This document shows, one piece after another, positions 1-64,000 of a stretch of 64,000 nt of DNA. Numbering within the stretch: position 1 is the first letter of the stretch; each line of letters opens with the position of its first letter. The notes below the pieces were generated by a model. The model was not told the origin of the DNA and did not search any database. It worked only from the letters and a program-made list of their open reading frames with translations. The stretch lies in the IMG/VR virus record IMGVR_UViG_3300043570_000570, positions 52,183 to 116,182 of that record, one strand, 5' to 3'. This DNA is from a virus. A program made the position numbers and the translations under genes.

Positions 1-1
1 T

Positions 2-409
2 ATCATCTAGATACTTAGTAGTAAGTTCTCCGTGTCTAATTAAGTCTATGGTTATTGGCTCAGAACATTTGTTTTCTTTAGCTATAGCGTAAGACGAAAT
101 ATAGAACATATAGTTTACTGCATCTTTCAAAGGGCAGTCATAGCCAATGTGAAAGAGATCGTTTGTTTTAATTGGTTTTAAAAGAACGTTAGATTGTTTT
201 AAGACTTGTAAGTCGTCAATCCGTTTTCTGATAGAATCATACCCTACTCTATAAACGTTGTTAGGATTAAGTTTAGTTTTAACCCAACTAACTTGAGCTT
301 TGTTGAGATAAACCATAATGTCTTCAATCGGGATATCAATGTTATCCTGACGGTTGACTTTGTTTATGGTTAGTTTAAACTCATAGATGAGTTCCTCAAC
401 TGAGATCAT
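2..409 (-). CDS. crAss-like tail ring / head-tail adaptor protein (partial, runs off window)
   Basis: Not in ORF track. ATG at 409 reads MISVEELIYEFKLTINKV...YLNKAQ...GYDSIRKRIDDLQVL, open to the window edge. LNxAQ and KRIDDL motifs and position two genes after the MCP fit crAss ring proteins. Confidence 0.65.
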   Translation of the reverse strand, partial: MISVEELIYEFKLTINKVNRQDNIDIPIEDIMVYLNKAQVSWVKTKLNPNNVYRVGYDSIRKRIDDLQVLKQSNVLLKPIKTNDLFHIGYDCPLKDAVNYMFYISSYAIAKENKCSEPITIDLIRHGELTTKYLDD

Positions 410-424
410 AGTTTTTGTTTATTT

Positions 425-1363
425 TTAGAGAGCGTCAATTCTAGCTTTATTCTTTAACTTATCCTTAAAGGAATCGTATTCTTCAGTGTGTTTAGGGTCA
501 GTTAAGAAAAGTTCAAACTCTTCAATTGACTTAGCCCATACATGCTCACCTTCGTATATGATAGAACCTTTAATTCTTACTATGTTTTTGTCTACTAGGT
601 CTTTAACAAGAGCCTTAACATCAAGCAAGTCATCACTATAAGAAGTGATTTTTGCAAACTGTTCAATAGGATCTCTGTCCATTGCACTAGCAGGTGTACG
701 TAAGAATTCATCTATAGCATTATAAACTTCTTCTTCTGTACTATCCATTGGCAATCCTAAGCCGATAAGTTTCTGAATCTTCTTACGCTTAACTGCAGTC
801 ATCTTATCAAGAGATGCAATAGCGCTGTTGATCTTTTTCTTGCGTTCAAAGGTTACCTTTGTTTCAACTTCTCCATTGTAAACATAAAACTTTACAATTG
901 AGGTGTCTACTTTTCCACTTTCAATGTCATCTAATGAATTGGCTACCATATCAGTCTCCATAATCCAATAGAAATTTACAGCTTCACGGGGGTTCTCCAT
1001 GTTAAAGATGTTTTCACCATCTTCTAGGGTAACTCCGTTTTCTTTCATTTCGTCATAGAACGTACTATTAGGTTCTAAAGATTCGTCAAGGATCGACTCA
1101 TAGTAATCTTTCAATTGCTTGATTCGTTGTACCTCAGCTTCTTTTACTTTAGGATCAAAGATGGCTCTGATTTTTGGAGAGTTCTCATCTAATCCTGTCC
1201 TAATAACTCCACGTGAATCTACACGAGGATAAAACTTTCTTGTTGTTCCTGGAATGAATGAATATCCATTCTGGTACAATGATCCTTCTAACGTACGCAT
1301 GTTAGAGGGTTCTCTTTTGTAAGGGCGAATAATGCGCATACCCTTAATGTTGTTGTTACTCAT
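425..1363 (-). CDS. Conserved crAss-like protein encoded directly after the major capsid gene
   Basis: 312 aa; synteny TerL-portal-acidic protein-MCP-this gene-ring protein. Confidence 0.6.
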   Translation of the reverse strand: MSNNNIKGMRIIRPYKREPSNMRTLEGSLYQNGYSFIPGTTRKFYPRVDSRGVIRTGLDENSPKIRAIFDPKVKEAEVQRIKQLKDYYESILDESLEPNSTFYDEMKENGVTLEDGENIFNMENPREAVNFYWIMETDMVANSLDDIESGKVDTSIVKFYVYNGEVETKVTFERKKKINSAIASLDKMTAVKRKKIQKLIGLGLPMDSTEEEVYNAIDEFLRTPASAMDRDPIEQFAKITSYSDDLLDVKALVKDLVDKNIVRIKGSIIYEGEHVWAKSIEEFELFLTDPKHTEEYDSFKDKLKNKARIDAL

Positions 1364-1445
1364 TTGGTTTGGTTTTTGGTTTAGGGGTTCTAATCTTTAT
1401 CTATTTGGGAGGAGTGATTAAACCCCTCCCTTATAGAATCGTTAA

Positions 1446-2975
1446 TTAGATACGAGGGAATTCTTTAATGATTACTGACTTAGTAGGATCTTCCAAGAAG
1501 ATACCGCAGAAGTCTTTCATCATGTAGGTGGAGTAAGGATCTTTGCTAGCAACAACAGTTTGTTGGCTTCCGAATCCTACTGAACCTGGGATATACTGAT
1601 AGTACATGTTAGGACGAGTAGACAATTTCACTTCACGAATTCCAGCGTCATCTTGACCACTGATATCCAAAATGATAAAGATTGGAGGAGTCTTCTTGTT
1701 AGGACCCAATTCCAAGAAAGTTGCATGCTCATTCAATTGCTCTAGTTCTACGAACTCAACTGGACCAGTTTCAGTAGTCATGAAGTGATCAAATTGGAAA
1801 GCATAACCTTGCTTCAAACGATCTTTACCATCCATGAACTTACCTGCATCTACCATGAAGTTCTGACCGTTGAAGTCTTTACGGATAGCAGTAGCTGCTA
1901 ATTCCATACCAGAACGGTTAGTGTAGATTTTAACGCTACGATCTTTGATCAACACACGGTTGTAGAACAAATCTCCAACAGCAGCACGAATCAAGTTCAA
2001 AGAGAACTGACCACGATCATAATAGATAACGTTACCCAAGTGAAGTTGTTGCCACAAACCTTGCTTAGCACGAGTTGGACGACCTTTTTCATCTTTAGCG
2101 TTACCTTGACGACCCCACATCAATGTGTTGGCCTTCATACGCATCATCTCCATACGAAGCAAACGAGATACTGTAGGCTCCCAACCAACAATCTTGGTCT
2201 TTTCGCCAACAGCCATAGCATCAGTTACAGAATAATAAGTAATGTCTAAAGGATTGCCTGTAGCATCTGTCTGCATACCCAATTTGGTTGCATCAGCCCA
2301 GTCAGTGATAGTGTGTTCAACACCATACTGTTGCAATACATCAGCCATAACTTCTAAGTTACCATCAAACAATCCCAAGCTAGAGAAAGAAGTGGTGAAT
2401 TCACCCAAGATGTTACCAATCTTGAAGTACTCAGTACCGATTTGTAAGAAACGTTGGTTAACGAAATCAGAACTAGAAGCACCAATTGCACGAGCACGGT
2501 ACTTAAAACCATTCTGATACTTTTCACCTTCAGCTACAACTTGGATCTGAGTTTCTTGCTCATAACGATGTGCAGTGATGATATCGTTTACAACGAATAC
2601 ATTTTTGTCAAACACAATCTCGAACTCTTGTCCATCAATACCAGGTTTAGCAATGCTAGAAGCCAAGTTAACAATAACTTTAGGCAATTCAGCACGCTTC
2701 TTGATTTTGTAAGTGAACACACCATTAGGATCGTTAACCATGTAGGGCTTACCGCTCTTCATAACTAGGTCGATCAAATCGTTAGAATACAATTTAGTGT
2801 CAGTGAATAGACGGATCATCATTTTGTCATACTGGTCAGGCTTAGTGCGCAACATAGTTTCTACAAAATTCTTGTCAGTCAATTTACCCAAACCATTCTT
2901 AGAATAGAATGAGCTGGTCATGTGGGCGTTAGCTATAACTCTCCCGTTAACCCTTGGAATACTTTGATTAGGCAT
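1446..2975 (-). CDS. Major capsid protein (crAss-like)
   Basis: 509 aa, strongly biased codons, LMWG...GLWQQL and C-terminal GIFLEDPTKS motifs, position after portal/scaffold. Confidence 0.88.
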   Translation of the reverse strand: MPNQSIPRVNGRVIANAHMTSSFYSKNGLGKLTDKNFVETMLRTKPDQYDKMMIRLFTDTKLYSNDLIDLVMKSGKPYMVNDPNGVFTYKIKKRAELPKVIVNLASSIAKPGIDGQEFEIVFDKNVFVVNDIITAHRYEQETQIQVVAEGEKYQNGFKYRARAIGASSSDFVNQRFLQIGTEYFKIGNILGEFTTSFSSLGLFDGNLEVMADVLQQYGVEHTITDWADATKLGMQTDATGNPLDITYYSVTDAMAVGEKTKIVGWEPTVSRLLRMEMMRMKANTLMWGRQGNAKDEKGRPTRAKQGLWQQLHLGNVIYYDRGQFSLNLIRAAVGDLFYNRVLIKDRSVKIYTNRSGMELAATAIRKDFNGQNFMVDAGKFMDGKDRLKQGYAFQFDHFMTTETGPVEFVELEQLNEHATFLELGPNKKTPPIFIILDISGQDDAGIREVKLSTRPNMYYQYIPGSVGFGSQQTVVASKDPYSTYMMKDFCGIFLEDPTKSVIIKEFPRI

Positions 2976-3004
2976 AGTAGTAATTTATTTTTGTTTTGTT
3001 TTGT

Positions 3005-4156
3005 TTATTTGAAATACTTTGAGAAGGCATCTTCGTTTGACTTGTTAGACGGTGAAGACTTCTTACTCTTAGTTTTAAGATTGTTGAACAGAGAATTGGT
3101 TTCATCTGTTACTGCTTTTCTTTTTACAGGAGACAAGTCCAAATTGCTTTGAACTAGTTTTGCTACAGCTAAGAACTTACTAGGATCTTCTTGACGCATA
3201 CGAGCTAGTTTGTATTCAAACTCACTAATACGTTGTCCGTTTGGAAGAACATGAGGCTTAGAAAGAACAAAGTCAAATAGTTCGTTTGCAGCTTGCTCAT
3301 TGATAGGATAACCTTCAATAGAACCTGAAGCAATTGCTCCATCTAATACATCTGCATATAACTGTTCTCTTTCTTCTTCTTTCTGTCTCATCACTTGAAC
3401 CCTTGCTTCACTCTCTTGGGCAAGTACTGCTCTTTCCTGTTGCATTTTCTCTACAAGTTTACCGTGGTATTTTTGAGAGTAGGCTTCTAAGCGATCATTG
3501 TCCCTAGCGTAGTTAAGTTGATCTTGGATTTCATCTTCGTCCATTCCTGTTTTAGCTAGATACAAACGGAAAACTCTTTCCTGATTTGATTCTACACTCA
3601 AGTCTACATTTTCTACAATCTGTTCGTTAGAGAACTTCTGTAAGTATTCTTGTACTGGAACTTTATTAATGAAGATATCTTCGATCATCTGTACTCCTGC
3701 TTCTCCGTAGGTTTCTGTTGCAAGTTGCTCTAGTTGATTCCAAGCCTTGTCTTCGATGGTATCATTCATCTTAGCTAAGAAGGTTTGTTCATTCCATTCG
3801 ATTTCTTCGCCTTCTTCTACATTAAGCATTCCTGCTTGTATAAGACCATTGGCAAAAACCTCAAATTGATTCTCTTCTCCTTCTTCATCTTCGTCATCCT
3901 CTAGGTTTACTTCTTCTTCCTCTTCTTCTGCAGGTGCAGGAGTAGTTTTCTTTTTAGGTAAAGGTAAATCATCATCTCCTAAAGGATCTTCAGAACCTTC
4001 TGGCTCTGTTTCCTCAGCTAGGGGATCGTAATTTTCCCCATTTAAGATGTCTGGTTTGACGTTGGCATTGGGATCTTCTGCGGCATCCTCGAAAGGATCA
4101 TCCACGGAAAAACTGTCAAAGAACTCTAAGTTCTCTAATGGATTATCATTAGTCAT
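3005..4156 (-). CDS. Acidic scaffolding-like protein
   Basis: 383 aa, very D/E-rich N-terminus then coiled coil; between portal and MCP. Confidence 0.65.
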   Translation of the reverse strand: MTNDNPLENLEFFDSFSVDDPFEDAAEDPNANVKPDILNGENYDPLAEETEPEGSEDPLGDDDLPLPKKKTTPAPAEEEEEEVNLEDDEDEEGEENQFEVFANGLIQAGMLNVEEGEEIEWNEQTFLAKMNDTIEDKAWNQLEQLATETYGEAGVQMIEDIFINKVPVQEYLQKFSNEQIVENVDLSVESNQERVFRLYLAKTGMDEDEIQDQLNYARDNDRLEAYSQKYHGKLVEKMQQERAVLAQESEARVQVMRQKEEEREQLYADVLDGAIASGSIEGYPINEQAANELFDFVLSKPHVLPNGQRISEFEYKLARMRQEDPSKFLAVAKLVQSNLDLSPVKRKAVTDETNSLFNNLKTKSKKSSPSNKSNEDAFSKYFK

Positions 4157-4292
4157 AATGGTTAGTTTGGTTTAATTCAAAAATAGTATTTTAAAAAATT
4201 AACACAAGAGATTAATTATTTATGATACGTTATATACAATATGTTGAAAAGGGGGATTTTGTAGCTCATAAACCCCCCAATTTCAGATCATT

Positions 4293-6746
4293 CTAGCGCT
4301 TTTTTGAGCCAGAATCGTATTTGTTTTTATTTGTTTGAGCTATTTTTAGCTTAGTGTCGATATCTTTCTCCTTGAGTGCTAGCTCTTTCTCTTTCAAACT
4401 CAGCTCTTTATTCTTAGTTACTTTCTCGAAAGTTTGTTTAGAAATATCTTGAGCTATTTTAGTTTGTTCAATTAAAAGTCCAGTAGTATCTACTTCTGGA
4501 TTATAAGAACCTTCGTTAGCAATACCTTGAAGTTGAACAATCTGAAGTTTGTTCTCACGATCTAACTGTTTGTTCATGTCATCACGTTGAGCTTCTTTCT
4601 CATCTTGGGCAGCTTCCATTTGCATCTTCTGCTGGAACTGTTCTTGTTGTTGTTGCAACTCTTGCTGTTTAAGTGCTTGATCTTGTTGACGGATAGCTTC
4701 TTTACGTTTCTGTACATCACCTAATGTCTTACGAAGACTTCTCTCAGAGTTAGCTGTAAACAAGTCTACCATTTCAGAAAGCTCTGCTCCATTCTGCATT
4801 GCAGGCTGAGCCAATTGCTTTAACTGCTCTAGAGTTACTTTGTCTTCTGCGTATGAGGATACAAATACAAACAACTCGTGAAGTAGTTCGTTCTTGCTTA
4901 CTCGTAGAAATACATTCTCTAATTCAGAGTTAAGATAGTTAAGCGTAGAAGTAGGTTTCTGCAATTCAATGTACTGAGCCATATCTAGAATAGTCTGATA
5001 TACTCTTTGAAGTACGTTGTCATGCCAAGCAAACCAAGTTTCTGTTTGAGCAAAAGATTGAATCAAAGCATTGTTAGCAGCTGTTGCTGTATCTGATGCC
5101 TGTGAGTTACCTAGACGTTGACGAGTAATACCCACTAACTCATAGGCCTCTAGACGAAGTTGTTGAGCTAATTGGATACGTGCTTGGATTTCTTGAGAAC
5201 GTGTAAGGTCAATACGAGAGAACTGGTTAAACTGTACAGCTCCTCCTGTATTCTCAATTGAAGTATCAATCAAAAGAGTACCTCTGTTCTTAGCATTCCA
5301 TAACATTGTCTCAATGGGATCTTGAGAGTCTTTTTTAGGAACTACCTTTAAGTCACCTAAGAATACAACACCAATCTCTTTTTCAAGTAATTCCCATAAC
5401 TGGTTCATACAAATGTTATAAAGAACCTGGTAAGGCTTAAGAAGATCTAGAAGAGATTTACCTTGAGTATTACGAGAAGTATTAATGATTCCTACTAATG
5501 GACAATCTTGGATAAACTCTAGAGGTTCTACGTTTACGTAGATATTAGCTCCAATTTTGATTCCTCTCCACCACTCATTGATCCAAAGTTCTTCAACAGA
5601 AATATCTCCTAGAGTTTTATCCATTTTGTACTCTTCAGATACAAACATCTCTTGTTGGTATCCTTCTTCATCTAGGTAAGTTCTTTTAAAGATTTTTTTC
5701 TTAGACTGCCAGTACGAAGTAATTACCGTATAGGCATGCTGAGAGTTAAAAGAAAATACGTTGTGATCAATACCTCCATTAGCAAAGTCACCTACGTTCT
5801 CAAACGTTAATTGCCACAAAGGATCGTTAGGATCTGGAAGTGCAGGAGCCATAGGAGAGTATTCGTTATTCCTTAAGTTCTGAAGAGAACGATCTCTTAA
5901 GTGTTCTACTTCTTCTCCTGTTAAGGTGTAGCGATCTACAATCTCAGTCATAGAAAGAACTTCAATAAGTCCTAGTGCCCAACAGTCTGTAGTGTACTGA
6001 GCATTACGATTGCCTAAGTACCATACGTTAGAAGGGTTCTCTACTTTATAATTAAATCCTAAGCGAGAATTATCAGGGTAGAAGTGGTGAAACTCTTTAC
6101 CTGTTACTAAGAAGTCTAGAAATGATTGTTGAGATTTATCTCTAAAGTTAAAATGATATTTAAGAGCATTAAGAGTTTTGTTACCCCATTCTTCAGCAAC
6201 TGAAGTATAATCCAAGATTTTATTCTGAATGTCTTGCTCCATCTGTGCTCTTTGTTCAGGATCAATTTCTTGTCCTTCTAGCTGAGCTTCTAAGTTTTTT
6301 AAGAAGTGTTCTTTAATTAACTCTGTTCTAAAGTCAATAGTTTCGTTAATCGCTTCATCATCTACAGCTTTTACTTTGTATTTGTGAGGACGGTTAATCA
6401 ACTCTCCTTTTAACTGATTGATAGGAGGGTTTACTATTGGATAGTGCTTTAAGTGCTGAGGAACATCTGGATCCTGGTTAGGAGCATCTTCCAAGTAACT
6501 AATTAGCTCTTGATAGTCTGCTACGTTTGTATAGTCAGCAAAGTTAAATTCACCGTTAAGTAAGCGGTAGTTCTTTCTAAATTCTACGTTCTGCTTGTAT
6601 TGTGCAAATGCAATATTTGCAAAGTAGTCCATAGTAGACTTTACCCAATGCTCAGACTGCTTCTCTTTTAAGCTTACAAATTGCTCAGGGTAGAAGTAGG
6701 CATGATTGACAGGGTCAGTATGCTCTTTAAATGCTTCAATAATCAT
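4293..6746 (-). CDS. Portal protein (crAss-like)
   Basis: 817 aa after TerL; HYPIVNPPIN.LKGE, EWWRGIKIG, KPYQVLYN, GITRQRLG motifs; Q-rich coiled-coil C-terminus. Confidence 0.9.
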   Translation of the reverse strand: MIIEAFKEHTDPVNHAYFYPEQFVSLKEKQSEHWVKSTMDYFANIAFAQYKQNVEFRKNYRLLNGEFNFADYTNVADYQELISYLEDAPNQDPDVPQHLKHYPIVNPPINQLKGELINRPHKYKVKAVDDEAINETIDFRTELIKEHFLKNLEAQLEGQEIDPEQRAQMEQDIQNKILDYTSVAEEWGNKTLNALKYHFNFRDKSQQSFLDFLVTGKEFHHFYPDNSRLGFNYKVENPSNVWYLGNRNAQYTTDCWALGLIEVLSMTEIVDRYTLTGEEVEHLRDRSLQNLRNNEYSPMAPALPDPNDPLWQLTFENVGDFANGGIDHNVFSFNSQHAYTVITSYWQSKKKIFKRTYLDEEGYQQEMFVSEEYKMDKTLGDISVEELWINEWWRGIKIGANIYVNVEPLEFIQDCPLVGIINTSRNTQGKSLLDLLKPYQVLYNICMNQLWELLEKEIGVVFLGDLKVVPKKDSQDPIETMLWNAKNRGTLLIDTSIENTGGAVQFNQFSRIDLTRSQEIQARIQLAQQLRLEAYELVGITRQRLGNSQASDTATAANNALIQSFAQTETWFAWHDNVLQRVYQTILDMAQYIELQKPTSTLNYLNSELENVFLRVSKNELLHELFVFVSSYAEDKVTLEQLKQLAQPAMQNGAELSEMVDLFTANSERSLRKTLGDVQKRKEAIRQQDQALKQQELQQQQEQFQQKMQMEAAQDEKEAQRDDMNKQLDRENKLQIVQLQGIANEGSYNPEVDTTGLLIEQTKIAQDISKQTFEKVTKNKELSLKEKELALKEKDIDTKLKIAQTNKNKYDSGSKKR

Positions 6747-6775
6747 TTTAGTATATTTGTTTTAGTTTAGTAGTA

Positions 6776-8785
6776 TTAGTATCTAAATGGGGATGAGGTT
6801 GTACGGAACAATGAGTTTCCTTTCTTCTCTCGGAAGTAAGCTTGGATTCTATTGTCGTCACTAGAGTTTGAAATAATAACCTGTGTAGTAAGAGTCTTAG
6901 CCATAGCTAAAGTTAATCCGAATGAAATAACTCGGTCAACGTTTAACTTAGGTGTAAACTTAATTAACTCCTTAATCAAGAGAGGATCTAAGATTCTAGT
7001 TACACCTAGTCTTTCTTTTATGATAGCTCCGTCTTCATCTCTTTCTACTTCTATTACTTCGGTTATGTACTCGATGATAAGAGACATCAAATAGTTCTTA
7101 ATGTCTTTAGTCATGTGAATACCATAGTCACGATTAACTGTAGAGTTAGGGTGGATATCATTTAGGAACTTAGGCGTCTTCTCTAGGACTTTAGGAGACT
7201 CGTTCTTATCTACACAATGCTGTATAAAACCATAGTCCATGTTTTCACAAAGAGTCTTAGCATTATAATACTTAAGAAGCATCTTAGTTGTCTCATACCA
7301 AGTCTCAATTTTCTTAGGACGACCTGTGTAACAAGCTACAACTATATTCTGCCAGCCTTCTCCACTTAAGTTATGGACCCTCTTATAAATATAAGTAGAA
7401 CCCAAAGAAGTTGAGTAGTGTGCCTGTGATTGTTTGTAAGGATCCGTTCCTGCTGTATAAAGTCCATAGGGGGCTTCTGAGAGAGGATATTCCCAAATCT
7501 GAACACAACCCTCAATAGGATCTGTAGACTTAACAGGGAAGTTAATAACAGGCTTCTTATCTGTAAACTTGTGTCTGATCTTTCCTTCAGAGTTAATGAA
7601 AAGTTCTACGTTGTCTGCTTGAATTTCTTGGGCACTTAGTTTCTGTAGTTGTTCTTGAAGTAAGTCTACAGGGAATATGTTCTGAGATAGTTCTAAGAAA
7701 CACTCTTCGTGATTTAAAGGATAGTACATTACTTCTTTTAAGTAAGCTTCTAATCCGTTTGATTTCTTAGTCTGTTCTCTAGACTTTAAGATAAGTTCTT
7801 TTCCTTTTTCTTCATCTGCTACCCAGATCTTAATTAGATCTAACTCAGAAGGATTTTCTTTACCTAAGTAAAGTCCTAGAGGAGTTTCTTGCTTTGGAAC
7901 TTTCAAAGAACGTGTACCTGGAATAAAGAGTCCATAAGACTTTCCTGTTTCATTAGATTCTACAGGAAGGAAGTTATAGGCTTCAGGATTGTTAAAGAGT
8001 TCTTCTAGGTCTGCTGCCTTAGTCATATCTCCAGAAGTTCCGATGACAAAAGGAGAACAACGCCATCCAAATGGACTGTCAAAACAAGGAGTAGTTGCCG
8101 CTAAGCAAGAAAGGATCTTTCCTTTTCCTCCTTCTTCTAAGAGAAATGAAGATAGAGTAAGACCTGCCGCTGCCTCCGTATTGTTGCCTTCATCAAAGTT
8201 ACGTACGTGGAACTTAGACCACTCATTACGAGAGTTAGTTCTCTTGTCTTTAAATCCTAAAGTTACCTGTCTCTTCCAGTCATCCTCAATACGAGGAAAT
8301 CTAAAGTAGTCAGGAAGGTTTCTAATACCTAAGTCTACGTAATCTGTGATTACTTTTAAGTCAGGTTGGTTAAGCGCAGATATCAAATTGTCAGAACCTT
8401 TCTGTGTAATGGCTTTGTGAGCCATATAAGAAGAAGTTAAAACTGACTTAGAGATACGTCTTGATCCTACCATCACAACTCCTTTCTTTCCGTCTACGTG
8501 ATTTTCTGCTTTGTGGATAGTCTCGTCTACTGCTAAATAGGTATCCCAAAGCTGAGGTTTGTCTAGCTTTCTAATTTGACGCTTACCTACCATTGTATCT
8601 ATGTATATAGACCAGTAGTTTAAATGCCAATAAATAAAAGGCGAGAAATAGAATCCATTAATAGTTACACCTTCTGTAATCTTTTTGTCTTCATTCTCCC
8701 AAAATGCATCATACTCCTCTGAGCCAATCTCAGGGAAGGACTTAACATTAATAAAGAATTCTGGACTTTCTAGATTAGCATGCAT
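6776..8785 (-). CDS. terL: Terminase large subunit
   Basis: Walker A-like GSRRISKS, Walker B LLEEGG, GTSG motif, nuclease GTDPY, C-terminal NVDRV; no intein-sized insertion. Confidence 0.92.
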   Translation of the reverse strand: MHANLESPEFFINVKSFPEIGSEEYDAFWENEDKKITEGVTINGFYFSPFIYWHLNYWSIYIDTMVGKRQIRKLDKPQLWDTYLAVDETIHKAENHVDGKKGVVMVGSRRISKSVLTSSYMAHKAITQKGSDNLISALNQPDLKVITDYVDLGIRNLPDYFRFPRIEDDWKRQVTLGFKDKRTNSRNEWSKFHVRNFDEGNNTEAAAGLTLSSFLLEEGGKGKILSCLAATTPCFDSPFGWRCSPFVIGTSGDMTKAADLEELFNNPEAYNFLPVESNETGKSYGLFIPGTRSLKVPKQETPLGLYLGKENPSELDLIKIWVADEEKGKELILKSREQTKKSNGLEAYLKEVMYYPLNHEECFLELSQNIFPVDLLQEQLQKLSAQEIQADNVELFINSEGKIRHKFTDKKPVINFPVKSTDPIEGCVQIWEYPLSEAPYGLYTAGTDPYKQSQAHYSTSLGSTYIYKRVHNLSGEGWQNIVVACYTGRPKKIETWYETTKMLLKYYNAKTLCENMDYGFIQHCVDKNESPKVLEKTPKFLNDIHPNSTVNRDYGIHMTKDIKNYLMSLIIEYITEVIEVERDEDGAIIKERLGVTRILDPLLIKELIKFTPKLNVDRVISFGLTLAMAKTLTTQVIISNSSDDNRIQAYFREKKGNSLFRTTSSPFRY

Positions 8786-8786
8786 A

Positions 8787-9104
8787 TCAACTGAATTGTT
8801 TCATCTTACCATTAATCTCTTGAGAACCTCTAGCTTCTGCTTTCTGTTCTTCCTTCTCTCTTAACCTATCTACTACTTCTAAAAGAGCTAAGTACTCTTT
8901 CATAGTATCTCTCAAAGATTTGATTTGAGATTCTTGGCTAGCAATAACCATAGGCATAGTTCCACCTTTAGCTGTTGGCTTCCATTCAATTCTATCTTTC
9001 AAAGAGTTAATAGGGTTGTTATCTATATACCCTCTCCACTCAGTTAAGCGTTGTTCTGCCCACTCTAGTTCTGCTGATATGTATGATAATTTCTTAACGG
9101 CCAT
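8787..9104 (-). CDS. Putative terminase small subunit
   Basis: 105 aa helical protein directly upstream of TerL; mainly positional. Confidence 0.45.
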   Translation of the reverse strand: MAVKKLSYISAELEWAEQRLTEWRGYIDNNPINSLKDRIEWKPTAKGGTMPMVIASQESQIKSLRDTMKEYLALLEVVDRLREKEEQKAEARGSQEINGKMKQFS

Positions 9105-9297
9105 TTGAGTATTTCTTTAAAAATTCTTCTTGAGACATATTCATGATGTCTTCTAGCACACGTGCATAGAATTCTTCATCTCTGCCTGTTTTACTATATG
9201 AGTATCCTGCTTTCCAAAATATCTTAAACGTCTCGAATAAGTTATCTTGTAAAGTAAAGTTTACATATGGCTGGGAGGTTGGTTGGTTGTCTGTCAT
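9094..9297 (-). CDS. Hypothetical protein
   Basis: 67 aa ORF tightly packed in the operon. Confidence 0.6.
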   Translation of the reverse strand: MTDNQPTSQPYVNFTLQDNLFETFKIFWKAGYSYSKTGRDEEFYARVLEDIMNMSQEEFLKKYSNGR

Positions 9298-9298
9298 C

Positions 9299-9427
9299 TT
9301 ATTTTGCTTTAGAAGAAACCTTAGTTAAAGGTTTGTCGGCAGGCAAGAAGTAGATCTGAACTCCACACTTGCTACCTGGTTTTTTGTCGCAACCGTTCTT
9401 GATGGTTACTGTTCTGTGCTTTTCCAT
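9299..9427 (-). CDS. Small hypothetical protein (42 aa)
   Basis: MEKHRTVTIKNGCDKKPGSKCGVQIYF... fills the gap between neighbours; below ORF-track cutoff. Confidence 0.45.
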   Translation of the reverse strand: MEKHRTVTIKNGCDKKPGSKCGVQIYFLPADKPLTKVSSKAK

Positions 9428-9783
9428 TTTAATTCTATTTTATGTAAAGGGTGTTCTGCGTTCCAATCTGCTATTCCACAATCTGAAGATAGAGATGCCG
9501 TTTTGTAGGTAGCGATGCAGCCACAAAACGAACAGTGAAGTTCACTTCTGTTAGTGCTGTAGTGCTTGCCTGTGAGTTGTACATACTCGGCAGAAGTGAC
9601 TGCGTTTCTCGAATTGTAGGGACAATTAATGCAAATGTCCATTCTGTCTGCGATAATGTTCTTCTTTTCATTGCTCAGTAGTTTGAATTGATTCGCTGTC
9701 TTCGTTGCTACTCCCTCCAATACTTTGTTCAAATTCTTTAGCCCCTTCAGGCTCAGGGCCATGTACTCTTTGTAAGGATTCAT
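9406..9783 (-). CDS. Cys-rich zinc-binding protein
   Basis: RMDICINCP...CSFCGC...KT...C pattern. Confidence 0.65.
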   Translation of the reverse strand: MNPYKEYMALSLKGLKNLNKVLEGVATKTANQFKLLSNEKKNIIADRMDICINCPYNSRNAVTSAEYVQLTGKHYSTNRSELHCSFCGCIATYKTASLSSDCGIADWNAEHPLHKIELKWKSTEQ

Positions 9784-10228
9784 ATAATTTCTGGTGGTTT
9801 AATATTTGTGTCTGGTATGTTCTATCCATATACTCTATTGTTTGTTGGTTGTAGAGTTTTTTAAATTGTCCTCTTTCGTATCTGTCTTTAAATAGTTTAA
9901 GCCAATCTCCCAGCATGTAGTAGTTAGCATAACCTCTGATTGCTGTGAGTCCTTGTCTTTCTGTTTCATAAGTTAACAGATACTCTGACTTAAGTTTCTT
10001 AGCTATTACCTTGATTGCTCTAGAAGGGTTAAATACTAAAACTCCTAATCCAGATAATCTTACTTTAACTGTAGGTAGTTCTACTATGTCCTCAATAGTC
10101 TTTTTTAGGTACCACTCGTATACAGTACTTACTTTATCAATAGTAAGACCCATTTCTTTTGCTACATCAGAGTAGGCAGCGTAAGTCTTAATTTCAATAG
10201 TTTCGTATGTATCTCTTATTGAGGTCAT
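9668..10228 (-). CDS. HU/IHF-like DNA-binding protein
   Basis: N-terminal VAKEMGLT...V...VRLSGLGVLVF resembles the HU/IHF fold; IHF-like genes are typical of crAss-like phages. Confidence 0.55.
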   Translation of the reverse strand: MTSIRDTYETIEIKTYAAYSDVAKEMGLTIDKVSTVYEWYLKKTIEDIVELPTVKVRLSGLGVLVFNPSRAIKVIAKKLKSEYLLTYETERQGLTAIRGYANYYMLGDWLKLFKDRYERGQFKKLYNQQTIEYMDRTYQTQILNHQKLYESLQRVHGPEPEGAKEFEQSIGGSSNEDSESIQTTEQ

Positions 10229-10578
10229 GCAGTTGCTACAGCTTCTTGTTTAAGAACAGGTTGATCTAAAGTAGAAAGAACCAGAGTAAGTGTGACACCT
10301 TGCTTGCTAGTAGGACACAATCTTGGGTTGACTGCATTCTTTTCTAAGATGCCCATCTTTCTTAACTTTGTTATCCCGTTAGAGATAACTTGGATTGATG
10401 TGTCAAACTCACTGGCGATTCTTTCTTTTACTACTTTATCTAAAGTACCGTAAAATGAACTATGGGCTAATATACTGGTGTACAGATCGGATAATCTATA
10501 TCCCGCAAGTCTTAGTAGTACATCAATGTATGCCTGATGTAACTTAACTCCTTCTTCGTATTTACGTGCTACTTTCAT
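10225..10578 (-). CDS. Winged-HTH DNA-binding protein, first gene of the packaging/capsid operon
   Basis: RIASEFDTSIQVISNGITKLRKMGIL HTH pattern. Confidence 0.6.
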   Translation of the reverse strand: MKVARKYEEGVKLHQAYIDVLLRLAGYRLSDLYTSILAHSSFYGTLDKVVKERIASEFDTSIQVISNGITKLRKMGILEKNAVNPRLCPTSKQGVTLTLVLSTLDQPVLKQEAVATA

Positions 10579-10601
10579 TGGTTGGTTTGGTTTAACATGA
10601 A

Positions 10602-10631
10602 CAAATATACTATCTTAACAAAAAAAGTCAA
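10602..10631 (-). promoter_or_regulatory. Bacteroidota-type promoter (TTGAC-N17-TATATTTG)
   Basis: TAnnTTTG -7 box; same 22-nt offset from TTGAC as other copies in the window. Confidence 0.7.
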
Positions 10632-10727
10632 GTTATATGTTAACTCAAAGAATACTTTTAACTTAAGATATTAACCGTGTTAACCCAACTCTTAACACCT
10701 ATGGTTATTTTAGTGAAAAACTATCTC

Positions 10728-10757
10728 TAGACAAAAAATAATTTAAGATTATATTTG
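10728..10757 (+). promoter_or_regulatory. Bacteroidota-type promoter (TAGAC-N17-TATATTTG), divergent
   Basis: Same spacing; just upstream of the 10775 ORF. Confidence 0.6.
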
Positions 10758-10774
10758 TACAAGGAGGATTTGTT

Positions 10775-11047
10775 ATGTCGATGGATAAAATTAAAAAACC
10801 AAATGCCCAGGAAGTATTTGATATTTTCTTACTAGCACTCCAAGATGAGCAAGTAAAGCTAGAAGGAGATATAGGAGGATTTAAATTAGCTCTCTATGAT
10901 GGCTTTAAAACATTTACTTATCGTAAGAAGTATAACGAAGAGATGCTATTTGACTACATTGAAGAAGCTTTAACAGAACTTTTAGATGAAGATCAACCTA
11001 TGCAACAGACTGACTACATGCATGCTCAGAAGTCAGCAGGAATTTGA
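10775..11047 (+). CDS. Hypothetical protein
   Basis: 90 aa, own promoter, opposite strand to neighbours. Confidence 0.6.
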   Translation: MSMDKIKKPNAQEVFDIFLLALQDEQVKLEGDIGGFKLALYDGFKTFTYRKKYNEEMLFDYIEEALTELLDEDQPMQQTDYMHAQKSAGI

Positions 11048-11099
11048 TTCCACAATTTATCCACAGAGCAAACAGTTGACTACAAAATGTAGTTACCTT

Positions 11100-11385
11100 C
11101 GTAGTGACATCACATCTTTGTGTTCGCAGACGAGGATTTAAAAGTAATCTGCTAGAAGTTGGATTGTATGAGTAGCCCTCAGAGGTGAAAAGAGGTTTCT
11201 CCGATAGTGTCAAAATGTTCTAATAAAGTTTACAGTGCTCTAACCTACAACTAATAGACCGTAGGCAATAAGTGGACAGAATAGAGACTTAGCTTCTGAG
11301 AGGCTATTTGGTTAAAAACTGCTGTAATATAAGTTAGAATAGAAAGTCAAAATAGACTACTTCTCGAAGAGAGAAGGAACCTATC
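11100..11385. ncRNA. Candidate structured non-coding RNA
   Basis: About 290 nt with no credible ORF; stem 11173-11185/11293-11306 (one bulge) plus hairpins 11126-11152 and 11244-11265. Confidence 0.35.
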
Positions 11386-11832
11386 CTATTTTAAACTTTC
11401 AAACCCATTCTTAAACGACTTCTCTAAAGCCTTAGAATAAGCTTTTCTGTTATGAGGAATACCTTCTACAGAAATAAACATAGCATTAACGTAAACTACT
11501 TTACTAGCTTCTCCTTGAAGAAGAATTCCATTTACGTTAATTTCTGTACTTACAATATATTCTCTTTTAAGAAACTGTAAGCCTACAATATTTACAAGTT
11601 GTTCAGGCATTGCAATGGATTTGATTTTTCCTGAAATAGGACTGCCCTCATTACATAATTGGTACTTTGAAGAAGCAATCTCTTCTAGAGTAGTTTGTGC
11701 TCCAAAGATTATAGGTCTTCCTCCTATCTCTGTTACAGTTGCAATTGAAGTTACAGTGTCAATCTTGTAGCATTGAGCACTCAGAGAAGTCATCATAGTG
11801 ACTAAAGCGGAAAGTATAAATAGTTTTTTCAT
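11386..11832 (-). CDS. Exported protein, possibly a distant CsgG/LptE-like alpha/beta fold
   Basis: Signal peptide ending LSA|Q; C-terminal helix SKALEKS echoes GKATRKSLE of the CsgG-like gene. Confidence 0.5.
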   Translation of the reverse strand: MKKLFILSALVTMMTSLSAQCYKIDTVTSIATVTEIGGRPIIFGAQTTLEEIASSKYQLCNEGSPISGKIKSIAMPEQLVNIVGLQFLKREYIVSTEINVNGILLQGEASKVVYVNAMFISVEGIPHNRKAYSKALEKSFKNGFESLK

Positions 11833-11896
11833 GTTTTAGGATAATTTATATTCTGCCAAAAGTATAAAAATAAAACAGTTTTGGCAACCTATAGGT

Positions 11897-12880
11897 TTAG
11901 TAAGTTACTGCTCCAGAGTATCCAGGAGCTATTATGTAGAGATTTAAAGTTCCTCCACTAGTTAAAGTAGAAGTTGTATGAGTGGAAACTCCAGGATACG
12001 TTCCTCTTACATTAGTAGCTGCGGCTTTGATAGCATTGTATTCAGTTAAAGTAAAGATACGTACATCAGGAGCTGTTCTCCATTTAGAAAATCTTCCTGC
12101 TTTTCTTGCAGCTACATAATACTTATCTGCTACAGAGATTATCTTGTCATCATTGACATCAAACATATGGAAAGATAAACCATTTCTACTAGTCTTATTT
12201 AAAACTACATTGGCTACTGCTTGAATATCTGTATTAGTGTAGGCTTGGATTCTAGTGGGAGCATTTACTTCTATATAATATTCTTTAGAAGGATCATAAG
12301 CTTCTGAAATCGAGTAGTAGCCAGCAGAGTTAGTATAGATTGTTTTGTAGAGAGCCCAAGAAGAAGTTGTAACTAAATACTCAAACTCTAGTACGTAAGC
12401 TAGATTGTTATTATTGTTTAGGTCATTCCATCTACCATTAGATACAAACTGTACATAGTCTTCATTACCTGAGTTGTTAGGTTCTCCACTGTTCCAGTTC
12501 TTATAAGAGTAAGTTTCTCCTGTTACCCATCTCCAAGTTCCTTCTGTTACTTCATCTGTTAAACCTATCCAGCCAGAAGGCCATAAAGCAAATAAAAAAC
12601 TTTGTTCTCCTGATGTTGTAATAGTTACTAAGTGACCACCCATATTAGAACAGTTAGTTCTAGCTGTAGTCCAAGTAGCACTACCTGTAGAACGGTAATA
12701 AGAGTGTCCTCCGTAGTTCTGTTGATTAGTGAATCCTGTAATGGTTTGGTTTGTTCTTCTGTAGAGCTTTATAGCCACATTAGAAGCACCAGAACCATTT
12801 GCATTATACAAGTATCCAGAGTAGGTAAATTGTGCACTCAGTGAGTTCACAAAGAAGAATAGAATAACAACCCATCTCAT
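11897..12880 (-). CDS. Exported C-type lectin protein with dockerin-like Ca-binding module
   Basis: Signal peptide LSA|Q; CTLD motifs GGHLVTI, WIGL, EPN, WND; DVNDDKIISVAD loop; no T9SS tail. Confidence 0.85.
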   Translation of the reverse strand: MRWVVILFFFVNSLSAQFTYSGYLYNANGSGASNVAIKLYRRTNQTITGFTNQQNYGGHSYYRSTGSATWTTARTNCSNMGGHLVTITTSGEQSFLFALWPSGWIGLTDEVTEGTWRWVTGETYSYKNWNSGEPNNSGNEDYVQFVSNGRWNDLNNNNNLAYVLEFEYLVTTSSWALYKTIYTNSAGYYSISEAYDPSKEYYIEVNAPTRIQAYTNTDIQAVANVVLNKTSRNGLSFHMFDVNDDKIISVADKYYVAARKAGRFSKWRTAPDVRIFTLTEYNAIKAAATNVRGTYPGVSTHTTSTLTSGGTLNLYIIAPGYSGAVTY

Positions 12881-14349
12881 ATTAATAACTTTGCTCCCAT
12901 TAAGATTTGAAAGTTAAGAATGTCTTGACCTGCAACATAAGTTCCTCCTCCTGTAATACCTAAGCCAAATGTCTTTGTCATTTTCCAGGTCAAATTTACA
13001 AAAGGAATTACAATCGGTTTAGCTTTAAATAAAGATTCTGTATAATACTTAGAATAAGGAGAATAAATACCAGCCATAATAACTGTAGCATCTATATGCT
13101 TAGTGAGTTTTCCTTTGTACATAAAACCTCCTATAACAATAGTAGAGATCATTTGTTCTCCATAGAGTTTACCGTAAGTTCCAGCAACTCCGTAAAGTGC
13201 TGTAAGATTCTTAATTGAATTTACTCTAACAAACAGAGCTGTGTTAGAGAAGGCTTTAGGCATCAGACTCATTCCATCTGATACTACACTAATGTGTTTA
13301 TGCCCTTTTTTGTTTGCTCCTATCCAAGAGCGTACGCATGAGATATTACCGATCTTAGCATTAAGCATGTAATCGGCTGAAAACCCAAGAGAAGAAGTAC
13401 CATCCCCTTTTACTCTTGTAAAGGAAGCAGTACCTCTTGCATCTTGTGCTCCATCAGACTTAGTCTGAATACCAACTAAATCACCAGTTACTAAGATCGC
13501 AGGCTTAGCAACTTCGGCTTTAGCTTTATTGGCTGCTTTCGCAGTACCACTAGACTGAGACTTTTGTTGCTCAGTCTTAGTTTCTTCTACTTTTTGTTCT
13601 GAGGGTTTCTCGGTTTGTACTTCCGTTTTTTCTTCGGTTTTACCACTACTTCCTGAGCCACTTCCGCTCCCACTGCTACCACTGGAGCTTCCACTACTGC
13701 TTCCGCTACTACTTCCACTACTGGAGCTGGAGCCACTGCTTCCTGAAGTACCATCTCCGCTGCTTCCTGAATTGGGATCTGGGGAATTTCCACTTGAGGT
13801 TCCTGAGGTTTCTGAGGAGTTAGATCCACCGTTTGTTTGTCCACTTTCTCCTGACGAGCTGCCAGAAGAATTAGAATTACTAGAGCTACTGCTAGTACGA
13901 TTCCGAGAGTTAGTTCGATTGTCATTGTTATTGGTTTTATTGTTGGTTCCTACGTTAGTCCCTGAAGAAGTACTTCCACCTACATCTACGTTAACACTTC
14001 CTACATTTGATATAGCCCCTAAGTTCATAACATTACTTACAATGTTTAAGGTCGCATTTGTAGTCGTGGTTGTTGTAGTGGTTACTCCAACTCCTTGACA
14101 GGGTGATGTATTTTTATACTTCAAATATACACTATTTATCCAACTATCAAATGTTCCGTCTGTTAATTCTGTATAAGAGAAAGTTTGGACCTGTCCATAG
14201 TAAGCAATTACTATAGGACTAGACATATTTGCGTTAATAAATTTTAATTCCTGCGTGCAAGGGTCTGTGTATGAATACATAAAGCTCTGACCTTTTAGGG
14301 ACAGAGCTAGTATGCAAAAGATTAATAATATTTTAGTTTTTAAATACAC
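12877..14349 (-). CDS. Exported protein with Ser/Gly linker and C-terminal beta-barrel-like domain
   Basis: Signal peptide LKG|Q, ~100 aa S/G/N low-complexity linker, ~200 aa of alternating amphipathic strands. Confidence 0.6.
   Translation of the reverse strand: MYLKTKILLIFCILALSLKGQSFMYSYTDPCTQELKFINANMSSPIVIAYYGQVQTFSYTELTDGTFDSWINSVYLKYKNTSPCQGVGVTTTTTTTTNATLNIVSNVMNLGAISNVGSVNVDVGGSTSSGTNVGTNNKTNNNDNRTNSRNRTSSSSSNSNSSGSSSGESGQTNGGSNSSETSGTSSGNSPDPNSGSSGDGTSGSSGSSSSSGSSSGSSSGSSSGSSGSGSGSGSSGKTEEKTEVQTEKPSEQKVEETKTEQQKSQSSGTAKAANKAKAEVAKPAILVTGDLVGIQTKSDGAQDARGTASFTRVKGDGTSSLGFSADYMLNAKIGNISCVRSWIGANKKGHKHISVVSDGMSLMPKAFSNTALFVRVNSIKNLTALYGVAGTYGKLYGEQMISTIVIGGFMYKGKLTKHIDATVIMAGIYSPYSKYYTESLFKAKPIVIPFVNLTWKMTKTFGLGITGGGTYVAGQDILNFQILMGAKLLI
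13587..13925 (-). CDS. Candidate overprinted membrane-anchored protein nested in 12877..14349
   Basis: Alternative frame, same strand: N-terminal TM helix, E/V/P/A-rich stalk, basic tail KPKKKRKYKPR; A-rich leader AATAAAACCAATAACA-ATG. Confidence 0.45.
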   Translation of the reverse strand: MTIELTLGIVLAVALVILILLAARQEKVDKQTVDLTPQKPQEPQVEIPQIPIQEAAEMVLQEAVAPAPVVEVVAEAVVEAPVVAVGAEVAQEVVVKPKKKRKYKPRNPQNKK

Positions 14350-15022
14350 CTGCCTTAATGAGATTTTGAATCACATTAGTACAAGCAGTTTCTAGAGACT
14401 TTCTGGTAGCTTTACCGACAGTACTTTGAGAAAATTTCATATCGTCAAGAGACTTTAAGAAAGATTCGCCTATCTTTTGTGATTCGCCTTCTCCAGATCC
14501 AATGTATATCTGACCTGTCTTTGCGTCAACAAAACGGACTTGTAAGCGAATAAAGGTAGTGACAGCAACTTTTGACTTAAGACCTTCAGCTTGCTCGTCT
14601 TCATCAACAGCAAAATCAGCCACAGTAACATACACAAAATAGTGAGCAGGTTTAATCTTACCTTTTCCATCAATGGGTTCATCAAATACACCTTTCTTTG
14701 AAGCTTTGAACTGAGTCACCATCCTCTCCTTGATTTCAGCCTTCTCCTCAGTAAATACAAAACGATTTGTTTCATCTAAATAGTCTAATACGGATTCTGC
14801 AAAACCTAAGCCTACGTTCTTTTCCTGTAAAGCAGGATACAAACTTAAGACTTTTGTCATGTCTACACTAACTACTTGAACTGTTTTTTTAATAGAATCT
14901 GTATAACCAGATACACTAGAGATGTCCTTAGATACTACAGGCTCATCATCTGTGGTTGTTTTCATACTACCACAACCAAACAATACAACAGTCAATAACA
15001 GACTACCAAGGCTCTTCATCAT
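14333..15022 (-). CDS. CsgG/HfaB-family outer-membrane lipoprotein
   Basis: Likely start MMKSLGS (15022); lipobox LFG|C; L.ETNRFVFTE, VRFVDAKTGQI and GEGE motifs of CsgG-like proteins. Confidence 0.8.
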   Translation of the reverse strand: MMKSLGSLLLTVVLFGCGSMKTTTDDEPVVSKDISSVSGYTDSIKKTVQVVSVDMTKVLSLYPALQEKNVGLGFAESVLDYLDETNRFVFTEEKAEIKERMVTQFKASKKGVFDEPIDGKGKIKPAHYFVYVTVADFAVDEDEQAEGLKSKVAVTTFIRLQVRFVDAKTGQIYIGSGEGESQKIGESFLKSLDDMKFSQSTVGKATRKSLETACTNVIQNLIKAGVFKN

Positions 15023-15314
15023 CTGGCTTTGGTTTAGTTGCTGGAGCAGGAGCAGCTGCAGGAGCAGCCTTCTCTTTAATAATGACAGTGTTACCACCAC
15101 CAGTATTTGCTTGTTGCTTTTGTTCGTTGTTCGTAGTGATGTTAATCACAGGTGCAGGGGCTGCTACAGCAGTTGGAGTTTCTGGCTTTTCATCTTCGCC
15201 ACCACCTAAGTGAGTAGCAAACCAAGCACCTCCTGCTGTAACAGCAGTGGTGATTGCTCCAATGATTGTTTTTTTGATAGCGGACATACCGCTTTCTTCT
15301 TTTTCTTCTGACAT
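15003..15314 (-). CDS. Small single-TM Pro/Ala-rich protein
   Basis: Likely start MSEEKEE (15314); stop overlaps the CsgG-like start. Confidence 0.65.
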   Translation of the reverse strand: MSEEKEESGMSAIKKTIIGAITTAVTAGGAWFATHLGGGEDEKPETPTAVAAPAPVINITTNNEQKQQANTGGGNTVIIKEKAAPAAAPAPATKPKPDDEEPW

Positions 15315-15318
15315 GATA

Positions 15319-15669
15319 TTATGAATTAGTTGTGTTTGATAGTGATTCTCCGTCTTCCTCATCGACCTTCTGTATTAACATCTTGTCTCTGTCTTCAGAG
15401 TTAAACCAATAGTCAACTACTTTGTTTAAGTTACCTACAAAGGCACCCAAGAGAATAAGTAGCAATTCTTTCCAGTCTTCTCCAATAGAAGCTCCCATAA
15501 ATACTGCTGCATTGATTCCAAGAATAATTAAAGTAAACAAACCTAACACAATAGCGGTAATTTTCCAACGATTGGCTTGCATTTGTTGTAGCATGTAGTA
15601 GAACCTGTTTTTAGGATCTACTGCTACTGGTTCTGCTTGGGTAAGACCAAGTGCTTTTTTTATGTTCAT
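15319..15669 (-). CDS. Two-TM inner-membrane protein
   Basis: Two hydrophobic helices; ATGA overlap with the upstream gene. Confidence 0.7.
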   Translation of the reverse strand: MNIKKALGLTQAEPVAVDPKNRFYYMLQQMQANRWKITAIVLGLFTLIILGINAAVFMGASIGEDWKELLLILLGAFVGNLNKVVDYWFNSEDRDKMLIQKVDEEDGESLSNTTNS

Positions 15670-17567
15670 TTTTGTACAATTATTTTAGAATGTAATACTT
15701 CTGTCTCAGTAGTTACAGAAAGAATATAAACGCCATCAGAGAGACGATCTAGGTTTGCACTATACTTGTACTTACCTGCGGGCATACGTTGTTTTAAAAG
15801 AGTCTCTATGCGTCTTCCTACCTCATCTGAGATAGCCATGTCTACGTTAGAGTCTTCTTTAATCTTGAATTGGACTTGGATGTTTCCTTCTGTAGGGTTA
15901 GGGAATACTATAATAGAGTTTAAGTCGTTAAGCGAAATAGTTCCTTTGTTGACTCTACGAACTTCAATGATTCCCATAGCAGGAGTAATGTTCATATCCT
16001 TAGAGTCTTTATCTCCTACGTATTTAGCACCTGTCCACAAAGCTGCACTTGCCCAAGAGTCTTGGGGTTTTTTAGCAATGAACTGAACTTTAAAAGCTTG
16101 TTCTCCATCGTTAAGCATGTTCTCGTTAGTTAAGTCAGCACCTCCCCAAGAAACCATTCCATTAGAAGGGTTCATGTAGGTAGTCCACTTCATCATCTTT
16201 TCAGAGTTCTCAATACCTTTAAACTCTAAGTAAGCTGTGTCGTACCTAAGATCTAACTGTAATGCACCTAAGTTCTTTCCGTTAGTCAAAACTTTAACAG
16301 GAACGTTAACTAGGTTTCCTTCTTCTACACTTACTTTAGGCATATTTACCTCAATAGTTTCTGCAGGGAAATCATAACTTACAGTTTCGTCAATAATGTA
16401 ACGCTTTGCGTTAGCTTGATTAGTAATTTTAATAGGAGTCAAACGAGCCATCTTAAATCCTGTAGCATTGGCGTCTCCCTTAACAGCTACGTAGTAAGTG
16501 ATAGAATCATTACCATCTACACTGTAAGTAAAGTTATTTATAGTAGAGTATGTGGAGGTCAAGTTAGATGTGGCGCCATTGATTGCATTGTATTCAGCAA
16601 CTGTAAAGAACATTACGTCTTTTTTAGAGTTAGGCCATGCAGTAAATCTACCTGCCAATCTTCCGTAAACAGCGTATACGTCAGCAATAGAAATATCTCC
16701 AGTAGTTCCGTTTACATCCATTGTGTAGTAATCAAAGCCTGTAGGAGTGTATTGACCTAAGATAGATTGATTAATCTTCTGTGCATCTGCAGTAGAGAAT
16801 ACATTACCTGGGATCATTGTGTCTCCTTTAACTACAATGCGTACATCCCAATAAGTAGTATCTAGGAATTTCTTAAACACAGTAACACCCAATGAGTTAG
16901 TCTTTTGTGAAGCAATCTGAGACCAAGTTGAAGAACCTTTAGCTCTCTTCTCTAAACTAACAGTTAAGTTCTTAGCATCTGTACCAGTTACGTTTTTAAA
17001 CTTAGTAGCAAAACGCAATACTTTCTGATTGAAACGTCCACCGTAAGAGTAAACTACCAAAGTAGTATCGTTACCCCAGTTAGTAGCAGCTCTGTTAGAG
17101 AATGACTTAACACCTGATACTTTTAAAGTCTTGATAGAATCTAAACTATTCCATACAGTTTCACCTGCGTGAGTAAAAGTCAAATCAAATGTAGCTCCGT
17201 TAGAATAGTTAAAAGTAGAACTAGATCCTGTGTAAGCCAAAGTAACTGTCAAGAATCCTTGTAGGTTACTATCTACATACTGAAGGTATTGATCAGAAGC
17301 AGAAATCTTAAGAGAAGGCACAACTCCTGTAAAAGCAGTCTTATCATAGAATACACGGAATTGCATACCTGTAATCTTCTCTGAAGTAGAAGTATTGTAG
17401 AAATGCAGAGGAGCAACTGTTTGACCTACAGTAGTTGTTGCTACTTGATAGCCTGAGTCAATTACTACCCAGTGACCTGTACCTGGAGAGGTAGCAGAAG
17501 ATTGTGCTGATGCATTGCCAACCAACAATGTGAGCACTCCGATGAGGACTTTGATTATTTTATTCAT
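15666..17567 (-). CDS. Cohesin-CnaB-like-dockerin-cohesin protein with T9SS type A C-terminal sorting domain
   Basis: Signal peptide ASA|Q; cohesin-like ITGMQFRVFYD and VNVPVKV...LGALQLDLRYD; dockerin-like STADA...DVNGTTGDISIAD; CTD VFPNP...GR...LSDGVYIL...KIIVQK. Confidence 0.85.
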   Translation of the reverse strand: MNKIIKVLIGVLTLLVGNASAQSSATSPGTGHWVVIDSGYQVATTTVGQTVAPLHFYNTSTSEKITGMQFRVFYDKTAFTGVVPSLKISASDQYLQYVDSNLQGFLTVTLAYTGSSSTFNYSNGATFDLTFTHAGETVWNSLDSIKTLKVSGVKSFSNRAATNWGNDTTLVVYSYGGRFNQKVLRFATKFKNVTGTDAKNLTVSLEKRAKGSSTWSQIASQKTNSLGVTVFKKFLDTTYWDVRIVVKGDTMIPGNVFSTADAQKINQSILGQYTPTGFDYYTMDVNGTTGDISIADVYAVYGRLAGRFTAWPNSKKDVMFFTVAEYNAINGATSNLTSTYSTINNFTYSVDGNDSITYYVAVKGDANATGFKMARLTPIKITNQANAKRYIIDETVSYDFPAETIEVNMPKVSVEEGNLVNVPVKVLTNGKNLGALQLDLRYDTAYLEFKGIENSEKMMKWTTYMNPSNGMVSWGGADLTNENMLNDGEQAFKVQFIAKKPQDSWASAALWTGAKYVGDKDSKDMNITPAMGIIEVRRVNKGTISLNDLNSIIVFPNPTEGNIQVQFKIKEDSNVDMAISDEVGRRIETLLKQRMPAGKYKYSANLDRLSDGVYILSVTTETEVLHSKIIVQK

Positions 17568-17578
17568 GTGTTTTAGTT

Positions 17579-18043
17579 TTACTTAATTTTACTTAGTTTG
17601 TGTATTTGTTCTACAGCGTTTGCCTGTAACCAAGGCTCTGGGGTTGGTAGTTTGTTTATAAAACTTAACTCGTATATGTAGCACTTAAGTTCTTCTTCTT
17701 CTAGACTCTGAGTTACTGGATGTAACAAATAGTTTAAGTGAAGACTCTCATGTACTAGAACGCAAGCTAAGTTGGCTATTGAGTTCATCTTTGCATCTCC
17801 TACGGCTATGTAAATAGTGTTTCCGTCTTGAGAGATGTTATTAGAAGAATAGGGACTAATCCAAAAGTCTACTATGTCGCAGACATCTATTAATCTAATG
17901 TATACATTGACATCTGTTTGAGCAATTAATGCTAAGGCTGAGTCTACCTTTAAATCCCAACCATCCCCTGCCTTCATCACTTTAATCTGAGAAAAGCAGG
18001 GAATAGAAAGAATTAGAAAAAGACTAATTAGTACAGATTTCAT
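17579..18043 (-). CDS. Exported HExxH zinc metallopeptidase-like protein
   Basis: Signal peptide CFS|Q; VLVHESLH with downstream EE. Confidence 0.7.
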   Translation of the reverse strand: MKSVLISLFLILSIPCFSQIKVMKAGDGWDLKVDSALALIAQTDVNVYIRLIDVCDIVDFWISPYSSNNISQDGNTIYIAVGDAKMNSIANLACVLVHESLHLNYLLHPVTQSLEEEELKCYIYELSFINKLPTPEPWLQANAVEQIHKLSKIK

Positions 18044-18710
18044 AATCTTCTACTAGATAGATTCTTTTTGCTTTATGTTTTAATTTCTTACATTCTCTGA
18101 TATTAGAAGCAGCCACTCCTACAAACTTTGCAGCTTCTTTAGAGTTTAAGAAGATGTGGGTTTCTCCTGTAATAGTGTTAGTTAACTTAAGATTTTTTTT
18201 ACTATTAGAAATACTTTGTTTTATAAGATATTCTTCTGTCTGTAGTTTTCCTCCATAATTAGGATTGTTACTACCAGAAGAAGATTCTGATATCTTACTT
18301 AAAGACTCTGTAGAGTGTCTCTTTCCATAGAACGCATTGTTTATTCCTATAGCTTTTAAAGACATAAGTTGTTTTGTACCTAATGACAAAACTTTTTTCT
18401 TTTCATGCGTAGGGGTTAGATAACAGTTTAAACCATTCTCTACACTACAAAAGTGTTCTTGATAGTATCTTTCTCTTTCTAATAGATTTTCACTAGAACA
18501 AAATTCTAGTATTTCAATCTTGTGTAAGTCAACACCATGCTTTACCAAAGAATTATAAATAGCTCTTTGTTTCTTAACTCTATTTGGGGTTAAGTAGTAA
18601 CTACAACGTATACGCAAGTTAACAGCCTCACCTACATAGATTTTGCCTGTAGGAGAAGTTATCTTGTATATACCTGAGGTACTAGGAAACCCCAAAATAG
18701 AATCATGCAT
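18024..18710 (-). CDS. GIY-YIG homing endonuclease with NUMOD3-type repeats
   Basis: SGIYKI...IYVG, ERERY, N.FYGKRHS.ES..KIS, NPNYG. Confidence 0.88.
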   Translation of the reverse strand: MHDSILGFPSTSGIYKITSPTGKIYVGEAVNLRIRCSYYLTPNRVKKQRAIYNSLVKHGVDLHKIEILEFCSSENLLERERYYQEHFCSVENGLNCYLTPTHEKKKVLSLGTKQLMSLKAIGINNAFYGKRHSTESLSKISESSSGSNNPNYGGKLQTEEYLIKQSISNSKKNLKLTNTITGETHIFLNSKEAAKFVGVAASNIRECKKLKHKAKRIYLVEDYEICTN

Positions 18711-18711
18711 A

Positions 18712-19269
18712 TTATTTAATGTCTTCTGATTTAATCAAAGTGTAGGTAAAAGAATCTCCCTGTAATTTAGCACCTTTCTCGCAGATTGCAAGAAATTTAT
18801 CAAAATCAGCAATCTTTTTAAACACCTGGCAACCATGTGACCAGTCGCCAACTTGCTGACTATCAACTCCTGCTTTGTGAATGTTGATACCAAATACACC
18901 AGTCTCAGTTTTATCTTCTTGGTATACTCCGTCTTTAGTATAGTCACGGAATACAGTAAGAGGAGCTTTCTGCTTAAGACACTTGTATTTACCTTGGTGA
19001 AGACCTACACCATGTGATCCTGGATATTGTCCTGGTTTAACACGAGCAGTTCCACCACCGTTATCTGTGGTACAAGGCCAGATATGGAACTTCCATTCTC
19101 CGCCTTCTTTATAGCTCAAAGTCATCCAATCATCAAATGCATTGGTAACTTTTTGTCCTGTAGCACTATTACGAATACCAATTACATTGATATTAAATTC
19201 TCCGTTCTCGAAGTATTTGTGCCCTTTAGCTTTAACAGCTGCTTCGATTTGTTCTCTAGTAAAACTCAT
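18712..19269 (-). CDS. Endolysin-like peptidoglycan enzyme (L,D-transpeptidase-like catalytic motif)
   Basis: GINIH...WSHGCQV His/Cys motif; next to a holin-like gene. Confidence 0.7.
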   Translation of the reverse strand: MSFTREQIEAAVKAKGHKYFENGEFNINVIGIRNSATGQKVTNAFDDWMTLSYKEGGEWKFHIWPCTTDNGGGTARVKPGQYPGSHGVGLHQGKYKCLKQKAPLTVFRDYTKDGVYQEDKTETGVFGINIHKAGVDSQQVGDWSHGCQVFKKIADFDKFLAICEKGAKLQGDSFTYTLIKSEDIK

Positions 19270-19311
19270 AGTATTTTATATTTTAGTTTATAGTTTATAG
19301 TTTATAGTAAA

Positions 19312-19560
19312 TTAATCTTCGCTAGGTGCTTCTGGCTTCTTCATAATCTTCTCAACAGAAGTCAAACCTAAACAACCAAAAGCCAACAAAGCAACTGCAT
19401 CCACCAAAGGAACAGAAGGAGCAAAGTGAGCTTCGGTAAAAGAGTTAGCGTACAATGTAGCGCATAGTGTAACTGTGCATGCTAATCCGCACAATCGTTT
19501 CATGGAGACAACACCCTTCTCATCTTTGAAGAGTCCGCCAATAAAGTTTAATAGTTTCAT
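19312..19560 (-). CDS. Holin-like two-TM protein
   Basis: 82 aa, S.KR motif then two TMs, directly upstream of the lysin. Confidence 0.6.
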   Translation of the reverse strand: MKLLNFIGGLFKDEKGVVSMKRLCGLACTVTLCATLYANSFTEAHFAPSVPLVDAVALLAFGCLGLTSVEKIMKKPEAPSED

Positions 19561-19731
19561 ATGTTACCTTTTTTATTCTTTAAGAATTTAATAATGTCTT
19601 CTATGACCCACTTAGAAAGTAGGACAGTGAGAAAAACAGTTAAACTCACCAATACAGTAATATCTGAGAAAATGTTCAAAGCAACTTCGGACTTTCATAG
19701 ATAGTAGAGGTGAGAAAAGGTTGGTTATGGG

Positions 19732-19761
19732 CAAAGATAAAACTTTAAAAAAATAAGTCAA
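19732..19761 (-). promoter_or_regulatory. Promoter TTGAC-N17-TATCTTTG for the holin/lysin/surface cassette
   Basis: Same spacing as other copies. Confidence 0.65.
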
Positions 19762-19828
19762 CTGCTTAACTATAAAACAAAAAACCCCCAGATTTCTCTG
19801 AGGGTCTTAATAAATTACTTAATGTTAA

Positions 19829-20122
19829 TTAAAGTACTTCTGCTTGCGTAAAGGGAACAACAGGGGTCTCATCAGACTCAGTAGCAATGTGCTCATAAGT
19901 CTCCAAGTTGATTTGACCTTTACCGTAGGTCTCTTCAATCTTCTTAAAGAATTCGGTTTGTTCTTTGTTTACTTCTTTCATTATGTCCATTACTTGAGCT
20001 TTTACAGACTCAAGATCAGACAATTGAAGTTCAATTTTACCCAAGTCCATAATTACGTTCTGGGTTTTCTGTTGGAAGCCTTTGATTGCTTCGATTTCTT
20101 GTTGGTTTAATTTAGTTGCCAT
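19829..20122 (-). CDS. Coiled-coil hypothetical protein
   Basis: 97 aa; LG.IE...YGKGQINL pattern. Confidence 0.65.
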   Translation of the reverse strand: MATKLNQQEIEAIKGFQQKTQNVIMDLGKIELQLSDLESVKAQVMDIMKEVNKEQTEFFKKIEETYGKGQINLETYEHIATESDETPVVPFTQAEVL

Positions 20123-20200
20123 AGTATCTTTAATATAAATTTAGTTGGTTTATGCAAATATAATTCCTTTTGATAGATTAATGACAAATTGTCTAAACAA

Positions 20201-20488
20201 TTAAGCTTTTTCTAAGCCCAATTCTTCGATAGACCAATCAGCAATTACTGAATCATCAGTACCCCAAGTAGATACAATTGCTTCAGGAACGCTTAAGTTA
20301 CCTTCTGTCAAAGTGGCACCTACGCTTACTACTTCAACTCCTTCAGAGTCAGTAGAGGTAGATTCAGCTTTGATAGCCCAGTACAAAGAGATGCTACTAG
20401 GAAAAAGAGAGAAAGAAAGAACTGTTAAGTCCAAGTACTCGCCAGCACCTTTACCAGGTACGTTAACGGATTTAATTTTTGTTGCCAT
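20201..20488 (-). CDS. Small tail-fibre-associated protein
   Basis: EGNL...WGTDDS.I..W...LGL pattern typical of fibre-adjacent phage genes. Confidence 0.55.
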   Translation of the reverse strand: MATKIKSVNVPGKGAGEYLDLTVLSFSLFPSSISLYWAIKAESTSTDSEGVEVVSVGATLTEGNLSVPEAIVSTWGTDDSVIADWSIEELGLEKA

Positions 20489-20554
20489 AGGTATAAAAGA
20501 ATTATATAATATTTATTTTACAGTTTAAATTTATAAAAATAAGTCAAGCACTAA

Positions 20555-20629
20555 TTACACCAAAAGAAAGGTCAGCATAATGACTGACGCAATTATCAAA
20601 GCGATCCAACTACGACCGCTTAGTTTCAC
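20555..20629 (-). pseudogene. Truncated remnant of a histidine-kinase N-terminus
   Basis: GTG-start MKLSGRSWIALIIASVIMLTFLLV* vs MKLSIRSKVSVVIASVIMLAYLSFQ of 25092..26294 (14/24 identical); GTGA overlap with the upstream stop. Confidence 0.7.
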
Positions 20630-20967
20630 AAAGTGATGATTTCTACCTGTGTTGGATAAATCAAATCCAAAGCATTGAATACTGCGTTCACCAAAAGCAC
20701 TTCGGCTGATTTGGTTTCGTAATCCGCAACACTCAACTCCAACCCTGAGAAAGTAGTGTTAAAATCCTCAATCCCTTGAATCGGTGCTTTGCCTTCTGCC
20801 AATGCTTGTACACTTGCAAAAACAAATGTTGCGATTTGGGCGGGGATGATTCCGTCTTTTTGACTTTTTACATCTGCGTAACCTTCTGCGATTACAACGA
20901 TTGAACCCGATGGGATTGATAAACCGCTTGTAAGGTTTACGCTTGTATTGATTTGAATTGCTTTCAT
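20626..20967 (-). CDS. Tail-fibre-associated hypothetical protein
   Basis: 113 aa directly after the fibre, with the same atypical codon usage. Confidence 0.6.
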   Translation of the reverse strand: MKAIQINTSVNLTSGLSIPSGSIVVIAEGYADVKSQKDGIIPAQIATFVFASVQALAEGKAPIQGIEDFNTTFSGLELSVADYETKSAEVLLVNAVFNALDLIYPTQVEIITL

Positions 20968-20988
20968 ATATTTACAAAATTAAGTGTT

Positions 20989-22485
20989 TTACGCTAAAAG
21001 GATTTTTTGTGCTACCCCGTTAATTATTACATCCCAAGTTTTTGTTTGTAATGCGGTTGCAGTTGTTACTGCACCTGCGTTTGTTCCTGTACTACCGAAC
21101 ACACATTGGTTTGCTGCGGTTGCAGTTGCGTCTTTACCAAGAATTACGCTTCCACTAAAATTACCGCTTTGACAATTTTCGCCAATAGCGGTATTTGAAT
21201 TTCCTGTAGTGTTGTTTGACAATGCTTGTCTGCCTACTGCGGTATTAAAAGCACCCGTAGTTGAAGTTAACGCCGCATAACCTAATCCTGTATTTCTTGA
21301 ACCTGCCGCACCTGCTAACGCCTGATAACCTAATGCTGTAGTTTGAGTTCCTGTGGTAATATTAAGTCCTGCTTGATAACCTACTGCGGTATTTTCACCT
21401 CCCGTACTTAAAAGCAAAGATTGATAACCAATTGCGGTTACACCCGTGCCTGTGGAGTTGGCTTTTGCGGCTTCATAACCAACTGCCGTATTATTCTCAC
21501 CTGCGTTATTAAACAACGATGAATGACCGATTGCCGTACTTTTCGCACCTCCGCCTTGTCTTAGCGCCTGATAACCAATAGCGGTAATTCCCGAACCAAA
21601 AACATTGGAAAACGCTGCCTCATAACCTACCGCCACATTGCTTGTTCCATTTTGGTTTGAATTCATACTACTAAATCCAAATGCAGTATTATAAACGCCT
21701 GTGTTGTTTGCATTTAAAGAAGATTGACCCATTGCAGTATTGCCCGAACCCGTGCTATTGGCAATTAAAGCCAATCTACCAAATGCCGTGTTTGATGCTA
21801 TTGCGTTTTTCCCTAAATTGTAAACGCTGCCATCATCAGTTACTTGCAAACTTGCAACTCCGCTACTATTCTGTACCAAAAGCGATGTAGTGGCGGATGT
21901 TGAGCCACTGCCACGAACTTGTAAACGAGCGGTAGGTGCTGATTGTTGACCAATGTATACACCTTCGGGGTAAAGTCTACCACCGCCTGACCCTTGATAG
22001 TTAGCCCATTGCATTGCATATGTACCAACACCCGAACCCGCATTTAATAACATACCAAATCCACCCGCATTTGTATTTCGTAACCGAGCAAATACATCAC
22101 CATTGATATTTTGCGAAACATCTAATCCACAAAGTGGCGAATTAGTCCCAACTCCCAACCTATTATTGGTATCATCCCAAAAGAAGTTAGCGGCATCACT
22201 TGAAAATGCAGAGCCATCGCTGAACTGAATTGCACCTGCGACTCCGCTTGGGTTTGCTGCGATTGTTATGTTGCCACTTCCCAACAAACTTGTTGAGTTT
22301 ATTGTCTTGATATTCGTTCCCGAAACAAGTGAATCTTGTTTGGTAGCAAGAGCCGTAAGAGCAGGAAGAGAGATAGGAAGGTTGTCTAGCTTTACCTTCT
22401 TAGTTAGGTCGTTAGCTATATCTACTGTTACAAGTAAGTCGTTACCTGTTGGAGCAATTAACTCTGGAAAGTCTGTTATTCTCAT
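20989..22485 (-). CDS. Tail fibre / receptor-binding protein with NTAxG beta-roll repeats
   Basis: Many NTAVGYxA repeats (YadA-head-like); FWDDTNNRLGVG and KQDSLVSGTNIKTIN fibre modules. Confidence 0.8.
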   Translation of the reverse strand: MRITDFPELIAPTGNDLLVTVDIANDLTKKVKLDNLPISLPALTALATKQDSLVSGTNIKTINSTSLLGSGNITIAANPSGVAGAIQFSDGSAFSSDAANFFWDDTNNRLGVGTNSPLCGLDVSQNINGDVFARLRNTNAGGFGMLLNAGSGVGTYAMQWANYQGSGGGRLYPEGVYIGQQSAPTARLQVRGSGSTSATTSLLVQNSSGVASLQVTDDGSVYNLGKNAIASNTAFGRLALIANSTGSGNTAMGQSSLNANNTGVYNTAFGFSSMNSNQNGTSNVAVGYEAAFSNVFGSGITAIGYQALRQGGGAKSTAIGHSSLFNNAGENNTAVGYEAAKANSTGTGVTAIGYQSLLLSTGGENTAVGYQAGLNITTGTQTTALGYQALAGAAGSRNTGLGYAALTSTTGAFNTAVGRQALSNNTTGNSNTAIGENCQSGNFSGSVILGKDATATAANQCVFGSTGTNAGAVTTATALQTKTWDVIINGVAQKILLA

Positions 22486-22540
22486 TTAGTTTAGTTTTTA
22501 ATTATACTTTAATTATACTTTAGTTGTACTTTAGTTACAC

Positions 22541-23188
22541 TTAAGCAGTATAGGTTCTAGTGTATGATGTTATGGCTGCTCCTTTAGCAAGAATAGGCAT
22601 TAGATTAGTTCTGTTGTAGAAGCTACTTGTTAGGCTTTTTCCTGAAGAGTCACTTATAGGTACTCTAGCCTCGTAAGTATATGTAGGCATTTCTATAGGT
22701 TGGTAGCTTTGAGTTTGGATAGATTCGTTACTTTGGCTCTTCAAGGAGACAAAGGATGGGCCAGATTGGCTTTCTATAGTAACCTCTTCGTAGGTTCCTT
22801 GTGTAGTTATAGTTAAGAAAGCCTGACTCTGTAATTCTCCTTCAGCATAGTTTCTTATTGCTTCTTCTACGTATTCTGCTTGTGTGTAGGTACCTTCAAA
22901 TAAAACTGTGTTTAATGGAAGAGAGTTATTTGCTAAGAGATTAGATTCTATGTAGATCTCTACAAATAGTTCAAAATCTTTGGGGTTTCTTATTTTATTT
23001 CCTGTCTTAACTTTAAGTTTAGTTTTAGTGCTATCTAAAGTTATTTGAGGATGAAAACTGCCTATTAAAGTAAACTTCAACCTACTTAAGTCTGCATTGT
23101 TTAAATAAACAGACTTAGGTTTATCTTTTATTACAAGAGACAGTAGGTTTTCTAGAAAATTATTAGATATAGTATATCTAGTAGACAT
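22541..23188 (-). CDS. Hypothetical (possibly structural) protein
   Basis: 215 aa, preceded by a promoter at 23214-23243. Confidence 0.55.
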   Translation of the reverse strand: MSTRYTISNNFLENLLSLVIKDKPKSVYLNNADLSRLKFTLIGSFHPQITLDSTKTKLKVKTGNKIRNPKDFELFVEIYIESNLLANNSLPLNTVLFEGTYTQAEYVEEAIRNYAEGELQSQAFLTITTQGTYEEVTIESQSGPSFVSLKSQSNESIQTQSYQPIEMPTYTYEARVPISDSSGKSLTSSFYNRTNLMPILAKGAAITSYTRTYTA

Positions 23189-23213
23189 TAGTAGAGATCA
23201 ATACGTATTATTA

Positions 23214-23243
23214 CAAAGATATAAAAATGCAAAATAAAGTCAA
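23214..23243 (-). promoter_or_regulatory. Promoter TTGAC-N17-TATCTTTG
   Basis: Same spacing as other copies. Confidence 0.65.
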
Positions 23244-23294
23244 GGGAAGTGCATAGATGGGTAGCAGAAGATAGTAACTCTTACTACTATGATC

Positions 23295-23870
23295 TTACTT
23301 CTGAAACCTCAGATAATCTGTAGTACCTGGATCTTCGTTCTTGAAATAATAGACTTCCTTTACTTTACCGTACTTGATAGTCTTTAAAAATCCATCAGGG
23401 ATAGTAGCTCCTGTTGGTAATCTTAAGCTAGTTTTAGAGTAGACCATCTTGATCTCTACCTCAACACTCTGACTCTTAGAAAGCTCTCTTTCTCTTACTT
23501 CTAATAGTCTCCAAGCTCCTCTGTTTAACTTCTCGTGCTGAAGAACACAGTTAAGGTAAGAAAAGGTTTGCCATAAGGTAGGTCTATCACAGTTAAAATC
23601 AGCTGCTGGAGCACAATGTCCCTTATCCCATACATTTCCTTCATAGTCTTTTCCGTCTGAAGTCTTAATAGAGTCGTTAGTGTAGAAGTCCATTCCCTTT
23701 CTAGGATAAGAACCCAAGGGACATTGGACAATGTACCAAACTCGCTTAGGCTGTTGTAAGATCTCTGAGTAAACACAAGAGTATATAGGAGTCTTTACAA
23801 AGACAGAGTCTCTCTGAGAGTAACTAGTACCTAGTACTAGAAAACTTAAAATAAAAAGTAATTGTTTCAT
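23295..23870 (-). CDS. Exported DNA/RNA non-specific endonuclease (NucA/EndoG family)
   Basis: Signal peptide SYS|Q; DKGH active site, TF.YLN, Q...LNRG.W..LE, IPDGF. Confidence 0.9.
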   Translation of the reverse strand: MKQLLFILSFLVLGTSYSQRDSVFVKTPIYSCVYSEILQQPKRVWYIVQCPLGSYPRKGMDFYTNDSIKTSDGKDYEGNVWDKGHCAPAADFNCDRPTLWQTFSYLNCVLQHEKLNRGAWRLLEVRERELSKSQSVEVEIKMVYSKTSLRLPTGATIPDGFLKTIKYGKVKEVYYFKNEDPGTTDYLRFQK

Positions 23871-23897
23871 TGTTTAATTTTTTAGTTGTTTCATTGT

Positions 23898-24065
23898 TTA
23901 ATTAAAAGTGTTTCTGTCTTTCTTAGCAAACGCTTGATCTATAAAAAAAGTTAGACCAAACATAATAATAATAGTCATTGCTGCATTAAAGACGCTTACA
24001 ACATACATCTCTGCTTCTTTAGAAGTTTCTACTACTGATAGTAACGTGGATAAAATTAGTGTCAT
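23898..24065 (-). CDS. Small membrane protein (55 aa)
   Basis: MTLILSTLL...NAAMTIIIMFGLTFFID; ATGA-coupled to the upstream stop; not in ORF track. Confidence 0.55.
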   Translation of the reverse strand: MTLILSTLLSVVETSKEAEMYVVSVFNAAMTIIIMFGLTFFIDQAFAKKDRNTFN

Positions 24066-24646
24066 TTTTTTGAGTCTTTTGAATCTTTTGAATCTTTGGA
24101 GTCTTTTGAATCTGTCATGTGTTTAACTCCCATTATTGTTCCGATAATAGAAAAACAGTTGGTTAGAATAATACCAAACATATTACTCCAGGTACTCTCG
24201 ATGATCTTAGAGTCTAGTCCTCTGCTTAGTACGAAAAGATAAAGTACAGTAGTAAGTATACAAACAGCACCTACAGCTCCCAAAGCTACCTTTACTATCA
24301 AACCAATAAGCTCAAACTGGGTTTTTTTCTGAAGTGTTTCTAAATCATCAACTGCCAATTCTCTCAACTTCTCAGACTCAGACAAAGCCTGCTTTAGTTC
24401 AAGCATTAGTTTTTCTTTCTCTGCTTGGCTCTCTATTAGGTCTTTGTTCTGGGACTGTACTTGCTTAGTTACTTCTAGTCTTTTTCTACGAGTGTCTTGG
24501 TCTTTGGTCTTAGCCTCGTCTAAGTAGTCTTGAAAGTTTTTATCCTGAGTTTTTACTACCTTAAGTAAGTTTCCCTCTAATGCAATCTTCTTAGATTTGT
24601 AGAGGGAGACAAGAGAGCTTTCAATATCTTTACCAAAGGATATCAC
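24062..24646 (-). CDS. Coiled-coil plus two-TM membrane protein in the two-component operon
   Basis: GTG start abutting the receiver stop; C-terminal (KDS)n tandem repeat. Confidence 0.7.
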   Translation of the reverse strand: MISFGKDIESSLVSLYKSKKIALEGNLLKVVKTQDKNFQDYLDEAKTKDQDTRRKRLEVTKQVQSQNKDLIESQAEKEKLMLELKQALSESEKLRELAVDDLETLQKKTQFELIGLIVKVALGAVGAVCILTTVLYLFVLSRGLDSKIIESTWSNMFGIILTNCFSIIGTIMGVKHMTDSKDSKDSKDSKDSKK

Positions 24647-25084
24647 TTACTTATATACTTTAAAGGAAGCAGTTTTATTCTTATACCCCTCATAGTCCTT
24701 ACGAAAAGATTCTAGTCTAGGTTCAATCTCATCTGACTTGATGATCCAGAACTGAGCACCTACAGCTTTTGCTTTTTCTATTTCTTGTTTATCATCAGAA
24801 CTAGAAATAATCCCTATCACCACTCCGTTGCCGTACTCAAAGTTAATCTTACGAATCAACTCTATGCCGTCAAAAGAAGAACCAATAATATTAAGGTCTA
24901 CAAAAACGCATTCAGGTCTTTCATCTGCAGGTCCTTCAACAAACCATCTCTTAAACAATCTATCAGCTTCATCAGAAGAAGTTAGAGTTTGCAGAGAAAG
25001 AGTAATGTCTAATAAGCTACAAGAATCCTCAAACACTAAGTGAAAAAGGTCTTCGTCATCTACGAGTAATATTGAGTCTATCAT
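24647..25084 (-). CDS. Single-domain response regulator (CheY-like receiver)
   Basis: ILLVDDE, phospho-Asp in VFVDLN, DGIEL, ISSS, GA..WIIK; no output domain. Confidence 0.9.
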   Translation of the reverse strand: MIDSILLVDDEDLFHLVFEDSCSLLDITLSLQTLTSSDEADRLFKRWFVEGPADERPECVFVDLNIIGSSFDGIELIRKINFEYGNGVVIGIISSSDDKQEIEKAKAVGAQFWIIKSDEIEPRLESFRKDYEGYKNKTASFKVYK

Positions 25085-25091
25085 ATTTTGT

Positions 25092-26294
25092 TTATTTTAC
25101 TTTTATCTTAAGTTTAGTTCCTGTTTCTGGTTCTTCTAGTTTCTCAGCTGTTACTTCAAACTTATGTTCTTCCATAATAGCTGTACATATGTTTAACCCT
25201 AGTCCTGTACCTGCCTCTGTCTGACCTTCTTTCCTCTTATAAGGCTTAGACCACTGTACAAAATCTTCCTGAGACATTCCCCTTCCATTATCTTCAATAA
25301 CTAAAAAATTCCCTTCAGCAAAAATACGTACTAACTTAGTGCTAGAGTCGTTATATTTTAAACCGTTTCTTATTAAATTATCAATCGCTGTACAGAACAA
25401 AGATTCGTTTACTTCAATCTCAGGTAACTCTTCAATAACTACTTGCTTCTCGTAAGAAGTAGAAGATAGGTAGCTGTGTAGAATGTCTTTTAGATTGTGT
25501 TGCTGAACCTCTAAGTGAGCATCTTGCTTAACCAAGTTAGTAAACTCTTTAACTCCGTTATAAACCTTTTGAGTGTGAATCAATCCTTCTGTAATCATTC
25601 TTAGCGGAGCATCTATCTTTAACTCTTTAATCTGCTCTTCAGTCAGTCTTCTTTTTAAGGAAGAAAGTCCCCTAGGAATATAAGTGTTAATTCCTGAGTG
25701 CATATCATGTCTTAAAATCTTAGCAGCATGTTCCAAATAGGAATTCTTTTTAGCAACCTCTGCCTCAATTCTCTTTTTCTCAGTAATCTCCGTAGCAATT
25801 AAAAGAATTTTATAAACCTCTCCGTAAGGATCTTTAATAGGATTGAAGTTTCCATAAAGCCAAGTATTGCCAAACTCATACTCTCCTTGCTTGAAATAGC
25901 CTATTCTTAAATGTGTCCAGAACTCTAACCAATCTCTCTTAGAAGAGTTGTCTAACTCCCTATGACTTTTAACCTCACCAAATATTCGCTTAAACCTGTC
26001 ATTCATACTTAACACTTCTCCATAAGTATCAAACTCTACTAGTAAGTTAGAATTATTAATTGCTTTAAAAGTAGCATCTACACTCTGAAACTTATACCTA
26101 GCTCTCCTTACAAACTCTATAGCAGGATAAAAGAAAAAAGGTAAAAACCCTACTATACACCAATACCCTACTAAATCCCGCTGGTAACTAGAATCTGTGT
26201 ACTTGAAAACAATAGCACTCTGAAAACTTAAATAAGCCAACATTATCACAGAAGCAATAACAACTGATACCTTAGACCTTATACTTAGTTTCAT
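25092..26294 (-). CDS. Membrane sensor histidine kinase (2 TM, PAS/PAC-like, HisKA, HATPase)
   Basis: H-box LRHDM, N-box NLIRNGLKY, G1 EDNGRGM, G2 GTGLGL. Confidence 0.92.
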   Translation of the reverse strand: MKLSIRSKVSVVIASVIMLAYLSFQSAIVFKYTDSSYQRDLVGYWCIVGFLPFFFYPAIEFVRRARYKFQSVDATFKAINNSNLLVEFDTYGEVLSMNDRFKRIFGEVKSHRELDNSSKRDWLEFWTHLRIGYFKQGEYEFGNTWLYGNFNPIKDPYGEVYKILLIATEITEKKRIEAEVAKKNSYLEHAAKILRHDMHSGINTYIPRGLSSLKRRLTEEQIKELKIDAPLRMITEGLIHTQKVYNGVKEFTNLVKQDAHLEVQQHNLKDILHSYLSSTSYEKQVVIEELPEIEVNESLFCTAIDNLIRNGLKYNDSSTKLVRIFAEGNFLVIEDNGRGMSQEDFVQWSKPYKRKEGQTEAGTGLGLNICTAIMEEHKFEVTAEKLEEPETGTKLKIKVK

Positions 26295-26367
26295 CTTTTA
26301 AAGTTAATTGGATGACACAAATATAAGCTAACTTTAAATAAATCAAAGTCTTGTCTCTGAAAACTTA

Positions 26368-26570
26368 TCTCCCCAAAATTTTTAGACCCCCCATCCCAAA
26401 ATTTCTCCCAAAATTTTTTCTAAAATTTTTAGACCCCTAAAATTTTTTATGTTCATAGGAGGGTGGGACCAAAATTTTATACCCCCGTCAACTTGATTAT
26501 ATCTATATGAGGGTGGGGGACACCAATTTAACATACCCCATCCCAAAATTGGCGCTAGGGGTACCCCCTA
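26368..26570. repeat. Repeated CC(C)AAAATTT(T) / C-tract cluster at the late/early strand switch
   Basis: Several AAAATTT units, two AAAATTTTTAGACCCC, two CCCCATCCCAAAATT and G/C runs in a divergent intergenic region. Confidence 0.6.
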
Positions 26571-26590
26571 TAAAACGCTATAAAAAAAAT

Positions 26591-26914
26591 ATGAAAACAA
26601 ATCTAGACTTCGATGGTAAGACAATCAATGAGATTGGCTTAGAAATGACAAATGTGTTTCGTACACAAGGTGCAACAAAGGCTCCAGGCTTCAACATTCT
26701 CACGGGTGAGAAAGATGAACAAGGCAAAGAGCAAGTGGTGTTTGTTTGGTTGAGTAAGAATTTGAATGCTCAATGGGAAGATGAACGCTTTAAAACGGTT
26801 GCTGGCAACTCAGTGGTTCTTGAAGTAACCTTCAAGGAAACAGGGCATAAGGCACTTGTTTGTTGTACTCCTCAAATCCGCAACAAAATGGCGGATGCAG
26901 AAGTGTGGGATTAA
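26591..26914 (+). CDS. First early-region protein, hypothetical
   Basis: Likely start MKTNLDF after an A-run (ORF-track start 26507 lies within the repeats). Confidence 0.65.
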   Translation: MKTNLDFDGKTINEIGLEMTNVFRTQGATKAPGFNILTGEKDEQGKEQVVFVWLSKNLNAQWEDERFKTVAGNSVVLEVTFKETGHKALVCCTPQIRNKMADAEVWD

Positions 26915-27307
26915 CCCACACTTTGTGGGACAAAGGGTAACTTAACTGTTTAACCTTGCCATTTTACTGTGCATTCTTCTCATTTATCTATGAAATGATA
27001 GTTTTTTTGGTCTCAGCCCGGTAAATAACGAGACAAGACTAAAGAATTCTATCATTTTATGGTATATATGTAGTGGTAAATAGTGGGGAATCACTCCCTT
27101 CAATCTTCTATTTATCACTTAAAAGTGGGTAATTGTGGGGTTGACATGGTACGTTATGAATAATTTGTTGTTCTTATGTTAAATTAGACAACTATTAACC
27201 TCTATAACCTCATTACCCTGTCTTATGCTTTTCTCTTATCTTCTCTTACGTAGTAATCATCATTAGCCTGATGATTCCTTAACTGATTCTAAGCGAACTT
27301 TACGCTT

Positions 27308-27369
27308 GGTCGACTATGCGACCTTAAATAGCCTTTAGGCATAGTGCGTCACTATATGAGTGGGTATGG
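27308..27369 (+). ncRNA. Pistol self-cleaving ribozyme
   Basis: P1 GGTCG/CGACC, loop ACTATG pairing with CATAGT (pseudoknot), TTAAATAG linker, GCG, P3 TCACT/AGTGG, GT cleavage site 27364-27365; P2 (CCT/ATGG) imperfect. Confidence 0.8.
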
Positions 27370-27524
27370 AAACAATAATTAAAGAGTATTACTTAACTGA
27401 AGGAAGTAAGTTAGTAAATTATAGCATAGGTACTAATGGTGTTGATTGTTGGTTTGATACTAATGATATTAGACAACACAGATGTTTATCTATTGAAGAT
27501 TTTGAACTTATTAAGGGGGCTTAA
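27366..27524 (+). CDS. Early mini-gene (52 aa)
   Basis: METIIKEYYL...LIKGA*; ATG lies in the pistol P2 strand. Confidence 0.6.
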   Translation: METIIKEYYLTEGSKLVNYSIGTNGVDCWFDTNDIRQHRCLSIEDFELIKGA

Positions 27525-27554
27525 TCGCCTCCTTTAAACTTTAATAAAAAGAAT

Positions 27555-27686
27555 ATGAAAACAATAGAACAAACAATTGATAGTTTAGAACAGCAAGTAA
27601 GAGATACATATCCTTCATGGAATAATGAAATGATTAGGTCTAAGGCTGTTAGAATGTATTATTTAAATGAAGAGTTGGGAGCTTAG
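27555..27686 (+). CDS. Early mini-gene (43 aa)
   Basis: MKTIEQTIDSLE...EELGA*, A-rich leader. Confidence 0.6.
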   Translation: MKTIEQTIDSLEQQVRDTYPSWNNEMIRSKAVRMYYLNEELGA

Positions 27687-27712
27687 TCTCCCTTTACTTT
27701 AACTAAACAAAT

Positions 27713-27862
27713 ATGAAAAACTATAGAGTCACCTACTATAATACAGAATATAGCATTAAGTCTATTTCTGTTATGGCTTTTACTCAAGAAGAAGCAAGAA
27801 CTTATGTATATAGTCACATAGAAGATTGTGTTCAAACACTCTCTGCTGAATATATATACTAA
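27713..27862 (+). CDS. Early mini-gene (49 aa)
   Basis: MKNYRVTYY...AFTQEEAR..., A-rich leader. Confidence 0.6.
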   Translation: MKNYRVTYYNTEYSIKSISVMAFTQEEARTYVYSHIEDCVQTLSAEYIY

Positions 27863-27867
27863 ACATT

Positions 27868-27969
27868 ATCAAAGAGTAGTAACACTGCATGTAAACTGGT
27901 TATCCTTGATTACAGTATGCAGACCTTTACATAGTAAATCAAGCTATGTTATGTATTGGACTCTTTGAT
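27868..27969 (+). ncRNA. Unassigned three-way-junction RNA with kissing loops
   Basis: 10-bp closing stem and two inner hairpins whose loops CTTGATT/AATCAAG are complementary. Confidence 0.55.
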
Positions 27970-28114
27970 TACTTTAATGCATCATAACCTACTTCACAAG
28001 GGTAGGCAGTTGTAATAACAGTATAGAGTCTGGAGAACCAAGCGTAAGCTGGACATAGGTAGTTCTCATGAAGCTGCGGAAGCTACTATTACAACTGAAT
28101 GCAGAGTGAAGTAA
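27969..28114 (+). ncRNA. Twister ribozyme (type P1, long P5 insertion)
   Basis: P1 TTACTT/AAGTAA, TAA cleavage loop 27975-27977, P2 TGCA/TGCA, P4 CCTAC/GTAGG with TCACAAG loop, 3' GAGTG (CAC/GTG pseudoknot), 11-bp P5 28007-28017/28087-28097. Confidence 0.85.
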
Positions 28115-28211
28115 ACTACAAGGTATGGTATATCCTACTAACACGTCTAGAGGACCTTGTAGTTCTTTTATACCTAAGGGTATTATACCAACTAGTATAA
28201 ACTAAACAGAT

Positions 28212-28424
28212 ATGAAGAAATTTATAATATTCTCTACGTTAAGTCAAGCAAAGAATTACATTAAGCGTAATCTTCCCACCTATAACCATGATGATGGATG
28301 TGGGTGTTGCTATAGTTATTCTTATCCTTTAATACAGGGTAAGCGTATTGTCTATGTTAATAGTTATTCTAACATGGGTAATCCAACTACTGAAGTAACT
28401 GTCATTGGCAGATACAAAAGATAA
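28212..28424 (+). CDS. Early hypothetical protein (GCGCC motif)
   Basis: 70 aa, A-rich leader. Confidence 0.6.
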   Translation: MKKFIIFSTLSQAKNYIKRNLPTYNHDDGCGCCYSYSYPLIQGKRIVYVNSYSNMGNPTTEVTVIGRYKR

Positions 28425-28581
28425 ACACTCTACTGGCTATAGAGTGTATAAAATGTCGTGATTGGCCACACGTCAAGGCAAATGAAGATGTCTTTGAAAC
28501 ACAAAGATGTTTCTAAAGGGGATTAGTGAACTAATGATCTAATCCCTCATCTTTTTTAACTAATTAACTAATTAAAAAAAT

Positions 28582-28809
28582 ATGAAACTACTTATACATT
28601 TTGGGAAGTCACTGTTGATGATAGTGATCCCTATTGCTTTTGCTGTTGTGTCTTCTATTATTATAAGCGCAATGTTCGCCTGTGTTTCTGTTCTTATGGG
28701 ACATAACACTTTCTTTAACTCTTTTCAAGCATTAATAGCCAATGTCACCTTTGTGATGTCTATTATTACCTTGATTATGTGGCTTATCTATCAATCTAAT
28801 GAACTTTAA
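28582..28809 (+). CDS. Small two-TM membrane protein
   Basis: Hydrophobic 75 aa. Confidence 0.6.
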   Translation: MKLLIHFGKSLLMIVIPIAFAVVSSIIISAMFACVSVLMGHNTFFNSFQALIANVTFVMSIITLIMWLIYQSNEL

Positions 28810-28822
28810 ACCAAACAAAAAT

Positions 28823-29026
28823 ATGAAAATTAAACCGTCCACATTCTTACTTGTCATCGCTGTATGTGCAGGTATGGTATTTATCATGGCTCTTCCTGAT
28901 GTTATTAGTAGCATGGGAACACAAGCCTTTACTTATGTGTTTACTACAGAAGTTTTAACTTTATGTTTACTTACAGTAGTAGGACACTTTTATCTTAAGT
29001 CTCTTAAAGAAGAAGGTAATGATTAA
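28823..29026 (+). CDS. Small two-TM membrane protein
   Basis: Likely start MKIKPST after an A-rich leader. Confidence 0.55.
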   Translation: MKIKPSTFLLVIAVCAGMVFIMALPDVISSMGTQAFTYVFTTEVLTLCLLTVVGHFYLKSLKEEGND

Positions 29027-29169
29027 TCAACAAGTACTAAGCGTTATGAAGCCTAGAATCCCTTCAGGTAAAATCCTTGCAAGAGGATATGACAAAGAAG
29101 GTAGATTAATTATGGTAAGACTTAATAGTGCTGGCTTTAAAGGCTGGCACTTTCTCTAAAACTAAAACT

Positions 29170-29367
29170 ATGAACTACGATTCAATTCAAGATGAGCTTA
29201 CAGAACTCTATCAAGAGTTAAATGCTGCAGAAAATGACTTACATATTTCTTGTAAGTCATCTCTTTTATTAGATTCAGGAGAAGAAAACTGGGTACGAGA
29301 TCAACAACGTTTAATTGCTGCTCTGCGTGCTAAAATTCAATCTTTAACTATTTTAATATCAAAGTAA
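29170..29367 (+). CDS. Hypothetical coiled-coil protein
   Basis: Likely start MNYDSIQ. Confidence 0.55.
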   Translation: MNYDSIQDELTELYQELNAAENDLHISCKSSLLLDSGEENWVRDQQRLIAALRAKIQSLTILISK

Positions 29368-29458
29368 TGGAAAAACAATTATTTATCATTGACGGCTACA
29401 GAATCTGGGCTTTGACCTATGAAGATGCTTATGCTAACTACTTAGTAATTTCAAGACT

Positions 29459-29635
29459 ATGAAACCAGAAAATCCTTTTAGCGAAAGTACGGCCTTCAAA
29501 GCCCTTGTATGGTTCTCTTTAATAACTGTAATTTGCATTTGTTTAGAGAGTTGTGCAACTTCTAAAAATGTACCACATGGTTGTGGTAAAAAATCTAAGC
29601 GTTACTATCACGGAGAATTCCTAGAATATAGATAA
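29459..29635 (+). CDS. Small putative lipoprotein (58 aa)
   Basis: Hydrophobic stretch then LES|C; ATGA-coupled to a 31-aa ORF at 29367..29462. Confidence 0.5.
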   Translation: MKPENPFSESTAFKALVWFSLITVICICLESCATSKNVPHGCGKKSKRYYHGEFLEYR

Positions 29636-29642
29636 CCTTAAT

Positions 29643-29714
29643 GTCCCTTTCGTCTATTGGTAGGACAGCAGGATTTCATCCTGTTAAAGGTGTGTTCGAT
29701 TCACCCAGGGGATA
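29643..29714 (+). tRNA. tRNA-Glu (TTC), slightly degenerate, no encoded CCA
   Basis: Acceptor GTCCCTT/AGGGGAT, D arm, anticodon stem GCAGG/CCTGT with loop ATTTCAT, GTTCGATTC T-loop with one stem mismatch. Confidence 0.8.
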
Positions 29715-29729
29715 CTAAACTAACTAACT

Positions 29730-30044
29730 ATGAAAAAACTGTTCTTAATCTTAATCGTATGTGGCTTCAGTAATCTGAAAGCCCAACTATTCCCTATTAA
29801 AAGTCTAGAAGGTATGATGCCTCTTACTTTATCCGATACAATGTTTGTAGAGGATCTAATAGGCGAAGGAAAACATCCTTCACCTAAAGTTTTAAATTGC
29901 TTTGTCTTTAAATTCTCTGAATGGAACTACGTTATAACATATAAGCTAACAGATCGTGATCAGCTATATATTATTAAGGATGGTTACATAGGAGATATTT
30001 ACATATTCAAGGATAACAAAGTAGAAATACTTAGAGAAGATTAA
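29730..30044 (+). CDS. Exported hypothetical protein
   Basis: Signal peptide LKA|Q. Confidence 0.6.
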   Translation: MKKLFLILIVCGFSNLKAQLFPIKSLEGMMPLTLSDTMFVEDLIGEGKHPSPKVLNCFVFKFSEWNYVITYKLTDRDQLYIIKDGYIGDIYIFKDNKVEILRED

Positions 30045-30098
30045 ATTAGATTAAACATTAAACAAACAAACTAAAAACAAAAAACTAAAAACAAAATT

Positions 30099-30722
30099 AT
30101 GACTTACGAAGATTTCAAATCAACAAACCTTGCTTTTGCTAGTAAAGCCTTCCGCAACTCTGGTATCAAAGCACCAATTACTGTTATGTTCGAGTGTTAT
30201 ACTCCTGCTAACCTATCTGTTCACCAACGTATGATTAGCCGTGGTCTTGGTGGTAATTTAACCAACCGTATGACTGCTCTATTAAACTTCACAGAAGAAA
30301 ACTTCAACAGCGACTTTGGTCAGTTTGGAATTAACGCTGATGATGTAACTGGTGATTATTCAACAGCTATTCCTGTTAACGTAAACACTTCTCAGTTGTA
30401 TGGTGAAGACTTAATCCTTCGCAGGGTAGATACTACTGATTCTGCTATTGTAAGCAATCCTGATGGTTCTATTAAGCCTCAGTGGTCTATTAAGACTGTT
30501 AATGGTCAAGAATTGACTTTTGAAGGTGCTCTTATCTACACTACTGTAGAGTTTGCTGAGCCAGGTATGTCTAACGCTACTATTAAGCAAGATCAAAACT
30601 TGTCTCGTAGTATTACTAATATGTCTAGTGGTGCTTCTATTGGTGCTCTTAAGGAAAATAAGGCTCCTAAAGCAAAAGTAACAGAAGAAGTACTTGCTGA
30701 TAATACACAAGCAGCATTCTAA
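30099..30722 (+). CDS. Likely highly expressed hypothetical protein (possibly nucleic-acid binding)
   Basis: 207 aa, biased codons, long AAAAC leader, C-terminal F. Confidence 0.55.
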   Translation: MTYEDFKSTNLAFASKAFRNSGIKAPITVMFECYTPANLSVHQRMISRGLGGNLTNRMTALLNFTEENFNSDFGQFGINADDVTGDYSTAIPVNVNTSQLYGEDLILRRVDTTDSAIVSNPDGSIKPQWSIKTVNGQELTFEGALIYTTVEFAEPGMSNATIKQDQNLSRSITNMSSGASIGALKENKAPKAKVTEEVLADNTQAAF

Positions 30723-30892
30723 TTAACAAGGCCATAAACTAATAATTATTTATTATTGGTCTTAAGTCAGGATAGATTAGCGTTTATCCTGACTACCAAG
30801 AACTAACAAACGTTAGTTATCTTAAACTATTGCTGAACTCACACTATAGTTTTTCATATTTTCTATATTAAAGCAATCATATCTGTTAGGGT

Positions 30893-30925
30893 AAAAAGGG
30901 GAAGAGTGTGAGCTTCCCTTTTTTT
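30893..30925 (+). terminator. Intrinsic terminator whose loop is complementary to an upstream 8-mer
   Basis: AAAAAGGGGAAG-agtgtgag-CTTCCCTTTTTTT. Confidence 0.75.
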
Positions 30926-30977
30926 ATTACTTTATTGCTTTAATTTATCTCGAACCTAATAATTAAACCTATACAGA

Positions 30978-31352
30978 ATGAGAAAAAGAATTATCAAAGC
31001 AGAAAAAGTGTACTCAGCTAGTCCTGAGTTTCCTATCAATGTACTTCCTATTCAAGGAAGGACTAAGCGATTTATCTCTAAAAAACTAGAGAGAGTTAGA
31101 GAAGTTGAAATCAGTAACATGTTTAAACATCTCACCATTGACTCTATCTTAGATGAGAAAAGGTATTTAAAGACCTTAACTCAGCTTCCTACTAAACAAA
31201 CTATCATTCCTGTAAGGGAAGAAGTAGTTGTACCTCAAGACTACGAAGTAATACCAGACATTGTTCTAGGTAATATTAGAGTAGGTAAAAACTATCTTAA
31301 GACTTTTATTGAGCGACTTGAAGTTGTATCAGTAATTGATTGGCAAGACTAA
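30978..31352 (+). CDS. Hypothetical protein
   Basis: 124 aa. Confidence 0.55.
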   Translation: MRKRIIKAEKVYSASPEFPINVLPIQGRTKRFISKKLERVREVEISNMFKHLTIDSILDEKRYLKTLTQLPTKQTIIPVREEVVVPQDYEVIPDIVLGNIRVGKNYLKTFIERLEVVSVIDWQD

Positions 31353-31372
31353 AACAAACTAACAGATAAATT

Positions 31373-31903
31373 ATGTCATTTAACTTTCAAGACTATTCAG
31401 TCAAAGAAGATGTCAGAGAGATTATCAGTCAGAAGTACACAGGTGGGGATATATTATCCCTGCCTGCTGACAACTTTCTCTTTGAGTCTAAGTTTCCTAA
31501 TGCTAAAATCACTTGTTGTGAACTAGACACAGAAACTTACAAACGTGGTAGAAAATTTAAACCACAGAATGTAGAGTATTTAAACAGAGACGTCTTCACC
31601 CTTAAGGGCAGATATGACTTTGTATGGCTAGACTTATGTATTAATCTAAGTCCAATGCTTGTAAATACCTTCATTTCTTACTTTCAAGATTCAACAGCTA
31701 AGACTATTTGTCTAACCATTCAAGGTAAAAGAGAATTATTTGGAAACAAATTAAAATTCTATGGAGCTAAAGATCTTGATGACTTTCGTTACAATGTATT
31801 TCCTAAACTATTAGAAGACTTTAGTGGATACAAAGTAACTGAAATCTACCGCTATCTAAGCCCTAACAAGAGCCCAATGATAGTGTATTCATTTGAAAAA
31901 TAA
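31373..31903 (+). CDS. Class I SAM-methyltransferase-like fold protein
   Basis: ITCCELD, DVF, YDFVWLD motifs; glycine-rich motif I degenerate. Confidence 0.5.
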   Translation: MSFNFQDYSVKEDVREIISQKYTGGDILSLPADNFLFESKFPNAKITCCELDTETYKRGRKFKPQNVEYLNRDVFTLKGRYDFVWLDLCINLSPMLVNTFISYFQDSTAKTICLTIQGKRELFGNKLKFYGAKDLDDFRYNVFPKLLEDFSGYKVTEIYRYLSPNKSPMIVYSFEK

Positions 31904-31950
31904 CAAAAAAACAAAAACAAAAACAAAAACCTAAAAAAAAACAAAAAATT

Positions 31951-32397
31951 ATGGAAAATCAAACACAAACAATCAATTACAAGCCATTTCACAAGTTAAA
32001 CTTTAGTGAGCAGGCAATTAGTGAGTTACTTACAGAGTTTAAAGCTGGTAAAAAATCTTCTGAGGTAAAAGCTAAGTATCCTCAGTATTTTGAATCAAGA
32101 AATGCAGGTATTATTTATGTTGTAAGAACTGAAATGATTAAACAAGGTTTAATTTCAATGAGTGAACCTGCAGCAAGAATGGTTGCAACTAAAAGGCGTT
32201 TGCAGAAACAAAAAGCACGTAAAGCATATAAAATGGCTTTAGGAGCTATCCAAACACCTACAGTAGCTCCTAAAGTATCTACAATCAAAGAAAGCGTAGC
32301 TAATTCTATGATTAAGATAGATTTCCACGGAACTATCATCCATATCGAGAGAACTAGTAGTATTATTATTACTAAAGATCAAATTGTAGTTCGTTAA
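31951..32397 (+). CDS. Hypothetical basic protein
   Basis: 148 aa. Confidence 0.55.
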   Translation: MENQTQTINYKPFHKLNFSEQAISELLTEFKAGKKSSEVKAKYPQYFESRNAGIIYVVRTEMIKQGLISMSEPAARMVATKRRLQKQKARKAYKMALGAIQTPTVAPKVSTIKESVANSMIKIDFHGTIIHIERTSSIIITKDQIVVR

Positions 32398-32489
32398 TTA
32401 ATCAATCTAGGGTAGGAGAGATCTTACCCTAGGTTCCAATTGGCATAGTTGTTGCCTTAATTTATGTTTAACCTCTAATATTAAAAATC

Positions 32490-32987
32490 ATGTATTACAA
32501 ACAAAATCAAGACCTTAGCTTTTCAAAAGTGCCAAATTTCAGAAACCTATTCTACGGTTCTTTAATTATTAATGTTATCTTTGCTGTACTTCTGTTTATG
32601 GCATTCACAACTCCAGATAAACCTATCTACAAGACTAAAATTGTAAAAGAAATCGTAACAGAAAAAGATGTAGTTCTTAATGATTCAGGTATTACAGCTG
32701 AGTTGACAAAGAGTGGAGTAATCTTAGCTGCTGTTGCATGTTTACAGTCTAAAATAGAAAGCAATCATGGTAAGTCTAACGTAGGTATCCAAGCAAAGAA
32801 CTTGTTTGGTATTACCTATCACAGATGTAAACATGTAGCTGGTAAGCATGGAGTTTATGCTCGTTATGATAGCTATCGAGACAATATCAAATGCTATGCT
32901 CACATTCAAGCTAGATATCTTAAAAATATTGATGGAAAATATGCTTCCGACCCTGGATATGTAGAAAAACTTAAATCATTTAAGTAA
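32490..32987 (+). CDS. Membrane-anchored GH73 glucosaminidase/FlgJ-like muramidase
   Basis: Q..IES..G.S, NLFGI, YASDPGY motifs; N-terminal TM. Confidence 0.82.
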   Translation: MYYKQNQDLSFSKVPNFRNLFYGSLIINVIFAVLLFMAFTTPDKPIYKTKIVKEIVTEKDVVLNDSGITAELTKSGVILAAVACLQSKIESNHGKSNVGIQAKNLFGITYHRCKHVAGKHGVYARYDSYRDNIKCYAHIQARYLKNIDGKYASDPGYVEKLKSFK

Positions 32988-32991
32988 TTAC

Positions 32992-33021
32992 TTGACAAAT
33001 GGGGAGTAATGCGTATATTTG
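32992..33021 (+). promoter_or_regulatory. Promoter TTGAC-N17-TATATTTG of the LAGLIDADG gene
   Basis: Same spacing; ATG a few nt downstream. Confidence 0.65.
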
Positions 33022-33026
33022 TACAT

Positions 33027-33815
33027 ATGAAAAGACTTACCCCTGAACAAAAAGCAGAAATGATTGAACTTTACACTTCTGGTCAAATAAAAGTACCTAA
33101 AAAATTAGATGAAAAATACAATATCTTTCCAGGATCATGCTACAATCTCCTAAAAAGAAGAGGTCTTATTAAATATAGTATAGCAGATCAACTGAGATGT
33201 TTTAATGAAAATTATTTTGATAAAATTGAATCAGAAAAACAAGCTTATTTTTTAGGATTAATTGCTGCTGATGGCACTGTATCTAGTAGTAAAAATACTA
33301 TATCTATTACTTTAAAAGTAGAGGATGGATTATATTTGTTAGAAGAACTCAAAAAAGAAATTAGTTCAACAGGTAAAATAAGTATTTATAACGACAAAAG
33401 AGATAATTATGTAAGAAAACCTATGTGTATGATGCAATTTACCAGTATGCATACCAAAACAGTTTTTTGTGAACTAGGAATATCTCCGAATAAAACATCT
33501 AATCTATGCTATCCTAAAATAAACAAAGAATTAGATAGACACTTTATAAGAGGATTTATAGATGGAGATGGATCTTTTCACTATAAAAGAGGAATACTTG
33601 TTTTTGCTTTAGTAGGCACAGAAGAAATCTTAAGAAGTATTCAGGATATATTCTACACAGAAATAAACGTAGAATATACAAAACTTATACAACATATTAC
33701 TGGAGTATACTATTTAAGATTAGGACACAAAAACACATTAAAGTTAAGAGAGTGGTTATATAAAGACTGTTCTGTAGCAATGAAACGAAAACAAAATTAT
33801 AACGACAGATTATGA
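33027..33815 (+). CDS. LAGLIDADG homing endonuclease (free-standing)
   Basis: AYFLGLIAADG and FIRGFIDGDG double motif. Confidence 0.88.
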   Translation: MKRLTPEQKAEMIELYTSGQIKVPKKLDEKYNIFPGSCYNLLKRRGLIKYSIADQLRCFNENYFDKIESEKQAYFLGLIAADGTVSSSKNTISITLKVEDGLYLLEELKKEISSTGKISIYNDKRDNYVRKPMCMMQFTSMHTKTVFCELGISPNKTSNLCYPKINKELDRHFIRGFIDGDGSFHYKRGILVFALVGTEEILRSIQDIFYTEINVEYTKLIQHITGVYYLRLGHKNTLKLREWLYKDCSVAMKRKQNYNDRL

Positions 33816-34882
33816 TAACAAGAGACCTAGTACAACATCAGGCTTTAAAAGAAGCCATGCAATTTAAAAGAAGTGGATTACAACTGGCAACAGGTGCAGG
33901 TAAGACAAAAGTAGGATTAGACTACATAACTGTCTTACCTGATACTTATAAAGTGCTAGTAGTAGCTCCTAAAGTAGATATCTTTAAGTCTTGGATTGAT
34001 GACGCTAAAAAGTTTGAAGTAGAAGAACTCCTAGATAGGATTACATTCTCTACTTATCTTTCTATAACTAAGCACAATCCTGAGGAGTATGATATTGTTA
34101 TCTTAGATGAAGCACACTCTCTTAAAGCGACTGCTTTACCTTTTCTTAATAGTTACAGAGGAAGGATTCTAGGCTTAACAGGAACTCCTCCTAAGTACCT
34201 GACTTCAGAGAAAGGTCAACTTATGATGGAATACTACCCTATTAAGTATGTATTTAAGACAGACAAAGCTGTAGAGAATGAGATTCTTAATGACTATCAC
34301 ATATTCGTTCATTACTTAGATTTAAATAGAAATAAAACTATGCAAACTAAGCAAGGATGGATGACCAGTGAAAGAGCACAGTATGATTGGATTACTAGAG
34401 AGATTGATGGAGCTATTGGAAACAGTCTAATGTTTAAGACTATCCAAAGAATCAACTTCTTAAAACAGTTTGACACTAAGGAACATTATGCAAAGAATCT
34501 TCTAGAAGAACTAGACCAAAAAGAAAAAGTTATAATCTTTGCAAACACCATAGATCAAGCTGAAAGACTGTGTAAGCACTCTCACCACTCTAAGAACAAA
34601 AATAGTCCCTTAGAAGGCTTTAAAACAGGTGAAATCACTAGATTATCTTGTGTAGAGCAACTAAGCGAGGGTGTTAACATCCCTAATCTTAAAAATGCTA
34701 TCATTCTTCACTCTTATTCAGGAGGTTCTCCTAAAGCTCAACAGAAGTTTGGGCGTATGTTACGCTTACCTACAGATCAGACAGCTACAGTTCATATACT
34801 TTGTTATCGTAACACAGTAGATGAGAAGTGGGTATCAGATAACTTAAAGAATTACGACCAGAACAAAATAACTTACATTTAA
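33812..34882 (+). CDS. Superfamily 2 DExH helicase
   Basis: ATGAGKT, DEAH, LTGT, EGVNIP, Q.FGR.LR. Confidence 0.9.
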   Translation: MITRDLVQHQALKEAMQFKRSGLQLATGAGKTKVGLDYITVLPDTYKVLVVAPKVDIFKSWIDDAKKFEVEELLDRITFSTYLSITKHNPEEYDIVILDEAHSLKATALPFLNSYRGRILGLTGTPPKYLTSEKGQLMMEYYPIKYVFKTDKAVENEILNDYHIFVHYLDLNRNKTMQTKQGWMTSERAQYDWITREIDGAIGNSLMFKTIQRINFLKQFDTKEHYAKNLLEELDQKEKVIIFANTIDQAERLCKHSHHSKNKNSPLEGFKTGEITRLSCVEQLSEGVNIPNLKNAIILHSYSGGSPKAQQKFGRMLRLPTDQTATVHILCYRNTVDEKWVSDNLKNYDQNKITYI

Positions 34883-34899
34883 CCTAAAACTAACTAAAT

Positions 34900-35118
34900 A
34901 TGAAATCCTCAGAACAACTATTACATGAATTAGACCTGCTAATTGAAGCAGACTTCCAGAAAGCAAAAGCTGAATTGGAGCAATTAAAGAACAGTCCTAG
35001 TGTGTTTACTATCTTTACATTAGAAGAAAATAATGTAGATGAAACTTTTGACCAAATTAATAGTATATTTGCTATTGATGAAGACTCTCACGACAATGCA
35101 AAAGATACATTCGCTTAA
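34900..35118 (+). CDS. Hypothetical protein
   Basis: 72 aa acidic. Confidence 0.5.
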   Translation: MKSSEQLLHELDLLIEADFQKAKAELEQLKNSPSVFTIFTLEENNVDETFDQINSIFAIDEDSHDNAKDTFA

Positions 35119-35263
35119 GAGCAAGATGACTCCTGCATTCATTGACCACTGTAACGAGAAAGGAATTGACCTTGTTAAGTGGTACAGGTGGCAGCTTCAC
35201 TTAATCTGGGAACAAAGAAAAATAAATAGAAAATACACTAATCTACACTAACTTAAACTAATC

Positions 35264-35494
35264 ATGTACAGAGTTAATTACCAATTCGACAAACACAACG
35301 TATCTATCTTAATGTTAGCTATCAAAGACGGAGATTCATGGAAGCAATTAAATGATCCCGAACTAGAAGATAAGATTAACGCTAGGATTAAAAATGTATC
35401 TCAAACCTATGACACTGATAAAGGTGGCTTTGGAGAAATGCATTTAACAGATAAGTTGACTTTCATCACAGGTACTATAGATCTAAACAAATAA
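35264..35494 (+). CDS. Hypothetical protein
   Basis: 76 aa. Confidence 0.55.
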   Translation: MYRVNYQFDKHNVSILMLAIKDGDSWKQLNDPELEDKINARIKNVSQTYDTDKGGFGEMHLTDKLTFITGTIDLNK

Positions 35495-35497
35495 AAC

Positions 35498-35725
35498 ATG
35501 GAAACTCTTATTATTGGATTATGTATCCTAGTTAGTGTGTCTGCAGTATCTATGGCTGTTCTTTTTCTTTTTTTTAGGGGAAAAGTTAACAATATGCCTC
35601 AAGGAAATATTGTGTATGATCACATAGCAGAAGAATTGCCTAAGAAAGTAGTTAAGCGAAAAAAAGCCACTACTAACGCTAAACGTAAGTATAAAAAGAA
35701 TGATGAAAAAGGTTCTGTGGCTTGA
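35498..35725 (+). CDS. Single-TM protein with basic tail
   Basis: N-terminal TM, KRKYKK tail. Confidence 0.55.
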   Translation: METLIIGLCILVSVSAVSMAVLFLFFRGKVNNMPQGNIVYDHIAEELPKKVVKRKKATTNAKRKYKKNDEKGSVA

Positions 35726-36047
35726 TGATATTAGAAAGCCCTCTGATCCACTCTTTAAGATTTGGATTGCAGTAGCCTTCGGAGAGGACGTAGATGTTAT
35801 TTGGGTAAAGAGTTACAATGAGTATGTAAAATACTTAACCAATAACTCTATGCCTTACGGAATTTCATTCGATCATGACTTAGGAGCAGAACTCTCAGGC
35901 TTAGATTGTGCTAAGTGGCTAATAGAATACTGTATGAACAATGCAGTCAGGCTACCGAAATACTTTGTACACTCAGCCAATCCTGTAGGCAAAGAAAACA
36001 TACAGGGTTATTTAGATAACTATTTAAAATTTACAGAGCCCTCTTAA
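35700..36047 (+). CDS. Cyclic-phosphate-processing receiver-domain protein
   Basis: LWLDD.R, ISFDHDLG, G.DCAKWL, VHSANPVG..NI signature. Confidence 0.8.
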   Translation: MMKKVLWLDDIRKPSDPLFKIWIAVAFGEDVDVIWVKSYNEYVKYLTNNSMPYGISFDHDLGAELSGLDCAKWLIEYCMNNAVRLPKYFVHSANPVGKENIQGYLDNYLKFTEPS

Positions 36048-36062
36048 CTGAGGGCTTTTTTG
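36036..36062 (+). terminator. Intrinsic terminator overlapping a stop codon
   Basis: AGCCCTC-ttaact-GAGGGCT-TTTTT. Confidence 0.75.
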
Positions 36063-36147
36063 ACTTATGAGAAACTTAATTAAAAAACTTAACTTCTTGT
36101 GGACTATAGACACTCATGTGCATATGACCCAAGGTAAACTTTAACTT

Positions 36148-36771
36148 ATGAAAATTAATAAAGATAGTAAATTCTACAAACCGCTTACTTTACAAGAACG
36201 TTTACAGAATCTTAAGTATTTCTTTCTGTTCTGGAAAGGACGTAATAAAGGTATAGTTTGTACCCGCAGTATTAAATTAGATGACCTACGCTATATCTTC
36301 TTTCCTAAAGACTTTCATGAGAAGTATAGCTACTTAGGTTCAGTACCTTACAATGAAGACGGCTCATACTTTAAAGCATTGTTTCCGTTAGTATTAGCAA
36401 TGGATTATGAAGGAAGACATAAACTATGTCCTAAGTGGTTTTTACGTTTCTTAGAAGTGTTTGGTAATGACAGATCTATTGTTAGAGTTCGTAACTTTAC
36501 TTTGCATAACCTGCACAGGAAACTAACTAAAGGCATGCGTTTTATTGATTATAAAACTAAATGGGAGGACTATGACTTAAGGATTAGTATCTCAGCGCCT
36601 AAACACTTACAAGATCTAGCTGATGACATAGAACACGGTTATTACAGTAGGGGTAAACAAGAAGAGTTAGTAGCTGACATTAAGAAACTAGATCCTAATG
36701 CAAGTATTATCTGGGGTAGCGTTGATAGATTACATAAACAATTAGAAAAATTAGAAGAAAAACAACCGTAA
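36148..36771 (+). CDS. Hypothetical protein
   Basis: 207 aa. Confidence 0.6.
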   Translation: MKINKDSKFYKPLTLQERLQNLKYFFLFWKGRNKGIVCTRSIKLDDLRYIFFPKDFHEKYSYLGSVPYNEDGSYFKALFPLVLAMDYEGRHKLCPKWFLRFLEVFGNDRSIVRVRNFTLHNLHRKLTKGMRFIDYKTKWEDYDLRISISAPKHLQDLADDIEHGYYSRGKQEELVADIKKLDPNASIIWGSVDRLHKQLEKLEEKQP

Positions 36772-36830
36772 AAATGGCAAAACTAAAAAAAGAGATACAA
36801 ACAGTGACAAACAATAAACAAAAACCAATT

Positions 36831-37292
36831 ATGAAAAAATTACTAATCATCGCCCTCTTATTTGTCTCTAACTTAAGTTACGGACAGTGGATAGTTAAAA
36901 CTGTCGACAACAAACTAGACAATCCCTACAAGATTGCTTACTGCATGACCTCTGACAAGAAGGCATTACTTAAACTAGAAAAAGTAGGAGATCAACTCTA
37001 TTTCTACTTAACAGGAAGTTACTTCTGTGATGAGTCTTTACAAACAGACATAGCCTTGATAGTAAACGGAGAGTCAAAGCGTTACACTTTCACTTGTACT
37101 AAATCTGCCGATAACAACACTGTGTTTATCCTAGATGACATTACCTCATTATTTAACGATGACTTCCTCACAGACTTTAAGAAATGTTCTTCTGCCATAG
37201 TAAGAGTAAATGAAACCTACTGCACAACAGAAGTCTACAAGTTTACAATGTCTGGTTCCACCAACGCCATTAATGTAATGTCTAAGCAATGA
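36831..37292 (+). CDS. Exported hypothetical protein
   Basis: Likely start MKKLLII; signal peptide SYG|QW. Confidence 0.65.
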   Translation: MKKLLIIALLFVSNLSYGQWIVKTVDNKLDNPYKIAYCMTSDKKALLKLEKVGDQLYFYLTGSYFCDESLQTDIALIVNGESKRYTFTCTKSADNNTVFILDDITSLFNDDFLTDFKKCSSAIVRVNETYCTTEVYKFTMSGSTNAINVMSKQ

Positions 37293-37558
37293 CAAACAAT
37301 AAACAACAGACGGCAGTGGAGTGGTTGGCAGAACAAATGGAAATTTTACATTATGATTATTGGGCTGAACATATATCAAAAGATGAAAAAAATCAAAGGT
37401 TAAAGCAATTAAAAGAACAAGCCAAAGAAATGGAGAAGGAAAGAATTGAAACTGCATACAACAAAGGAACAGTTCATGGAATTGATTATCCTGAAAGTAC
37501 ACTACCAATAACTGGTGAACAATACTACAACAAAACCTACGGAGGAGATGAGCAATGA
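37289..37558 (+). CDS. QTAVEWL-family small phage protein
   Basis: MTNNKQQTAVEWL...QAKEMEKE.I..AY...YYNKTY. Confidence 0.7.
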   Translation: MTNNKQQTAVEWLAEQMEILHYDYWAEHISKDEKNQRLKQLKEQAKEMEKERIETAYNKGTVHGIDYPESTLPITGEQYYNKTYGGDEQ

Positions 37559-37782
37559 CATATGATGAATTAATGGCTGATATTGTATTTAAAATAGAGG
37601 AATACGAATCACGAAATAATAAAAAGCCGATTGGTATTTTAATGAATGAATCAACAAAAGACTTCATGATAAGGTCTGTTATTAAAGACTATGAAGGTAT
37701 TGTAAAAGTTGAAACATTTATGGGTATTAAAATATTCATTTCTAACCATTCAGGAATAGCCCAAGTAAATTTAGTAATTTAA
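37555..37782 (+). CDS. Hypothetical protein
   Basis: ATGA-coupled cassette gene. Confidence 0.55.
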   Translation: MTYDELMADIVFKIEEYESRNNKKPIGILMNESTKDFMIRSVIKDYEGIVKVETFMGIKIFISNHSGIAQVNLVI

Positions 37783-37798
37783 CATACGGAGGTAACAA

Positions 37799-38011
37799 AT
37801 GATTGAAACAAAACGATGTTACGTAAAAAGTGGAGCAGAAAGATGGGATTATGATTTGAATCCTCCCCAATGTGAAGTCATTGACTATTGGGTTATGCTT
37901 GGAGAGCAAAAAATATTTAATTTCCCTTATTATGAAGATGCGCTTGATTACGCAAACAAATTAAATAATGCCATTGATTCGGTTAATAAAACATACAGAG
38001 GTAAGAAATGA
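37799..38011 (+). CDS. Hypothetical protein
   Basis: Cassette gene ending NKTYRGKK. Confidence 0.55.
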   Translation: MIETKRCYVKSGAERWDYDLNPPQCEVIDYWVMLGEQKIFNFPYYEDALDYANKLNNAIDSVNKTYRGKK

Positions 38012-38301
38012 AACTATACACACAACATCAATTGCTAAACACTGCTGAGGCAATCAAAAATTACTACGAGAATAATCCAGATACTGCACAAGAAATGGTA
38101 AAAAAACATCTTATGAATTTGTCACCCGTTACTAAAAAAAGAACTCTCATCATCTACAATACCAAAGAAACAACTGAAGAAGAAGCAAGGCATCTATTAG
38201 AGATTTTAAATTGTGATGATTCAACCTTATGGGATAACGCAGACCATTGCGGAGTTCAAGTAATTGAAGTACCATTAGACAACGGAGGAGGTGAGCAATG
38301 A
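38008..38301 (+). CDS. Hypothetical protein
   Basis: Cassette gene ending GGGEQ. Confidence 0.55.
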   Translation: MKLYTQHQLLNTAEAIKNYYENNPDTAQEMVKKHLMNLSPVTKKRTLIIYNTKETTEEEARHLLEILNCDDSTLWDNADHCGVQVIEVPLDNGGGEQ

Positions 38302-38522
38302 CAAACAATAAACAACAGACGGCAGTGGAGTGGTTAATTGAAAAGTGTGCTTGTGCAGATTTAAGACCTGAACTTTGGGAGATCATCAAACAACAAGCGA
38401 GGGAGATGCACAAACAGGAAATAACCCAAGCGTGGAAAAAAGGAGATGGGGAATTTGATAAAGTATCGGATAAAATGAGTTTGGAATACTACGAACAAAC
38501 CTACGGAGGTAACAATGACTAA
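38298..38522 (+). CDS. QTAVEWL-family small phage protein (paralog)
   Basis: First 13 aa identical to 37289..37558. Confidence 0.7.
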   Translation: MTNNKQQTAVEWLIEKCACADLRPELWEIIKQQAREMHKQEITQAWKKGDGEFDKVSDKMSLEYYEQTYGGNND

Positions 38523-38841
38523 AGAATCTATATCTTCCTTTATTGAAAAGCTACTTAGTGAAGTATCTCCTGAACAAATGGAAGCTACAAGCAAACAAAT
38601 GGAGCCTCTAGGTCCTAAAGCAGAAGCTCATGACTTAGTTCTATCTTTTTATTACAGCCTTCCTAATAACGGAAGTTTAAATCATGGTATTAATAGCTGT
38701 GACTCTCGTTATAAGGAAGGTGTTGTATGTGCTGGACTAGCTACTAAGCGAATTATCTTAGCCCTAGAAGCCCACAGTTGGCAAAACAGAAATGAAATAG
38801 CACACTATAAGGAAATTTTAAAAGAAATAGAACTACTATGA
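38515..38841 (+). CDS. Hypothetical protein
   Basis: 108 aa. Confidence 0.55.
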   Translation: MTKESISSFIEKLLSEVSPEQMEATSKQMEPLGPKAEAHDLVLSFYYSLPNNGSLNHGINSCDSRYKEGVVCAGLATKRIILALEAHSWQNRNEIAHYKEILKEIELL

Positions 38842-39188
38842 GTAAAATAAAACAAACTAAAATACCAATGCTAATGACTACAGATAATGTACTTAAGGTT
38901 GCTGTTCAGCAAGGAGTAATTGAGGATGATTATAATTGGAAGTTAGTTAGAGAACGTGATGGCTTAGTTAATCAATCTAAAGAAATTCTTTGGTTAGAGT
39001 TTGATGAGAAAGGTAACTTTAAAGAGAAACATGATGAGCCTGCTATAGGACGTGGATTACTTATGTCTCCTTTTAATCCTTACTTTACTTGGCAGACAAC
39101 TTCTGTCACAGAAATCTATGAGCAGAAAGAAAACTATCTTAAATTTAAAACAGGTAATAGCGTTTATGAACTCTACAAATTAACTTAA
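38838..39188 (+). CDS. Hypothetical protein
   Basis: WQTT.VTEI...FKT.NSVYEL pattern. Confidence 0.6.
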   Translation: MSKIKQTKIPMLMTTDNVLKVAVQQGVIEDDYNWKLVRERDGLVNQSKEILWLEFDEKGNFKEKHDEPAIGRGLLMSPFNPYFTWQTTSVTEIYEQKENYLKFKTGNSVYELYKLT

Positions 39189-39374
39189 TCTATGAAAACA
39201 CTATTACTATTTATTTTTAAACTGACTTTATTAATCTGTTTATTTTTCTTAGGATTTATAGGGCTTATAGTCAACATAGGCTACCTATTTATAGAACTAT
39301 TTGATAGTTGGATTAATGCTGTCTGTGGTAAAATAGAAGATAAACTTGACAAATTAAGAGTACTTTAGATTATT

Positions 39375-39596
39375 ATGACAATAGAAACAGAATTAAAACT
39401 AGATTTACAAGGTTATACTCCTAGACAATATGCTGCTCTTATTCTAAAAGATGACTTTGGCTACAGCCATGAGAAAGCAGGAATACAACTAGGTATTAGC
39501 CGTTATGCATTTGCTATACTCTATAAAAGAGCTAAAACTAAACCAGACACCCTCTATGCTCACAGAAATATCTTACTACTGCGAAAAGCGACCTGA
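39375..39596 (+). CDS. Small sigma-region-4-like HTH protein
   Basis: TPRQ..ALIL...GYSHEKAG.QLGIS......Y.RAK. Confidence 0.55.
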   Translation: MTIETELKLDLQGYTPRQYAALILKDDFGYSHEKAGIQLGISRYAFAILYKRAKTKPDTLYAHRNILLLRKAT

Positions 39597-40032
39597 GTTC
39601 TTTGACTTTATCTCAAACCACTTTAAAGTTGTATTTACAGAGAAATCCTTTAATGATTCCAACTTATCCGTGCATGCTATCCAAGATGGATATGATATAG
39701 CAGCTGTATTGTTAATGAAGAAGAAAAAAGTAGGATACCGTATTACCTTTATTCACGTAGCAGAGAAGTATCAAAGACAAAGAATAGGTAAGTTTCTTTT
39801 ATCTTTAGCTCATGAACATGCTTTAAGGGAAAATAAGAGCCCTGTGAATATAATCACTAGAGTTAAAGCAAATAACTTAACTTCGTTAAACTTCTTTATT
39901 AATGCAGGATACACTTTTAAAACTTTTGAGTGTAAACATGAAACAATTGAGACTAACGGAGACATTACAACAACAACTAAACCAGCTTATATATTAACTT
40001 ATGACTTCAGAAACGAGATTATTGTTAAATAG
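39556..40032 (+). CDS. GNAT-family acetyltransferase
   Basis: IHVAEKYQRQRIG acetyl-CoA motif, N..S..FF...GY; likely start MLTEIS. Confidence 0.8.
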   Translation: MLTEISYYCEKRPEFFDFISNHFKVVFTEKSFNDSNLSVHAIQDGYDIAAVLLMKKKKVGYRITFIHVAEKYQRQRIGKFLLSLAHEHALRENKSPVNIITRVKANNLTSLNFFINAGYTFKTFECKHETIETNGDITTTTKPAYILTYDFRNEIIVK

Positions 40033-40402
40033 GATTAAAACTCCTGATGGTACTATTTTGACTTCTTACAATAGACATGACTACCTAACCCATAAAGACA
40101 CTATAACCAAAGAGGTTCTTATGGTAGATGGAGGTAATGACTATATAAGAAGGCATGTAGGTACTTACGAAGAGCTAAGCGTCTATGACGATGGCTCACA
40201 CATTACTAGAAGGTCTGCTTTACATTGGGGTACTAGAGGTAGGGATGGTAAACAACCCTTAGTTTATAAACCAATCAAAGACCTAGACTCAGATCATATA
40301 GAAGCTATTCTAAAAACACAAACCCAACTCTCTGAGTTTTATAAGGAAGTGTTTAAAGAAGAGTTGAAATATAGATTTGACGAAAAAGCAGAAAAGCTTT
40401 AA
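40001..40402 (+). CDS. Conserved phage hypothetical protein
   Basis: S..RHDY...VDGG.DY.RR, WGTRG.DG. Confidence 0.65.
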   Translation: MTSETRLLLNRIKTPDGTILTSYNRHDYLTHKDTITKEVLMVDGGNDYIRRHVGTYEELSVYDDGSHITRRSALHWGTRGRDGKQPLVYKPIKDLDSDHIEAILKTQTQLSEFYKEVFKEELKYRFDEKAEKL

Positions 40403-40411
40403 CTTTGAGTT

Positions 40412-40633
40412 ATGTCACCAGAAACTCAAGCCCTTGCCTTAGAGATTGAAATCAAAAGTTTAGGATTTCAAGTAGATAGAGCAATGTACAGAAAAATTGC
40501 TAACCTTATAATAGACAAGATTATACTAGAGTACGAAGATATGTCTAAGTACTTTGATGGAAATAACAAGTCTATTAACAATGCTGTATTATATTGGAAA
40601 CAAGTTAAACAACACACTAACGATGAGGTGTAA
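40412..40633 (+). CDS. Hypothetical protein
   Basis: Preceded by TAACTTTG; YWKQVK tail. Confidence 0.55.
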   Translation: MSPETQALALEIEIKSLGFQVDRAMYRKIANLIIDKIILEYEDMSKYFDGNNKSINNAVLYWKQVKQHTNDEV

Positions 40634-40753
40634 ACTTAGACTGATTAGATTTAAAATAAACAACACTAACTGTATGAGTAGCACTCAGTTCCTCGCCTAC
40701 TCTCTTCTCTCTATTTCCCTTTTGTCCATAGTAATAGCATTGTTTGCTAATCT

Positions 40754-40969
40754 ATGGAGTATCTTTGTGGAATGGAGTACACACTAAGTGAAGAAGGTAC
40801 AGTCATTGAATTTCATCTGATTGTTAAGACAATGCACAAAAACGAAGATTACAAGTTTTACTCGGAAAAAGAACGAGATAAAGCACACAAGAAAGCCCTA
40901 GGAGAAAAGAATTTATTACTCGTTCATTGTTACAAACACGACAGCGAAGAAACACCAGAAAACACTTAA
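40754..40969 (+). CDS. Hypothetical protein
   Basis: Followed by a terminator. Confidence 0.5.
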   Translation: MEYLCGMEYTLSEEGTVIEFHLIVKTMHKNEDYKFYSEKERDKAHKKALGEKNLLLVHCYKHDSEETPENT

Positions 40970-40990
40970 ACTAAACTTAAACTTAAACAT

Positions 40991-41015
40991 AAAGCACCTC
41001 TAGGGGTGCTTTTTT
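40991..41015 (+). terminator. Intrinsic terminator
   Basis: AAAGCACCTC-tag-GGGTGCTTTTTT. Confidence 0.7.
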
Positions 41016-41046
41016 CATTTAAACTAAACTAAACTAAAACCAAAAT

Positions 41047-43047
41047 ATGCCAAACCAACAAATTATTGATGATCCATTCTCCTCGGAGTTTATGGAAACT
41101 GCAAACAAAGAAATGCAAACTATTCATGTATCTGCTGCATCTCTTCGTAAAAGAAGAGTAAGGCAGGATAAGTTTGTTCTACACCCTGACTTAAAGAAAA
41201 GATTAATTAAACTTATTAGTACTAATGTACCTGAGCAAGTGAAAGCAATTGCTCAGCAAATTATAGATTTAACGCATGTACCTACTTTAAACAAGTATTG
41301 TAACTATCTAGGGTTATCTCAAGCTGACTATACTAAAATTTCTTATTTAGATGAAGACCGTAAGAATCGTTTAAATGGTCAAGTGGGTATTCAACACATT
41401 ATTAAGCCTGGAACAGAAGCTGTATTTCATTATAAAAGAAATTACGTAAGTCATGAACCTAATCATGGTCACTATGATTGTAAACTAGTTTTAACTGCTA
41501 GACACTTAGGAGGAGATGTTTTTCCTATTAAGGGATTTGTACTTGAAAACAAAGAATTTACAGTAACTTCTTATCTATGGGAAAATAGCCAAAGAACACA
41601 GAATGAACATGTTTTTAACTTTGAATTTAAAAATACCTTCTTGGAAAAAGATTCAAGGCCTCTAAGGATTAGAAACTCTAGGTTAGTGTCTAGTGCATCT
41701 TTTCATGTAGATCAATCAGGATACGAAGGTACTGGAGGATATAATCTATTAGGCGTAAGTTTTAATAAAACTGAAACTAAAGTTAAAGAAGTATGGAACT
41801 ACAAACAAAGATACCACACTTCAGTAGGTAAGATTGTTCGTAGGTTATTTGGAGATACTTATAGCGATAGAGATATTACTGCTTTTGCAGAAGCCTATGC
41901 TAGTCTAATTACTGTAAGCAACCCTTTGTATGATTTTGCTATTATTGACGGAGATGCTATCAAAGATGCTTATCATTTTGAGAACTATGCAGCTCAATCA
42001 GGTACTCTAGGAAGCTCTTGTATGCGTCACAGATCATGTCAAAACTACTTTGACATCTATACTAAGTTTCCAGACAAAGTAAGGATGGCTGTACTTAAAA
42101 GAGGTGGTAAGATTGCTGCTCGTTCTATTATGTGGAACATTGAAGGTAAGTTTATGTTTGACCGTATTTACTATACAACAAACGAAACACAAAACTTACT
42201 CAAGAACACATTAGAAGCTGCAGGATACTCTACTCTTTTCTCTGTAGGAAGAATCTACTCTATGGAGATAGATTTAGAAGGAATAAATAAATTCCCTTAT
42301 TTAGATACTTTATGTAACTATGACCTAGCTAGAAAAATACTTACCAATGGTTGTATAGATGGTCTTCGTTATGAGTTTAGAAACACTGGGGGTGATTACT
42401 ATCAATATAATTGTCAGGGTGAAGAGGAGGATAGTGACTATACCTGTAGTTGCTGTGATAATACTGTACATTATGATACTACTATTTACGTTGAGAGAGG
42501 TCAATATCGTGATCTAAGAGTATGTGAAGATTGTGCTATTTACTCAGATTCAACTGGAGAGTATCATACCATTGAAGATGACACAGTTATCACTTATCAA
42601 GATGATTCTATCTTAACAGATGAAGGTATTAGGTTAATTGATGATAGATGGGCACACCAAGATGATCCTGAACTTAGGCAATTTGAGAATGGCTTTGGTT
42701 ATTTTATCTTAGATGAACATGACTATCTAACTGATGGCAATGTATATTATTATCCAAATGATGAGACTAAGCCAGAAAATCTTTATGATAGTGAAGAAGT
42801 AAATAGGAGAAACAGCAAGAGACTATCTGAGATTATAACAAATAATTCTATTATTAACATCCATAGTAGTAGTAATGTTGGTATTGGAAGTTTAGGTATT
42901 GGAACCTATCTACTAAATACAAATACTATTACTAGTACTACTAATTACTCAAATTTTTCTTTTGTAAACGAAAATCAACCTGAATCAGAAGAAATAATAG
43001 AAGTAGAAGCGATGGTACAAGACAATAATGAAGAACACTTAATTTAA
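41047..43047 (+). CDS. Large conserved phage protein (GTL.SSCM motif, C-terminal CxxC pairs)
   Basis: 666 aa; GTLGSSCMR, FDRIY, FPYLDT, CSCC/CEDC. Confidence 0.6.
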   Translation: MPNQQIIDDPFSSEFMETANKEMQTIHVSAASLRKRRVRQDKFVLHPDLKKRLIKLISTNVPEQVKAIAQQIIDLTHVPTLNKYCNYLGLSQADYTKISYLDEDRKNRLNGQVGIQHIIKPGTEAVFHYKRNYVSHEPNHGHYDCKLVLTARHLGGDVFPIKGFVLENKEFTVTSYLWENSQRTQNEHVFNFEFKNTFLEKDSRPLRIRNSRLVSSASFHVDQSGYEGTGGYNLLGVSFNKTETKVKEVWNYKQRYHTSVGKIVRRLFGDTYSDRDITAFAEAYASLITVSNPLYDFAIIDGDAIKDAYHFENYAAQSGTLGSSCMRHRSCQNYFDIYTKFPDKVRMAVLKRGGKIAARSIMWNIEGKFMFDRIYYTTNETQNLLKNTLEAAGYSTLFSVGRIYSMEIDLEGINKFPYLDTLCNYDLARKILTNGCIDGLRYEFRNTGGDYYQYNCQGEEEDSDYTCSCCDNTVHYDTTIYVERGQYRDLRVCEDCAIYSDSTGEYHTIEDDTVITYQDDSILTDEGIRLIDDRWAHQDDPELRQFENGFGYFILDEHDYLTDGNVYYYPNDETKPENLYDSEEVNRRNSKRLSEIITNNSIINIHSSSNVGIGSLGIGTYLLNTNTITSTTNYSNFSFVNENQPESEEIIEVEAMVQDNNEEHLI

Positions 43048-43059
43048 AAAAACAAAAAA

Positions 43060-44481
43060 ATGACTTATAAATATAAAAGCAAAGAACTAGGTGAAGTAGA
43101 TGATACATTAAAAGGAAATTTCCCTGTAGACTTTGATCTACTGTTTGATATTATGTATCAACAAAGCCCCACCTACCAGCCAGAGATGGAGAAGCTTAAA
43201 AAGGATTGGCTTATTAATCTTATTTCTCAAATAGACGGAGTAACAGTAGAAGAGAAAGGCGGTAATATCTATTGCACAAAAGGAGAAGCTGAGTATTATC
43301 CTACTGTAGTAGCTCATTATGACACAGCTCAAGACTATCATGTAGGCATGCGTATCTTTAAGACAGATAAGTGGATTTTCGGCTTTGATGACTTCAGAGG
43401 CGAACAATGTGGCTTAGGTCTCGATGACTCTGTAGGTGTATGTTTTGCTATTCAAATGCTTAAGATGATGCCTGTATGTAAGGTATTCTTGCCTTATGGT
43501 GAAGAAAGGGGTTTATTAGGTACTAACTGTTGTGATATGACTTTCTTTAACAACTCTCTAGTAGTTACTCAGCTAGATCGCAGGTCTTATACAACAGACT
43601 TCATCCAGTATACTAATGGGTATCAAGTGTGGAATCCTGAACATCTTACCCTTATTAAACCTTTGATGGACAAATATGGATACAAGCCTGCTTCAGGTAC
43701 AGCTACTGACGTAGGTGGACTTCGTAGAAGGGGACTTAAAGTTTCTTCTCACAACTTATCTTGTGGTTATTTTAACGAGCATGGAGATAGTGAGGTAGCT
43801 AGTGTTAATCTAATGATTAATGCTTTTAGCTTTGCTTATGAGATGCTTACAATGTTGGCTGAAAGAAACATTCCACTCGAATTTCCTCTTCCTTCTTTTG
43901 ACCTTCCTAAGCATTCTGGTAAAAAGTCACATAGTAGTGAATCTCATCTAGGCTTAGGTGCTAAGCAAATTAGCATGTGGGACGTCTATGATGATTATTA
44001 CTACGATCAGGTTAAGGGAGACTTTGTAAAAATAGAAGATAAAACAAAAGATCCCTTCTATTGGGAAGATGATGGGAAGACCTCTAAAGACGTTAAATCT
44101 GTTGAAGATGACATGGATGACCTTGAAGCCTATGAAGCCTACAATGAATGGGTTATGAGTGTTTATCCTGAGATGTCTTTACCTGCACATAGGAAAGAAC
44201 TTACTCACCTCTCTCACTATTACTGTGCAGATGGAGTAGACTTTAAAGTAAAAGACCTATCCTCTACAACAGTAGATGAAGCTCTTATGGATGAAGGTGT
44301 ATGTCCTATTTGTTTAGGACATGCTATACATATCACGAATGACTTGTTACTTGAAACTTCCTGTTCAGATTGTGAGAGTATTTTTAACATACCAAAAGAC
44401 ATGGTAGAGTCCTATGAATACGACTTTCACCAAGTATGGCTTGGTAAGAAGGATTTCTTAGAGATTAGAGGATTAGCTTAG
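43060..44481 (+). CDS. M28/M20-type zinc peptidase with C-terminal zinc ribbon
   Basis: AHYDT, G.DD..G, GEE.G, Q.DRR, TD, SCGY..EH; CPIC...CSDC. Confidence 0.82.
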   Translation: MTYKYKSKELGEVDDTLKGNFPVDFDLLFDIMYQQSPTYQPEMEKLKKDWLINLISQIDGVTVEEKGGNIYCTKGEAEYYPTVVAHYDTAQDYHVGMRIFKTDKWIFGFDDFRGEQCGLGLDDSVGVCFAIQMLKMMPVCKVFLPYGEERGLLGTNCCDMTFFNNSLVVTQLDRRSYTTDFIQYTNGYQVWNPEHLTLIKPLMDKYGYKPASGTATDVGGLRRRGLKVSSHNLSCGYFNEHGDSEVASVNLMINAFSFAYEMLTMLAERNIPLEFPLPSFDLPKHSGKKSHSSESHLGLGAKQISMWDVYDDYYYDQVKGDFVKIEDKTKDPFYWEDDGKTSKDVKSVEDDMDDLEAYEAYNEWVMSVYPEMSLPAHRKELTHLSHYYCADGVDFKVKDLSSTTVDEALMDEGVCPICLGHAIHITNDLLLETSCSDCESIFNIPKDMVESYEYDFHQVWLGKKDFLEIRGLA

Positions 44482-44535
44482 GCTATTCCTTTAATCGTAA
44501 ATCATCTATTAAATAAGTAGAATCAAAAGAATATT

Positions 44536-44805
44536 ATGGACATAGAACATTATGGAGATAGTCTGGAATCAACCCCAGACTATCTTTTTATGAGAAAAAT
44601 GTGGATAGAAGACTTGGAAAAAGTTGAAGAATCCCTTATCTTTGTAGACCCGCCTAAGTTTAATAAAGAGAAATTATTCAAAGGCATAAACGTAATTTTA
44701 ACCACAACAGAAAATGAAGAAAACATTCTACGAAGTCCTATGGGAACTAGCAGTCAAAGAGAAAATGATAGACAAGTGGATTTACGAAGACAAACTTCTG
44801 AATAA
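44536..44805 (+). CDS. Hypothetical protein
   Basis: 89 aa, long overlap with the next gene. Confidence 0.4.
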   Translation: MDIEHYGDSLESTPDYLFMRKMWIEDLEKVEESLIFVDPPKFNKEKLFKGINVILTTTENEENILRSPMGTSSQRENDRQVDLRRQTSE

Positions 44806-45262
44806 TGGAACCACTTTTAGTTGGACACCTAAAGCACTAGAAGAACTTGACATAAGTCAGGTAATATCTGCACTTAAAGTTGCTAGACACTCTGATCCTG
44901 TTAAAGTAATTGCAAATCCAACACCACAACCTGAAATACCTATTACATGGGTAACAGAGTTTATCGCTAAGTTTAGTACAAAGAACATAGGAGTATCAGG
45001 AAAGACTACTGACAAGGTAAGTGTAGTTAAGCGATTGATTAAATTCTTAACAGAGTACGACTATACCTTAGACGAGATAGCCAGAGCTACTGACCTTTAC
45101 ATAGATACCTTGAAAGGACAAGGATCTATTAAGTTTATCAGAGAGTGTGGTTATTTTATCTCTAAGAAGATAGATGGAGTGGAACAAAGCGACTTAGCTA
45201 AGTGGTGTGAAGAGTTAAAGAATGGTAGTGGACCTGCCTATAATAGTCATCAAATCTTATAA
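44714..45262 (+). CDS. Replication-module protein upstream of the helicase
   Basis: 182 aa; positional. Confidence 0.55.
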   Translation: MKKTFYEVLWELAVKEKMIDKWIYEDKLLNNGTTFSWTPKALEELDISQVISALKVARHSDPVKVIANPTPQPEIPITWVTEFIAKFSTKNIGVSGKTTDKVSVVKRLIKFLTEYDYTLDEIARATDLYIDTLKGQGSIKFIRECGYFISKKIDGVEQSDLAKWCEELKNGSGPAYNSHQIL

Positions 45263-45264
45263 GG

Positions 45265-46371
45265 ATGAACTTTGAAAGTATAATAGCTCAGATTGAGAGA
45301 AACAAAGAAATTAAGGATGCAGGAGGAATAACTTCTATTGCTCCTCCATTTCCTAGGTTGGCTCAATACTACGGAGGCTTTACTAAAGGTTCTATTACTT
45401 GTATTACTGCTGCATCAGGTGTAGGTAAGTCAAAGTTTGCAAAATACATGACTATCGTAAACATCTATAAAGCAACAAGAAATACAGAAATCACTCCTAA
45501 GATATTTTATTTTGCCTTAGAAGAGAGTGCTACAGATTTCTGGATGTCTTTTATATCTATTTATTTACATCAGAATTACAATCTTACTGTCACTGTACAG
45601 CAATTAAAGTCTATAGGAAACTATAAAGTAAGTTCTGAGTTAATGACTAAGATAAAAGCTGCAGAAACCTTTATCACTAATTTACAAAACATTGTAGATG
45701 TAGTAGATTATATAAGGAATCCTACAGGTATAGCTAAGTATGTAAAAGCATACTTTGACAACCCACAGATAGGAGAAAACATCTACAAAGACTTAGATGA
45801 TGGTAGAAGAATTACTACAGGCTACAGATACAGATCTGAAGACCATTGGGTATTCTTTGTACTAGACCACATTAGTCTCTTATCTAATGAGATAACTCCT
45901 GACACTAAGATGAAGTTAAGTTCTTATCAGACTTTTGACTTTATGATTAAGGATTATGTGCTAGACGTGTTTTCTAAGCGATATAAGATGGCTAATATCA
46001 TTGTCCATCAGCAGACTCCTGCATCAGAAAAGCAAACTTACACTTACAAGGGACAGTTAATGGAAGAGAAACTAGAACCTTCTATGGAAGAACTCCACAT
46101 TAACAAAGGTGTACACCAAGACTACGAAGTAGTTCTGGGTATATTTAGTCCTGCAAGATATAACATAGCAGTTCATAATGGCTATGATGTATCTCTATTA
46201 GGTAACAAATACCGCTCTCTTAAATTCCTTAAAGACCGCTACTATGGCTTAGAAAATTCAAGCGTAGGACTTTACTTTAATGGAGCTAACGGAAAGTTTG
46301 ACGAGTTACCAAAGCCTGAAGAGATGAATAATCCTGTAGGCAATCATTATGAAAGATATTTAAAAATGTAA
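45265..46371 (+). CDS. DnaB-like (SF4) replicative helicase
   Basis: AASGVGKS, FALEE, VLDHISL, HQQ, LKDRY. Confidence 0.85.
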   Translation: MNFESIIAQIERNKEIKDAGGITSIAPPFPRLAQYYGGFTKGSITCITAASGVGKSKFAKYMTIVNIYKATRNTEITPKIFYFALEESATDFWMSFISIYLHQNYNLTVTVQQLKSIGNYKVSSELMTKIKAAETFITNLQNIVDVVDYIRNPTGIAKYVKAYFDNPQIGENIYKDLDDGRRITTGYRYRSEDHWVFFVLDHISLLSNEITPDTKMKLSSYQTFDFMIKDYVLDVFSKRYKMANIIVHQQTPASEKQTYTYKGQLMEEKLEPSMEELHINKGVHQDYEVVLGIFSPARYNIAVHNGYDVSLLGNKYRSLKFLKDRYYGLENSSVGLYFNGANGKFDELPKPEEMNNPVGNHYERYLKM

Positions 46372-46401
46372 AATTGTAAAATTGTAAAATTGTTAAAATC
46401 A

Positions 46402-46722
46402 ATGAATAAAAAAGAAGAGTTTAGTCCAGAATTAGTCCAAGTACTCACCCATATGTGTAGTATGATTGGAGAAAATTACGAGGAAGTAGATTTTAATTCT
46501 CCTACCTGGTATTGGGAACACACTTGGACAATGGAGAAGGAAGAAGAGTTTATAGATTGGCTAGCTAAATTACTTTATGACAACAGTAAAGTAAGAAAAG
46601 CAATCTTAAGTTTCCCTTCTAAAGATAAAAAGCGTTGCCAAGCAGGAGCAAGATTCTTTGCTTCTATGTACGGTTGGAAAATAATAACTGAAGATTTAGA
46701 TAAACTACTAGAGACAAAATAA
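46402..46722 (+). CDS. Hypothetical protein
   Basis: Likely start MNKKEEF. Confidence 0.55.
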   Translation: MNKKEEFSPELVQVLTHMCSMIGENYEEVDFNSPTWYWEHTWTMEKEEEFIDWLAKLLYDNSKVRKAILSFPSKDKKRCQAGARFFASMYGWKIITEDLDKLLETK

Positions 46723-46740
46723 ACAAAATAAACTAACTAT

Positions 46741-47445
46741 ATGTCAAGCAAACTAATCGCTATCGTAGGTCCCTCAGGTACTGGTAAATCCACATCTGTA
46801 AGGACTCTAGACCCAAAAGAAACATTTATTATTAATGTAGCAAGGAAAGAATTGCCTTTCAAAGGAGCAGAAAAACTTTACAATCTCGAATCTAAAAATT
46901 ACATGGAGGTAGATGACATCAATCAAATCACCGCATTGTTACAACAGATTAGCGAGAAAGCTCCTCACATCAAAAACATCATCATGGATGATGCTATCTA
47001 CTCTATGTCTTTCCTTATGATGAAGAAAGCCAATGAGATCGGTTTTGGTAAGTTTGTTACCCTTGCAAAAGATGTAACTAATATGCTTACTAGTGCTCGT
47101 AAGCTTCGTAATGACCTTAAAGTATTCTACATCACCCACTCAGAGAACATTGAAGATGATGGACATATCGTAGGTCAGAAGATTAAGACAATAGGCAAAG
47201 CATTGGATAACCAAATCGTACTAGAAGGATTGTTTACTATCTGTCTTTATACTCACGTAGGTGAAGATAAAGATGAGAAAGCAACTTATCACTTTGTAAC
47301 CAATCGTTTTAAGAATTACCCTGCTAAAAGTCCTATGGATATGTTTGCAGAAACTCTTATCCCTAACGACTTGCAAACAGTATGTGATACAATAGATAGT
47401 TATTATGCAGAAGAAGTACCAGTACCCGTAAAAAGCAAAAAATAA
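46741..47445 (+). CDS. AAA/P-loop ATPase (Sak4-like)
   Basis: GPSGTGKST, IIMDD, KIKTIGK.LD, AKSP. Confidence 0.85.
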   Translation: MSSKLIAIVGPSGTGKSTSVRTLDPKETFIINVARKELPFKGAEKLYNLESKNYMEVDDINQITALLQQISEKAPHIKNIIMDDAIYSMSFLMMKKANEIGFGKFVTLAKDVTNMLTSARKLRNDLKVFYITHSENIEDDGHIVGQKIKTIGKALDNQIVLEGLFTICLYTHVGEDKDEKATYHFVTNRFKNYPAKSPMDMFAETLIPNDLQTVCDTIDSYYAEEVPVPVKSKK

Positions 47446-47474
47446 AACAAAACAAAACAAAACAAAATTAAATT

Positions 47475-48320
47475 ATGAAATTCGATCAATTAGAAACCAG
47501 AGAGCCTGGAGCAGGCAAGAAAATGTACACAGGATTTGCTCCTGTTCAAGTTGTAAGTGTTAATCCTACAGCTAAAGAACTTGCAAAAATCCTAGGTATT
47601 GAAGAGGACAAAGTTAAAGAACCTACCTATGAGTCAGAGAACGGAATGCGTCTTGACTTTTGGTATGTAAATCATCCAGACTTTAAAACAGATTTGCGTG
47701 GTAAGTTTACTTTGTGGGTAAACAATGACACCCGTATGTCTCAAGCAGGTAAGAAACAATTCATTGACAACTACACTAAGACTTCGTGGGCTGAGAACCT
47801 TGCTACTTTAAGTGAGTATCAAGCATCTATTGACCCTTCTCGTAGTTTAGATATGAAGAGTGTACGTGAAGCTAAGGGCGGTGAAGAAACAGTTTATTCT
47901 TTGCTTAAGGCTTATGGTAACATCTCTCCTAAAGAAAAGCCATTTGTTCTTGACAACTGGGCTTCTATTGCTAAAGGTAAAGGCAATGAGTTAGTAGACT
48001 TCTTTGCTCACTTTAATAAAGCCAACATGGGTGTTAAAGTTCTTTTAGGAATTAAAGACGAAAAATATCAAGACGTATGCACTAAAGTATTTGTTAACGT
48101 ACAAGGTAAAATTACCGACTATGTAGCTAAGCAAATCACTGGTGAGTATGGCTTTAAGAGTTTCTACGGAAGTTTTACTTTCAAAGAATACACTGAGAAT
48201 AATGCTCCTGACGCAAATGAAACTGAAACTCCTTTCAAAGAGTCAGAACCTATGATGAGTTGGGATACTAGTGAAGTAGCAACTAGTCCTGTTAGCACAG
48301 ATATCAACGATATCTTCTAA
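47475..48320 (+). CDS. Putative ssDNA-binding protein (crAss-type)
   Basis: Y.G...V.V.SVNPT, RLDFW, acidic tail ending DIF; follows the Sak4-like ATPase. Confidence 0.6.
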   Translation: MKFDQLETREPGAGKKMYTGFAPVQVVSVNPTAKELAKILGIEEDKVKEPTYESENGMRLDFWYVNHPDFKTDLRGKFTLWVNNDTRMSQAGKKQFIDNYTKTSWAENLATLSEYQASIDPSRSLDMKSVREAKGGEETVYSLLKAYGNISPKEKPFVLDNWASIAKGKGNELVDFFAHFNKANMGVKVLLGIKDEKYQDVCTKVFVNVQGKITDYVAKQITGEYGFKSFYGSFTFKEYTENNAPDANETETPFKESEPMMSWDTSEVATSPVSTDINDIF

Positions 48321-48349
48321 AATTAAAAGTAATCTATTCTCTTTTTTAG

Positions 48350-48379
48350 AAAAGGGGTTACTTTTGTGACCCCTTTTTT
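48350..48379 (+). terminator. Intrinsic terminator
   Basis: AAAAGGGGTTA-cttttg-TGACCCCTTTTTT. Confidence 0.7.
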
Positions 48380-48406
48380 ATTGAAGGAGGGTTAAAAACA
48401 ACACTT

Positions 48407-49396
48407 ATGGATCTCTCAAGCATTGAAATAAGACCTAATGTAAAGACGTTATACGCTTTACTAGGGCAAGAAAACCTAATGTCTTTTTACTTCGGTGAGA
48501 AAATAGACTTGAGAAAGAAATATAAGAATCCATTCAGATCTGATAAGCATGCTACCTGTTTCTTTAAGTGGAGTCAAGGAGGTAATCTGTATTTTGTAGA
48601 TTATGCTACGGAGAAAGTACACTACAATGCAATTGACATAGCTCAAATGAGTACTAGCTACGAGTATCCAGACATTCTATATAAAATAGAATCAGATTTC
48701 CAACTTAAGAACTTTAGTTTAGAAGATAGACTTAGACTAGAGATGGAAGTATCCACTCTTAAAAGTGCTAAGCCAGCAGAGGTAAAGCCTGCATCCATCA
48801 AAGTTACAGTTACAAAATTTACACAGAAAGACTTAGAGTACTGGCTTCAATTCGGAGTAACAGAAAAGATTCTTAAGTTCTATGATGTAAGGAAAGTAGA
48901 CAAAGCTTGGATAGCAGATAACATCTGGTACATTAGTAATACGTTTGACCCCTGTTATCGGTATAAGGAAAAAGATAAGTTTAAACTTTATCGTCCCTAT
49001 GCAGAAAAGAAAGTTAAATTTAGAACTAATTTCTTTGGAGGTATGCTAGAGGGTTATACTCAGCTACCACACAAAGGAACTATTCTAATCATTACTAAAG
49101 GCACTAAAGATGTTATGACCTTACACTCTATTGGAGTGAATGCTGTTGCTGTTAGAAGCGAAACTACACCTATATCAGAGAATGCTTACGAGTTACTTAA
49201 AGCAAGATTTGATAATATGTATGTATGGTTTGACGCTGATAGAGCAGGAGAAGAAGGAGCAAAGAAGATTTCAGAGACGTATGGCATTCCTGTACTATAC
49301 CACCACGGGAGTTTAGGAAAAGACATAAGTGATATTTACAAAAACCACGGAAGAGAAAAATTAATAAAGATATGCCAAGAATTAAGGATATTATAA
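48407..49396 (+). CDS. DNA primase (Toprim)
   Basis: NPFR.D..ATC N-terminal domain, IITKGTKDV, FDADRAG, KDISD. Confidence 0.85.
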   Translation: MDLSSIEIRPNVKTLYALLGQENLMSFYFGEKIDLRKKYKNPFRSDKHATCFFKWSQGGNLYFVDYATEKVHYNAIDIAQMSTSYEYPDILYKIESDFQLKNFSLEDRLRLEMEVSTLKSAKPAEVKPASIKVTVTKFTQKDLEYWLQFGVTEKILKFYDVRKVDKAWIADNIWYISNTFDPCYRYKEKDKFKLYRPYAEKKVKFRTNFFGGMLEGYTQLPHKGTILIITKGTKDVMTLHSIGVNAVAVRSETTPISENAYELLKARFDNMYVWFDADRAGEEGAKKISETYGIPVLYHHGSLGKDISDIYKNHGREKLIKICQELRIL

Positions 49397-49986
49397 ACGA
49401 AGCTTTAGAAATTGCTTTTGACAAGTTAGAAGTAGAAGCACTAGTACGATATAATATTATGTTGTTAGTTTTAAAGAAAACTAAAAACAAACAGTATTAT
49501 AGTAAAGTAATAAATGACATCAATCCAGAAGAGCTAAGATTAAAACGCAAGTTGGCAATGATAAAAGCACACGAACTTAAAGTAAATTTAGATAAGTTTT
49601 CAGAGTTTGAGTTGGGAGTCATGCATATTGTTTGTGATATAAATGCAATGACTGTAAAGGATTTTACAATAAATAGCCGTAAACGTGAGCTAACAGAAGC
49701 AAGATTTCATTTTGCAGCTGTACTTTTAATACACTTTAACTACACTTACAAGAAGGTAGGTACTTTGTTAGGAAGAGATCACTCTACGATTATACATTCT
49801 ATGAAACAACATTTAAACTTTTCTAGTTCTATTAAAAGTTACAAAACAAGATACAATCAAATCATAAACATGATGGAAGAAACGTATCCAGGACTTATGA
49901 GTACTACTCTTAATCCTAATATTATTGTTAGAAGGACTCCGCTCAAAAGAAGTAAGCTAATCAATAAAGATGCAAAAACTAATTGA
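49372..49986 (+). CDS. Protein with DnaA C-terminal (domain IV) HTH
   Basis: SRKREL..AR, G.LLGRDHSTIIHS. Confidence 0.8.
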   Translation: MPRIKDIINEALEIAFDKLEVEALVRYNIMLLVLKKTKNKQYYSKVINDINPEELRLKRKLAMIKAHELKVNLDKFSEFELGVMHIVCDINAMTVKDFTINSRKRELTEARFHFAAVLLIHFNYTYKKVGTLLGRDHSTIIHSMKQHLNFSSSIKSYKTRYNQIINMMEETYPGLMSTTLNPNIIVRRTPLKRSKLINKDAKTN

Positions 49987-50671
49987 TATTCCAGACGATT
50001 GGTATCATCACTTAAAAGACACAATAGAAAGTCCTTACTTTAATACCTTAGGAAGATTCATTGCTAATGAGAGAAAAACTAAAACTATCTTTCCTTACAA
50101 GGATGAAGTCTTTAAGGCTTTTAATTTAACTCCTTTTCAGAAAGTAAGAGTTGTTATCTTAGGAATGGATCCTTATCCAGGTAGAAATGTAGGGGAACCT
50201 ATTGCTCACGGATTAGCTTTCTCTCCTAGAAAGAAAACTTATGTGACTCCGTCTTTAAGAATGATCTACAAACGAATCAAAGAAGACATTTATCCTGATG
50301 AACTAAGCTTCCCCACTGATATGAATATAGAATCATGGGCTAAGCAAGGAGTTCTTATGCTAAATGCTGCTTTGACTATCGAAGAAGGTAAGTCAGGTTC
50401 TCACTTAGAGCCTTGGAAACAGTTTACAGAAGCTGTATTCAAAACACTAAACGAGAATACTGCAGGACTTATTTTCTGTTTCTGGGGAAAGGACGCTTTA
50501 AAGTTTGCTCCTCTTATTAACGATGATGTACACCACGTATTAGTAGCATCACATCCTGTTTCTGCCGTATACAAAGGTGGAGATTGGGAGTGTGATCACT
50601 TTAAAAGAATTAACCAAATACTCATGGCCAGTAATCCAGACGATATAGACTGGCTAGAGAACTTAAAATAG
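49970..50671 (+). CDS. ung: Uracil-DNA glycosylase (family 1)
   Basis: VVILGMDPY, AHGLAFS, WAKQGVLMLN, FWG, SHP. Confidence 0.93.
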   Translation: MQKLIDIPDDWYHHLKDTIESPYFNTLGRFIANERKTKTIFPYKDEVFKAFNLTPFQKVRVVILGMDPYPGRNVGEPIAHGLAFSPRKKTYVTPSLRMIYKRIKEDIYPDELSFPTDMNIESWAKQGVLMLNAALTIEEGKSGSHLEPWKQFTEAVFKTLNENTAGLIFCFWGKDALKFAPLINDDVHHVLVASHPVSAVYKGGDWECDHFKRINQILMASNPDDIDWLENLK

Positions 50672-50691
50672 ATTAAAATAAAACAAAGAAA

Positions 50692-50895
50692 ATGAATTGG
50701 CAAGATTACGAGTCCTTAGGACATTTAGAATTAAAAGGAAAATTAGTAGAGTATCTATCTAATAGAACTAAAATAATAAAAGAAATGGAGCAAAGCAGTG
50801 AGTATGAGTACTGTGAGATCCAAGGAAGAATTAAAGAATTAGACGAATTAATCAACTTTATCGAAAATATTAAAAAACAAACCACTAAATTATGA
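50692..50895 (+). CDS. Hypothetical protein
   Basis: 67 aa. Confidence 0.5.
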   Translation: MNWQDYESLGHLELKGKLVEYLSNRTKIIKEMEQSSEYEYCEIQGRIKELDELINFIENIKKQTTKL

Positions 50896-51740
50896 ACAAA
50901 CAACAATTGCTAGAATCATCTAGAACGAATTGGACTGTAGCAAAGAAACCTTTGTTTGGTCCTGATGGAGAAACTACTCCTGCTTATGGAGTATTCCGTG
51001 AAGACAACAATAATTGTCTTGGTGTAGTAGGATCTAAATATGTTCCTACTCAGAATGAAGAAATCCTTGATATGCTTTTAGAAGCTGCCGCTAGAGTTAA
51101 TATTTCTGGGGAAAGAGGTGGGTTTCTGGGGAATGGACAAAAGGTCTATTATCAGTTTCCTTTAATGGATGTACAGATTGGAGGATCCTTTAACAAACGA
51201 TTCCTAACAGCTCTTACTTCACATGATGGTAGTGCTCCTATGGGCTTTGGAACTACTAACGTAACTGTAGTATGCTCTAATACTTTTTATATGGCTCTTA
51301 GAGACTCTCAACGTGTAAGACATACTAAGAATTCTCATGAGCGTTTAGGCTTGATCATCTCTCAGTTGCAAAACTCTCTTACACAAGAAGAACAGTTTAT
51401 CGAAAAGCTAGTAGAACTTAGTAAGATTTACATTCCTGAAGCAGTTACAGATGAATTTATCATTAACATTATAGGAGGAGACGGTGAAGCTTCTAGGGGT
51501 AAAAATCGTATTAACGACTTTAGAACAGCTTTGACTACCGAATATGAGACACACGAGAACACAGCTTACGCTTTGTTTAACGCTACTACTCGTTTCACTA
51601 ACTATATGATGGGACATAAGAGTATTGAAGCTAAGCGTGAGTCTCTAATTCACGGAACTGCCTACAACATTAACAACAGAGGCTTAGAATTAATTTCTGA
51701 AACCTACACCCCTCTCTACACACCTGAGTTATCTTTGTAA
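50892..51740 (+). CDS. DUF932-family protein
   Basis: LGVVG..Y.P.QN, SHDG, VVCSNT, RHT, ALFNA.T. Confidence 0.85.
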   Translation: MNKQQLLESSRTNWTVAKKPLFGPDGETTPAYGVFREDNNNCLGVVGSKYVPTQNEEILDMLLEAAARVNISGERGGFLGNGQKVYYQFPLMDVQIGGSFNKRFLTALTSHDGSAPMGFGTTNVTVVCSNTFYMALRDSQRVRHTKNSHERLGLIISQLQNSLTQEEQFIEKLVELSKIYIPEAVTDEFIINIIGGDGEASRGKNRINDFRTALTTEYETHENTAYALFNATTRFTNYMMGHKSIEAKRESLIHGTAYNINNRGLELISETYTPLYTPELSL

Positions 51741-51809
51741 CTGTCTCTTGCATGCCAAATAAGATTAGGGGGTCATTAGATCCCCTTTTCTTTATTATAT
51801 TTGTATACT

Positions 51810-52457
51810 ATGTTAAAGAGAACAGCAACAAAAAAGATTCCAGTCAAAGGAATACCTGAACCTAAGGAAATTCAAAAGCCTTGTTCAGACTGTGGGAAGG
51901 TAAAAGCCATAGCCAACAAAACAAAGAGGTTATGTGCTACGTGTGTAATGAAGGACAAGAAAGAAAAGCAGAAAGTCCGTAAAGAGATTAAGCGTAAATT
52001 AGAAAAAGAAACAATCAGTCAAAGTAAACTAGACCAGATAACTTCTTGGTTAGTTAGAGGAGCACATATTAATAAATGCCATGCTTGTGAAATCACACTA
52101 GATCCTAAAGGACTACAGTGTGCTCACTTTGTAGGTAGAACTAAGGTTGCTACTCGCTACCACCTAACTAATCTTTTGCCTGCTTGTCCTAGATGTAATC
52201 TATATACTCCTCACCACGTGTGGAACTTAGGTAAGTCTTTAAACAGGATATGGGGAACTGATACTACGGAAGATATGCTACAGCTTTCTAATAAGATTTT
52301 AAAATTAAGTAACTACGATAGAAAACTTATCTATGACGTTTATAGAACCTGCCTTACAGATATCGAACAAGGAAACTATAGCCAAGATCAGAAGTATCAA
52401 AAGTTACACCAAGCACTGAAGGATTATAACAAGATAGTGGAACCCTTATTAAAATGA
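51810..52457 (+). CDS. NinG/Rap-like Zn-finger HNH endonuclease
   Basis: CxxC pairs, QCAHFVGR...TRY...N...C..CN. Confidence 0.78.
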   Translation: MLKRTATKKIPVKGIPEPKEIQKPCSDCGKVKAIANKTKRLCATCVMKDKKEKQKVRKEIKRKLEKETISQSKLDQITSWLVRGAHINKCHACEITLDPKGLQCAHFVGRTKVATRYHLTNLLPACPRCNLYTPHHVWNLGKSLNRIWGTDTTEDMLQLSNKILKLSNYDRKLIYDVYRTCLTDIEQGNYSQDQKYQKLHQALKDYNKIVEPLLK

Positions 52458-54424
52458 TTTATCTAGTAACAAAACAAAACATTTCCCTACCTGATATAAC
52501 TCTCTGCACAGTACAAGAATCTTTAGATTACCTTAAAGACCTAGAATGGGTTGCTATAGATACAGAAACTTCTGGATTTGATGCATATACCTGTAAGCTA
52601 TACACACTTCAGCTAGGTGACAATGACAATCAGTTTGTAGTTGACTTGACTACGATTGATATCAATGACTACAAACAGCTCTTAGAGACTCAAGGAGTCA
52701 TTGGTCATAACTTAAAGTTTGATTTAAAGTTCTTATATCATCAGAGAATTGTACCAACTAAGGTATACGATACCTTTTTAGGCGAAAAAACATCTCGTTT
52801 GGGTATAGAAAGTCATAGGTGTTCCTTAGCTGCTTGTGTAAAACTACATTGCGGAGTTATATTAGACAAAGAGGAAAGAAAACATATTACAGGCAATCTA
52901 ACAGAAGGCTTTGTAAAGTATTCTGCTTATGACGTAAAATACCTACATTCTATTAAAGATGCTCAAGAGACAATTCTATTTGCTGCTGGTGCTAAAGTAT
53001 CAATCGAGTTAGATAATCGCTTTGTTTTAGTTTTAGCTTACATAGAGTATTGTGGTATGAAGCTAGACGTAGATAAGTGGACTAACAAGATTCACAAAGT
53101 ACAGACTCAAGCAGATGCAGCTACTAGAATGTTGAATGAGTTTATCTTTCTTAACAACATGGATAAATTTATTGACTATCAGCTAGATATTTTCTCTAGT
53201 CAAAACAAAGTCAAGATTAACTGGAACTCACCTTCTCAGGTAGTGCAGTTCTTTGAGACTATTGGAGTAAATACTACTGTAGTTGACAAAGGAGTTAAGA
53301 AGCATACAATAGAAGCAAACCACTTAGTAAAGTTTCAAGACAAACATCCTATTATTAAGATTTATCTTTCCTTTAAAGAAGCCCAAAAAGACATAGGCAC
53401 CTATGGTTATAACTGGATTGAGCAAATCAACCCTATAAGCGGTAGAATACACACTCAGTTCAAACAGTTGATGAACACAGGTCGCTTATCTAGTGGAGGT
53501 AAGTCAGGAACAACCAAGAACTTTAACTTCCAAAACATTCCCTCAGATGAAGAAACACGTAGTTGTTTTGTAGCAGAAGAAGGAAACTCACTAGTAGGCT
53601 GTGACTATACAGGTCAAGAACAGATTGTACTAGTAAACAAGTGTTTGGATGATAACTTACTTGAGTTCTATGATAAAGATTTGGGTGACATGCACGCTTT
53701 TATTGCCTCTAAGATGTATGAAGAGTTGGATGGAATGGATTTAAACGAGATTAAAAAGAAACACAAAGAAAAAAGACAGGCTGCTAAGGTAGCTGGCTTT
53801 GCTATTAACTATGGAGGGTCAGGAATAGGTATAGCAGAACAACTAGGACTAAGCGTAGAACAAGGTAATAAAATTTATGAATCCTATTTTCTAGCATTTC
53901 CTGGGCTTAAAGCATACTTTGACGAAACTAAGAAGTTCGGAATTGAGAATGGTTATGTATTAATCTCTCCTGTTACAGGCAAGAGATCCTACGTAGATTA
54001 TTACGATGAGTTTTTACAAGTTAAAAACGAACTAGACAAAGACTTCTGGGAAAGATATAAAAAGATCAAGAATTCAAACACTCCTACAGCAGTTGCTATG
54101 AAAGAGAAAGTTTCTAAATTCTTTAGCAAAAGGGGAGACATAGAAAGAATGTCCCTTAACTATGGAATACAAGGAGAATCTGCAGAGATAACTAAACTAG
54201 CATGTGTTTACTTTTGGTCAAGGTATCTAGTACCTAATGATCTTTTATTTAAAGTTAAGATTGTTAACGTAATTCATGACGAGATTCTAGTAGAGTCCCC
54301 TGAGGGGATTGTGCAACAAGTTGCTGCACAATTAGAAAAATCAATGGTAGATTCAGGAGCTAAGTTTTGTACGAGAGTACCACTTAAAGCAGATCCTTGT
54401 ATATCGCCTTATTGGAGTAAGTAA
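52454..54424 (+). CDS. polA: DNA polymerase family A with 3'-5' exonuclease
   Basis: DTET, HNLKFD, TGRLSS, DY.GQE, R..AK...F...YG, IQG, IHDE. Confidence 0.95.
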   Translation: MIYLVTKQNISLPDITLCTVQESLDYLKDLEWVAIDTETSGFDAYTCKLYTLQLGDNDNQFVVDLTTIDINDYKQLLETQGVIGHNLKFDLKFLYHQRIVPTKVYDTFLGEKTSRLGIESHRCSLAACVKLHCGVILDKEERKHITGNLTEGFVKYSAYDVKYLHSIKDAQETILFAAGAKVSIELDNRFVLVLAYIEYCGMKLDVDKWTNKIHKVQTQADAATRMLNEFIFLNNMDKFIDYQLDIFSSQNKVKINWNSPSQVVQFFETIGVNTTVVDKGVKKHTIEANHLVKFQDKHPIIKIYLSFKEAQKDIGTYGYNWIEQINPISGRIHTQFKQLMNTGRLSSGGKSGTTKNFNFQNIPSDEETRSCFVAEEGNSLVGCDYTGQEQIVLVNKCLDDNLLEFYDKDLGDMHAFIASKMYEELDGMDLNEIKKKHKEKRQAAKVAGFAINYGGSGIGIAEQLGLSVEQGNKIYESYFLAFPGLKAYFDETKKFGIENGYVLISPVTGKRSYVDYYDEFLQVKNELDKDFWERYKKIKNSNTPTAVAMKEKVSKFFSKRGDIERMSLNYGIQGESAEITKLACVYFWSRYLVPNDLLFKVKIVNVIHDEILVESPEGIVQQVAAQLEKSMVDSGAKFCTRVPLKADPCISPYWSK

Positions 54425-54693
54425 TGAAAGTTGAAGAAATTAAGGAGGTAAGAAGAACTTATCTCCTAGCGAGAGCATTAAACACACAGTACCAGTTCAT
54501 TCGTGAGTTTGTTAATCCTGATTTAAAGAAAGCAATTAATGAAGCTAAGGCAAAGAATGCCCACTTTATTAAGATTCTAGACGGATATCTAGAAAAGAAA
54601 GATTTAAATCAAATTGCAGAAGACGAAGAACTGGCATTTTTATTATTAGAAGAATTAGAAGAATTAGAAAAACAAAAACAAAACAAAAATTAA
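54424..54693 (+). CDS. Hypothetical protein
   Basis: 89 aa. Confidence 0.55.
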   Translation: MKVEEIKEVRRTYLLARALNTQYQFIREFVNPDLKKAINEAKAKNAHFIKILDGYLEKKDLNQIAEDEELAFLLLEELEELEKQKQNKN

Positions 54694-54698
54694 AAATT

Positions 54699-55244
54699 AT
54701 GGGATCAACTACATTTTATGAAAGAAAAATAGCGGCTAGTATGAAAGACGCTTACAACAATGCAATAGAAGACGCTACTGATGAGTACGGTAATGATCCG
54801 TACAATGGAACCATTAGTACAACTAATGGTTTTGTAGACGTTACTAAGAAGTTTAAAGAGTCAGGCAAGAAACTAAGTGAATTTATTGACTCCGCACAAG
54901 ACGTTATGGATAAAAGAGATTGTTGGGGTATCTGCACTGTAGAACCTAAATTAAACAGCAACAAGATTAAAAGCCAAGTAGAAATAATTCCTCAGGTAGG
55001 TAGACGTGTTTGGGAAACTAGATACGAAGTACAGGCAGAAGGAAGACTTATTGGAAGTCATCCATTACAAGCAGGAGCAATTAAGATGGCCAGAGACTAC
55101 ACAGAACGTACTAAGATTAGTAGTCACATTACTAGAGTTAACGTTTTAAAAGAAGGCGAGAAAAATGTAGCCTTTGTAAACTATAAGCCTAGTAGTGATG
55201 AACGTCAAGGAGAATATGTATTCTTTGGTTGGGCAGCAGACTAA
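54699..55244 (+). CDS. Conserved phage hypothetical protein
   Basis: MG...A..EYG.D.YNGTI.T...FFGWA pattern. Confidence 0.65.
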   Translation: MGSTTFYERKIAASMKDAYNNAIEDATDEYGNDPYNGTISTTNGFVDVTKKFKESGKKLSEFIDSAQDVMDKRDCWGICTVEPKLNSNKIKSQVEIIPQVGRRVWETRYEVQAEGRLIGSHPLQAGAIKMARDYTERTKISSHITRVNVLKEGEKNVAFVNYKPSSDERQGEYVFFGWAAD

Positions 55245-55264
55245 TAATAAACAATAATTAAACA

Positions 55265-55702
55265 ATGATTAACCGCATCTATATGCCAGCTACTCTCTCC
55301 CTTAACATAGATGGAACTATTCATCTTAAGGGAGATAGAGAGTTGATGCAGTCGTACTTTAGAGAATTGACAAAAGGAGATCCTGCGGTGGATGTAGAAG
55401 TTTGTATAACTAGATTAGATTCTAAAAAAACAAACCCTCAGTTGGCTTATTTCTACAGCACTCTAGTACCTATCATTCGAGGAGGATTTGAAGCCCTTAC
55501 AGGCGAAGTATACACCAAAGAAGAGGTAGTCACTTATCTTAAGGACAAGTTCTTCTACGAGGAGATTATGTTCCAAGGTCAATTTATTAAAACACCACTC
55601 TCACTTTCCAAAGGAAAAAAAGAAGAAGTTAATGAATTTATTAAGCAAGTAATTAACTTTGCAACAGATACTCTTGGAGTGCCTGTACCTGAATTAAATT
55701 AA
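55265..55702 (+). CDS. NinB/YbcN-like protein
   Basis: Q.AY.Y, LK.KF, S......E...FI..V..FA...LG..VP. Confidence 0.6.
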   Translation: MINRIYMPATLSLNIDGTIHLKGDRELMQSYFRELTKGDPAVDVEVCITRLDSKKTNPQLAYFYSTLVPIIRGGFEALTGEVYTKEEVVTYLKDKFFYEEIMFQGQFIKTPLSLSKGKKEEVNEFIKQVINFATDTLGVPVPELN

Positions 55703-55715
55703 TTAAACTAAAATT

Positions 55716-55982
55716 ATGTTATATATAATAGAACCAAGAACAGAAACAGACAGAGTGGAAGCCGTGGGCTTACCTGATGTCAACTATCATTACGGAGAAA
55801 ACATTGTTACCTACAATGACCATGAATCAAGCGAAAGTATTCAATTGGGTACTCTTGTTAACTGCAATGGAGTAACTTGTGTAGTTACTGAACTATCTTC
55901 AATGAAGTTTGGAAGAGTTGTCTTAACTGTAAAACCAGTAGATGCTACTCCTAAAACTACTACAGGTGCTTTAATGCGTTAA
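55716..55982 (+). CDS. Hypothetical protein
   Basis: 88 aa. Confidence 0.55.
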   Translation: MLYIIEPRTETDRVEAVGLPDVNYHYGENIVTYNDHESSESIQLGTLVNCNGVTCVVTELSSMKFGRVVLTVKPVDATPKTTTGALMR

Positions 55983-55984
55983 TC

Positions 55985-56308
55985 ATGACTGAACAAGCTT
56001 TACGTTACAACACAGGAAAGAGACAATGGTCTTTAGTAGACTTTAAGTCTCTAGAGTCTATGGTAGAAGTCCTTGAGTTTGGTGCAGAAAAGTATGAGCG
56101 ATTTAACTGGTATAAAGGTATGCCTGTAACACAACTAAGCGAGAGTTTGCTTAGGCATATGTTTGCTTTTCTTTCAGGAGAAGACAAAGACCCTGAATCA
56201 GGAGTAGATCACTTAGGTCATATTATGTGTAATGCTATGTTTCTCTCCTACGTAATGAGAGAAAAGTCTCACTATGATGATAGAAACCATGAAATTTCAA
56301 CTAAATAA
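55985..56308 (+). CDS. dATP/dGTP diphosphohydrolase-domain (DUF5664) protein
   Basis: GK..WSL, FGA.KY...NW.KG, RH, GE..DPESG..HL.H. Confidence 0.85.
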   Translation: MTEQALRYNTGKRQWSLVDFKSLESMVEVLEFGAEKYERFNWYKGMPVTQLSESLLRHMFAFLSGEDKDPESGVDHLGHIMCNAMFLSYVMREKSHYDDRNHEISTK

Positions 56309-56464
56309 CTTCTTTTATGGAACCAGAGGACAACGAGGTTATCCTTATTGGTTCTTTTATTTAATACCAACGATAAGCATAAGCCGTACATCTTCGTTAT
56401 ATAACTTTAATATACACTTATGCTTTCTTTGGTTTGTTTTAACCGTATCAATTGAGAAAAAGAA

Positions 56465-57433
56465 ATGATTTTAAATCAAGATTACCTAAGCAGTAGAGCA
56501 ATAAGTCAAAGTAGGCTTAAAAAAATCCTACAACATCCTAACCTATACTATAATTACGATCCTAAGTCTGACACAGAAGAACCAGCAGATGTAACATTGA
56601 TAGGAGATGGAGTAGACTTAATTATTACACAAGGAGAAGAAGTCTTCCAAGAAGAATTTCTAATCAGCACAGTAGAAAGACCAACAGCTCAGATGGGAGA
56701 CTTTGTATGGAACCTATTTATCAATAGACATGATTCCAATGCAGAACAAATCGCTTATGAGACTGTAGGGTTTAAAAGAGATACTCTTCCTAAAGTAAGA
56801 GAAAGATTTGAGAAAGAAGGTAAAGCCTATTATGATCACCTAATTGAAGCAGATGGAAGAAAAGTAATTTCTCCAGCACAATTAGCTACAATCTATAATC
56901 TGGTAGAATCTTTGAAGAATCATCCTTTTAGTTCTAAGTTTATCTTAGGCAATGACCAATATAAAATCTTTACACAGCAGGCCCTTACTTTTGAGTACTT
57001 GGGATTTGAGTGTAAGGCTCTTTTAGACTTAGTAGTTGTGGACGTAGACAATAAGTTTTTATATCCTATTGACTTAAAGACTACTACTACTTCTTTAAAC
57101 TATTGGACAGACACTCTTATGAAGTATCGTTATGATCTTCAGGGAGCATTCTATACAGAAGCTTTAAAGCAAACAGATACAAGTATCTATGGAGAAGGTT
57201 TAACTGTTAAGAACTTTAGGTTCTTGGTAGAAAGCCAAAAATTCCCTGGTAGTCCGCTTATCTATGAGTTATCAGATGAAGCAATGACAGTAGGTAAAGA
57301 AGGAGGAGTATATCAAGGTAAGAGTTACGAAGGCTTTCATCAAGCCCTAGAACGTTTACGTTGGCATATTGACAGTGATTTGTGGAACTATACTAGAGAA
57401 GACTATAGAAACAATGGAATCAGAATTGTATAA
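56465..57433 (+). CDS. PD-(D/E)XK exonuclease (RecE/DUF3799-like)
   Basis: S.S.LK, CKALLD, IDLKTT, Y.YDLQ.AFY. Confidence 0.85.
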   Translation: MILNQDYLSSRAISQSRLKKILQHPNLYYNYDPKSDTEEPADVTLIGDGVDLIITQGEEVFQEEFLISTVERPTAQMGDFVWNLFINRHDSNAEQIAYETVGFKRDTLPKVRERFEKEGKAYYDHLIEADGRKVISPAQLATIYNLVESLKNHPFSSKFILGNDQYKIFTQQALTFEYLGFECKALLDLVVVDVDNKFLYPIDLKTTTTSLNYWTDTLMKYRYDLQGAFYTEALKQTDTSIYGEGLTVKNFRFLVESQKFPGSPLIYELSDEAMTVGKEGGVYQGKSYEGFHQALERLRWHIDSDLWNYTREDYRNNGIRIV

Positions 57434-57875
57434 TAAAGTAGTGGATACGAGTTTAAACTATACTACAAGATTTCTAAGCCCCTTGATATTTACAGCAAGG
57501 GGTGATGAGTCTTTAAGAGTATTGTTAAACTTCGGCTTAATTAATGTTTATGTAGATGACTACGGATACAAGTCTAAGTATCTATACTGTCTTTTTTACT
57601 TGTTTAAGCCTACAGACAAAGCTGCGTTTGAGGAATTCCAAAAGAAGATTACCAGCTTTGACTCTTTCTATGACTACTATGAGGTAGAAGATAAGATAAT
57701 GTTTGTCTTTAGAGTTAATTCTATCTACAGAAGAGACATTGAGATGTTTAAGCAGAATAGATTCCATGACATGTCTGAAGATTATAAACTTCTATTTCAC
57801 AGAAATATAAAATTTAATGACATAGATATGGATTTACCAAAAGAAATTTATAGATTTGAAGAGTTTTTAACATAG
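57414..57875 (+). CDS. Hypothetical protein
   Basis: Likely start MESELYN. Confidence 0.6.
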   Translation: MESELYNKVVDTSLNYTTRFLSPLIFTARGDESLRVLLNFGLINVYVDDYGYKSKYLYCLFYLFKPTDKAAFEEFQKKITSFDSFYDYYEVEDKIMFVFRVNSIYRRDIEMFKQNRFHDMSEDYKLLFHRNIKFNDIDMDLPKEIYRFEEFLT

Positions 57876-57878
57876 ACA

Positions 57879-58319
57879 ATGCATAAGATACCAATCATTT
57901 ACAGCTCAAAAGTAGGAAATAAAGCACTTCTTTACTTAGATTTAACTAAAAGAATTGCTCAAGAATCTTACTGTGAAAGACTCCAAGTAGGAGCTCTTAT
58001 TGTAAAGAATGGAAACATTATCTCCTTTGGTTATAATGGAACACCTTCAGGATTTCCTAATGTTTGTGAAGTAAACAATGTAACTCTTGAATACGTGTTA
58101 CACGCAGAATCTAATGCAATCACTAAAGCATGTAAGAGTCCCATAAGTACAGAAGACGCAACTATGTACTGTACTCATGCATGCTGTGTGCATTGCGCTA
58201 AGTTGGTAATTCAAAGTGGAATCGTTACATTTGTATACATTGAAGACTACAGAGATAGATCAGGACTAGAACTCTTGATTGCTGCAGGTCTAGATGTAGT
58301 AAAAGCAGAACTAAAATAA
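57879..58319 (+). CDS. dCMP deaminase (ComEB-like)
   Basis: VGA.IV, GYNG.P, HAE.NAI, CCVHC. Confidence 0.9.
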   Translation: MHKIPIIYSSKVGNKALLYLDLTKRIAQESYCERLQVGALIVKNGNIISFGYNGTPSGFPNVCEVNNVTLEYVLHAESNAITKACKSPISTEDATMYCTHACCVHCAKLVIQSGIVTFVYIEDYRDRSGLELLIAAGLDVVKAELK

Positions 58320-58327
58320 AAAGAAAA

Positions 58328-58609
58328 ATGAGCATAAAATTATTTGGACACAGAGTATTACTTAATCGTCCTAAGAGAGAAGAAAGACTTATCCAACTTA
58401 CACCAGAGATGGAAGAAGAAATGAACATGAAAGAACTAATAGGTTTAAAGCACTTAGAAGTTCATACTGTTGGAGAAGAAGTAACCAATGTAAAAGTAGG
58501 CGATGTAGTGTACGTAAACTTAATGTATCTTCAGTCTGCTGAACTAGTAGAAGTAGATGGTGCAGAAAGAATCATGGTAAGAGATAGCGATATTGCTTTC
58601 ACTTGGTAA
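58328..58609 (+). CDS. groES: GroES-like co-chaperonin
   Basis: L.GHRVL, V..VG..V..VKVGDVV, VR..DI. Confidence 0.8.
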   Translation: MSIKLFGHRVLLNRPKREERLIQLTPEMEEEMNMKELIGLKHLEVHTVGEEVTNVKVGDVVYVNLMYLQSAELVEVDGAERIMVRDSDIAFTW

Positions 58610-58627
58610 TCAATTAAAAATAAAAAT

Positions 58628-58954
58628 ATGTTATTCTATTATACAGAAAGAGAAAAAATCGAGAGTGGAGAAGAGATGGAACTTATCATTAAGAAAGGTT
58701 ACTCCTTCGAACTCAGTAAGGTCTTAATGACCTACCCTACAGATGATGGCTTAGCTATTGTTCTAGAAGGAAGTGCTGACAAACTTAACCCTGTAGACTA
58801 TCAATATAAAATTGATCCTGCTACTAAGCAAAAAGTTCCAGTAAAAATCACTAAATTTGAAACCACCAGTGAGCCTATAGTATTAGAGTTGAAGTCAAAA
58901 GAAGAAATTCTTGCATTCTTCAGCCTAACAGGAGGACCACAGGAGGTTAAGTAG
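58628..58954 (+). CDS. Hypothetical protein
   Basis: 108 aa, followed by a hairpin at about 59019-59045. Confidence 0.6.
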   Translation: MLFYYTEREKIESGEEMELIIKKGYSFELSKVLMTYPTDDGLAIVLEGSADKLNPVDYQYKIDPATKQKVPVKITKFETTSEPIVLELKSKEEILAFFSLTGGPQEVK

Positions 58955-59074
58955 TTTTAGTAATTTTAGTAATTTTAGTAATTTTAGTTTTAGTTTATTT
59001 AGTTTTTTAACCAACCAGGAAGGGGAATCAAAAGTTCCCCTTTCTTTATTTTTTTAATCTATTATATTTGTGCT

Positions 59075-61462
59075 ATGGCTGGAAATCCGCTTAATATAGA
59101 CGAATTAAAGCAGTATACTGTACAATTTCCAGGGGTACCACAATTACCTTCTGGATATTTCTTTGCTACTCCTGTAACAGGAAATGGTCCATTAGCCTAT
59201 CGTTTGTTTGATGCTTCTTATATTTCTTTAGGAATCATCGACCCTAATAGATTGGGAACAGGATCTACAGGAGCAGGTAATCTTTACTTAGCAGATGATG
59301 GGACTTGGAAAGCTGTTCCAGGTGGAGTAACTACTCTTGATGGATTATCAGATGTAACAATAAGTGCACCTGCTAATGCTCAAGTCTTAGCTTATAACTC
59401 TACTACTTCTCAGTGGGAGAATCAAACTCCTGCTGGTGGTGGAGGTGGAGGCGACATGAGTAAGAGCACGTATGATGTCGATAATGACGGAGTAGTAGAT
59501 AGTGCTGAGACCATCCAAATTGTAGTAAGAAATTCTACTGGCACTACTTTAACTAAAGGTACAGTAGTTTATTTAAGTGGAGCAACAGGCAACAGACCTA
59601 ACGCTGTAAGAGCACAGGCTGATACCGAAGCTACCTCTTCTAAGACAATAGGTATAGTTGTAGCAAACATCACAAATAACGCAGATGGTTATGTTGCAGT
59701 AAATGGAACTCTTCACGACTTAGACACTTCTGCATTTACGGCTGGAGATTCTGTTTGGTTGTCTGCCGCTACAGCAGGGGCATTTACAAGTACAATTCCA
59801 GCAGAACCCAATCATACAGTATTTATCGGGTATATTGCTAGAGCTCACCCTACTCAAGGTCGTTTGGTTATCTTGATTCAGAACGGCTATGAGTTGAATG
59901 AGTTACACGGAGTTCAAATTGCTTCTGAGGCCAACAACGACCTCCTTGTCTACGAGTCTTCAACTACTCTTTGGAAGAACAAAAGCATATCTACCATCTT
60001 CGGAGGTACTCCCCTCATCACAGTTCCTACCCTAGCACAAGTAACCACAGCAGGGAACACCACCACCAATGCGATTACTGTAGGTGGGCTTACGGTTGCT
60101 ACTAATCTTATCTACACAGATACGGTTAATGGGAGAGTTGGTATTGGTACAACGGGAACTGTCCCTGGGATTTTACTAACAATAAATGGAAGTGTTTCAA
60201 TTGCGGCAGGTCAAAGTTTGAAATTAGACCCTAGTGCAAACATATATATGGTTGCCGCTTCTAGTCAATTTAGAGTGTATACTGGCTCAATAGCAGCAAT
60301 ATCTATACCGAATACTGGCAACGTCCTCATAAACTCTACTACCGATGCAGGATATAAGTTAGATGTAAATGGGACTGCTAGAATACAAGGTAATACAACA
60401 ATTACAGGTTCAGCAACTAATAGTTTATTAGTAAAAGGATCAGGAACAACTTCTTCTACAAATGCTTTTGTTGTGCAAAATAGTGCTGGGTCAACATTTT
60501 TAACAATTACCGATGATGGCGTATTTAAATGGGGTGTAAATAATAATAGTTTTTGGTTAAATAGCGGTACTACATTTTTTAATGCAAATGGAACAACCTC
60601 ATATTTTCAACCAAGTAGTGCGGGATTTAGATTTTACAATGTTCAAACTGGTATTTTTGGATACAGTGGTAATACAATAGCTCAATCATATTTCAAATTA
60701 ATTGCAGATACTTTTGTATTAGGAATAAACAGCACAATTAACAATTCAGCCCAAGTTCAATTCGATTCAACAACAAAAGGTTTCCTACAACCAAGAATGA
60801 CCAATGGGCAAGTGTTAGCAATCACTACGCCTGCGACTGGTCTTCAAGCATACGACACCACAAACAACAAAAACTTAGTCTACAACGGAACTCTTTGGCA
60901 GAACATAGCAACTGAAAGTTGGGTCTCAGCACAAGGTTATACTAGTAATGTAGGAACAGTAACTTCAATAGTTGCTGGTACAGGTTTAAGCGGAGGAACT
61001 ATAACAACCACTGGAACAATAGCGTTGGCAAATACTGCTGTAACAGCAGGTGCTTATACTAACGCAAACATCACCGTAGATGCTCAAGGTAGGATTACTT
61101 TGGCAGCTAACGGAAGTAGTGGAGGTGGAGGTAGCTCAACTACCGTAGTAGTAAATGGAATGTCTACTAATACTATTTTGTATCAGTCTGCTACTAGTTT
61201 CTTTGTAGGTTTACTTAAGATAGAATACTACGCTGTTGACAATGTAACTCAAGACAAACAAGAAGCAGGTATGTATGTAGCGACTTTTAATAATGCAGCT
61301 ACTCCTCAATCTAGCATAAGTCAAGCAGGTGTAACAACAATAGGAGGGGGAGTGATTCTGAACTTTACTTCAGGATTTGTAGGAGGAACTATTCCTACTG
61401 TCTATGTAGACAATAATAATCTAAATGCTTACTCTGTAGTATTTAAAGTTACTGAACTTTAA
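59075..61462 (+). CDS. Long tail fibre / spike protein
   Basis: 795 aa G/T/S/N-rich; LDGLSDVTI, NGYELNELH.V, GRVGIGT, STTKGFL.PRMT, ITVDAQGRIT.A modules; own TATATTTG promoter box. Confidence 0.8.
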   Translation: MAGNPLNIDELKQYTVQFPGVPQLPSGYFFATPVTGNGPLAYRLFDASYISLGIIDPNRLGTGSTGAGNLYLADDGTWKAVPGGVTTLDGLSDVTISAPANAQVLAYNSTTSQWENQTPAGGGGGGDMSKSTYDVDNDGVVDSAETIQIVVRNSTGTTLTKGTVVYLSGATGNRPNAVRAQADTEATSSKTIGIVVANITNNADGYVAVNGTLHDLDTSAFTAGDSVWLSAATAGAFTSTIPAEPNHTVFIGYIARAHPTQGRLVILIQNGYELNELHGVQIASEANNDLLVYESSTTLWKNKSISTIFGGTPLITVPTLAQVTTAGNTTTNAITVGGLTVATNLIYTDTVNGRVGIGTTGTVPGILLTINGSVSIAAGQSLKLDPSANIYMVAASSQFRVYTGSIAAISIPNTGNVLINSTTDAGYKLDVNGTARIQGNTTITGSATNSLLVKGSGTTSSTNAFVVQNSAGSTFLTITDDGVFKWGVNNNSFWLNSGTTFFNANGTTSYFQPSSAGFRFYNVQTGIFGYSGNTIAQSYFKLIADTFVLGINSTINNSAQVQFDSTTKGFLQPRMTNGQVLAITTPATGLQAYDTTNNKNLVYNGTLWQNIATESWVSAQGYTSNVGTVTSIVAGTGLSGGTITTTGTIALANTAVTAGAYTNANITVDAQGRITLAANGSSGGGGSSTTVVVNGMSTNTILYQSATSFFVGLLKIEYYAVDNVTQDKQEAGMYVATFNNAATPQSSISQAGVTTIGGGVILNFTSGFVGGTIPTVYVDNNNLNAYSVVFKVTEL

Positions 61463-61474
61463 GAAGATTTAAAG

Positions 61475-61705
61475 TTAAAGTCTTAATAGTCTTGGGTATT
61501 CTAATCCATTTGCTATAACCACATCCATTCCTAGTATGCTTTCTATTGTAATGTCTTCTTCATCTTCTACACCCATTTCTTTCAGTATCTCTTCAAACTG
61601 ATCCTCTGTGATTAGTATTACGTTAGGTCTTATTCCTAGCCCATCTTTTTCTGAGTCTAAGTAAAACTTATTTTTTAATTTATCTATATCTGCTAGGGTA
61701 ATCAT
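61475..61705 (-). CDS. Hypothetical protein
   Basis: 76 aa acidic. Confidence 0.55.
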   Translation of the reverse strand: MITLADIDKLKNKFYLDSEKDGLGIRPNVILITEDQFEEILKEMGVEDEEDITIESILGMDVVIANGLEYPRLLRL

Positions 61706-61718
61706 AACTTTTTTAATT

Positions 61719-63053
61719 TTATTTAAAGCGAATATAAAACGAATATATTAAATCCGTATCTTTTTCTACTAAATCAAATGAAACTCCTGGATATCCTGGA
61801 CCAAAGTTATTCATTACCCACTTAGAAGAGCCATACATAGAGAGAACATTACGGTATCTAAACTTATAGACTTGTTGCATACTCTCTGTATGTAAGTCTC
61901 CTTTTACTATCGAAATATTTTTATTCTCTCCTAGACCATGGTGATCTATGTATTTATTAAGGAAATTTTCTGCTTTTTCTGTTAAGAAAAGGGGAAGACC
62001 ATGCTTAAGATCCTCAGAATCTTTGCCATGAGTAAAGATAAACGTGTGTTTGCCATAATCAAAATGTTCTAAAAACTTCTCCATTATCGTTACTTTGATA
62101 AAAGGATAAGCTGTATTTAAATAAAGAGTGAGTGCTTGATTTGTAATATAACCAAAGGAACCTGAGTGGTTGTCCTCTGTCTGCATAATTGCATGAATGT
62201 TATTTGCAAGATTCTTTTCTTGCAATTCATCGAAAAATCTTTTGTGAGCATAAAGGTAAGTCATAAAAGACTCCTTGTTGTTCATGTTTTGAGGTAGTTG
62301 GTGTCCTCCTCTAGTAGTTAAGCCACTCCAACCATCTAATGAATCTCCTAAATCACAAATAAAAAGATCTTCTAGTCTTCCGTAGATCTTTACTTGCTTC
62401 TCTATCTCTTCTAATACTCTCATCATTCTTACTTCGAAGATGTCTTCGTTGTATTCGTTGTTGAAAATAGAGTTAGGGTGAGTAAGCGCTCCTACATGCT
62501 TGTCACTCATATAGACAAATAAAGCCCTTTTAGAGGCCACAGGAGTCTTCTTAGGAGTAGGGCAAGGACTTATGTTAGATTCTAAGAAAACCTCTCTTAG
62601 AACGGCTTCTATGTCTTCAGGTAAACTATCCTCAGGCTTTATAGAAGCAAATAAGGCTGACACTAGCCAACCTGATTGTTTTTCTTTACTCCAATACTGT
62701 ACTAATCTCCACTTAGTAGTATCTATTTTGTGGATCTTAATAATCTCTTCAGCAGATCTAGGTTGCTCAGAGACTAGTTTAGATACTTCTAGAGTACCTT
62801 TATCTAAGTTCTCATCGTAAGTTCCTAGAGTATGGTTAGACAACACAGGAGAAGTAGCAGTTGGCTGATATAAAGAATCCTCCCTAAGTAGATGAGCCAT
62901 TGCTGTTCTTTTTAAGTCACGAACTCTTTTTCCTCTTAGAAGATTGTTTATTTCTGGCTGATAGTTGAAGCGGATAGCAACTTCAACAGCTGTCTCGGTT
63001 GTATTTGGATTGTCAATGTAGTATTGAACAATCTGTTTAGAGATTGGGATCAT
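61719..63053 (-). CDS. Calcineurin-like metallophosphoesterase
   Basis: SDKHVG, LGDSLDG, NH, THG, GDLH. Confidence 0.8.
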   Translation of the reverse strand: MIPISKQIVQYYIDNPNTTETAVEVAIRFNYQPEINNLLRGKRVRDLKRTAMAHLLREDSLYQPTATSPVLSNHTLGTYDENLDKGTLEVSKLVSEQPRSAEEIIKIHKIDTTKWRLVQYWSKEKQSGWLVSALFASIKPEDSLPEDIEAVLREVFLESNISPCPTPKKTPVASKRALFVYMSDKHVGALTHPNSIFNNEYNEDIFEVRMMRVLEEIEKQVKIYGRLEDLFICDLGDSLDGWSGLTTRGGHQLPQNMNNKESFMTYLYAHKRFFDELQEKNLANNIHAIMQTEDNHSGSFGYITNQALTLYLNTAYPFIKVTIMEKFLEHFDYGKHTFIFTHGKDSEDLKHGLPLFLTEKAENFLNKYIDHHGLGENKNISIVKGDLHTESMQQVYKFRYRNVLSMYGSSKWVMNNFGPGYPGVSFDLVEKDTDLIYSFYIRFK

Positions 63054-63063
63054 AGGCAGAGAG

Positions 63064-63423
63064 TTAAAGTATTAACCCTATGGTTAACAAAGCTATAGCA
63101 ATTAATCCACCTTTCAAAACATTTTTAAGTGTTTTAATAGTTTCTGCTTGAGATTTAACTTTAGTATCTAAGCGAACTATCTCTACTTTAGCGGTATCTA
63201 GAGCTAATCTAAAGTTAGGAATAATAGAATCTTTATATAAAGATAACTGTACACTGTCAGTCTTAACAATTTTTTTAAGACTTACTACTCTCTCACGTGC
63301 TTGAATTCCCTTAAGGAATTCGTTATTCAACTCCTTTAGCGGTAAGCTGTCTAGAGATTGTGAGTAGATACTTTGTGCCGTCAATATCAGGCATAGTGTC
63401 AATAGCGATTTGAATGGTGTCAT
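63064..63423 (-). CDS. Spanin-like exported coiled-coil protein with C-terminal TM
   Basis: Signal-like N-terminus, coiled coil, hydrophobic C-terminus; overlaps the upstream gene. Confidence 0.5.
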   Translation of the reverse strand: MTPFKSLLTLCLILTAQSIYSQSLDSLPLKELNNEFLKGIQARERVVSLKKIVKTDSVQLSLYKDSIIPNFRLALDTAKVEIVRLDTKVKSQAETIKTLKNVLKGGLIAIALLTIGLIL

Positions 63424-63640
63424 ACTTTAAGGTGATTTTTTCGTAAGTTCTATACTCTTCGTGTTTTATGTGCTCTAAGGAGTCTATCTTCTCAAAGTAA
63501 GTATCATTTGCTTTATCAATAGAATCTATAAAAGAGATTACTTGATTGGTGTCTTGTTCTTGTACGTACTCATACCTGTATAAAAGGTAGACAATAGCAA
63601 AGAAGAAGATAAAGTTAAGTTTAATCGAGAGGTTTTTCAT
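63323..63640 (-). CDS. Spanin-like (inner membrane) protein
   Basis: N-terminal TM plus coiled coil, after the holin. Confidence 0.5.
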   Translation of the reverse strand: MKNLSIKLNFIFFFAIVYLLYRYEYVQEQDTNQVISFIDSIDKANDTYFEKIDSLEHIKHEEYRTYEKITLKYDTIQIAIDTMPDIDGTKYLLTISRQLTAKGVE

Positions 63641-64000
63641 TATCGTGCTTGAATTTGTGTTGATCTATCTTTTCTAAAATTTGAGAGAGTACACTGTTGT
63701 CTATGATTCCTACTGTGTGAGCATTTTTAAGCGCACTTATCAGCTGAAAAACAATAAAGGGAGCACATAAAGTTTCGCTTAGCCAAAAAGTTCCATCAAA
63801 CCCCTTCTCAATCATCAAGACACCCGTAAGTATAATTACCCAAGCAAACAAAGTCTGAAGTACCTTAAGTGCTTTTCTAGTTTGAAAACCAATCTTTTTA
63901 GTTCCTGCCCATACCCCAAAAAATCCATCTATAAACACAACAGCAACTACAGCTAAGTACTGTTCAGCATTATCTGCTCCTAGATTAAGGAAGTAAGCTC
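63621..64000 (-). CDS. Phage holin family protein (5' end outside window)
   Basis: Frame open to the window edge (...QYLAVVAVVFIDGFFGV); several TMs; D.FFG and IS.LKN..G motifs. Confidence 0.7.
   Translation of the reverse strand, partial: AYFLNLGADNAEQYLAVVAVVFIDGFFGVWAGTKKIGFQTRKALKVLQTLFAWVIILTGVLMIEKGFDGTFWLSETLCAPFIVFQLISALKNAHTVGIIDNSVLSQILEKIDQHKFKHDNEKPLD

Follow-up and report, generated by a model that had tools for sequence, protein, structure and literature searches.

The window analysed here is a stretch of 64,000 nucleotides (positions 52,183–116,182 of IMG/VR record IMGVR_UViG_3300043570_000570) from a 116-kb lake-phage genome. On its + strand lies a 146-nt element (27969–28114) in which the helices of a type-P1 twister ribozyme are all complete and follow one another in the type-P1 order: P1, U|AA, P2, P4 with L4, a closed P5, P2', G-A, the T1 partner and P1'. 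The element lies 106 nt downstream from the stop codon of a 49-amino-acid ORF and 97 nt upstream from the start codon (ATG) of one with 70 amino acids, and the small proteins flanking it match no Pfam or PHROG family. A pistol ribozyme is found ∼600 nt upstream on the same strand (27308–27369, +; RF02679, 47.8 bits with a cut-off of 34.5, model positions 1–68); its predicted cut, G27364|U27365, is one base ahead of the ATG at 27366. Directly after P1' comes a conserved 49-nt RNA motif (28115–28163, + strand; 52.6 bits and E 1e-10 with model R2). An Rfam scan of the window at gathering level returned the pistol ribozyme and one tRNA only, identified as tRNA-Glu by ARAGORN, and no twister.

P1 consists of 6 bp between UUACUU (27969–27974) and AAGUAA (28109–28114); all coordinates in this paragraph are on the + strand. 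The predicted scissile bond, U27975|A27976, is followed by A27977, and this U|AA (27975–27977) aligns with the UAA of the Rfam twister-P1 consensus. The two strands of P2 are UGCAU (27978–27982) and AUGCA (28099–28103). L2 (27983–27987) comprises C27983, a candidate partner in T2, and the junction AUAA, and leads to the P4 hairpin, CCUAC/UUCACAAGG/GUAGG (27988–28006; stem 27988–27992 with 28002–28006), the loop of which, L4, holds the T1 triplet CAC (27995–27997) and GG (28000–28001). The P5 arm (28007–28097) has a perfect 11-bp base (28007–28017 with 28087–28097) that encloses a 69-nt insert (28018–28086), and a single A (28098) separates P5 from P2'. G28104-A28105, with the G at the catalytic-guanine position, aligns with the GA of the Rfam consensus GAGGG and is followed by the T1 3' strand GUG (28106–28108), the partner of CAC. 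An earlier note on this DNA, made from the letters alone, had described a complete twister core with a perfect 11-bp P5; every helix that it named is present, and 106 homologues covary in P1, P2, P4, P5 and T1. Its assignment of P4 and P5 was also correct: readings that take P5 for P3, or that permute the blocks, fail, since it is the first hairpin whose loop covaries with the T1' triplet.

A family of related elements in phage contigs

An 18-mer from the 5' core was found in further IMG/VR contigs. Two degenerate patterns returned at least 120 IMG/VR stretches each, and parsing of these gave at least 118 full copies, 107 of them unique. A covariance model (R1) built from 14 short-P5 members, with the window copy left out, recovered at least 106 copies at E ≤ 1e-12 in 96 IMG/VR phage contigs, including some copies that do not match the collection patterns. 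R1 gives the window copy 82.5 bits (E about 1e-22), a match of the core that vastly exceeds chance expectation, and has no other match in the whole 116-kb genome. The patterns fix 15 core bases, so that conservation at those positions is partly forced by ascertainment. All of the copies (106/106) lie outside same-strand ORFs of at least 45 amino acids, and several contigs (L001, L003, L019 and L118) carry two or three copies within ∼1 kb. L002 holds the 5' half of the core only, and in L005 two subtypes are joined into a chimera, with a mismatched T1 (CAC with UGG) and an otherwise intact core.

Among the at least 120 pattern matches listed from bacterial and archaeal genomes, L283 (a MAG contig) alone passes the core checks; L336, from the same search, has a paired P4, and its 3' core was not found. 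The matches in bacterial and archaeal genomes permit no inference about a host. Only one or two of the at least 120 matches listed in bacterial assemblies look real, and the family is a phage one on present data. The window stretch itself is present in 20 lake-water DNA sequencing runs. Four metatranscriptome runs carry small parts of it as contigs, of which X23 and X24 span 28010–28115; beyond 28115, X23 has a different 3' neighbour. Such contigs cannot reveal ends, strand or expression and are neutral with respect to cleavage.

The earlier note had suggested the Rfam twister-P1 model (RF03160) as a check, and this model does not recognize the window copy: a 401-nt scan of 27850–28250 gave no match to the Rfam twister families at E ≤ 10, and RF03160 had no match (0) in the whole 116-kb virus record. 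Whole-locus scans of six relatives (L001, L003, L004, L005, L035 and L062) gave no Rfam twister match. The gathering threshold of RF03160 is 67.2 bits (the other twister models are RF03154 and RF02684); the minimal-P5 relative L035 (261–325) aligns with RF03160 from end to end at 18.8 bits (E 0.055 in a 101-nt scan), far below this value, in an alignment that superposes UAA, P2, GAGGG and P1. By score, neither the window copy nor L035 reaches the Rfam gathering threshold of a twister model. A blastn search with 27200–28450 against 50,697 deposited phages gave no match, and no published description of this twister subtype was found in the literature searched.

Covariation and the T1 pseudoknot

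Covariation was counted at 32 pairs in an alignment of 106 copies (A3). The nested helices are part of the model behind this alignment, so that their counts lean towards the model; T1 is absent from it and for this reason provides the cleanest structural evidence. The proportion of paired cells is 100% for P2, 100% for P4, 98.4% for T1, 96.3% for P5 and 70.3% for P1. Changes on both sides are seen at 26 of the 32 pairs, none of 500 shuffles attains any of the five measures used, and sliding the partners by 1–3 columns lowers the pairing to 27–48%.

All seven pairs of P1 have changes on both sides. Three of the five P2 pairs show compensatory changes, the fifth pair being C-G in 74 copies, U-A in 31 and U·G in one, and variants of the helix include UGUAC/GUACA and UGCGU/ACGCA. 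P4 occurs as 20 distinct stems, each with five of five pairs formed, and four of the five pairs covary; the closing pair in the 106 copies is C-G (83), U-A (13), A-U (4), G-C (4) or U·G (2). At the base of P5, 10 of 11 pairs covary. Each variable pair of T1 has 20–22 double changes across the 106 copies, and the at least 118 parsed copies contain four triplet combinations: CCC/GGG (67), CCA/UGG (25), CAC/GUG (18) and CUC/GAG (1). The CAC/GTG pseudoknot that had been proposed from the window sequence is borne out by these counts. Over P2, P4, T1 and P5, G·U pairs number 49 and A·C pairs 10, which implies a pairing constraint that acts at the RNA level and is strand-specific. In the alignment, P1, P2 and P4 thus have the canonical twister order about the internal loops L1 and L2, and a three-pair T1 connects L4 with the 3' strand of L1, as expected of a twister.

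Putative catalytic positions and T2

The U preceding the predicted cut is found in 101 of 106 copies and both of the following A residues in all of them (106/106). Of the two nucleotides before T1', the G is present in 105/106 copies and the A in 106/106. None of the search patterns covered the AA that follows the cut, the G-A or the T1' triplet. In solved twisters, the roles of general acid and base have been proposed for the cut-site adenine and for the guanine that follows P2 (PMC5408937). It is chiefly the conservation of these catalytic positions, together with the repeated repair of T1, that leads us to expect activity.

L2 of the family is YC and L4 ends in GG; the possible T2 pairs are C-G plus either C-G or U·G. 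The C of L2 is invariant in the 106 copies, but its position is fixed by the search pattern. The candidate partners in T2 never vary, which is partly forced by the collecting patterns. Pairing of YC with GG, with the first pair flipped (C-G or U·G), fits the data. Wobbles are tolerated in twister pseudoknots, including the two-pair one (PMC11662667), and most T1 pairs and C14-G30 of T2 can be swapped for other Watson–Crick pairs with activity kept (PMC5113685), which places this arrangement within the tolerated range. Alternatively, the L2 pyrimidine may extend P2 by pairing with the purine before P2', leaving a one-pair T2. In the window this pyrimidine is U27982, with A28099 (P2) and G28001 (T2) as its two candidate partners, and C27983 and G28000 are the candidates for the other T2 pair. 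This pyrimidine–purine combination appears to be a real pair, since its covariation holds across all three main T1 types.

Comparison with known twisters

Type-P1 twisters with a P5/L5 (RF03160; Roth et al., 2014, as reviewed in PMC5408937 and PMC6154101; assayed in large numbers in PMC11662667) have the same order of elements as the family, P1-UAA-P2-L2-P4/L4-P5-P2'-GA-T1'-P1'. Both have a three-pair T1, a P2 that starts directly behind the UAA, the A that follows the cut and a G in the place of the catalytic guanine; U, the T1 triplet, AA and G are shared between the canonical L4 and that of the family; and P5 is on the 3' side of L2 and variable, as in known twisters. P3, which is present in 78% of known twisters, is absent from the family, whereas a closed P5, found in about 1% of known twisters, is the rule (PMC6154101). 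L2 is YC in place of the conserved GC of the canonical twister (PMC5408937; Rfam consensus). L4 is UUCNNAAGG as opposed to the canonical UCCCAAGC, i.e. AAGG instead of AAGC, and the family loop is one base longer. The pair closing P4 is variable in the family and a near-invariant G-C in canonical twisters, so that the combination of a near-invariant P4-closing G-C with the L4 string U-CCC-AA-GC is not found in the family. The 3' junction is one A in contrast to UAAA, and the fifth, covarying P2 pair is additional to the 4 bp of the canonical consensus. The length of the P5 arm (median 80 nt) and the sub-cut-off Rfam scores are likewise unlike known twisters.

Canonical twisters also occur in the family contigs. 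One of them, L163:7390–7454, lies in a family locus and scores 57.0 bits with RF03160 (the variant L035 scores 18.8); on this copy the Rfam consensus is seen as P1-UAA-P2(4 bp)-GC-P3-P4 with the loop G-UCCCAAGC-C, followed by UAAA-P2'-GAGGG-P1'. The canonical phage twisters of the same contigs (L163:7390–7454, L194, L120:4157–4221 and L193) have identical UAA-UGCA...UGCA-GA-NNN core strings. They show the same T1 variants (CCA/UGG and CAC/GUG) and lie in the same genomic islands as the family copies, but have GC in L2, a P3 hairpin, AAGC in L4, a UAAA/UAA junction and no P5. Twister-sister (RF02681), which has no L4–L1 pseudoknot and cleaves on the opposite strand of the loop, does not fit the covarying T1 and gave no Rfam match. 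A circular or non-circular permutation of the twister (PMC10085705) was rejected on the ordinary type-P1 order of the blocks.

Pistol and other ribozyme classes nearby

That two different ribozyme classes lie close together, which to the earlier note suggested a programmed cutting of the earliest transcript, is borne out: the pistol is above the Rfam cut-off, and a pair of pistol and variant twister recurs in L005 in the same arrangement, with the pistol (5714–5776) at the start of a different ORF (ATG at 5773) and the variant twister 17 nt after the stop codon. The predicted pistol and twister cuts in the window would together release a 611-nt RNA with three small ORFs. A hatchet is found close to the L154 copy. 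Among 15 family loci taken at random, a single hatchet was detected, but neither a pistol nor any further class. Clusters of different ribozyme classes near phage genes are already known (Weinberg et al., 2015, as described in PMC10085705; PMC6765202). The pistol 600 nt upstream on the same strand is nothing new in kind, and other classes accompany only a minority of the family copies.

The conserved motif after the ribozyme

The 49-nt motif has an 8-bp outer stem (CUACAAGG/CCUUGUAG) and then UAUGG-loop-CCUAC; its 3' part is a conserved 16-nt strand (UAACACNUCUAGNGGA), after which comes a U-rich run. Across the 36 IMG/VR contigs that have the motif, the outer stem takes 19 distinct complementary (covarying) forms, which were counted by anchoring, as RNAalifold missed the stem owing to one misplaced MAFFT gap. 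Scans of the window gave no Rfam match to the motif. Over ∼1 Mb of family loci R2 found eight matches, all eight on the ribozyme strand and either inside a P5-type stem (L170, L205, L223 and L150) or 0–220 nt downstream (the window, L086, L003 and L195). The U-rich run after the outer stem is seen in the window, L086, L003, L195 and others. Elsewhere the motif stands behind tRNA-like sequence, with GGGTTCGAATCCC and GGGTTGGAATCCC as the ends in L245 and L259, respectively, and L195 and L247 are similar. Three of the 37 motif copies in IMG/VR adjoin a twister core. In addition, 13 free-standing hairpins with the conserved P5 stem ends were found near ribozyme copies, most of them within ∼1 kb. 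The placement of the motif and these P5-type hairpins suggest islands that are built from small RNA modules.

The P5 arm and its insert

P5 arms vary from 13 to 312 nt with a median of 80 nt (98 unique arms), and a dominant 11-mer opens 42 of the 98. Four members have P5 capped by a hairpin of 13–16 nt and keep the whole core. Of 90 inserts, 65 have no detectable similarity to any other, and no shared k-mer motif is enriched among the 90. The window insert has no homologue among 90 other family inserts, nor was a diverged relative that carries it found in IMG/VR, where the single match to a 17-mer from the insert (L236) is similar only in that 17-mer.

At −13.9 kcal/mol, the minimum free energy of the 69-nt window insert is no lower than the average of its dinucleotide shuffles (−14.67; z = +0.29), 121 of 200 of which are at least as stable. 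The helices that the earlier note had drawn in it (GAGAAC/GUUCUC, AGC-GUAA-GCU and AGCU/AGCU) are all present, but amount to no more structure than expected by chance. For the whole P5 of the window z is −2.32, and only the 11-bp stem stands out; arms inside the first 8 bp of the stem have a mean z of −1.40 (76 arms, mononucleotide shuffles). All of the natural twisters with a P5/L5 stem-loop that have been assayed, a small sample, cleaved to >80%; the length or stability of P5/L5 had no effect on cleavage, and no consensus could be derived for the stem-loops (PMC11662667). The spread of lengths, the non-homology, the z value of the window insert, the short-P5 members and these assays lead us to regard the insert as a variable peripheral extension and not as a sensor.

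The glmS ribozyme and engineered twister aptazymes likewise have an extra domain on a peripheral stem of a self-cleaving core. Theirs, however, is a conserved or designed ligand pocket (PMC5052635), whereas the domain in the family is hypervariable and dispensable. Membership of the allosteric ribozymes or aptazymes was rejected on the non-homology of the inserts and the folding of that in the window.

Alternative interpretations

The earlier note had proposed that the ∼70-nt branched insert is an allosteric or protein-binding domain that controls the rate of cleavage, which now looks very improbable. P5 is nearly universal in the family and its 11-bp base has one dominant sequence that recurs in the free-standing hairpins, making a factor that acts at the base of the stem conceivable, and engineered twisters accept aptamers in peripheral stems (PMC5052635). 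The inserts themselves, however, share neither sequence nor k-mers over their range of lengths, are dispensed with in the four members with a short cap and, in the window, fold no better than chance and have no homologue in IMG/VR; P5/L5 length and stability were also without effect in the assays cited above. A different purpose for the ribozyme, compatible with catalysis, is possible but not likely, namely that it sets the 5' end of a small RNA of ∼190–200 nt. Such an RNA could, at a similarly low level of confidence, comprise the ribozyme body, the P5 arm and the motif at 28115–28163 and end at the U-rich run, with P5 and the 3' flank acting as slots. In its favour, all eight R2 matches are on the ribozyme strand, in P5-type stems or shortly behind a copy, the U-rich run recurs after the outer stem, stand-alone P5-end hairpins cluster near the copies and the arms within the stem are more stable than shuffled ones on average. 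In its widest form, which we put forward tentatively, the variant twister, the P5-type hairpin and the UAUGG/CCUAC-UAACAC motif would be a modular system of lake phages for small-RNA production that sets the 5'-OH end of a stable noncoding RNA. The ribozyme might then excise itself from an early mRNA, with the functional RNA in the P5 slot or directly behind it (here 28115–28163), although this too we consider doubtful. Weighing against this are the few motif copies in IMG/VR that adjoin a twister core (3/37), the lack of a recognizable module in most P5 inserts (65/90 are singletons) and a window insert that is not structured beyond chance; moreover, the U-run is interrupted and a consensus scan called no terminator here.

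The departures from the canonical core could instead mean that cleavage was lost through the altered T2, leaving a structured noncatalytic RNA of twister descent, for instance a stabilizing 5' or 3' structure or a binding scaffold. The change of L2 from GC to YC, the longer L4 and the variable P4-closing pair fit such a loss, as does the L005 copy with its mismatched T1 and otherwise intact core; in the rice twister Osa-1-4 any single change of G13 kills activity (PMC5113685), and cleavage falls steeply when the two-pair pseudoknot has mismatches other than wobbles (PMC11662667). We nevertheless judge this to be quite unlikely, as the nucleotides needed only for the chemistry (the A after the cut and the G-A) are near-invariant and the U before the cut is kept in 101 of 106 copies. 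YC with GG still permits two T2 pairs, with wobbles tolerated, and T1 is maintained by repeated compensatory change, as expected if the geometry of the active site is under selection. It is scarcely credible that the element acts as DNA, whether as a site of recombination or as a mobile element with the 11-bp P5 arms as its inverted repeats. The P5 ends are indeed near-palindromic inverted repeats around variable DNA, and the half core of L002 and the chimera in L005 indicate that recombination inside the element happens. But G·U exceeds A·C by five to one, duplex DNA gives no reason for a pseudoknot to covary, and every copy is intergenic and oriented with the gene strand.

Proposed function

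On balance, 27969–28114 is probably an intact, uncatalogued twister-type ribozyme of a phage-borne subtype, of type P1, without P3 and with a closed P5. We infer self-cleavage, and with it an effect on the transcript, from homology to the family, from helices and a pseudoknot that covary and from the near-invariance of the putative catalytic site. The ribozyme would be transcribed along with the co-oriented block of small genes and would fold into P1-T1-P2, with P4 docking through the T1 pseudoknot (CAC with GUG). After cleavage at U27975|A27976 the upstream RNA, with the three small ORFs, would end in a 2',3'-cyclic phosphate. The downstream RNA would have a 5'-OH, beginning with the folded ribozyme and continuing into the 49-nt motif and the U-rich run. 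The P5 arm would point away from the core, with a conserved 11-bp base and a distal 69 nt that is presumably a fast-evolving, dispensable extension and not a sensor.

The role of twister and other small ribozymes in bacteria and phages is an open question (PMC6765202). The family supplies more than 100 natural copies of one subtype, all of which lie between small phage genes of the same orientation; some have a pistol, a hatchet or a canonical twister as companion. Its natural variation is informative about twister structure, as the T2/P2 junction is altered and P5 can have nearly any length. Should the family prove active, Rfam would need a further seed for its twister models, and the GC of L2 could no longer be regarded as strictly essential. 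The pistol–ORFs–twister arrangement, with cuts at 27364/27365 and 27975/27976, would then be a simple test bed for the effect of ribozyme-made ends on the translation and stability of phage mRNA.

Sequences flanking the ribozyme

Directly 3' of the variant twister ribozyme, the window carries a conserved 49-nt RNA motif (28115-28163), and a U-rich run follows to about position 28172. The motif has a covarying outer stem, followed in turn by UAUGG-loop-CCUAC and the invariant strand UAACACNUCUAGNGGA. Copies occur in 36 IMG/VR contigs and show 19 distinct outer stems; Rfam has no match to the motif. In four other phage loci (L170, L205, L223 and L150) the motif is enclosed by a stem of the P5 type, and in another four (L245, L259, L195 and L247) it is preceded by a tRNA-like sequence.

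An RNA-library contig from the metatranscriptome run X23 matches window positions 28010-28115, and its P5 insert is that of the window copy itself apart from two differences. 3' of P1' this contig has a CAAUUGUAAC-type hairpin resembling L001:1567-1750 in place of the 49-nt motif. As the neighbour after P1' is thus a different one, the 3' flank of the ribozyme is a mosaic between close relatives. Within the element, a copy in locus L005 (6023-6200) has a 5' half of the CAC type fused to a 3' half of the UGG type, leaving the T1 pseudoknot mismatched as a result, and on the minus strand of L002 (around 1390-1409) the core is reduced to its 5' half and is divergent afterwards. This chimera and half core point to recombination inside the ribozyme element.

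Thirteen free-standing hairpins have stem ends that share the conserved sequence of the ribozyme P5 base (CARUUGUA...UACAAYUG), among them L001:1272-1373, L001:1567-1750, L023:4383-4562, L170:7232-7301 and L194:564-618. For most of them a ribozyme copy is no more than about 1 kb away; the window itself has no free-standing hairpin with stem ends of this type.

Other ribozymes and genes

Twisters of the canonical type, with GC in L2, a P3 hairpin and AAGC in L4, also occur within the family phage loci (L163:7390-7454, L194:3712-3782, L120:4157-4221 and L193:2778-2842). The L163 twister scores 57.0 bits against RF03160, below the gathering threshold of 67.2 bits, so default Rfam annotation misses ordinary phage twisters too. 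L154 has a hatchet ribozyme at 46-208 (81.1 bits), situated upstream of its family copy at a distance of about 880 nt, and a freshwater-1 RNA is present at L102:6912-6973 (84.4 bits).

tRNA genes were found in eight of the 15 scanned loci, in all eight in the same orientation as the ribozyme copy; the window has tRNA-Glu at 29643-29715. Two genes at 24647-26294 on the minus strand are divergent from the gene block bearing the ribozyme. One codes for a histidine-kinase-like protein (HATPase_c domain, E = 1e-12), the other for a stand-alone receiver-domain protein, which at 29.9 bits falls slightly short of the Pfam cut-off of 30.2.

Pistol ribozymes are present in the window (27308-27369) and in L005 (5714-5776). 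In both phages the next ORF starts (ATG at 27366 and 5773, respectively) one base 3' of the predicted G|U cut, and the two ORFs are unrelated. Cleavage by pistol at the predicted position would give a nearly leaderless mRNA.

Follow-up and report, generated by a model that had tools for sequence, protein, structure and literature searches.

What kind of RNA lies between two very small genes in the early region of a lake phage, and what might it do there? The stretch in question, 102 nt in length (27868–27969, + strand), belongs to a 116-kb IMG/VR virus record, of which 64 kb were analysed (the window, whose coordinates are used throughout); near-identical DNA is found in lake-water metagenome runs. 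The element folds into three arms around a three-way junction, has two loops that are perfectly complementary, and abuts a second structured RNA, here called B (27969–28115, + strand). On the evidence that follows, we class the element as an orphan variant within a known kind of accessory element and not as a demonstrated new class of RNA.

Very small early ORFs follow one another on the + strand from about position 26300. Rfam matches in the 64-kb window are a pistol ribozyme (27308–27369, + strand; RF02679, 47.8 bits against a cut-off of 34.5 bits) and a tRNA at 29643; there are no others. The early transcript that contains the element would have this pistol on its 5' side. The element and B together occupy a gene-free gap of 349 nt (27863–28211) between an ORF of 49 aa (27713–27862, + strand), whose stop codon is located 5 nt before the closing stem of the element, and an ORF of 70 aa. 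Neither the 49-aa product nor the other neighbouring small proteins could be assigned to a family in Pfam or PHROG. On the 3' side of B is a terminator-like hairpin with a U-rich tail (28114–28175, + strand), recognised from its fold and from blastn identities of 85–98% at more than 15 loci. Together with a second small hairpin (TATACC...GGTATTATACC) it makes up a segment (28114–28212) that follows B at 85–98% identity in more than 15 related phages; the stretch between B and these hairpins is variable among the same phages.

Two recurrent motifs are also apparent in the region. A GC hairpin followed by TTTACTTTAA(CTAAACAnATATG) precedes small ORFs at many loci, including 27513–27545 and 27672–27712 in the window, and is present at recombination joints between cassettes. 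The 5' strand of B's P1 (TTTACTTT) has the sequence of this motif, and for this reason copies of B appear to have been grafted onto it. A hairpin of the form TAAGCGAAnnTTTnGCTT(GG) stands directly 5' of a pistol or B copy at loci L015, L016, L023, L028 and L035, at L004 (3240–3270) and in the window (about 27285–27307). Its placement in several phages means that the very beginning of the early transcript may often be occupied by a ribozyme.

Fold of the element and its chance expectation

The closing stem consists of ten perfect pairs predicted by RNAfold between AUCAAAGAGU (27868–27877, + strand) and ACUCUUUGAU (27960–27969, + strand). [quoted passage not shown] Closing stem, first arm and complementary loops had all been described in the initial annotation; each is present where it was placed, and RNAfold returns the same three-way junction.

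For arm 2 (27924–27959, + strand) a different register is favoured. The initial annotation drew it as ACATAG/CTATGT, and these letters are indeed there; the MFE structure instead pairs CC with GG (27924–27925/27958–27959) and, beyond a UU/UU internal loop, UACAUAGUA with UGUUAUGUA (27928–27936/27947–27955), leaving a 10-nt loop (27937–27946) that opens with AAUCAAG (27937–27943). The revised arm has an energy of −25.4 kcal/mol, compared with −22.5 kcal/mol for the earlier register. The sole natural variant seen inside the element in the lake metagenomes, T27949C (two runs), converts the G27934·U27949 pair of the revised arm to G–C, taking its energy from −25.4 to −30.7 kcal/mol; in the earlier drawing the same change would break an A–U pair and move the energy from −22.5 to −21.8 kcal/mol. 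Because the revised register has the lower energy, and because the variant stabilises it while weakening the other, we prefer it. In the revised drawing the junction strands are AGUAACA and A (previously ACCUUU and UAUGUAUUGG), there is direct stacking of arm 2 on the closing stem, the arms differ little in length, and neither 7-mer has left its loop, AAUCAAG being in the loop in either register.

The two loop sequences, CTTGATT (27905–27911) and AATCAAG (27937–27943), are exact reverse complements over 7 nt, and the modelled junction is probably clamped by a loop–loop kiss of 7 bp. The + strand of the element folds at −26.1 kcal/mol (z = −2.45), with 3 of 200 shuffled sequences folding as well. 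Folding of the − strand is weaker (−22.8 kcal/mol, z = −2.08), and the two G·U pairs of arm 2 are possible on the + strand only. When the 349 nt of the gap are folded together, the element, B and the terminator-like hairpin form separate domains side by side.

To define how often such an architecture arises by chance, a custom scanner was used that searches for a closing stem enclosing two hairpins with complementary loops. At its strict setting (closing stem of at least 10 bp, kiss of at least 7 nt) the element is the only match in the real 64-kb window, no such element is found in 230 dinucleotide-preserving shuffles of that window, and none occurs in 404 kb of related phage loci. On these three grounds the kissing-loop architecture exceeds the chance expectation for one window. 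Looser criteria yield 0.07–0.35 elements per shuffled window. The scanner's only other match in the window, an AT-rich sequence at 26375–26478 near the divergent promoter region (8-bp closing stem, 6-nt AAAATT kiss), matches the chance expectation.

Complementary loops around a three-way junction are found in other RNAs. The phi29-type pRNA is phage-encoded, has paired 5' and 3' ends and a three-way junction, and carries two complementary loops that pair between molecules. The element shares the phage origin, the paired ends, the junction and the mutually complementary loops; the complement is 7 nt in place of 4 nt, and the element lies in an early mRNA of a 116-kb lake phage rather than in a separate gene at the genome end. 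Rfam detected no match to the pRNA family (RF00044) and, at E ≤ 10, none to the purine riboswitch (RF00167). A type III hammerhead with its loop–loop contact was likewise considered and rejected: the core strands CUGANGA and GAAA are absent in both strand orientations and there is no Rfam match.

The twister-type RNA downstream

B begins with P1 (27969–27974/28109–28114) and contains P2 (UGCAU/AUGCA), a P4 hairpin with loop UUCACAAGG, a pseudoknot T1 (CAC/GUG) and a P5 of 11 bp around an insert of roughly 70 nt. The order is P1, U-A, P2, P4 (L4 = U-U-CNN-A-A-GG), a long P5 with hypervariable insert, P2', GA, T1' and P1'. An IMG/VR pattern scan with the 5' half of B returned 41 loci; adding copies from other loci and removing duplicates and chance matches left 30 distinct copies. 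The search pattern placed no constraint on the 3' halves or on the interiors of P4 and L4, and it is in these parts that the copies covary without error. The closing pair of P2 is C–G in 19 copies and U–A in 11; T1, formed by the L4 triplet and the 3' tail, is CCA/UGG in 16, CAC/GUG in ten and CCC/GGG in four, with no mismatch; P4 exists in four complementary stem versions; and P5 is always paired around its variable inserts, which range from 37 to 145 nt. CUUU-AA-UGCA and the ...AAGG of L4 are common to all copies, an invariance that was imposed by the search pattern and is therefore weak evidence.

The type-P1 twister has a defined layout in which T1 joins L4 to the 3' side of L1 through three Watson–Crick pairs, with an A–A pair alongside (PMC5408937). 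B has the stems P1, P2 and P4 in this canonical order, together with P5, and its three T1 pairs are flanked by an A after the L4 triplet and an A before the L1 triplet. It differs from the type-P1 twister in T2, where the conserved GC is absent (L2 begins with CA and the L4 dinucleotide is GG, allowing at most one C–G pair); both T2-region motifs were fixed by the search pattern and variants may exist. It also differs in not being recognised by the Rfam twister models: RF03160, RF02684 and RF03154 gave no match to B at E ≤ 10 in searches of 366 nt, 181 nt and 3 kb, none of the models matched a B copy with a short P5 at E ≤ 10, and RF03160 had no match in the whole genome.

Judged by its layout and by covariation in P2, P4 and T1 across the 30 copies, B is a well-supported twister-type RNA with predicted cleavage; these copies (loci L002–L049 and the window) are, on comparison of their sequences, a family of phage twister-type RNAs missed by Rfam. 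The initial annotation, which had named the neighbour a twister, holds only with the qualification that no Rfam twister model matches it. Given the missing T2 GC and the lack of an Rfam twister match, we treat cleavage itself as an assumption. By analogy with twisters, the scissile bond is predicted to be U27975/A27976. This is 6 nt past the end of the element, which had been placed directly upstream of the cut site; that placement needs correcting by this distance. A 3' end generated by the twister, as the initial annotation proposed, is plausible.

Some of the inserts are represented in RNA data, which consist of assembled contigs from two RNA runs (contigs do not show RNA ends). Over this locus the contigs are confined to B's P5 insert and a single stretch near 27540; none reaches the element, which is uninformative either way. 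In one case, a metatranscriptome contig of run X21, the P5 insert (28013–28091) is present at 99% identity within another B-like scaffold with flanks that do not resemble the window, and in a second it runs into a different downstream sequence. Because the insert turns up in these other surroundings the inserts look swapped, and comparison of the contigs suggests that P5 inserts are exchangeable, transcribed modules. The MFE folds of 30 P5 inserts contain no kissing loops.

Position and relatives of the element

The closing stem of the element ends at 27969, precisely where P1 of B starts (27969/27970). There is no linker between the two, and U27969 is a boundary base common to both. According to the description in PMC11662667, which cites Roth et al. 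2014, twister P0 is an optional stem-loop immediately 5' of P1; it is present in about 10% of twister candidates, and P0 hairpins reduced cleavage in vitro (PMC11662667). By this definition of P0/L0 the element is in the P0 position. It resembles P0 also in belonging to an arm that is optional and highly variable, and it departs from the published examples in being a 102-nt three-way junction with complementary loops where those are hairpins.

In related phages, 16 of the 28 distinct contexts upstream of B carry a helix of 5 bp or more whose end lies no further than 3 nt from the P1 strand; among 400 control positions the proportion is 18% (Fisher p = 9e-6). These helices are mostly short GC hairpins followed by UUUA, and the hairpin-plus-UUUACUUUAA motif also occurs between ORFs that have no B. 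Since helices are enriched at this position and most are plain hairpins, the element occupies a place normally held by a helix and is far more elaborate than its counterparts. At locus L003 a stem-closed element (CAATTGTAATA/TATTACAATTG; 3476–3577) lies at the P0 position between two tandem B copies; by eye, it has two hairpins whose loops contain the complementary 6-mers AUCUGU and ACAGAU, and by blastn it, too, is an orphan. Beyond the second B of this locus there is another stem-closed element, about 200 nt long.

Searches for relatives of the element returned little beyond the element itself. Rfam searches of 64 kb, 3 kb and 366 nt yielded no match to it, whether at gathering thresholds or at E ≤ 10, in agreement with the initial annotation, which could match it to no known family. 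There was no blastn match in 50,697 phage records, just chance words of 12–13 nt by blastn-short in 400 kb of related loci, and no exact 20-mer of the element in IMG/VR. A covariance model (R1) run against related loci totalling 343 kb and against 26 related phage records in full recovered the element and the copy in metagenome contig L048 only. No relatives were found in about 2 Mb of related phage DNA, nor a second copy in the 116-kb genome that carries the element. The other copies reached are identical or differ by one base, and being near-identical they leave covariation beyond reach.

The adjoining gene provides a second means of tracing the element. The 49-aa ORF has four homologues with 96–73% identity, three of which (P0002, P0003 and P0004) stand at 83%, 78% and 73%. 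A metagenome scan yielded two copies at 96%, on contigs L048 and L049, each accompanied by an identical element; IMG/VR scans with the ORF found no divergent copies. On both contigs the ORF and element are 99% identical to the window, with two differences that fall within the ORF, yet the B that follows them is of another variant and has a different P5 insert. This combination indicates that ORF and element move as one cassette and, because the cassette adjoins two different B variants, that adjacency to B survives recombination. The left border of the cassette is the conserved intergenic motif, and its right border is the conserved 5' end of B. One contig of run X17 joins other sequence at 27721 to 27863, a junction which suggests that the element may also occur without the ORF. 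We rejected the notion that the element is a MITE or transposon: it is single copy, has no target duplication, and there is no empty site that differs by the element alone.

Possible roles of the element

The account we put forward, tentatively and as somewhat short of an even prospect, is that the element represents an enlarged arm of the P0 type, left after cleavage as the folded 3' terminus of the early mRNA upstream. The early transcript would run from its promoter through the pistol ribozyme and three mini-ORFs to the element, B and the terminator hairpin. B would cut itself between U27975 and A27976, leaving an upstream mRNA that ends in the element and a 6-nt tail, UACUUU, with a 2',3'-cyclic phosphate. 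An end capped in this way should resist 3'-to-5' exonucleases, and the closed domain could in addition keep the upstream mRNA from mispairing with the folding ribozyme. Such a role would be akin to that of the 3'-terminal stabiliser hairpins of bacterial and phage mRNAs, which likewise place a stable structure and a short tail at a processed 3' end (here a predicted one). Those stabilisers are normally single GC-rich hairpins, as are the helices at the P0 position in related phages; the element is branched and AU-rich.

Several of the observations above argue for this account: independent folding of the element within the 349 nt, the coincidence of its closing stem with the beginning of P1 at 27969, the enrichment of helices at the P0 position (16 of 28 contexts against 18% of controls), the occurrence of the ORF–element cassette beside two different B variants, covariation in B with no mismatch in 30 copies, and the fact that the only variant inside the element strengthens a stem. 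Set against them are the orphan status of the element, whose other copies are identical or one base different, and the standing of B, with neither an Rfam twister match nor the T2 GC. A simple hairpin serves in the relatives, so the extra complexity, the kiss included, has no explanation under this account. Moreover, as published P0 hairpins lowered cleavage in vitro (PMC11662667), a helper role in folding of the ribozyme is not established.

Selection need not have been involved at all. An element with neither a sequence nor a structural relative, located in a region that is a mosaic of swapped cassettes, could be what is left of a small inverted-repeat element, or else a recombination-cassette fragment, decaying or there by accident, that happens to fold well; rare folds do arise by chance when very many windows are scanned. 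We regard this as unlikely, albeit worth keeping in view. The 230 shuffles contain no comparable fold, and the element is found in a non-coding gap, exactly at the P0 position where helices are enriched. It has one copy per genome and no signature of an empty site or target duplication, and its single variant (T27949C) strengthens a stem.

Also unlikely is that the element works away from the transcript, as a free-standing stable sRNA of about 108 nt acting in trans (as protein decoy, regulator or anti-defence RNA). On this view B would generate the 3' end, and either RNase processing or a promoter within the last part of the ORF would supply the 5' end. A domain that is compact and closed, and that has an improbable contact of tertiary appearance, would suit such a molecule. 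The cassette also varies between strains, a common trait of accessory or arms-race genes. A sigma-70-like site (TTCAAA-18-TATACT, 27831–27860) would start transcription at about 27867–27868, the first base of the closing stem, but promoter-like sites occur at shuffle frequency in this stretch (10 found, 10.2 expected). The X17 contig, which joins other sequence to 27863, is consistent with an element that may exist without the ORF. Against a released RNA are the absence of homologues and of a second copy in the 116-kb genome, and no RNA contig spans the element (assembled contigs, which are uninformative in either direction).

More doubtful still is a reading in which the element is a functional, tertiary-structured module, carried on the strain-variable cassette of the 49-aa gene and docked onto a self-cleaving RNA, either as a released sRNA clamped by its kissing loops or as a gating sensor, the latter amounting to a natural allosteric ribozyme in a phage mRNA. 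Taken separately, the sensor is improbable. It would bind a ligand or protein, or have its closing stem melted by ribosomes terminating 5 nt upstream, and so decide whether P1 and B fold and cut. The nearness of the stop codon to the stem fits this proposal, as do the boundary base U27969 shared with P1 and the published finding that P0 hairpins modulate cleavage in vitro (PMC11662667). So does the plan of the element: P1 and two parallel arms joined by their loops is the architecture of the purine riboswitch aptamer (RF00167), a closing helix with two side-by-side hairpins whose loops pair. The element nevertheless has neither a junction consensus nor an expression platform, its arms are unequal and longer, and it lies 3' of an ORF; its kiss would involve seven Watson–Crick pairs, as opposed to two G–C pairs and non-canonical contacts. 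No riboswitch family in Rfam matches it, conserved junction nucleotides cannot be shown for an orphan, and its relatives have plain hairpins at the same position.

Ribozymes are known to cluster, and the neighbourhood (a pistol 500 nt upstream and an adjacent twister-type RNA) is all that speaks for the candidate new self-cleaving class of the initial annotation, a proposal that found no support and is extremely improbable: there is no family and hence no conserved core to point to, the hammerhead core is absent, the junction strands AGUAACA and A contain no known catalytic motif, and simple hairpins take the same position in relatives.

The element is thus far a structure of a single lineage without comparative support, and its value at present is mainly as one well-defined construct. 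If the account of an expanded P0 arm is correct, then cutting is not all that the twister-type ribozymes of phages do: at P0 they would carry folded modules that can be exchanged and that come to form the 3' ends of early mRNAs. This would give the long-unexplained auxiliary arms of twister a testable role, and would provide a handle on the clustering of ribozymes in the early regions of phages.
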